Below are positions 1 to 64,000 of a stretch of DNA of 64,000 nucleotides, piece after piece. Position 1 is the first letter of the stretch. Every line of letters starts with the position of its first letter. The notes under the pieces are model-generated. The model saw only the letters and a program-made list of their open reading frames with translations. It searched no databases and had not been told where the DNA came from. Origin of the DNA: Eledone cirrhosa (lineage: Eukaryota); assembly GCA_964016885.1 (NCBI GenBank), contig OZ024743.1, positions 237,522,001 to 237,586,000 of the forward strand, read 5' to 3'. Both the position numbers and the translations under genes were made by a program.

Positions 1-210
1 TGACATACCACATGGTCCAGGTATTAAACCAACGACCCATGAACATGACATACCACATGGTCCAGACATTAAACCAACAACCCATGAACATGACATACCA
101 CATGGTCCAGACATTAAACCAACAACCCATGACACACCACATGGTCCAGACATTAAACCAACAAACCATGAACATGACATACCACATGGTCCAGGCATTA
201 AATCAATAAC
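1..210. repeat. 45-bp minisatellite (window edge)
   Basis: Unit TGACATACCACATGGTCCAGACATTAAACCAACAACCCATGAACA recurs at 1, 46, 91 and onward, with one shortened unit. Confidence 0.9.
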
Positions 211-435
211 CTTAAAATCATAAGTCACACCCCCTCTGGGCCATAAAGTTAATGAAACAGTAATGAAATATAGAGTGAATTCACTGCTGACACCATATAC
301 CATATTTGGTGGTGTATAAGACCCCCCCCCCCACACCTACATCACCAGATGGCTAAAAACATATCACCTGGGTTTTATATATGAAGTTGAATTGTCGATA
401 ATATTGAATACTTAGATATAAATGGAGCAGGGCTG

Positions 436-1200
436 TTATATATCTGGAGGTCTTATGTATCTGGAGGTCTTATGTATCTGGAGGTCTTATATATCTGGAG
501 GTCTTATATATCTGGAGGTCTTATATATCTGGAGGTCTTATATATCTGGAGGTCTTATATGTCTGGAGGTCTTATATGTCTGGTGGTCTTATATGTCTGG
601 AGGTCTTATATGTCTGGAGGTCTTATATATGTGGAGTCTTATATGTCTGGAGATCTTATATGTCTGGAGGTGTTATATGTTTGGAGGTATTATATGTCTG
701 GAGGTCTTATATATCTGGAGGTCTTATATGTCTGGAGGTCTTATATGTCTGGAGATCTTATATATCTGGAGTCTTATATATTTGGAGGTCTTATATGTCT
801 GGTGGTCTTATATGTCTGGAGGTCTTATATGTCTGGAGGTCTTATATATGTGGAGTCTTATATGTCTGGAGATCTTATATGTCTGGAGGTGTTATATGTT
901 TGGAGGTATTATATGTCTGGAGGTCTTATATATCTGGAGGTCTTATATGTCTGGAGGTCTTATATGTCTGGAGATCTTATATATCTGGAGTCTTATATAT
1001 TTGGAGGTCTTATATGTCTGGAGGTCTTATATATCGGGAGGTCTTATGTATCTGGAGGTCTTATATATCTGGAGGTCTTATATATCTGGAGCTCTTATAT
1101 ATCTGGAGGTCTTATATATCTGGAGTCTTATGTCTGTGGTTGTTATATGTCTGGAGCTCTTACATATCTGGAGTCTTATATATTTTGGGATCCTATATTT
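436..1200. repeat. 17-bp minisatellite with a 219-bp higher-order duplication
   Basis: Unit GAGGTCTTATATATCTG; the variant TGGTGG recurs at 581 and 800 followed by the same order of variants. Confidence 0.9.
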
Positions 1201-1326
1201 CTAGGGCTCATATACTCGGGATTGTTATACGCCATCAAATACAGTAAGTAGATCTCACTTTTAACTCACAAATACTTTACCAGATTCCTTTTATACAATG
1301 ATACAAAGAACTAGATATTTACTTAC

Positions 1327-1387
1327 CTCGCGATGTACGATTCTTCTGTTTGTCATGCCAGGCTTCAACAGTCAATGTGAATGATTG
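1327..1387 (-). CDS. Delta: Delta/Delta-like Notch ligand, 61-nt coding exon (end of MNNL/C2 domain): QSFTLTVEAWHDKQKNRTSR+G
   Basis: Minus strand reads ttttcttcttCAG|CAATCATTCACATTGACTGTTGAAGCCTGGCAT...TCGCGAG|GTAAGT. The peptide matches the Delta motif (G)TFSLI(V/I)EAWH that follows FSFSWP, and phase 0 fits the upstream exon. Confidence 0.9.
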
Positions 1388-1584
1388 CTGAAGAAGAAAA
1401 GTAACACCATATTATATATGAAGTCTTCACAGTTGTATTTTTTCAGTCCTTATCCAGGATTCAACACCAATAGGTAAGGGTTGGCATGAATACTGAATTA
1501 AAGATAGTGAGTTTGGTTTTTACACCTTCACATGAACGAACATTGAAGCTGGCACATTACTGCACCCAGCTCCTGCAATTCTTA

Positions 1585-1650
1585 CTCCATTCTGTCTGCC
1601 GGGGCTGTGGGGAGGCCACCAATATGATTGACTGACTTGTCATTTATCAG
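1585..1650 (+). mobile_element. 3' end fragment of the CRE-like non-LTR element
   Basis: GCCGGGGCTGTGGGGAGGCCACCAATATGATTGAC matches the reverse complement of the element end at about 45800-45850. Confidence 0.6.
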
Positions 1651-1779
1651 TCAGATGTTCCAACGATTCTATTTATATATATTTATATATATATATATAC
1701 GTTCATATATATAAATATATACATTTACGTTTAGGTTGTGCCTTGAAATCAATTAGTTTTAACTCAATATACATTAATC

Positions 1780-4700
1780 CCGTTAATTCAACCTTCTACC
1801 TTCCATCACTCATGAAATCAATTTTGAGTTACTTGAACTTTTCCACCTGGTTCAGTGGAACTCCACTCAAATGTAAAGTGCACTTATCAAGATGTGCAGC
1901 ACTCAGCACCAAACCTATCAAGTGCACATCGGAGATCACCTTCTGCCAACTTAAGAACTAACATGCTGTTTGGAAATTCCAGCTGAGCGATCCTACACCC
2001 ACCTGTCTTGATACCACATTCAATTTGGCTGTCAATCCTGTTCATGAAGATTATGAACAGGAGAGGTGATAATACACACCCTTGGCAGTGTCTGGCTCCC
2101 ACATCAAATGGTTTAGTACACACCCTTGGCAGTGTCTGGCTCCCACATCAAATGGTTTAGTACACACCCTTGGCAGAGTCTGGCTCCCACATCAAATGGT
2201 TTAGTACACACCCTTGGCAGAGTCTGGCTCCCACATCAAATGGTTTAGTACACACCCTTGGCAGAGTCTGGCTCCCACATCAAATGGTTTAGTACACACC
2301 CTTGGCAGAGTCTGGCTCCCACATCAAATGGTTTAGTACACACCCTTGGCAGAGTCTGGCTCCCACATCAAATGGTTTAGTACACACCTTGGCAGTGTCT
2401 GGCTCCCACATCAAATGGTTTAGTACACACCCTTGGCAGAGTCTGGCTCCCACATCAAATGGTTTAGTACACACCCTTGGCAGAGTCTGGCTCCCACATC
2501 AAATGGTTTAGTACACACCCTTGGCAGAGTCTGGCTCCCACATCAAATGGTTTAGTACACACCCTTGGCAGAGTCTGGCTCCCACATCAAATGGTTTAGT
2601 ACACACCCTTGGCAGAGTCTGGCTCTCACATCAAATGGTTTAGTACACACCCATGGCAGTGTCTGGCTCTCACATCAAATGGTTTAGTACACACCTTGGC
2701 AGTGTCTGGCTCCCACATCAAATGGTTTAGTACACACACTTGGCAGTGTCTGGCTCCCACATCAAATGGTTTAGTACACACCCTTGGCAGAGTCTGGCTC
2801 CCACATCAAATGGTTTAGTACACACCCTTGGCAGTGTCTGGCTCCCACATCAAATGGTTTAGTACACACCCTTGTCAGAGTCTGGTTCCCACATCAAATG
2901 GTTTAGTACACACCTTGGCAGTGTCTGGCTCCCACATCAAATGGTTTAGTACACACATTGGCAGTGTCTGGCTCCCACATCAAATGGTTTAGTACACACC
3001 TTGGCAGTGACTGGCTCCCACATCAAATGGTTTAGTACACACCCTTGTCAGAGTCTGGTTCCCACATCAAATGGTTTAGTACACACCTTGGCAGTGTCTG
3101 GCTCCCACATCAAATGGTTTAGTACACACCCTTGGCAGTGTCTGGCTCCCACATCAAATGGTTTAGTACACACCCTTGGCAGAGTCTGGCTCCCACATCA
3201 AATGGTTTAGTACACACCCTTGGCAGTGTCTGGCTCCCACATCAAATGGTTTAGTACACACCCTTGGCAGTGTCTGGCTCCCACATCAAATGGTTTAGTA
3301 CACACCCTTGGCAGAGTCTGGCTCCCACATCAAATGGTTTAGTACACACCCTTGGCAGAGTCTGGCTCCCACATCAAATGGTTTAGTACACACCCTTGGC
3401 AGTGTCTGGCTCTCACATCAAATGGTTTAGTACACACCCTTGGCAGAGTCTGGCTCCCACATCAAATGGTTTAGTACACACCCTTGGCAGAGTCTGGCTC
3501 CCACATCAAATGGTTTAGTACACACCCTTGGCAGAGTCTGGCTCCCACATCAAATGGTTTAGTACACACCCTTGGCAGAGTCTGGCTCCCACATCAAATG
3601 GTTTAGTACACACCCTTGGCAGAGTCTGGCTCCCACATCAAATGGTTTAGTACACACCCTTGGCAGAGTCTGGCTCCCACATCAAATGGTTTAGTACACA
3701 CCCTTGGCAGAGTCTGGCTCCCACATCAAATGGTTTAGTACACACCCTTGGCAGAGTCTGGCTCCCACATCAAATGGTTTAGTACACACCCTTGGCAGAG
3801 TCTGGCTCCCACATCAAATGGTTTAGTACACACCCTTGGCAGAGTCTGGCTCCCACATCAAATGGTTTAGTACACACCCTTGGCAGAGTCTGGCTCCCAC
3901 ATCAAATGGTTTAGTACACACCCTTGGCAGAGTCTGGCTCCCACATCAAATGGTTTAGTACACACCCTTGGCAGAGTCTGGCTCCCACATCAAATGGTTT
4001 AGTACACACCTTGGCAGTGTCTGGCTCCCACATCAAATGGTTTAGTACACACCCTTGGCAGAGTCTGGCTCCCACATCAAATGGTTTAGTACACACCCTT
4101 GGCAGAGTCTGGCTCCCACATCAAATGGTTTAGTACACACCTTGGCAGTGTCTGGCTCCCACATCAAATGGTTTAGTACACACCCTTGGCAGAGTCTGGC
4201 TCCCACATCAAATGGTTTAGTACACACCCTTGGCAGAGTCTGGCTCCCACATCAAATGGTTTAGTACACACCTTGGCAGTGTCTGGCTCCCACATCAAAT
4301 GGTTTAGTACACACCCTTGGCAGAGTCTGGCTCTCACATCAAATGGTTTAGTACACACCCTTGGCAGTGTCTGGCTCCCACATCAAATGGTTTAGTACAC
4401 ACACTTGGCAGTGTCTGGCTCCCACATCAAATGGTTTAGTACACACCTTGGCAGTGTCTGGCTCCCACATCAAATGGTTTAGTACACACCTTGGCAGAGT
4501 CTGGCTCCCACATCAAATGGTTTAGTACACACCCTTGGCAGCATCTGGCTCCCACATCAAATGGTTTAGTACACACCTTGGCAGTGTCTGGCTCCCACAT
4601 CAAATGGTTTAGTACACACACTTGGCAGTGTCTGGCTCCCACATCAAATGGTTTAGTACACACCCTTGGCAGCATCTGGCTCCCACATCAAATGGTTTAG

Positions 4701-4960
4701 TACACACCCTTGGCAGAGTCTGGCTCCCACATCAAATGGTTTTCACTTAGTGCCAATTATCTGAACACAAATACTAGGGCATTCATAGAGGAACTTCAAG
4801 TCAATAAGAAGCTGTCCATTGATTCCATACTCCAGCAGAACATTCCACAACAATTCCAATGGAATGTGTATGTATGCTTTCCCAAGGTTTATAAAACTTC
4901 TTGACAATATTCCCAAGAGTTCTTGTAAAGAGTTCTTGTAAATATTTGCTTGGCTGTCCT
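1780..4960 (-). pseudogene. Degenerate LINE (RTE-like) reverse transcriptase fragment split by an internal 44-bp tandem expansion
   Basis: Minus-strand translations FINLGKAYIHIPLELLWNVLLEYGINGQLL and QGCVLSPLLFIIFM are non-LTR RT motifs (DxxKAYD; QGxxLSPxLF). Confidence 0.8.
2073..4742. repeat. 44-bp minisatellite, about 60 copies, derived from LINE RT coding sequence
   Basis: Unit CCCTTGGCAGAGTCTGGCTCCCACATCAAATGGTTTAGTACACA, highly homogeneous. Confidence 0.95.
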
Positions 4961-5092
4961 GCGTCTGGGGCGAAAACCACATTATTCCTAAGCTAGCTTG
5001 AACTCAACGATATTCCTACATCTCTTTACCAGATACATACATATTTATACACACACACACACTTACACACTCATACATATACACACACACAC

Positions 5093-5138
<46 letters not shown>

Positions 5139-5190
5139 ACTTACACACACACACACTTACACATACCTACACACACATACGCACACACAC

Positions 5191-5251
<61 letters not shown>

Positions 5252-5256
<5 letters not shown>

Positions 5257-5512
5257 GTCCCCCGGTATTCACAGGGGTTACGTTCCTAGAGCACCCGTGA
5301 AGAGCGAAAAACCGCAAATATTGGATGTGGTCCATAAAAATGGGTATAAACGTCAAAATATGACAGGCCGGCAAATACGGTTTATTGTTAATATATATTG
5401 CCAGGGAAAAAGCTATAAAGAAAATCGCGAAATATATTTACGATTTCCACGAACAATTATTAGTTAGGTTCTAAGGAGAATTCTGTGAATAACCACGAAT
5501 GCTGGGGTACAC
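5252..5512. mobile_element. Possible pogo/Tigger-type MITE remnant
   Basis: Left end CAGTTGTCCCCCGGTATTCAC resembles Tigger/MER2-type TIRs; a degraded inverted copy (CACGAATGCTGGGGTACAC) lies near 5500. Confidence 0.45.
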
Positions 5513-5523
5513 AATAAATATAT

Positions 5524-5910
5524 GGAGGCACATGGCTTAGTGATTAGAGCATTGGGCTTGCAATCGAAAGGTTGTGAGTTCAATTCTCAGACCAGGTGAT
5601 GTGTTGTTTCCTTGAGCAAGACACTTTATTTCACATTGCTCCAGTTTACTCAGCTGTAGAAATGAGATGATAGGACTGGGGTCCCTATCATTCCACTGCA
5701 AAGTGGTCGTGGATGTGCTACGGCAAAAACACCAAGCCCACACTGTAAAGTTGACGTGTTGGCGCCATGGAAAAAAGCACCCAGCACTCACTGTAAATGA
5801 GGTTGGTGTTAGGAAGGGCATCCAACTGTAGAAATCAAGCCAGAATCAGTTCCCATCCCACCCTTGCAAGCAGGGAAAAGCGGACGTAAAATGATGATGA
5901 TGATGATGAT
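5524..5910 (+). mobile_element. tRNA-derived SINE family B (copy 1) with (ATG)n tail
   Basis: A-box TGGCTTAGTG and B-box GAGTTCAATTC; ends GGACGTAAAATGATGATG; near-identical to 8340-8720. Confidence 0.8.
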
Positions 5911-5911
5911 G

Positions 5912-5958
<47 letters not shown>

Positions 5959-6256
5959 TAGATAGATATAGATAGATATCTTTCTAGATAGATAGATAGG
6001 TAGATAGATATATGATGAGTTATGAAGTAGAAGTGAAGGTTTTCTCATTGATAAAGTGTAAATCCTCAATGAATGTTATCATCAGTGTCCTAGAACGACA
6101 TAACTTCTGGAGATATACCACTTGTAAAGTTGAATATTTAACACAGTTATTATAACTTACCATCAAATGAAAGAATGAAATGAAATCCCTAAATAACATA
6201 TACACCAAGAATATGTTGGAGATGAAATTCCAACCCTACGTGAGATCAACAGATGT

Positions 6257-6676
6257 GCTCTCAGACCTTGAATAATCGTCCCCCTCCTCACCGCATATTA
6301 ATTTTTCAGATTTTTTCCCAACCCCAACACTGCTCTTATCCCTCAATCCACACACACACACACACACTTATTAAATCTTACTAATCTATCTCCAGTGACA
6401 TTTTATTTTAAGTAGCAGCATTCCTGTGACAATAAATTTTCTTTAGACATTAAAAAAGTTTATACATGACAAAAAAGTACTTTACTAGAAATCCCATATG
6501 TTATAAAATAGATAAGATGGGTTGGGGTCTCAATATGGAAATTAAACGACTAATTCTGGTTTTTAAAAAATCAATGGAGACAACCTAGAAAAATTACTGA
6601 TTTTCCAACCCTCCCTTTTTATCCCCCCCCCCCCGTCACACTTATTCCCCCTCCTATTATTTGGGACCTGAGAGTA
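6257..6676. mobile_element. TIR DNA-transposon MITE (related copies at about 13220-13425 and 59640-60755)
   Basis: Ends CTCTCAGACCTTGAATAAT and ATTATTTGGGACCTGAGAG; internal blocks (GGGGTCTCAATATG...AAACGACTA, GAGACAACCTAGAAAA) are shared with the other copies. Confidence 0.65.
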
Positions 6677-7850
6677 GATGAAATTCCAGCCCTACGTGGA
6701 TTCGAGCAATGTAGATTAAACTGCATCAGTGTTAGAAATCGGTTTGTTGGAATTTCATAACAAATAAAATAAAAATAAAAATGTTGTGGTGGTGTTATTA
6801 AGTTATACATGGCCTGGGCCAATACTGATCGAAACCCATCAAAGTTATCAAAGGCATTTTCACGGACAACTATATATAGTAAATGAGTGAAGAATAACAT
6901 GGTCGGCTGTACAATAGGGTTTATTCAAAGTATTAACAATTGTTTCATTAGTCAGGTGTGTCTAAAAATCGCTGATCGCCAGAAGTTACGTCACTCGATT
7001 TTAATTACAGTTGATACCCGACTAAATCTTCAGATACTGATCTGTGGACATGATACAGTGTGTTAGTATTTATAGATACATGGAGAAATAACATGAATGA
7101 AAGTAATAATAATAATACTAATAATAGAGGGTGAAGTGATGAGGGGGATACTGGGATAGGCAGCATCCCTGGGGTTTGTGCCATAAAAGACATGACAGCA
7201 TCCCTCGTGTTTGGGCCATAAAAGACAGCATCTCTAGTGCTGGTGAGATGTGACCTCTGGCCAATCTGTACAGTCAATAGCTCTGATTTAAGTCCTGCTT
7301 TGGTCTGTGATGATCTAAACCTTCCTAGCTGGGGAAAGTGGACTTTAAATGATGATGATGATTGTATTTATAAGGCAGTGAGTTGACAGAGTCGTTAGAA
7401 CGATGGATAGAATGCTTTGTGGCATTTATTCTGCTCTTTTACATTCTGAGTTCAAATTCTACCATGGTAAATTTGACATTTAATTTTATGTGGTTGATAA
7501 ATAAAGTAGAAATTCATCACCTACAGAAAGGATTCTCAGGCAGAGATTGTGGTTGAGATAATCGTTTATATGAAAAGAAACTCACAATCTAGAAGGTGCC
7601 AACAATATTGACAGGTAGTGGAGAAAAGTCTTTTGTATGAGATACATTACACCCCACTTAATGGCAACCTACACATTTTCAGAAGCAGGAAATGACTAGT
7701 AAATACCTCCATTAGAATATGTTGATGGTGCCATACCCCTGTGAAGGATATTGTACCACCTCAAATGTTTACAAGGTTACTTACTTACAACTCTCCTAAC
7801 AGACATGACATTGTCACAAAGACTGTATGTCTATACACACACACACACAT

Positions 7851-7926
<76 letters not shown>

Positions 7927-7956
7927 TAAAGCGTAAATAAATACCTCTATAACTAT

Positions 7957-8044
7957 ATAACACACGCTGATGAACCTGGGTTATTTCATTTCCGTCAACA
8001 ACTTACTGGCGAAACAGATCACTTTGGATTTGTACGTGTGTTAT
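7957..8044 (+). ncRNA. Type I hammerhead ribozyme motif inside a 46-bp-arm hairpin
   Basis: CACACG-CTGATGA-helix II-GAAA-CAGATC..GATTTG-TA-CGTGTG; predicted cleavage GUA after 8034; first pair of helix II is a mismatch. Confidence 0.7.
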
Positions 8045-8171
8045 ATAGTTATAGAGGTATTTATTTATGCTTTAATTTATATTTTTAATTATCATGTCCA
8101 TATTCTGCCTTTCATAGGTTATAGATTCCATACACTGGTGAGAAGAGGAAGGAACGTGGAAAAACACACAC

Positions 8172-8720
<549 letters not shown>

Positions 8721-9418
8721 ATATATATATACATACATATACACATATATATATATATATACATATATATATAAGTGGTTCAGTACATTTGTGGTTTACC
8801 GAGGAAGGTAGCAAGCCCAGGGTGTATATATTATAAACAAAACATGATTTGCGTTTTGCCTGATTAACAAGTCTGATGAGATCTGGCTGGATTCAGGTCT
8901 CTTACATGGATCCTGAGCCAGCCATCTGTGATGAGCAGATCTAGCTGCAGTCAGGTCTATAGTAACTACATAGATACTGAGCCACCCATCTGTGATGAGT
9001 AGATCTGGTTGGAGTTGGATCCCTTGCTTTAACATAGATCCTGAACCACCCATCTGTGAAACTGTTGTAACTGTGTATAATCAATAAAGACCTTAATGTG
9101 AAACCTCGCTTTGTTTTTAATATATATATAGATGCAGATTTTTGTGTGCTAAACTAGAAGGATACTGGCTGTTTCAATTGATGAAATTGTGAGTACTTTA
9201 ACGTTTTCATATGTTAATTCGTCGATACAATAATTACACCATTTTCATAGCTTTAGGCTTCTGGCTGGGATGTTGTGTTACAATTACTCCTTTGCATATG
9301 CTCCAAATGAATTTGTTGAACAAATTGTAAACAACAAGATTGAAATCACTGGATATAGATCTAGACCCTTATTATGACTTAGTACGTTTGCCAAATCCAG
9401 ACTGGTTACTTGTAATAT

Positions 9419-9455
9419 TCCTCTGAAGAAGAGATTTTATCTTGAAATATCAGGA
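9419..9455 (+). ncRNA. Minimal Penelope-type hammerhead motif
   Basis: TCCT-CTGAAGA-A-GAGAT/ATCTT-GAAA-TA-TC-AGGA; helix III reduced to palindromic ATAT. Confidence 0.65.
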
Positions 9456-9539
9456 CAGATAAATAAATAAGGTAACAGATAACATCTTGTTTCATCTTAT
9501 TTTCTTGTTCGTCCATTTCGAATTGTAGTGGCCTTCAAA

Positions 9540-9587
<48 letters not shown>

Positions 9588-9646
9588 ACACACACACATA
9601 TATATATATATGCATTTATATATATATTCAAGGTCATCAGATAAGA

Positions 9647-9693
9647 TCTTGTCTGATGACCCTGTTATAAACGGGCGAAACTCTATAACAAGA
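9647..9693 (+). ncRNA. Hammerhead motif, degenerate helix III
   Basis: TCTTGT-CTGATGA-CCC(T)GTT/AACGGG-C-GAAA-CTCTA-TA-ACAAGA; preceded by a short inverted copy (GGTCATCAGA). Confidence 0.55.
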
Positions 9694-10181
9694 CTCACTA
9701 TTTAACCATAATAAAATGAATACTAAAACTCTACTTCAGTATTGAGTACTCCTTTCTCTCAGCTGTCAACACATACGGATATATCTACCCACTTCCCTCC
9801 TCACACAAATAACACAATTTAGGATAAAAAGTATTCACATATACACTCTTACTATCTCTTTTCCAGAAAGTCTTGTTACAGCTCTTTCTCTCTCTGTCTC
9901 TTTCTCTCTCTCTCTCTGTCTCTCTCTGTCTGTCTCTCTCTCTACCCCCTTCATACTAACAGAATCTTACCAATCCCTTTGCATAAAGTATGTGCATGTG
10001 TCAGTGATGCATATGTGTTTGCATATATATATATATATATAAATATATATGTATATATATATACACACATATATATACATATATATATACACACACACAC
10101 ATATATATATTTATATATATATATATATATACATAAATACATGTATATATACATATAGACATATATATATGCATACATATG

Positions 10182-10214
<33 letters not shown>

Positions 10215-10344
10215 ATACACACACATATATATGGTAGGGTGGGGTACAGGGAGAACTAGTTATTGACCCAGTTACAGTTTTCAAAAACTAACAGAGGAGA
10301 AATATGAGAAAGACATCCTTACTCCCCCCCCCGTTCTCCCTTCC

Positions 10345-10795
10345 CCCATAACACATCTCTCTCCCACTTTCTTAGCCTCCCACTTTACCCCACCTTAGTT
10401 CCCTTTCTCCTCTCTTCCATAACACATCTCTCCCACTTTCTTAGCCTCCCACTTCACCCCACCTTAGTTCCCTTTCTCCCCTCTTCCATAACACATCTCT
10501 CCCACTTCACCCCACCTTAGTTCCCTTTCTCCCCTCTTCCATAACACATCTCTCCCACTTTCTTAGCCTCCCACTTCACCCCACCTTAGTTCCCTTTCTC
10601 CCCTCTTCCATAACACATCTCTCCCACTTCACCCCACCTTAGTTCCCTTTCTCCCCTCTTCCATAACACATCTCTCCCACTTTCTTAGCCTCCCACTTCA
10701 CCCCACCTTAGTTCCCTTTCTCCCCCTCCCCCATAACACATCTCTCCCACTTTCTTAGCCTACCACTTCACCTCACCTTAGCTCTCTTTCTCCCC
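10345..10795. repeat. Pyrimidine-rich tandem repeat (about 50-65 bp units)
   Basis: CCATAACACATCTCTCCCACTT...CACCCCACCTTAGTTCCCTTTCTCC repeated about 7 times. Confidence 0.85.
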
Positions 10796-10859
10796 CTCCT
10801 TCTCACTCAAATACTTGTGCGCATGCGCACAAACGTGAGCCCAGCTGTCTGCATTCACG

Positions 10860-11945
10860 TATGTGTATATATATGTGCATGTGTTTTTATGTATGTATAT
10901 ATGAGTGTGTTTTTGTCTATGCATGTGTGCGTGCCTGCTTCTGTGTCTGTGTGCGTGTCTGTGTGTACAGGCGTGTATATGTGTAGCCGTGTTTGCATGT
11001 GTCTGTGCACCCGCATATTTGTAAGTATGTGTATGTGTGTGTGCATGTGCATGTGTGCATGCCTGTGTGTATGTATGCTTGTGTATGTATGTATGTATGT
11101 GTGTACGAATGCCTGTGTGTATGTATGCTTGTGTGTGTATGTATGTATGTATGTGTGTATGTATGTATGCCTGTGTATATGTATGCCTGTGTGTATGTAT
11201 GCTTGTGTATGTATGTATGCCTGTGTGTGTATGTATGCCTGTGTGTATGTATGCCTGTGTGTATGTATGTATGCCTGTGTGTATGTATGCTTGTGTATGT
11301 ATGTATGCCTGTGTGTGTGTGTATGTGTGTATGTATGTATGCTTGTGTGTATGTATGCCTGTGTGTGTATGTATGCCTGTGTGTGTGTGTATGTGTGTAT
11401 GTATGCCTGTGTGTATGCTTGTGTATGCATGTATGCCTGCGTTTGTGTGTATGTATGTCTGTGTGTGTGTATGTATGCCTGTGTGTGTATGTATAACTGT
11501 GTGTATATATGCCTGTGTGTGTGTGTGTGTTTATGTATGCCTGTATATGTATGTATCTATGTATGTATGTATGCCTGTGTGTATGTATGTATGTATGTTT
11601 GCCTGTGTGTGTGTATGTATGTATGCCTGTGTGTGTATGTGTGCCTGTGTGTGTGTATGTATAACTGTGTGTATGTATGCCTGTGTGTGTATGCGTGTGT
11701 GTGTGTATGTATGTATGCCTGTGTGTATGTATGTATGTATGCCTGTGTGTGTGTATGTATGCCTGTGTGTGTGTGTATGTATGCCTGTGTGTATGTATGC
11801 CTGTGTGTGTATGTATGCCTGTGTGTATGTATGTATGCCTGTGTGTATGTATGTATGCCTGTGTGTATGTATGTATGCCTGTGTGTATGTATGCCTCTGT
11901 GTGTATGTATGCCTGTGTGTGTGTATGTATGCCTGTGTGTGTGTA
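10860..11945. repeat. Complex (TG/TA)n-GCC low-complexity array
   Basis: Repeated TGTATGCCTGTGTG variants. Confidence 0.9.
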
Positions 11946-12172
11946 AAGTATACTAAACAGATGTGTGAGATCAACAATATCAGTAAAAGTCACTCACCAA
12001 ACTTACTACACTACATAGTTCACTGTCCTCCCTCTTCCTCATAGCCACCCCACCACAGCCACCCTTAACCTCACCCCACAGCCACTCCACCCCATGGCTA
12101 CCCCACCCCACAGCCATCCTTAACACCACAGCAAGCCAATCTCATTCTTCGAATCTCTCTCTACACACACAC

Positions 12173-12243
<71 letters not shown>

Positions 12244-12659
12244 CATACATACATATAAGTGTGTATGTGTATGTATATATGTGCGTGTGTACAAGTGTGT
12301 ATGCCTTTGAATGCATATATATATGCATACACAAACACAGACATATATATATGTGTGTATGCATGTATGTGTGTGTATATATTTATGTGTGTGCATATAT
12401 CAATATGTATGTGTGTATGCATTTGTATGCATATATATATATATATGTGTGTACACACACACATACACATATACACATATATATATATATGTGTGTGTGT
12501 GTGTGTATGTACATTTCTCTTTAATGATTATAGTGGAGGATTCTGCTTAATTTTGTTTTTACTTCTAAGCCTTCTTTTGTTGTTGTTACTATTACTGTTG
12601 CTATTGTTGTTGTTGTTGTTAGTACTGCTGTTGTCGTATCCCAAGTTGTGATGTCACAA

Positions 12660-13208
12660 TACATATCTATGTAGATATAAACACCATACTATGTGACACC
12701 TATCTATGTAGATATAAACACCATACTATGTGACACCTATCTATGTAGATATAAACACCATACTATGTGACACATATCTTTGGAGATATAAACACCATAC
12801 TATGTGACACCTATCTATGTAGATATAAACACCATACTATGTGACACCTATCTATGTAGATATAAACACCCATAGTATGTGACACCTATCTATGTAGATA
12901 TAAACACCATACTATGTGACACATATCTATGTAGATATAAACACCATACTATGTGACACCTATCTATGTAGATATAAACACCATACTATGTGACACCTAT
13001 CTATGTAGATATAAACACCATACTATGTGACACCTATCTATGTAGATATAAACACCATACTATGTGACACCTATCTATGTAGATATAAACACCATACTAT
13101 GTGACACATCTATGTAGATATAAACACCATACTATGTGACACCTATCTATGTAGATATAAACACCATACTATGTGACACCTATCTATGTAGATATAAACA
13201 CCATACTA
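12660..13208. repeat. 37-bp minisatellite, about 15 copies
   Basis: Unit TGTGACACCTATCTATGTAGATATAAACACCATACTA. Confidence 0.95.
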
Positions 13209-13631
13209 GGTGGTGAAGCGATGCTTATACATTAAAAACCCATCATACATCGCAAAAAAGTACATTTCTAGAAATCTCATACAATATAGGGGTCTCAATA
13301 TGTAAACTAAACGACTATTTCTGGTTTTTTTAAAAAATCAAAGGAGACAACCTAGAAAACTTATCGAGCCCCCCCCCCCCCCCCTGCTTATACCCATCCC
13401 CACAATTATTTGGGACCCGAGAATAGCTAAAAACCTCCAGTATTTTCATAAGTTCTCTGTTATAGCCACAGTAATCTTATTTTATTTATTCCAACAAATT
13501 CTCTTGAAGAATTCACGGGATCTTCATTGCAAAGATTGGTGACTTGGCAGAAAGGTTGGACCGACAAATGCTTTCCAATATTTTCTATGACCCTTTCCAA
13601 TATTTTCTATGGCCCTTTCCAATATTTTCTA

Positions 13632-14082
13632 TGGTGACGTGATGATGATGGTGATGATGATGGTGATGGGGGTGGTGATGATGACATGACAATGGCGGTG
13701 ATGATTGTCGTGATGGTGGTGGTGGTGATGGTGATGGGGTGGTGATGATAGTGGTGATGATGGTCGTGATGGTGGTGGTGATGATGATGATGATGGTGGT
13801 GATGATGGTGATGGTGGTGATGGTGGTGATGGTGGTGGTGGTGATGGTGATGATGGTGATGATGATGGTGGTGGTGATGATGACGTGATAATGACTTGAT
13901 GATGGTGATGATGATGGTCGTGATAGTGGTGGTGGTGATGATGGTGATGGTGATGATGGTCGTGGTGGTGGTGGTGGTGATGGTGGTGATGGTGGTGGTG
14001 ATGATGGTCGTGATGGTGGTGATGATGATGGTGATGATGGTGGTGATGATGATGTGATAATGACTTGATGATGATGATGATA
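13632..14082. repeat. (GGT/GAT)n trinucleotide low-complexity tract
   Basis: Directly visible. Confidence 0.9.
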
Positions 14083-14287
14083 ATGTGTTTTCAATATAAC
14101 AAAGAAAGAAATATATTAATAGTGTAGCTGGGGGAAGGTGGAGATGATACTCGTTAAATTAAAGATTTAATGACATCCAAGTGAGGAGAGGTTAATTGTA
14201 AATATTAAGGGCAGGACCCTACTGGCTAATACCATGAAATACACCATTTTTTTTTATTCTCCTGTCCAGATAATATCTCATTATTAG

Positions 14288-15385
14288 GGGAATTGGCAGC
14301 ATCAGTAGAGGGTTGAACGCCATGCTTTCTAGCATAGTTACGTCCCTTTACAGTCTGAGTTCAAATCCCGCCGAGGTTAACTTTGCCTTTCATCCTTACG
14401 GGGTCGATAAAATAAAGTACCAGTAATGTACTGGGTAATTGCTGGCCTTGTGCCTAAAGTAGAAACAATTATTACGTGAATTGGCAGTATCGGTGGAGGG
14501 TCGGACATGCTTACCAGCATAGTTACGTCCCTTTACGATCTGAGTTCAAATCCGGCCGAGGTTAATTTTGCCTCGATAAAATAAAGTCGATAAAATAAAG
14601 TACCAGTAATGTACTGAGTAATTGCTGGCCTTGTGCCTAAAATAGAAACAATTATTACATTCCCACCATCACCACGTCATCATCATCATCACCACCACCA
14701 CTACCACCATCACCACCACCACCATACTATTATCACCACCATCACCACCACCTTACCATCACTATCACCACCACCTTACCATTATCACCACCATCACCAT
14801 CACCACCACTACCACCATCACCACCACCTTACCACCACCATCACCACCTTACCATCACTATCACCACCTTATCATTATCACCACCATCACCCCCACCTTA
14901 CCATCACCACCACCACTACCACCATCATCATCACCACCATTACAATCCAAGGCGGTGAATTGGCAGTATCGTTAGAGGGTCTGACGCCATGCTTTGCAGC
15001 ATAGAGTTATGGCCCTTTATGATCTGAGTTCAAATTCCGCCGAGGTAAACTTTGCCTTTCATCATTAAGGGGTCGATAAAATAAAGTACCAGTAATACAC
15101 TGGGATAATTGCTGGCCTTGTGCCAAAAGTAGAAACAATTATTACATTTCCCTCAAAGGCGGTCGATTGGCAGTATCGGTAGAGCGTCGGACAACAAGCT
15201 TTGCAGCATAGAGTTTACGGCTCTTTATGATCTGAGTTCAAATCCCGCTGAGGTTAACTTTGCCTTTTATCCTTATGGGGTCGATAAAATAAAGTTACCA
15301 GTCACGCACTGGGGGTCGATTTAATCGACTTTCCCCTCCCCCAAAATTGCTGGCCTTGTGCTTATATAAGAAACCATTATTACAT
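14288..15385 (+). mobile_element. Four same-orientation copies of tRNA-derived SINE family A around a (CAC)n tract
   Basis: Each copy has TTGGCAG(T/C)ATC..AGAG, CTGAGTTCAAAT(C/T)C, GTCGATAAAATAAAG(T)TACCAG and GCTGGCCTTGTGC; starts at about 14290, 14478, 14950 and 15158. Confidence 0.85.
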
Positions 15386-16889
15386 TCCCCTCTACATTGG
15401 AATGAGTCTAACTTGGTTAACCTATCACAGCTTGTGTAAATATCTTCCCAGTGCAATCAGCTCTTTGTTGCCAGATTTACTTACAGCCCTTATTTTCAGC
15501 TCCCTGCTTAACTTCTGCCACTCCTCTTCTTACAACACTTATCTATTTATTTATCATTCTCTCCCCTCTCCTACATCTCTCTCTCTTCCCTTTCCCCCTC
15601 TCTCCCCCCTCTCCCACTCTCACCCTCTCTCTATGTCAATATCTACTACTGCCCTAGTTCCTACTCCTCCATATAGTCAGCTGCTTCTGGTTAACTGGCA
15701 GAGTTAAGATATTACATCTCCAACAAATGACACAACTACCAAAGTTTTTTTAAAATATAAAATTAAAAGCAATTCTCTCAAACTGTTTCTCTACATCAAA
15801 TACTCAAATTGGGGTCTTTCTAAGATCTGTCTGGAGCAGTGACTCTCAACCGCGAGACACTTCACTCCCAGAGGAGGAATTTCACATCCCAGGGGAGGAA
15901 TTTTAGCCAAGGAAGGAATTGGGGACAAGTCTAAACTGGGGAAGAATAGTGTATATTAGATACATAATCACTATAGTGTATATTGTATATATATACCAAT
16001 AGTGTATATTGTATATATATATATATATCAAATGAAATACTAATATAACCAACTATAGTGTCATCATCATCATCAGCATCATCATTGTTTAACGTCTATC
16101 TTCCACGCTAGCATGGGTTAGACGAGAGTTGTCCCACTTGAGGCAAGATTGGTCGGGTGACCGTGTCTCGCTCGTATAGGACTGTCTGGAACTGTTTACC
16201 GTGTTACCTACATGGCCACATTACAGAGTGGACTGTGTGTTTTTTTGTTGTGACACCTACATGACCTCATTAGTTTGGACCTGGATGTTGTGGTACCAAC
16301 ATTACTTGACCCGAGGCAGTAACAATGATTCCAATAATTATGTATCTTTATCGATCATCTTTTGTTGGTCTGTGACTGGAATCTTCCAATTCCTCAGATG
16401 CTACCTTGGTAACAGTTATGTAAATATTTTGGTTTAGGGAACTAGATGGTACCTCTGGGTATATATTTCTTTTGGTTTAGGCAACCCACTGGAAGGGGTG
16501 TTTCAGGACTTTGACCCCCCACGACCCTCTCAGGAATAAATGAGAGAAGAAGATGAGAACAAACTTCAGGTTTTACCTTATTACTTTTACACCAAGGTAA
16601 CTATGAAACACATTACTCTCACAAACTTTTGTCTCACCTCCTCCTCCTCCACACAAGTTATTGTGTATCTGGCACCACTGATATACTAATTTCTTTGTAG
16701 TTGATCATTGTTTTCATATCAAAGGGCAGGAAGGCATAACAATTTTTGAGAAATTGTGGTGGGGTATGGTACACAAAAGATTAGGAACCACTGGCGTATT
16801 ATAACATTGTCCATGTGCAGTGTAGTCTATAGAGATCACTCACCACCCACTACACAAAAATATTAGCAGTGAGGTAGAGTATAAAATAA

Positions 16890-17075
16890 TTGTTTCTACG
16901 TTAGGCACAAGGCCAGCAAATACCCAGTGCATTACTGGTACTTTATTTTATCGACCCCGTAAGGATGAAAGGCAAAGTCAACCTCGGCGGGATTTGAACT
17001 CAGATCGTAAAGGGACGTAACTATGCTGGAAAGCATGGCGTCCGACCCTCTACCGATACTGCCAATCCACCGTAT
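16890..17075 (-). mobile_element. SINE family A
   Basis: Reverse complement of the same A-box/B-box/GTCGATAAAATAAAGTACCAG consensus. Confidence 0.85.
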
Positions 17076-17899
17076 AAAATAATATCTTCGTATTTTAACA
17101 CCTCTTTTCTCTTTGTTACCTGTATTTTCTTCCTTCAATCTCTAGGATTCTAATGAAGGGCATAGCCAGGTTTGATATCGACTGACTTCCACTTCTCCGT
17201 GTTAAACTTGAAGCTTTGAATTTGGTTGTATTCTCATCGTCCTGTTGGGTTTTTGTCTCTTCACCCTATATATATATGTATACATACATATGTATATATA
17301 TCTATGCAGACATAGGTATATATACATACATGAGGTTGCGTAGATCAGTATTAATTAATAAACATTTAATGGGGAGGCGCATGGCTTGGTAGTGTGTTCG
17401 GCTCACCATTATGAGTTTGATTCCCAGAAGCAGGTTGTGGCCTTAAACATCTCTATACAAAGCACTTTATGTCACGTTGTTCTGTATTTCAAACGACCAG
17501 CCTTGTCATACAATGGGGGTCGATAGGTTATAATAATGATTGATTTTACTGGTTTCTTGGGCTAAGTATTAACATCAGTATTGATTGCTTATACAGATAG
17601 TTAAAGTTGTAAAAGATATTGTATTACAGTTGTATAAATAACATTACAAAGATTTTAATTAGAAACCCTTCAAAAATGGGTGATTTTTGTTTAATAGAAC
17701 CAGAGATGTTATCATTTTAGTTGGTATCAATAGGGTTAAAGGACTAAGAAGAAATGGAGATGTACATTTTAATATTTAAAGTTACTTCTCTCTCTCTCTT
17801 TCATATATACATACATATATGCATATACAGACAAGAAGCAAATGATAAAGTAGAAAATCAAACTTTCCAGTTGTTGTCTTCCTGTTTCTTCTACAACAA

Positions 17900-18400
17900 C
17901 TACAACGGTACGCGATGGGGCCCACCCACAGCCCCGGCGGACAGAATAGAGAAGGCGTTTCCCCGGAGGACGGCAAGGGAGATGCGCTGGAAGTGCCACT
18001 CCAACTCGAGGGGCTCACACCTGCGGCTGGCCAGCTCAGCGCCTATGGTGGTGAGTAAGGAGGTAACCCTGGGGCCGAGGACACCAGAAGTCTCCACTGC
18101 CAGGGGTACGACCGCAAACCTGTTGGGGAGCGACCGGTATTTTAGGAGTTTGGCCCCGTCAGCCCGACGTGCAGCAGAACCTGGGTCAGTCGCAGACTGC
18201 ACCAGGTTGCAGCTGCAGAAAGTGTCGGTGCAAATGGCATCCCAGACAAGGGGTTTGCCAACATGGAACGGGAAGATGGTCATGCCATCGTGCCTTTTGC
18301 CATCCCCTTGATCCAGCCCCACCGGCTCGAGCTGGGAAGGGAAGCCTGCAACGTCCTTAATGACCTCGTTGAGGGCAGCATGGCGTGGAATCTGACCGGC
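17900..18400 (-). pseudogene. CRE-clade non-LTR retrotransposon C-terminal restriction-like endonuclease fragment
   Basis: Translation HAALNEVI...DGKRHDG...LVWDAIC...KLLKY...PLAVETSG...FQRISLAVLRGNA fits the RPD/WD/KxxKY/PxxxExxG pattern of RLE-type elements. Confidence 0.75.
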
Positions 18401-18429
18401 TTAAAAAAAATCATAAACAGATCTATTTG

Positions 18430-19545
18430 AAATAATTGTTTCTACTTTAGGCACAAGGCCAGCAATTACCCAGTGCATTACTGGTACTTTATTTTATCGA
18501 CCCCGTAAGGGTGAAAGGCAAAGTCAACCTCGGCGGGATTTGAACTCAGATCTATTTGAAATAATGAAACTGCAGATATTTAAAAAAAGGGGAAACAAAT
18601 GAAGGTCAAGTGCTCTGGGGTCACAGAAGAATGGGAGGGGGAAATGTTTTTGTGGTCTTGTGGGGCGCAGCACCAACATCACCGCATCCTACTCCTAGAG
18701 TCCACCCCCCTCCACCTCACATTACAAATCGTTCACAATTCTTTCAGAATTAAAATATAAGCACAAATAATTGTTTCTACATTTGGCACAAGGCCAGCAA
18801 TTATTTTATCGACCCGTAAGGATGAAAGGCAAAGTTAACCATGGCCGGATTTGAACTCAGACCGTAAAGAGCCGTAACTCTATGCTGCAAAGCATGGCGT
18901 CCGACGTTCTACCGATACTGCCAATCCACCGCCCTTATAAATACATATAATAAATACAATTAACTATTGCTAGGAACCTTACAAATATAAACACACCAAT
19001 ATATGTGATGAAATCGAGAGGAAGAATAAAAAGGGAGAAAACCAAAACGACCATCAATTCACCATCACAAGGGTCAATGGAAATTTTGAGGGAAGCCAAC
19101 ACGCTGGCAGTGTTACCACGGGTGATGGCGGGGATAAGGCGCTAGTTAAAGAGGTGGGGGCCCATTAAGCCAGAGCTACTCCTGGTTTCATCGATGTGAA
19201 ACATTTTCAGTTGAGTTGACTGGAGCAACCCGAAACAGTGTTTTACTTGGGACCACAATGTGCCACGGGTTCAGGAATCGAACTCACGTCACTACCATTA
19301 TAAACCCAACACTCTAACCACTAGTCCACACGCTTTCCCATATATAGAAGGCCTAGGGCAGTAGATTGGCAGAATCGGTAGAGCGTCGGACACCCTGCTT
19401 CGCGGCATAGTTAAGCCCTTTACATTCCGAGTTCAAATCCCGTCGTGGTTAGCTTTTCCTTTCATCCTTACAGGATCGATAAAATATAGTACCAGTCACA
19501 ATTTTCCTCCCCAAATTGCTGGCCTTGTGCCTAAATCAGAAACCA
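18430..19545. mobile_element. SINE family A copies (18430-18552 minus, 18770-18935 minus, 19357-19545 plus)
   Basis: Same consensus blocks as the other family A copies. Confidence 0.8.
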
Positions 19546-20280
19546 TATATAGAAGGCCTCAAAATGTGGGGAGGGGTACAACTGATTAGATGGACCTCAT
19601 TATTTAACTGGTACATAAGTTATCAACCCTGGAAGGATGAAAGACATTTTAACACAAACTGTAAAGTTGTGAATACATTAATCTCAGCTTGAAATATTTC
19701 TAACAACATTCCATGATTTCTGTTGAAAGTCGCCAGCCTCTTGCGTTAAAACAACTTTAGAGAATACTTGAAATGTTGTGATATGTAGCAAGAGAGGCAC
19801 TGTCGGCTTTTTAAAGACTGATTACTTTGGTTGGAACAAAAGTTAGAGAAAATACAGCCAATGGGGTTTTATTTTTTATTTTTGGATAAGTTGTAGGTCA
19901 ATGAGTTCGGAGGTACACAGCTCGGTGTAGGGCGGGGGCGGGATGACTCCGTATCGGTGGAGGTTAAAAAAGTTCTTTTACTGAAATCTTTGTAATGTTT
20001 GCACTTAATAACATCCTAGTTTTGCTGAACCTGTTCAACGATGAATTTTTCTGGTTTGATAGTATTTGGTCCTTTTATTTAGGGGTTTAAGATATAAGGG
20101 ATAGTAGTTAGACATGGTCACTAAGTGCAGTCGAGAGGACGATGGTGATAAAGGAAAGACAAGGAAAAGAAAAGAAATAAAAACGCCGTGTCAACATGTC
20201 CTCCCTTGTGAATATTGAAATGACGTGATCTTAAACAGACGTTCAGAATTGGAAAAACAGAATTATTTGAAAAGATTAAC

Positions 20281-20576
20281 GGCGGTCTGTGATAGATAAC
20301 TTGTTCTGTGATAGATACGGCGGTCTGTGATAGATAACTTGTTCTGTGATAGATACGGCGGTCTGTGATAGATAACTTGTTCTGTGATAGATACGGCGGT
20401 CTGTGATAGATAACTTGTTCTGTGATAGATACGGTGGTCTGTGATAGATAACTTGTTCTGTGATAGATACGGTGGTCTGTGATAGATAACTTGTTCTGTG
20501 ATAGATACGGTGGTCTGTGATAGATAACTTGTTCTGTGATAGATACGGCGGTCTGTGATAGATAACTTGTTCTGTG
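20281..20576. repeat. 38-bp minisatellite (internally dimeric), about 8 copies
   Basis: Unit GGCGGTCTGTGATAGATAACTTGTTCTGTGATAGATAC. Confidence 0.95.
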
Positions 20577-20777
20577 GTAACTTGGTCTGCATCGTTGGTG
20601 GTCGATTATAATTAGTGAAGCTGACTCCAGGAACAAATATAGTTGTCATTCATTGTTTCATTAGCATTTGAAAACTACTTAAAGTCTACCCTACCAAATG
20701 TACAAATGGTTCTCATCATGTCTCCACCACCACAACGTATAAATGACATATGCGTAAATACACATACAAACATGCAC

Positions 20778-20819
<42 letters not shown>

Positions 20820-21011
20820 AACTTAACAGAGAGTGTGTTCTGTTATTATTTCAACAATATTACCCTCCCCAAGTATAACAATATATATATATATTTAATA
20901 TAGAAAAGCTTCTACAGGACTAGAACTGTTTCATTCGTGAGAAATCATCATACTCAGCTATGTATTGAGTACCTTACTTACTGTGGTTACCTCCTATTGA
21001 ACCCGGAATAA

Positions 21012-21053
<42 letters not shown>

Positions 21054-21114
21054 TATATATACATATATCAAAATAAAGATCCGAAGGCATGGTATAAATT
21101 TCCAGTCATTTTAA

Positions 21115-21188
21115 TCACGACACATGTTTCAATAAGAGATAGCTCGATCGTGTGGTCAAGATCGATTATCACTGATCTCATCAGGTGA
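21115..21188 (-). ncRNA. Type I hammerhead ribozyme motif, complete core
   Basis: Minus strand: TCAC-CTGATGA-(GAT..GATA..TCGATC/GATCGA..TATC..ATT)-GAAA-CATGTG-TC-GTGA; GUC cleavage triplet. Confidence 0.75.
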
Positions 21189-21446
21189 ATAATGAAATGT
21201 TTTCAAATCTTTGATATGAGGGGGGGGGGGGGGGGAACTAACGATGTTCACTCACTAGAGTTTTGTTCCCCATATGAAGATTCAGCAGCCAAAACACGCC
21301 AACTGCTATCGACTTCAGTCAGGGTCATAAATCTATCAAGTCTCTATCTCTGAATAGCTGTAAAAAACGCTGGACATGTCTAATCTCAATTGTAATACGT
21401 AATAAATTGTGTTCCGATGCATCACTTATTCCTCGTTTTCCATATT

Positions 21447-21498
<52 letters not shown>

Positions 21499-22334
21499 AG
21501 GGTGTTAAAGTTTGCTTGAAGCATTGTGAAATGTGTAAAAATACGTATTTAAGAAAGCCACAACAATGCAAAGGGAAATCTCGAGGTAGGAAGTGAAATA
21601 TAGATAGGAAAACAGGTGAAAGTGAAAGTTGAGAGAGACAAAGATGAAAACAAAACAAAGGTAGAAGGGTTACCGTAGTAGAGATTTTAATTCCAATATT
21701 TCGGGCTCACGCCCATCAACGGGGGAAAAGTTCCAAAAGGGGGGAAAACAGGCCAAGCGGAGAAAGTGGTGATGTCGTTAAGACAGGAATGCCGTTATGG
21801 GGAGAAAAATATTTAAAATTTAAACGAGGGAGAGAATGCGCGTGCGCGTGATAAGCTGTGGCAAAAGCTACTGACCAAATGGGTTAAATCAAAATACTGC
21901 GTTAGCGTGTGAAAGCCTTAAGATATGTGTATGTAAATATATATGTGTGTGTGACTGTGTGTGTATAAGTGTAAGTGTGTATATGTGTGAGTGTGTGTGT
22001 GTGTGAAAGATAGTGGGCTGTAGAAGTTGGAAATCAAAGGGTGTGAAAGGTGGTAGGTTGTAAAATATGTGTGCGTGTATAAATATAGAAGTGTGTGTGT
22101 GTAAGCGTGTGGGTATACATGTGTGTGTGTAACTGTGTATGTATATGTGTGAGTGCGTATGTGTGTGAAAGATAGTGGGCTGTAGAAGCTGGAAATCAAA
22201 GGGTGTGAAAGGTGGTAGGTTGTGAAAACATGTGTGCGTGTAAAATATAGAAGTGTGTGTGCATGCGTATGGGTATGCATATACGTGCGTGTGTGTGAAT
22301 ATAGCAGGCCGTAGGCTGTGAATGGTCATTATGG

Positions 22335-23711
22335 TTAAATTAGCCATGTCAGCTCATTTCTCTCAGCCCGGTTGTTAAGTGGGGGTCTGAGGTTCTTAAT
22401 AACAAGTGCTTCCTTTATCCTTAAGGATCCGATGCTGCGTTCAGTCGCTAGGACTGTGACCAAGGGTCTACCCTGTGGGTTTCCGCATTTGAGGATATGT
22501 TTACGGAAGGAAGATGCGTTGGTGTTGATATGTTCCTTGATACGAACATGTAGGGGTCGGATGGTGCTACCTATGTAAAACTTGTTACATTTATCGCATT
22601 GAATCTTATATACGACATAGGTGCGTAGGCAATCTGCCCCCCGTATCGGGCAGTTGCTGAGGGAACAAGTCCTATCTGCCTCGTAGGGTTTGTTGGAGAG
22701 GCATCTTCGCAGCGAAGGTCCTGTGTGGGCCAAATGTATGTCAAGTCCCTCCGTACGTATGGCCCTGCGGATGGCGTTCGTGGTATATTCACTCAGGTGG
22801 GGGATTTTAAAGAAGCACCTGCTAGTATTAAGTTTTCTAGTGGGTGTCGGTCTACTGGGTCTGGGGTCTCTAATTCCGTTAATCAGTCGCTTGGGATAAC
22901 CATTAGATCTGAGTAGATTACGGAATTGCGTGGTATGGGTGAGACCACCCATCGGGTCGCTGCATCTGTTAGTGATCCGTGTCAGTTCATTTAGGACATA
23001 GCCTCTCTTAGCGTTGTTGGGGAGGGCTGAGTTATAATGCACAAATAGGTCCTTGCACGCTGCTTTGCGGTAGAAAGTGGTGTTTATGTCTCCTTGTTCC
23101 GAGATGTTGATACGGAAGTCGAGGAGGGCGAGTGACCCGTCTTCTCCCGGGTGTTCGATGGTGAAATCGATGTGTTGGTCAGTATCGTTGAAGATTTGGT
23201 GAATTTCATTCGCCATCTCCCGGGAAGAAGTAAGTATCAGGATATCATCAACGTATCTGGAGTAGAAGGCGACGGCGTTGGGTTGGCAGGTATTGAGTGC
23301 CTTGCGTTCCAGGTGGTCCATGTACGAGATCGCAAGTATGCCGGACAGACTAGAGCCCATAGGTAGCCCAGAGATTTGTTTGTACGTGTGGCCGAGGAAA
23401 TTGAAGAGTGCATTATCCACAACGAAGGAGAGGAGTTGGTGGATGTCCGTGTGTGTGAGTCCGAAGCAGTGTAGGTTAGATGCTCGGACTCGTTCGGTCA
23501 ACAGGTCGACAGCTGGGGATGCTGGTACGGAGGTATAAAGGGAGACCACATCAAGACTGAAGGCATAACCGTTGTCCTTTCTGGTGTTGGGCGCCAGATG
23601 GTGTAGTCGCTCCAAGACTTCCATTGAGCTGCAGACGTGGGCTGGTAGTGTGTGTAGAATAGGTTTAAGTAGTGTGGAGAGCAGCCACGATATTTTATAG
23701 AGTGGGCCCAC
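22335..23711 (-). CDS. Penelope-like RT + GIY-YIG endonuclease, 5'-truncated (left arm)
   Basis: SLDVVSLYTSV, QISGLPMGSSLS, RYVDD, LLDF; VVYKIQCDKCNKFYIGST..R..EH..EAL.I....P.LN. No native N-terminus. Confidence 0.88.
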   Translation of the reverse strand: MGPLYKISWLLSTLLKPILHTLPAHVCSSMEVLERLHHLAPNTRKDNGYAFSLDVVSLYTSVPASPAVDLLTERVRASNLHCFGLTHTDIHQLLSFVVDNALFNFLGHTYKQISGLPMGSSLSGILAISYMDHLERKALNTCQPNAVAFYSRYVDDILILTSSREMANEIHQIFNDTDQHIDFTIEHPGEDGSLALLDFRINISEQGDINTTFYRKAACKDLFVHYNSALPNNAKRGYVLNELTRITNRCSDPMGGLTHTTQFRNLLRSNGYPKRLINGIRDPRPSRPTPTRKLNTSRCFFKIPHLSEYTTNAIRRAIRTEGLDIHLAHTGPSLRRCLSNKPYEADRTCSLSNCPIRGADCLRTYVVYKIQCDKCNKFYIGSTIRPLHVRIKEHINTNASSFRKHILKCGNPQGRPLVTVLATERSIGSLRIKEALVIKNLRPPLNNRAERNELTWLI

Positions 23712-25108
23712 TCTATAAAATATATTTTATAGAGGGCCCACTCTATAAAATATCGTGGCTGCTCTCCACACTACTTAAACCTATTCTACACACACTACCA
23801 GCCCACGTCTGCAGCTCAATGGAAGTCTTGGAGCGACTACACCATCTGGCGCCCAACACCAGAAAGGACAACGGTTATGCCTTCAGTCTTGATGTGGTCT
23901 CCCTTTATACCTCCGTACCAGCATCCCCAGCTGTCGACCTGTTGACCGAACGAGTCCGAGCATCTAACCTACACTGCTTCGGACTCACACACACGGACAT
24001 CCACCAACTCCTCTCCTTCGTTGTGGATAATGCACTCTTCAATTTCCTCGGCCACACGTACAAACAAATCTCTGGGCTACCTATGGGCTCTAGTCTGTCC
24101 GGCATACTTGCGATCTCGTACATGGACCACCTGGAACGCAAGGCACTCAATACCTGCCAACCCAACGCCGTCGCCTTCTACTCCAGATACGTTGATGATA
24201 TCCTGATACTTACTTCTTCCCGGGAGATGGCGAATGAAATTCACCAAATCTTCAACGATACTGACCAACACATCGATTTCACCATCGAACACCCGGGAGA
24301 AGACGGGTCACTCGCCCTCCTCGACTTCCGTATCAACATCTCGGAACAAGGAGACATAAACACCACTTTCTACCGCAAAGCAGCGTGCAAGGACCTATTT
24401 GTGCATTATAACTCAGCCCTCCCCAACAACGCTAAGAGAGGCTATGTCCTAAATGAACTGACACGGATCACTAACAGATGCAGCGACCCGATGGGTGGTC
24501 TCACCCATACCACGCAATTCCGTAATCTACTCAGATCTAATGGTTATCCCAAGCGACTGATTAACGGAATTAGAGACCCCAGACCCAGTAGACCGACACC
24601 CACTAGAAAACTTAATACTAGCAGGTGCTTCTTTAAAATCCCCCACCTGAGTGAATATACCACGAACGCCATCCGCAGGGCCATACGTACGGAGGGACTT
24701 GACATACATTTGGCCCACACAGGACCTTCGCTGCGAAGATGCCTCTCCAACAAACCCTACGAGGCAGATAGGACTTGTTCCCTCAGCAACTGCCCGATAC
24801 GGGGGGCAGATTGCCTACGCACCTATGTCGTATATAAGATTCAATGCGATAAATGTAACAAGTTTTACATAGGTAGCACCATCCGACCCCTACATGTTCG
24901 TATCAAGGAACATATCAACACCAACGCATCTTCCTTCCGTAAACATATCCTCAAATGCGGAAACCCACAGGGTAGACCCTTGGTCACAGTCCTAGCGACT
25001 GAACGCAGCATCGGATCCTTAAGGATAAAGGAAGCACTTGTTATTAAGAACCTCAGACCCCCACTTAACAACCGGGCTGAGAGAAATGAGCTGACATGGC
25101 TAATTTAA
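23672..25108 (+). CDS. Penelope-like RT + GIY-YIG endonuclease, 5'-truncated (right arm; element sequence begins about 23734)
   Basis: Identical peptide to the left arm; the first ~20 codons come from the fold-back junction. Confidence 0.88.
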   Translation: MWRAATIFYRVGPLYKIYFIEGPLYKISWLLSTLLKPILHTLPAHVCSSMEVLERLHHLAPNTRKDNGYAFSLDVVSLYTSVPASPAVDLLTERVRASNLHCFGLTHTDIHQLLSFVVDNALFNFLGHTYKQISGLPMGSSLSGILAISYMDHLERKALNTCQPNAVAFYSRYVDDILILTSSREMANEIHQIFNDTDQHIDFTIEHPGEDGSLALLDFRINISEQGDINTTFYRKAACKDLFVHYNSALPNNAKRGYVLNELTRITNRCSDPMGGLTHTTQFRNLLRSNGYPKRLINGIRDPRPSRPTPTRKLNTSRCFFKIPHLSEYTTNAIRRAIRTEGLDIHLAHTGPSLRRCLSNKPYEADRTCSLSNCPIRGADCLRTYVVYKIQCDKCNKFYIGSTIRPLHVRIKEHINTNASSFRKHILKCGNPQGRPLVTVLATERSIGSLRIKEALVIKNLRPPLNNRAERNELTWLI

Positions 25109-25716
25109 CCATAATGACCATTCACAGCCTACGGCCTGCTATATTCACACACACGCACGTATATGCATACCCATACGCATGCACACACACTTCTATATTT
25201 TACACGCACACATGTTTTCACAACCTACCACCTTTCACACCCTTTGATTTCCAGCTTCTACAGCCCACTATCTTTCACACACATACGCACTCACACATAT
25301 ACATACACAGTTACACACACACATGTATACCCACACGCTTACACACACACACTTCTATATTTATACACGCACACATATTTTACAACCTACCACCTTTCAC
25401 ACCCTTTGATTTCCAACTTCTACAGCCCACTATCTTTCACACACACACACACTCACACATATACACACTTACACTTATACACACACAGTCACACACACAT
25501 ATATATTTACATACACATATCTTAAGGCTTTCACACGCTAACGCAGTATTTTGATTTAACCCATTTGGTCAGTAGCTTTTGCCACAGCTTATCACGCGCA
25601 CGCGCATTCTCTCCCTCGTTTAAATTTTAAATATTTTTCTCCCCATAACGGCATTCCTGTCTTAACGACATCACCACTTTCTCCGCTTGGCCTGTTTTCC
25701 CCCCTTTTGGAACTTT

Positions 25717-25752
25717 TCCCCCGTTGATGGGCGTGAGCCCGAAATATTGGGA
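25717..25752 (+). ncRNA. Variant minimal hammerhead in the Penelope pseudo-LTR (mirror copy 21691-21726 minus)
   Basis: TCCC-CCGTTGA-T-GGGC(GTGA)GCCC-GAAA-TA-TT-GGGA; core differs from CUGANGA at two positions. Confidence 0.5.
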
Positions 25753-25899
25753 TTAAAATCTCTACTACGGTAACCCTTCTACCTTTGTTTTGTTTTCATC
25801 TTTGTCTCTCTCAACTTTCACTTTCACCTGTTTTCCTATCTATATTTCACTTCCTACCTCGAGATTTCCCTTTGCATTGTTGTGGCTTTCTTAAATACG

Positions 25900-25940
<41 letters not shown>

Positions 25941-25961
25941 GTTATATATATATATATATGA

Positions 25962-27415
25962 ATAAAGTTAGTCCTTCATCAGTGATCTTCCAACCATCAT
26001 TGGTATTTCATCGCTTTAAAAACCATATACCTCCGGTTGGTGCGAGCAACGGCTAAAAAAAGTCGTTGGGACACGTAAATAAAGGGGACACGAGAGTGTA
26101 AACAAACAAAGATGGTGAAGCAACGAAAAGTGAGGAAGAAGGAGTTAAGTCCCAAATGTAACCCATTAGCAGCCACGCAGCACGTTTATTCTCATATTTA
26201 TGATTTACTGGTCCCAATAACTTTTTTTAGTTATTGCTCGCACCAACCTGAGGTATATGATTTTTAATGCGATGAAATATCAATGATGGTTGGCAAATCA
26301 CTGACGAAGGACTAATTTTATCATATGTAACCCATGTGCAACCACGCAGTATTCTTCTTTCTTCTCATGTTTTTTATATATATTTACCTCGGCTGCGTTT
26401 GTCTGTTTCTCTCTTACTGCTTCCCCGTTCTCTCCGTTGCTCTCACCTTCTTTCGCCCCCTCTGTCAGTTACACTTTCTCTCGACTGACCTCTTCCTCGC
26501 ACTTCCACTCACTCACTCTCTGTTTCTCTCCTTCTCACTTCCTCCCGTTTGGCTAGTAGTGGGTTCTCTTCTTGCTCACTCACGTCGGACGGTCTGTATC
26601 TTGATCGCTCATGAAATCCACCCAGCTTATGCTGACCGGACAACCATGTTGCTTGTTTTTTTTTCCTATCTTTGGTTTGCTTTTATCCTTCTATGTTGTT
26701 TACTTGTCCCCCTCGCTTTACGCGATTTACTGGTCCCAATAGCTTTTTTTAGTTATTGCTCGCACCAACCTGAGGTATATGATTTTTAATGCGATAAAAT
26801 ATCAATGATGGTTGGCAAATCACTGACGAAGGACTAATTTTATCATATGTAACCCATGTGCAACCACGCAGTATTCTTCTTTCTTCTCATGTTTTTTATA
26901 TATATTTACCTCGGCTGCGTTTGTCTGTTTCTCTCTTACTGCTTCCCCGTTCTCTCCGTTGCTCTCACCTTCTTTCGCCCCCTCTGTCAGTTACACTTTC
27001 TCTCGACTGACCTCTTCCTCGCACTTCCACTCACTCACTCTCTGTTTCTCTCCTTCTCACTTCCTCCCGTTTGGCTAGTAGTGGGTTCTCTTCTTGCTCA
27101 CTCACGTCGGACGGTCTGTATCTTGATCGCTCATGAAATCCACCCAGCTTATGCTGACCGGACAACCATGTTGCTTGTTTTTTTTTCCTATCTTTGGTTT
27201 GCTTTTATCCTTCTATGTTGTTTACTTGTCCCCCTCGCTTTACGCGATTTACTGGTCCCAATAGCTTTTTTTAGTTATTGCTCGCACCAACCTGAGGTAT
27301 ATGATTTTTAATGCGATAAAATACCAATGATGGTTGGCAAATCACTGACGAAGGACTAATTTTATCATATGTAACCCATGTGCAACCACGCAGTATTCTT
27401 CTTTCTTCTCATGTT
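25962..27415. repeat. 522-bp tandem duplication plus an inverted terminal copy, flanked by (TA)n
   Basis: Identical ORFs at 26334 and 26856; motif TTGCTCGCACCAACC...CACTGACGAAGGACTAA occurs three times direct and once inverted (25962-26075); related fragment at 39720-39808. Confidence 0.85.
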
Positions 27416-27419
27416 TATA

Positions 27420-27485
<66 letters not shown>

Positions 27486-27486
27486 G

Positions 27487-27526
<40 letters not shown>

Positions 27527-27534
27527 GTTATATA

Positions 27535-27569
<35 letters not shown>

Positions 27570-27577
27570 GTTATATA

Positions 27578-27640
<63 letters not shown>

Positions 27641-27641
27641 G

Positions 27642-27677
<36 letters not shown>

Positions 27678-27762
27678 GCACACACTTTAAAAAGGCTTGC
27701 TGAATACACAAGCCGAAACCACTTGGCGCGGCGGTCGGGATTTCACATCACCCTCTCTCCCC

Positions 27763-27886
<124 letters not shown>

Positions 27887-27932
27887 ATGTATATATGTGT
27901 GTATGTATATATATATATATATATATATATAA

Positions 27933-28320
27933 TTGTTTCTACTTTTGGCACAAGGGCAGCAAATTACCCAGTACATTACTGGTACTTTATTTTATCGACC
28001 CCATAAGGATGAAAGGCAAAGTTAACCTCGACAGGATTTGAACTCAGACCGTAAAGGGACGTAACTATGCTGCAAAGCACGGCGTGAGACCCTCTACCGA
28101 TACTGCCAATCCACCGCCCTGTATATATATAACTGTTTCTACTTTAGGCACAAGGCCAGAAATCACCCAGTACATTACTGGTACTTTATTTTATCGACCC
28201 CGTAAGGATGAAAGGCAAAGTCAACCTCGGCGGCATTTGAACTCAGATCGTAAAGGGACGTAACTATGCTGGAAAACATGGCGTCCGACCCTCTACCGAT
28301 ACTGCCAATCCACCGCCCTG
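27933..28320 (-). mobile_element. Two tandem SINE family A copies
   Basis: Consensus blocks at about 27933-28120 and 28130-28320. Confidence 0.85.
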
Positions 28321-28429
28321 TATATATATAATGAAGAAAAAACAAGGTTAACAAAGTAAATCCATTCTTTAACTCCTACGTTCGTTTCAATGTAGGTGAC
28401 AATGGTAGTGAGAAAGAGATATAGAGGAA

Positions 28430-31400
28430 GAATCGACCCCAGTACTAGACTGGTACTTTTTTTTATTGTCCTTAAATGAATGAAAAGCAAAGTTGACCTC
28501 GACGGGATTTGAACTCAGGGAGTAGAGAGCCGGAACTAATACCACAATGTATTCTATCTGACGTTCTACCAATACCACAAGGTATTCTATCTGACGTTCT
28601 AACGTCTCTACCAATACCACAAACTATTCTATCTGACGTTCTAACCACTCTACCAATACCACAAACTATTCTATCTGACGTTCTAACCACTCTACCAATA
28701 CCACAAGGTATTCTATCTGACGTTCTAACGACTCTACCAATACCACAAACTATTCTATCTGACGTTCTAACCACTCTACCAATACCACAAACTATTCTAG
28801 CTGACGTTCTAACAACTCTACCAATACCACAAGGTATTCTATCTGACGTTCTAACCACTCTACCAATACCACAAGGTATTCTATCTGACGTTCTAACCAC
28901 TCTACCAATACCACAAGGTATTCTATCTGACGTTCTAACCACTCTACCAATACCACAAGGTATTCTAGCTGACGTTCTAACCACTCTACCAATACCACAA
29001 ACTGTTCTATCTGACGTTCTAACCACTCTACCAATACCACAAACTATTCTATCTGACGTTCTAACCACTCTACCAATACCACAAACTATTCTATCTGACG
29101 TTCTAACCACTCTACCAATACCACAAGGTATTCTATCTGACGTTCTAACGACTCTACCAATACCACAAACTATTCTATCTGACGTTCTAACCACTCTACC
29201 AATACCACAAACTATTCTAGCTGACGTTCTAACCACTCTACCAATACCACAAGGTATTCTATCTGACGTTCTAACCACTCTACCAATACCACAAGGTATT
29301 CTATCTGACGTTCTAACCACTCTACCAATACCACAAGGTATTCTATCTGACGTTCTAACCACTCTACCAATACCACAAACTGTTCTATCTGACGTTCTAA
29401 CCACTCTACCAATACCACAAGGTATTCTAGCTGACGTTCTAACCACTCTACCAGTACCACAAGGTATTCTAGCTGACGTTCTAACCACTCTACCAATACC
29501 ACAAGGTATTCTAGCTGACGTTCTAACCACTCTACCAATACCACAAGGTATTCTATCTGACGTTCTAACGACTCTACCAATACCACAAACTATTCTATCT
29601 GACGTTCTAACGACTCTACCAATACCACAAACTATTCTATCTGACGTTCTAACCACTCTACCAATACCACAAGGTATTCTATCTGACGTTCTAACGACTC
29701 TACCAATACCACAAACTATTCTATCTGACGTTCTAACCACTCTACCAATACCACAAACTATTCTAGCTGACGTTCTAACCACTCTACCAATACCACAAGG
29801 TATTCTATCTGACGTTCTAACCACTCTACCAATACCACAAGGTATTCTATCTGACGTTCTAACCACTCTACCAATACCACAAGGTATTCTAGCTGACGTT
29901 CTAACCACTCTACCAATACCACAAACTGTTCTATCTGACGTTCTAACCACTCTACCAATACCACAAGGTATTCTAGCTGACGTTCTAACCACTCTACCAG
30001 TACCACAAGGTATTCTAGCTGACGTTCTAACCACTCTACCAATACCACAAGGTATTCTAGCTGACGTTCTAACCACTCTACCAATACCACAAGGTATTCT
30101 AGCTGACGTTCTAACCACTCTACCAATACCACAAGGTATTCTATCTGACGTTCTAACCACTCTACCAATACCACAAGGTATTCTAGCTGACGTTCTAACC
30201 ACTCTACCAATACCACAAGGTATTCTAGCTGACGTTCTAACCACTCTACCAATACCACAAGGTATTCTATCTGACGTTCTAACCACTCTACCAGTACCAC
30301 AAGGTATTCTATCTGACGTTCTAACCACTCTACCAAAACCACAAGGTATTCTATCTGACGTTCTAACCACTCTACCAATACCACAAGGTATTCTATCTGA
30401 CGTTCTAACCACTCTACCAAAACCACAAGGTATTCTATCTGACGTTCTAACCACTCTACCAAAACCACAAGGTATTCTATCTGACGTTCTAACCACTCTA
30501 CCAATACCACAAGGTATTCTATCTGACGTTCTAACGACTCTACCAATACCACAAGGTATTCTAGCTGACGTTCTAACCACTCTACCAATACCACAAGGTA
30601 TTCTATCTGACGTTCTAACGACTCTACCAATACCACAAACTATTCTATCTGACGTTCTAACCACTCTACCAATACCACAAGGTATTCTAGCTGACGTTCT
30701 AACGACTCTACCAATACCACAAACTATTCTATCTGACGTTCTAACCACTCTACCAATACCACAAACTGTTCTATCTGACGTTCTAACGACTCTACCAATA
30801 CCACAAACTGTTCTATCTGACGTTCTAACGACTCTACCAATACCACAAACTGTTCTATCTGACGTTCTAACGACTCTACCAATACCACAAGGTATTCTAT
30901 CTGACGTTCTAACCACTCTACCAATACCACAAACTGTTCTATCTGACGTTCTAACCACTCTACCAATACCACAAGGTATTCTATCTGACGTTCTAACCAC
31001 TCTACCAATACCACAAACTGTTCTATCTGACGTTCTAACGACTCTACCAATACCACAAGGTATTCTATCTGACGTTCTAACGACTCTACCAATACCACAA
31101 ACTGTTCTATCTGACGTTCTAACGACTCTACCAATACCACAAACTGTTCTATCTGACGTTCTAACGACTCTACCAATACCACAAGGTATTCTAGCTGACG
31201 TTCTAACGACTCTACCAATACCACAGGGTATTCTATCTGACGTTCTAACCACTCTACCAATACCACAAACTGTTCTATCTGACGTTCTAACCACTCTACC
31301 AATACCACAAGGTATTCTATCTGACGTTCTAACGACTCTACCAATACCACAAATTGTTCTATCTGACGTTCTAACCACTCTACCAATACCACAAATTGTT

Positions 31401-31478
31401 CTATCTGACGTTCTAACCACTCTACCAATACCACAAATTGTTCTATCTGACGTTCTAACCACTCTACCAAGTCGCCGC
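28430..31478 (-). mobile_element. SINE family A copy whose 5' A-box region is amplified into a 42-bp array
   Basis: SINE head at about 31478; single B-box GAGTTCAAATCC and GTACCAG tail at 28430-28520. Confidence 0.8.
28540..31470. repeat. 42-bp minisatellite, about 70 copies
   Basis: Unit CTACCAATACCACAAGGTATTCTATCTGACGTTCTAACCACT with a few alternating variants. Confidence 0.97.
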
Positions 31479-32031
31479 TTTACATACAAACATACATAGA
31501 AACAAACACAGAAGCATCTCTAGATCTGTTTCAAGCCATCTAATGAAGAAACAGGGAAGATGTAAATCCTATGAGATTCTCTTTGGCAGCTCTTCATTAC
31601 AATATCTACATTCATAAATGTAAAATGAGAATCTTGTTTCCTGTTTAATGGCGAGAGGTCATCAAGTACATTTTACTTCGTTTCTAGGACATTCGGTGGC
31701 TGAAGAGCATGTGTGTGTATTTATATATGCAATTAGGAGTATATATGTAGCTGTGTGTGTGTGTATTTATATATGCAATTATGGGTATATATGTATCTGC
31801 GTGTGTGTGTGTGTATATATATATATGTGTGTGTGTGTATTATATAATGTATATATTTATTGTTATACTTTGGGAGGGTCATGTTGCCAATATATATATA
31901 ATAGAATTAGGATTTAGCTTCATGCATAGCTGTATACAGATATGTATTGAAATTTAGTATTGCTAAAGAAATACGGTATGTTTATAGAAAAACATCTAGA
32001 AAGCCGTAGCTATGCAAAACACCGGAGCTAT

Positions 32032-32046
32032 CGCCCTCTGGTGGTG
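32032..32046 (-). promoter_or_regulatory. CTCF-like motif
   Basis: Minus strand CCACCAGAGGGCG(ATA) closely matches the CTCF core consensus; binding is not shown. Confidence 0.35.
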
Positions 32047-32584
32047 TCCAGCAGAAACAAGGGGGACAATCGTTCATGCATTTCGAACTTAACTGGTTCT
32101 CATCAGGGCGATCCCTCCCACTCTTGCGAATGCTGGACTTGAAAACACGTGAGAATATATGATTTTCTCGTCTGAGTAAATGAGCTGATTAATCTCATTT
32201 GCATATGAAACTGCATAAGATATATATATATATATATATATATATTAACAGTAGCACTAAGATAGCGTTAAGCATAATAGAGGTGTGTATGAAAGTACTA
32301 TATGTTTATATAGAATAAACATAAGGGAGCCTCGTTTTCATAGAAAATATATTTTTCCATTAATGGTTACAAAAGAGAGAAAACTAATTTTTCACAGTGG
32401 AAAAGTGTTCCGTTTGGTGCCGCGGTCGGGATTTTACATCTCTCTCTCTCTCTCGCTCTTTCTCTCTCTCTCGCTCTTTCTCTCTCTCTCTCTATATATA
32501 TATATAACGAAGGAAGTGTGGTAAGGAACCAGGTGGACCATAATGCACCAGAGTACTCGATACTTAGAGTAGTAGAGTGGGTAA

Positions 32585-32707
32585 TAGGAAAAGGTTCAGG
32601 ACCCTGACGGCAGAGATCAAGCCGTTTCGACAGCTATTTCTGGACTATTTCCAGAAATAGCCGTCGAAACGGCTTGAGCTCTGCCGTCGGGGTCCTGAAC
32701 CTTTTCC

Positions 32708-32710
<3 letters not shown>
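32585..32710. repeat. Fold-back inverted repeat in a (TA)n-flanked element (related copy 55975-56173)
   Basis: TAGGAAAAGGTTCAGGACCCTGACGGCAGAG...CTCTGCCGTCGGGGTCCTGAACCTTTTCCTA. Confidence 0.85.
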
Positions 32711-32752
<42 letters not shown>

Positions 32753-33209
32753 TAGAAAATAAAACAACGAAGGTGAAACCACTTCGTGGCTGTAATCTTA
32801 TAGAATCAATCGACAGCTGGACTGAGTCCCAATCAGTCTCCTGGCACCACCCCTCCCTTTAAACTAAAATAGATAGGAAATTGATCTATCTTCTTACCTG
32901 GGACATTAAAAACAATATGATGTGATGAAAAGAAACGATTTAATTAAACATTTCTTATCTAGAATCTCGGAGGAAGGAATTTGATAAAGTTTGACAAATA
33001 TGTATCTAAATAAAAACATAAGCCTTAGATGTTTATCTTAAAAAGCTGCTGTTATCCGTTGCCAACGGATTATTTGTGGCTTAGTGGTTGTTGAACTCAC
33101 AATTACAGAGTCGTCAGTTCGATTCCCCGACTAGGCGGCGAGTTGTATCGTCGGCTGGAAAAAAAAAATTCCCGCGCTGTTTCAGTCTTTGCCTTTTGCT
33201 TTGGACATC

Positions 33210-33600
<391 letters not shown>

Positions 33601-34191
33601 TAATTTGGTACCCAAGGTGGGTTTTGTAGACGTTAAGAGGTGGGTTGTTGTTCCTGGTGATTTCTTGGCTAACAAGCAAGTGAATTGTGAAAATAAATGC
33701 TGCTGGATCGCCATAGAAACATATATTTGCTCTTATCTGCGAATGAGAAAATTGTAGCAGATAGTATCTGAGTTTTTAGAAATACGTAACTGCATGACAC
33801 CAAGTACACTATGGCATCAAGTGTATGATATGATGCATTAAGAGGTGCACCCGGCAATCTTTGGCATCACTGACACCTATCATGAGGAATTGTCAGGGTC
33901 GTTAGAACGCCGGAATGTTTGCTGGCAATCCGGCTCTCTACTCTCTCAGTTCAAATCCCGCCGAGGTCAACCTTGTCTTTTATCCTTTCCAGCTCAGTTC
34001 TCTCTCTCTCTCTCTCTCTCTCACTCTCTCACACACACTCTCTATCTATCTCTCTCTCTCACACACACTCACTCTCCTTCACTCTCTCTTTACAAAGGAA
34101 GTAAACTCCTTCACCACACAGCCATGTCTGAGCCTATAGTTTATAAAGGAAAAAAGACAAAAATAAAAAAACGGAAAAGAGCTCAACTTAC

Positions 34192-34482
34192 CGGCCAAGA
34201 GAAAGAGAAGGGCAGTCTGATGGTTTGTGGGATTTTTGCATGGGTCCCGAGATGAAATGTACTTTCACCAAGAACTGGCGTCATATCAAAACCAAACGTA
34301 CATTTAGAATCCAGTGGAGCTGGATTTTGGTAATGCATCAGGCATATGGAGAAGAAAGTCCGACACTTTTCCGAGCAGACTGGATTTTCAGAGATGCCCG
34401 CGCAACATGTCCTCGTCTGGGTGATGCTGTCACTGTTGTAGAAAGCTATTATTCGAACTTCAAACACACCTGAAGCCCTCAC
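34192..34482 (-). CDS. Delta: Delta/Delta-like Notch ligand, 291-nt exon encoding the MNNL/C2 domain: VRASGVFEV...CRTFFSICLMHYQ...CTFG..MTPVLG...LPFSFSWP
   Basis: Acceptor tctttgTAG|GTGAGG and donor TGGCCG|GTAAGT; hallmark DSL N-terminal motifs SGVFE, CC.G, CRTFFxxCLxHYQ, CTFG, TPVLG, PFxFxWP. HYQ and the next-exon sequence favour Delta over Serrate/Jagged. Confidence 0.93.
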
Positions 34483-35019
34483 CTACAAAGACAAGACACA
34501 GGAATACAATATTAACAGTGAAGATAAGAATTCAGGAGAGGAGGGAGAAGAGGATAATAATGGTTTCTGACTTAGACACAAGGCCAACAATTTTTTTTTT
34601 TTTGGGGGGGGGGTCGATTAAATCTACCCCAGTGTATTACTGGTACTTTATTCTATCGACCCCGTAAGGATGAAAGGCAAAGTTAACCTTGGTGGGACTT
34701 GAACTCAATAACAAAGAGGATTATAATGTTTTCTAATATAGAAAGGAGCAGATCATGAGATTATTACCAAGAACACCATGTTTCCATTGCTGCTACTATC
34801 TCTCTTTCGAAATTCATGGAATTTGAACTCAGAACGTATAGAACCATTTTAGATACTGCAAGCCTCACATACGACTTTTTAATAGTTCCGCCCCTCGACT
34901 GGTACTTTATTTAACGATCTCTGTTCTACTAAGTTATGGGACATAAACACACACATACATACATGTACACATACACATGCACGCACGCGCGCGTGGATTC
35001 CCGGTGTAAATCGTTATAA

Positions 35020-35140
35020 ATTATATTAACAGACCCGGCTTCGAGGATACACGTGTTTCATTGATCGTGTCAATTCCTGACTCCGGAGTCAGGAATTGAC
35101 ACGTGCCCCCCCCCCCACGAAGCCGGGTCTGTTAGTGTAA
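35020..35140. repeat. Fold-back inverted repeat
   Basis: TAACAGACCCGGCTTCG...CGTGTCAATTCCTGACTCCGGAGTCAGGAATTGACACG...CGAAGCCGGGTCTGTTA. Confidence 0.85.
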
Positions 35141-35302
35141 TATATAATTATATACTATAAGTCGTCCCTCAGACTGAGTGCTCTACCAGCTCTGTCTCTC
35201 TATCTATATATATATATAAAAGGTAAACAGAAATAGCAACGCAATCGGTACAGTATATGGAAGGGATATATTAGGTTAACGCTTGATATAGCAGGAGGAG
35301 GG

Positions 35303-35338
35303 TCTTAACGTTTCGGACGCTAGTCCTTCATCAGAAGA
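35303..35338 (-). ncRNA. Minimal Penelope-type hammerhead motif
   Basis: Minus strand: TCTT-CTGATGA-A-GGAC(TAGC)GTCC-GAAA-CG-TT-AAGA; helix III is palindromic ACGT. Confidence 0.7.
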
Positions 35339-35515
35339 AAGAATGAGAAATAAGATAGACTGAGGGGACGGGCGGGCCGCATGGGACATATCAAAAAGCC
35401 TTACTTTCGAAAACACACCCACCATCCGAGGACCGAAAATTTCACCAACGTCTAACTAATACGACAACACATTACACCAAGATTTAAACCTTTTTAAAGA
35501 CTCCAATTGCATTTT

Positions 35516-35625
<110 letters not shown>

Positions 35626-35694
35626 TATGAAGAGAGAAGAAACATTTAGATATAATTAGTAATAAAATGTATCATACCTAAACTGTTCCTAAAT

Positions 35695-35782
35695 TCCTCG
35701 ACTACGTAGTTTCGTGGCATAAACAAAAACAATATATCAAAGATATAGAGTCCTTGCGAGGTCTGCCGACTTATCAAGAGGA
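35695..35782 (-). ncRNA. Type I hammerhead ribozyme, U3:A8 variant (copy 1)
   Basis: Minus strand: TCCTC-TTGATAA-GT(C)GGCA...TGCCAC-GAAA-CTACGTAG-TC-GAGGA. Confidence 0.78.
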
Positions 35783-36285
35783 TACCTCATTTTACTAGTC
35801 TCAAGAACGCGTCTACACGACGTGAGAAAGAATCCCAAAAGGCGGAGGGGGAGATAGTCACGCGATATAACGGTCGAGAAACAGAGCTAAGCCTCTTATA
35901 ACCACGAAAAAAATACCACGGAGGCGGAGGGGGTATTCATATCGAGGCCGTAGAAGAGGTAGTGAAGAAGGCGAGAAGTATGAGTAGTGGAAGCTTTCCA
36001 GTTGTCTCCACACTTCAAAGATTGCTCGACCAGAGGGAGTTATTAATACATTTAGAAACACACAGATACATGCGGACACACACATATATACATGAATGCA
36101 TCCGCACCCAACTGTGAGTTAAGGGTGCCAACTTCACCGATGTTGCTCAATGAATGACTGGGACAGACCAATTCAGTTTGAACCAGACTGAACCAGTATC
36201 AGAGTTAAAAATACATTATGAAGAGAGAAGAAACATTTAGATATAATTAGTAATAAAATGTATCATACCTAAACTGTTCCTAAAT

Positions 36286-36373
36286 TCCTCGACTACGTAG
36301 TTTCGTGGCATAAACAAAAACAATATATCAAAGATATAGAGTCCTTGCGAGGTCTGCCGACTTATCAAGAGGA
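36286..36373 (-). ncRNA. Type I hammerhead ribozyme, U3:A8 variant (copy 2)
   Basis: Identical to copy 1, 591 nt away. Confidence 0.78.
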
Positions 36374-36867
36374 TACCTCATTTTACTAGTCTCAAGAACG
36401 CGTCTACACGACGTGAGAAAGAATCCCAAAAGGCGGAGGGGGAGATAGTCACGCGATATAACGGTCGAGAAACAGAGCTAAGCCTCTTATAACCACGAAA
36501 AAAATACCACGGAGGCGGAGGGGGTATTCATATCGAGGCCGTAGAAGAGGTAGTGAAGAAGGCGAGAAGTATGAGTAATGGAAGCTTTCTAGTTGTCTCC
36601 ACACTTCAAAGATTGCTCGACCAGAGGGAGTTATTAATACATTTAGAAACACACGGATACATGCGGACACACACATATATACATGAATGCATCCGCACCC
36701 ATATATATATATATATAAACAATGAGTTATATGTTTTGTTGATTATTCAACAAAGTTAATTTATTACAGATTAGAAGCACTCAACAATTTTCTGGAGTAT
36801 AATCCGCAATGGACTCATAACATTAAGTTCATATGAGGATATGTCACTATCTTTAAACCAAATATTG

Positions 36868-36928
36868 TATTTTATCTGACGAAAGCATACCAAAATATTG
36901 GTACCCTTGAAATATGTATAATAAAATA
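36868..36928 (+). ncRNA. Type I hammerhead motif (TATTTTAT family)
   Basis: TATTTTAT-CTGACGA-AAG..TACCAA/TTGGTA..CTT-GAAA-TATGTA-TA-ATAAAATA. Confidence 0.72.
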
Positions 36929-36989
36929 AATATGGTTTTATGAAGATATTTTCCATTTATTAATATTATTGATATTATATATATATAGA

Positions 36990-37068
<79 letters not shown>

Positions 37069-37559
37069 GGCTTCTTCACAGATTCCGTCAACAAAATTCC
37101 ACCGAGAAAGCAATGGTTGAGCCGTAGTGCGGCACAGTGGGATTGAAACCGCTACAATATGGTTACGAAACTCCTTAGGCCAGGCAGCCATGTCTACTAT
37201 TTTACTATTTATATAATTGTTCTATTTCTTTGCTCAGTTCCGGCTGCGGATGTTACAAGTGCTAAATTAATAAAAATTCAACCATCAAGCAAAGTGATGC
37301 TTCACAAATGTTATTATAAATGTTTGGGCGATACCATCTTGAAACAACAACAGCAACAACACAATTGCGACTATGTAAACGCTTGCAAACACAAGGAGCA
37401 ACAAATATAGATATCTTCCACATACACATACACAGTTGTGTGTGTATATATATATATATATATGTGTGTGTGTATGTATATATATATATATTTATACACA
37501 TACTTACACACACACATTTGTATAATTATATATATATATATGTATATATAATTACCCGG

Positions 37560-37604
<45 letters not shown>

Positions 37605-38097
37605 CAAATTTTTATGTACATATATATACACATGGATGTGTCTGTATACACACATAATTGCCATTACAATGTGAGGTGCCAGCATTCGTGTATGTTTGTA
37701 TTCGTGTATGTATGTATGTATGTATGTGTGTATGTATATATATATATATGTATGTATGTGTATGTGTGCACGTATAGGAATGTATGTGTGTGTGTGTGTG
37801 CATGTATATGTATGTGTGTATGTGATTTAATATGTGCAGATGTTTTTGTTCCCTGTTAATTTCTAGCACTCACGATAAGGATTGTTGTGGCCTAGCTTTG
37901 ACCAACACGTCATATATTCAGCCACAGTCTATCTAGGAGAACATTATCGAATTTGCCCCCCCCCCCCCTCTAAAAAGAGTAGTCTGATTTTAAGATCTTG
38001 CTACTATTTCTAGCAAGTTAAGCGAACACGTAGATGTCTCCTCGTTGACTCCAGATACTTCACAATATTTCCGTTAGATCTACTTAAAGATCTCTGT

Positions 38098-38136
<39 letters not shown>

Positions 38137-38166
38137 CCTCTCTCTCTCTCTCTATCCCCCCCCCCC

Positions 38167-38227
<61 letters not shown>

Positions 38228-38861
38228 ATAACGAAGGAATTGTGGTAAGGAACCAGGTGGACCATAACGCACCAGAGTACTCACAAATATCTATCTATCT
38301 AGGGCGGGTAAAATTCCCGAGATCCATGGACGAGTTCTCTCCAGCGGTCTCTGTCCCTCATTATCGCTGCCATGTCCTGCATCTCAAACAAACCAGTGTC
38401 TGTCCTTAGGGCATCAACATATGGATTGGTGCTACACGAGAATGCTGAGGATGGCTCTGAACATTAATCAGTATACACTGAGGATGAAGAACTCAGAGCT
38501 GTACAGGTGCCTCCCAAAAGTCACAAATACAACCCACCAAAATATATGACCAGAGAGAGAGAAAGAAAAACAAAGGAAAGGGAGACAAAACCGAATACGA
38601 CCATCAGTTCGCCAGCAAGTGTAACAATGGGTCGCTGTAATTCGGTAGTGAGTCTATCTGTATTCACATGTAGAGATAGGGGCAAAACCGACAGGAGACC
38701 AAAGGGTACACCCCCGAGCATGATGTTTGGATAATATCCATGAGCTTGGCTCGCCTCGCTTGGGGATAAATAAAGTACCAGTTATGTACTGGGATTGACT
38801 TAATCGACTTCCCCTTCCCCCCAAATTATTGGGTTTGTGCCTTTAGTAGAATCAATTATAG

Positions 38862-39460
38862 AGGGCGGTGGATTGGCAGTATCGGTAGAGAGTCGGACGC
38901 CATGCTTTGCAGCAAAGAGTTACGGCCCTTTATGGTCTGAGTTCAAATCCCGCCGAGGTTAACTTTGCCTTTCATCCTTACAGGGTCGATAAAATAAAGT
39001 ACCAGTAATGCACTGGAATAAAGTACCAGTAATGTACTGGTCTTGTGCCAAAAGTAGAAACAATTATATATGTTTATTCAATGTCAAAATAAATAAGACA
39101 CGGTGTAAAGCACAATGTGAGGAAATGAAAAGAGCGGGAGAGTTGAACAACCACCACCACCACTAACACCACCACCGACACCACTACCACAACAACAACA
39201 ACACCACCACCACAACACTACCACCAACAACAACAAACAACAACAACCACCACCACCACCAACAACAACAATAATAATAATTGTTTCTACTTCAGGCACA
39301 AGGCCAGCAATAAAGTGCATTACTGGTACTTTATTTTATCGACCCCGTAAGGATAAAAGGCAAAGTTAACCTCGGCGGGATTTGAACTCAGACTGTAAAG
39401 GGCCGTAACTCAATGCTGCAAAGCATGGTGTCCGACCTTCTACCGATACTGCCAATCCAC
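38862..39460. mobile_element. Oppositely oriented SINE family A copies (38862-39065 plus; 39280-39460 minus)
   Basis: Consensus blocks on opposite strands. Confidence 0.8.
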
Positions 39461-39612
39461 CAATAATGTATTGTAACATATTATATACTATCATAGTCAT
39501 AAGGTTGGTGTTTGGTGTAAATATGAAAGATTGGGAAGAGGGAGGAAGGCGAATCAAATAGGATTTGACTGTTGTTGGAATAGGCAACCAATAAACCCAT
39601 AAATTTGGTTAC

Positions 39613-39714
<102 letters not shown>

Positions 39715-39805
39715 AATAAGGGCGCTGCGGAGTTGCAAATGGGTTACATATGAAAAAAGTTTGTCCTTCATCAGTGATCTTCCAACCATCATAGGCATTT
39801 CATCG

Positions 39806-39848
<43 letters not shown>

Positions 39849-40057
39849 TACACGGGTGTGTATGATTGTGTATAGAAGATTATATTAATAAGAGGAATTC
39901 CAACTTTGTCTGATTTACTCGTTTTATTTACAATCCTTTAAAATTTATAATGGTATTAGAATGAAATAGTATGATAGAATATTAAATTCTAAGTGTGAAT
40001 TGAACATATATATTTATTCAAAATATTAACAAAAATAGACATTCGTGTGATCAAGTA

Positions 40058-40124
40058 TATTTTATTATAGATATTTCAGAGGTACTGAGCTATCTTCAAC
40101 AGTACGTCCTCATCAGATAAAATA
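40058..40124 (-). ncRNA. Type I hammerhead motif (TATTTTAT family)
   Basis: Minus strand: TATTTTAT-CTGATGA-GGA.GTACTG/CAGTAC.TCT-GAAA-TATCTA-TA-ATAAAATA. Confidence 0.72.
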
Positions 40125-40218
40125 AGATGATGCATGACATACCCTGACTTAGTAGATGGTTAAGATTCAGTCATGGTAGTCATTCTTTGATTTATTCATT
40201 GAACCTTGTTTAACCTTT

Positions 40219-40267
<49 letters not shown>

Positions 40268-40357
40268 TTTGTTTGGTTCACCACTGGATAGAACTGGTCA
40301 TTCCGTATGGTCAACCTCGATGTAATATTATGGAGAGCACTCAACGTTATATTTAGA

Positions 40358-64000: not shown

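What the first reader, a model, noticed from the sequence alone, without database searches (positions are those of the whole stretch)
21536..25907. 4.4-kb Penelope palindrome with a double fold-back scar at its centre
Seen: two 5'-truncated copies with uninterrupted RT + GIY-YIG frames, joined head to head. The junction is GGGCCC-ACTCTATAAAATA|TATTTTATAGAG-GGCCC. The sequence turns at the 6-bp palindrome GGGCCC, copies 13 nt, turns again at a TATA palindrome, and turns once more at GGCCC with a 2-nt loss. Both outer ends run into or near (TA)n. Known: PLE insertions often include inverted, truncated segments. Inference: this records repeated hairpin self-priming of the cDNA 3' end at micro-palindromes in a very young insertion. 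Inside the Delta intron it would form about 2.2 kb of double-stranded pre-mRNA, a potential ADAR or RNAi substrate.
Basis: partly seen in the sequence, partly recalled or inferred. Interest (0 to 1): 0.75.

Follow-up and report, generated by a model that had tools for sequence, protein, structure and literature searches.

The report
Head-to-head Penelope insertion, snap-back scar
This 4.4-kb mirror-image stretch in an intron of a Notch-ligand gene is two shortened copies of a Penelope-like jumping gene joined head to head, a layout already described for these elements and shared by most sampled copies of this family, and it was likely made when both cut DNA ends copied the element's RNA and the two copies were joined through short self-primed hairpin repairs.

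Summary
The palindrome is real: arms 21536-23722 and 23723-25907 with one mismatch outside the centre, open RT + GIY-YIG frames, in an intron of a Notch-ligand gene. The layout is the family norm: 62 of 89 loci picked by a tail-less end and 27 of 40 picked by a tail end have an inverted partner, and 86 of these 89 pairs are one tail plus one tail-less arm. The tail-less arm often reaches further upstream than the tail arm, so it cannot be a fold-back copy of it. Against intact copies the 22-nt centre needs no '2-nt loss': it is snap-back synthesis at cDNA ends plus a 2-3-nt microhomology join, as at other, lopsided junctions. Best reading (0.55): two cDNAs primed at the two target ends, then end-joined. 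One-strand fold-back stays possible for this locus (0.27). The structure is in print (PMC3846280, PMC8557442), and this scan has noted the same pattern and idea on other DNA, this genome included. No independent reads or RNA were available.

The parts
21461..21496 (.). (TA)18 target microsatellite, left side
21496..21535 (-).
21536..23709 (-). Left arm: 5'-truncated copy, unit positions 1277-3451 (RT C-terminal part, linker, GIY-YIG, 3' UTR with a 162-bp duplication)
21692..21692 (.). Only arm-to-arm substitution (partner 25751); the left-arm base is found in 0 of 101 other loci that cover it
23710..23731 (.). 22-nt templated insertion: 23710-23723 is the reverse complement of 23690-23703; 23722-23731 is the reverse complement of 23744-23753
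23732..25907 (+). Right arm: 5'-truncated copy, unit positions 1275-3451, no tail
23741..25108 (+). Stop-free RT + GIY-YIG frame (455 aa), lacking the N-terminal 430 aa of the 887-aa family ORF; mirror copy at 22335-23702 on the minus strand
25724..25744 (+). Hammerhead-like motif seen by eye (variant first core half, short stem, GAAA); no Rfam match
   Evidence: by eye; negative; motif recalled
25906..25959 (.). (TA)n target microsatellite, right side
34192..34482 (-). Host Notch-ligand exon (MNNL, profile 1-98), upstream of the insertion in the gene
1327..1387 (-). Next host exon (61 nt, in phase), downstream of the insertion in the gene

Best explanation
This is a Penelope-like insertion in a (TA)n run with one tailed and one tail-less arm, and it likely arose when both ends of the cut target primed reverse transcription on the element's RNA, one at the tail start site and one 40-42 nt further in, after which the two cDNA 3' ends were likely joined by short snap-back synthesis and a 2-3-nt microhomology. 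Shown: arm ends, arm extents, and the base-by-base origin of the 22 central nucleotides. Inferred: both cDNAs stopped within 2 nt of each other at unit positions 1277 and 1275; either each end snapped back once (left at GGGCCC, +14 nt; right at a native 3-bp stem with a 6-nt loop, +10 nt) and they joined by AT, or the left end snapped back twice and joined the right end by GAG. Both routes account for every base without a deletion. The joining enzyme (polymerase-theta-type repair or the RT itself) is not known. Being intronic, the insertion would give about 2.2 kb of double-stranded pre-mRNA (untested).
For: One-tail rule: of 89 loci picked by a tail-less end, 62 have an inverted partner and 59 of the 62 partners carry the tail; of 40 loci picked by a tail end, 27 have a partner and 0 of 27 carry a tail. 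The tail-less arm starts more than 100 nt upstream of the tail arm in 22 of 59 pairs and 4 of 27; in L102, L111 and L140 the tail arm is only about 12-16 nt against 150-3,400 nt, so it cannot have templated the other arm. 27 of 89 tail-less arms stand with no full partner, so that end behaves as a priming site. Of 62 junctions 29 are microhomology joins, 10 blunt, 11 have 1-4 extra nt, 12 have 5 or more; mean overlap 1.9 nt among the 39 overlap/blunt joins against 0.6 by chance. Inverted templated inserts of 13 nt or more occur in 5 of 62 (L046, L100, L105, L109, this locus), four of them at lopsided junctions. Arms share locus-private variants also where fold-back cannot work (L033, L042, L043, L046), and 6 of the 10 non-majority bases shared by this locus's arms are inherited from a sister lineage. 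In vitro a PLE cuts and extends both target strands, starts at two RNA sites that bound the tail, and is predicted to be a dimer (PMC11167929, main text read). Snap-back synthesis that makes new microhomology is described for end joining (PMC5728401 passages) and at R2 5' junctions (PMC11371274 passages).
Against: Arm lengths are strongly coupled (Spearman 0.74; 13 of 59 pairs within 2 nt against 1.6 by permutation; for tail arms starting before 3100, 2 of 22 against 0.09), and 9 of 27 in the tail-side sample, 5 of them away from the 3188 hotspot: fold-back predicts this directly, while two cDNAs need a shared stop or a broken RNA end. This locus is one of those symmetric cases. Three changes (unit 2762, 2877, 3374) are shared by both arms and absent from the two sister copies, a fourth (1319) lies outside them: they fit first-strand errors copied into a second arm as well as an unsampled source. 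The excess of longer tail-less arms (22 against 6) did not repeat in the tail-side sample (4 against 4). Neither proposed priming hairpin is the predicted minimum-energy fold of the cDNA end. The in vitro paper does not address inverted copies in the parts read.
Confidence: 0.55

Rival explanations
1. One cDNA, primed at the tail, folded back at GGGCCC, copied 14 nt, folded back again and then copied itself for 2.2 kb, dropping 2 nt at the first hairpin tip; the second arm was cut or stopped 40 nt short of the tail.
For: Explains the near-perfect symmetry and the arms' shared private changes without a common stop. Self-priming is the published reading of palindromic PLE junctions (PMC3846280 passages). 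Symmetric junctions at short palindromes recur (L065, L090, L137, L171, L183).
Against: Needs a 2-nt loss that happens to restore the native sequence; needs a separate reason for the copy to end exactly at the tail border; cannot make the 26 of 86 pairs whose tail-less arm is over 100 nt longer, so it would be a second route beside the main one.
Confidence: 0.27
2. All pairs start as perfect fold-back palindromes and the centre is later broken and rejoined (cruciform or hairpin opening), leaving short inverted extensions here and one-sided deletions elsewhere.
For: Inverted junctions in transgene arrays mostly carry asymmetric deletions thought to stabilise them (PMC8701086 passages; the centre-break paper was seen only as a reference entry, its mechanism is recalled). 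Would explain coupled arm lengths with either sign.
Against: Lopsided pairs are as young as symmetric ones (arm substitutions 23 in 15,781 nt against 4 in 5,049 nt, Fisher p 0.37). It needs kilobase one-sided losses that leave 12-16 nt of tail (L102, L111, L140) and still needs a 2-nt edit at this centre.
Confidence: 0.12
3. Assembly or sequencing artefact (fold-back chimeric read).
For: No independent read set spans the junction; the runs laid hold the family but no contig or read covers 23714-23760.
Against: The palindrome stops at the element's two known ends with different flanks, follows the family's one-tail rule, has an arm mismatch, and the host exons keep order and strand on both sides; 88 other loci have the layout with different junctions.
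Confidence: 0.03

Closest known systems
Insertion units of endonuclease-bearing Penelope-like elements: partial tandems, inverted 5'-truncated copy, 30-40-bp tail on one end, palindromic junction (PMC3846280 and PMC8557442, passages read)
   Same: Inverted 5'-truncated copy, one-sided 40-nt tail that is the start of the ORF unit, head-to-head palindromic junction, (TA)n target, 3.45-kb tandem unit.
   Different: Arms here are 2.17 kb and nearly spacer-less, the longest of the 13 symmetric pairs in the 59-pair set; the papers read the junction as self-priming and the tail as endonuclease resolution, whereas the family data here favour two primed ends.
Anolis Poseidon element PAc in vitro (PMC11167929, main text read)
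   Same: Two RT start sites that bound the tail, AT-rich targets, both target strands cut and extended.
   Different: Different clade features (this family has a cysteine linker before the endonuclease); inverted copies are not treated in the parts read; supplements not read.
Snap-back synthesis-dependent microhomology-mediated end joining (PMC5728401 passages) and snap-back 5' junctions of R2 insertions (PMC11371274 passages)
   Same: Short inverted templated insert beside the break that creates the microhomology used for joining.
   Different: Here the two ends joined are likely two cDNA ends of the same sequence rather than chromosome ends or cDNA and target.
L1 twin priming (recalled; only search listings seen)
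   Same: Both target strands prime; cDNA 3' ends are joined by microhomology, giving an inversion.
   Different: In L1 the second primer sits at a variable internal site and the pieces barely overlap; here the second start is fixed 40-42 nt from the first and the arms duplicate each other.

Membership tests
EN+ Penelope-like elements (C-terminal EN) | Single ORF with RT followed by C-terminal GIY-YIG endonuclease | tested here: met
   887-aa ORF in L034 with RVT_1 421-606 and GIY-YIG 794-838
EN+ Penelope-like elements (C-terminal EN) | [quoted passage not shown] | tested here: met
   Present in the family ORF and conserved in the 30 best of 76 homologues aligned; motif definitions from PMC8557442 passages
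EN+ Penelope-like elements (C-terminal EN) | Partial tandems, inverted 5'-truncated copy, one-sided 30-40-bp tail | tested here: met
EN+ Penelope-like elements (C-terminal EN) | Canonical hammerhead ribozyme in the pLTR | tested here: inconclusive
   Variant motif seen by eye at 25724-25744; no Rfam hammerhead match; fold not significant
EN+ Penelope-like elements (C-terminal EN) | Target-site duplication | not testable with these tools
   Both ends lie in (TA)n; empty site unknown
Naiad/Chlamys | N-terminal endonuclease | tested here: not met
   EN is C-terminal
Hydra | No CCHH, DKT instead of DKG, CxCX5C linker | tested here: not met
   CCHH and DKG present, linker C-x4-C-x6/7-C
Penelope/Poseidon | No cysteine linker between RT and EN | tested here: not met
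   Three conserved linker cysteines in the family ORF and in all 30 homologues aligned
Neptune or Nematis | CX2-5CxxC Zn-finger-like linker | tested here: inconclusive
   Linker has three cysteines but spaced C-x4-C-x6/7-C, not CxxC
Neptune or Nematis | RT phylogeny with named reference elements | not testable with these tools
   No named PLE references among 76 homologues or in PDB

The most novel reading that the evidence does not exclude
Penelope-like elements integrate by obligatory two-ended priming: an enzyme dimer starts one cDNA at the tail site and one at the tail border on the same RNA, and the 3' ends are stitched by snap-back end joining. This locus would be a rare long case in which both cDNAs stopped at one place, so that the joining steps can be read base by base, and the one-tail rule (86 of 89 pairs) would answer how these elements make inverted repeats and one-sided tails.
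Probability: 0.5. Interest if true: 0.55.

Novelty: new member of a known kind. Interest (0 to 1): 0.3.

Why it matters
The locus itself is ordinary. Its value is as evidence on an open question that the field names itself: how Penelope-like elements form tandem/inverted structures and a one-sided tail (PMC8557442). The family counts give a sharp, testable rule (one arm from each RT start site, either arm the longer, end-joining scars at the centre) that links the in vitro two-site, two-strand priming result to genomic copies. A young, intact, autonomous-looking family with kilobase hairpins in introns would also be a standing source of long double-stranded RNA, which is untested.

Tried and rejected
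Reads: one run search listed 23 runs, no RNA holder listed. Four runs laid on the left flank and junction were uninformative: the flank is itself repeated and no piece spans the stretch. Four runs laid on the centre hold the family and its native continuation after 23709, but nothing covers 23714-23760; one of the four had no reads there; this hole is no evidence either way, and the samples may be another individual or species. Genome-wide end counts (155 tail-less, 574 tail) are not like for like, since older subfamilies end at 3446-3449 with other letters, so they were not used as a ratio. Rfam found no hammerhead; folding of the 3' region gave nothing specific; PDB had no relative. Clade placement by named references failed. 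L114 was cut on the wrong side of its end and dropped; 9 of the first 100 listed tail-less ends were not fetched and 55 more were not listed; 10 of the 89 loci had been fetched earlier as long copies, two of them (L033, L057) out of list order. Some of the 12 inserts of 5 nt or more are locus variants against the reference (L073, L123, part of L100), so only exact templated matches of 13 nt or more were counted. Considered and rejected: 'TATA micro-palindrome' as a pre-existing turn site (not native); shared private variants as proof of fold-back (they also occur where fold-back cannot work, and 6 of 10 are inherited); A-to-I editing as source of the three T-to-C changes (too few, one is inherited). 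Literature: 'twin priming' + 'Penelope' gave 3 papers, none on PLE mechanism by listing; 'Penelope-like' with at least two of 'head-to-head', 'both strands', 'target-primed' from 2022 on gave only PMC11167929. Subscription papers and supplements were not seen, so the two-ended model may be in print elsewhere.
Full report
Observation. The window holds one long inverted repeat with no spacer. Base by base, the arms pair from 21536 to 25907 with a single substitution at 21692/25751; four further mismatches in the centre come from a 2-nt shift between the outer axis (23721|23722) and the inner axis (23722|23723). Each arm has a stop-free frame with RT and GIY-YIG matches. The insertion sits between two (TA)n runs in an intron of a minus-strand Notch-ligand gene: MNNL exon at 34192-34482, an in-phase 61-nt exon at 1327-1387, DSL and EGF exons just beyond the window start. 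Delta versus Serrate was not tested. The label 'octopus-like genome' comes from earlier scan notes and was not tested.

The family. A search of the own genome gave 1,230-1,512 first-look candidates per query, 40 scored each. Tandem copies define a 3,451-nt unit with an intact 887-aa ORF. The ORF has GxKF, DKG, CCHH and a three-cysteine linker, which excludes Naiad, Hydra and, by the published motif rule, Penelope/Poseidon; Neptune versus Nematis is open (definitions from PMC8557442 passages).

The centre. Intact copies read GAG-GGCCCA-CTC at this place, and public contigs confirm the native continuation. The left arm is native to 23709 and the right arm is native from 23732, leaving 22 nt. These are fully templated: 23710-23723 is the reverse complement of 23690-23703; 23722-23731 is the reverse complement of 23744-23753; 23724-23734 is the reverse complement of 23711-23721. 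Two reconstructions with two cDNAs use every base without loss: one snap-back on each end and a 2-nt AT join, or two snap-backs on the left end and a 3-nt GAG join. The one-strand reconstruction needs a 2-nt loss that restores the native sequence. The central TATA is a product, not a pre-existing palindrome.

Family-wide test, tail-less side. An exact 24-nt pattern for the tail-less end gave 155 places, 100 listed. I examined 89 loci holding 90 of them (79 newly fetched, 10 already held including this one); L114 was mis-cut and dropped and 9 were not fetched. 62 of 89 have an inverted partner; 59 of 62 partners carry the tail, two are tail-less and one has part of the tail. Among the 59, the tail-less arm starts further upstream in 30, further downstream in 16, within 2 nt in 13; beyond 100 nt the split is 22 against 6. 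Three tail arms are only about 12-16 nt long. Arm starts are correlated far beyond permutation. 17 of 89 loci have an arm starting at unit 3185-3194 (counted by hand), likely the RNA's 5' end; 8 of the 13 symmetric pairs sit there. Junctions: 29 microhomology, 10 blunt, 11 with 1-4 extra nt, 12 with 5 or more, of 62; exact templated matches of 13 nt or more in 7 (inverted in L046, L100, L105, L109 and this locus; direct in L121, L125). L100 has a multi-turn scar on one end of a lopsided pair.

Family-wide test, tail side. Of 574 tail ends (100 listed) I took 40 on contig C1 that were not already held. 27 of 40 have an inverted partner, none with a tail; 9 are symmetric within 2 nt, 10 have the tail-less arm longer, 8 shorter; beyond 100 nt 4 against 4. 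So the one-tail rule repeats, the length bias does not, and symmetric joins away from the hotspot are common (5 of 27), which keeps fold-back alive as a route.

Variants. The two arms share 10 non-majority bases. Only two other places in the genome carry the diagnostic cluster; they share 6 (L144) and 5 (L145) of the 10, while three are in neither and one lies outside both. Most shared changes are thus inherited from a source lineage whose full copy was not found in this assembly. Shared private changes also occur in pairs that fold-back cannot make. Lopsided and symmetric pairs do not differ in arm divergence.

Mechanism. Shown: the ends, extents and central bases. Inferred: both target ends primed, one at each of two start sites, as a PLE does in vitro (PMC11167929, parts 1-2 of 4 read), and the cDNA ends were joined by snap-back, microhomology-type repair (PMC5728401 and PMC11371274 passages). 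I put this at 0.55 for this locus, one-strand fold-back at 0.27, later centre breakage at 0.12, artefact at 0.03. The family-level case for two primed ends is stronger than the case for this symmetric locus.

Comparison with what is known. Inverted 5'-truncated copies, a tail on one end and palindromic junctions read as self-priming are described (PMC3846280, 9 passages; PMC8557442, passages). My searches did not find the two-ended reading in print, within an open-access library. I noted that reading; look-ups afterwards showed that this scan has reached it on other DNA several times, in this genome too. Those notes are unchecked and are not counted as support.

Not settled. No independent read spans the junction and no RNA holder was listed, so polymorphism, age in generations, editing and silencing are untested.

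Verdict. A real, young, ordinary PLE insertion of a known layout; interest 0.3, carried by the mechanistic rule that the family supports rather than by the locus.

Noticed in passing
window 25645 (unit position 3188): Hotspot where arms begin: 17 of 89 loci have an arm starting at 3185-3194, about 80 nt before the hammerhead-like motif; likely the RNA 5' end.
   Followed up: partly
window 28565-31470: 69 copies of a 42-bp unit, 95% matches, with stop-free frames of about 1,000 aa on both strands, in the same host intron.
   Followed up: no
window 25962-26321 and 26202-27416: Imperfect inverted repeat with 119-nt arms directly right of the insertion (MITE-like); its right arm lies in a 522-bp unit present about 2.3 times in tandem at 98-99%.
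   Followed up: no
window 2073-4742: 61 copies of a 44-bp unit at 97% matches.
   Followed up: no
L031 (7782) and L037 (5215): Two places on different contigs share the same junction (inverted unit piece 377-595 joined to 502); the inverted piece does not reach the 3' end, like an internal second priming; may be one locus assembled twice or a daughter copy.
   Followed up: no
L121, L125, L032, L098: Direct-repeat templated inserts at 5' junctions, up to three rounds of a 17-nt piece in L121.
   Followed up: partly
L064, L115, L123: Exceptions to the one-tail rule: two pairs with both arms tail-less and one with a partial tail.
   Followed up: no
L144 and L145: The only other carriers of this locus's diagnostic variant cluster; both are 5'-truncated, tail-less and without a partner, so the lineage's source copy was not found in this assembly.
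   Followed up: partly
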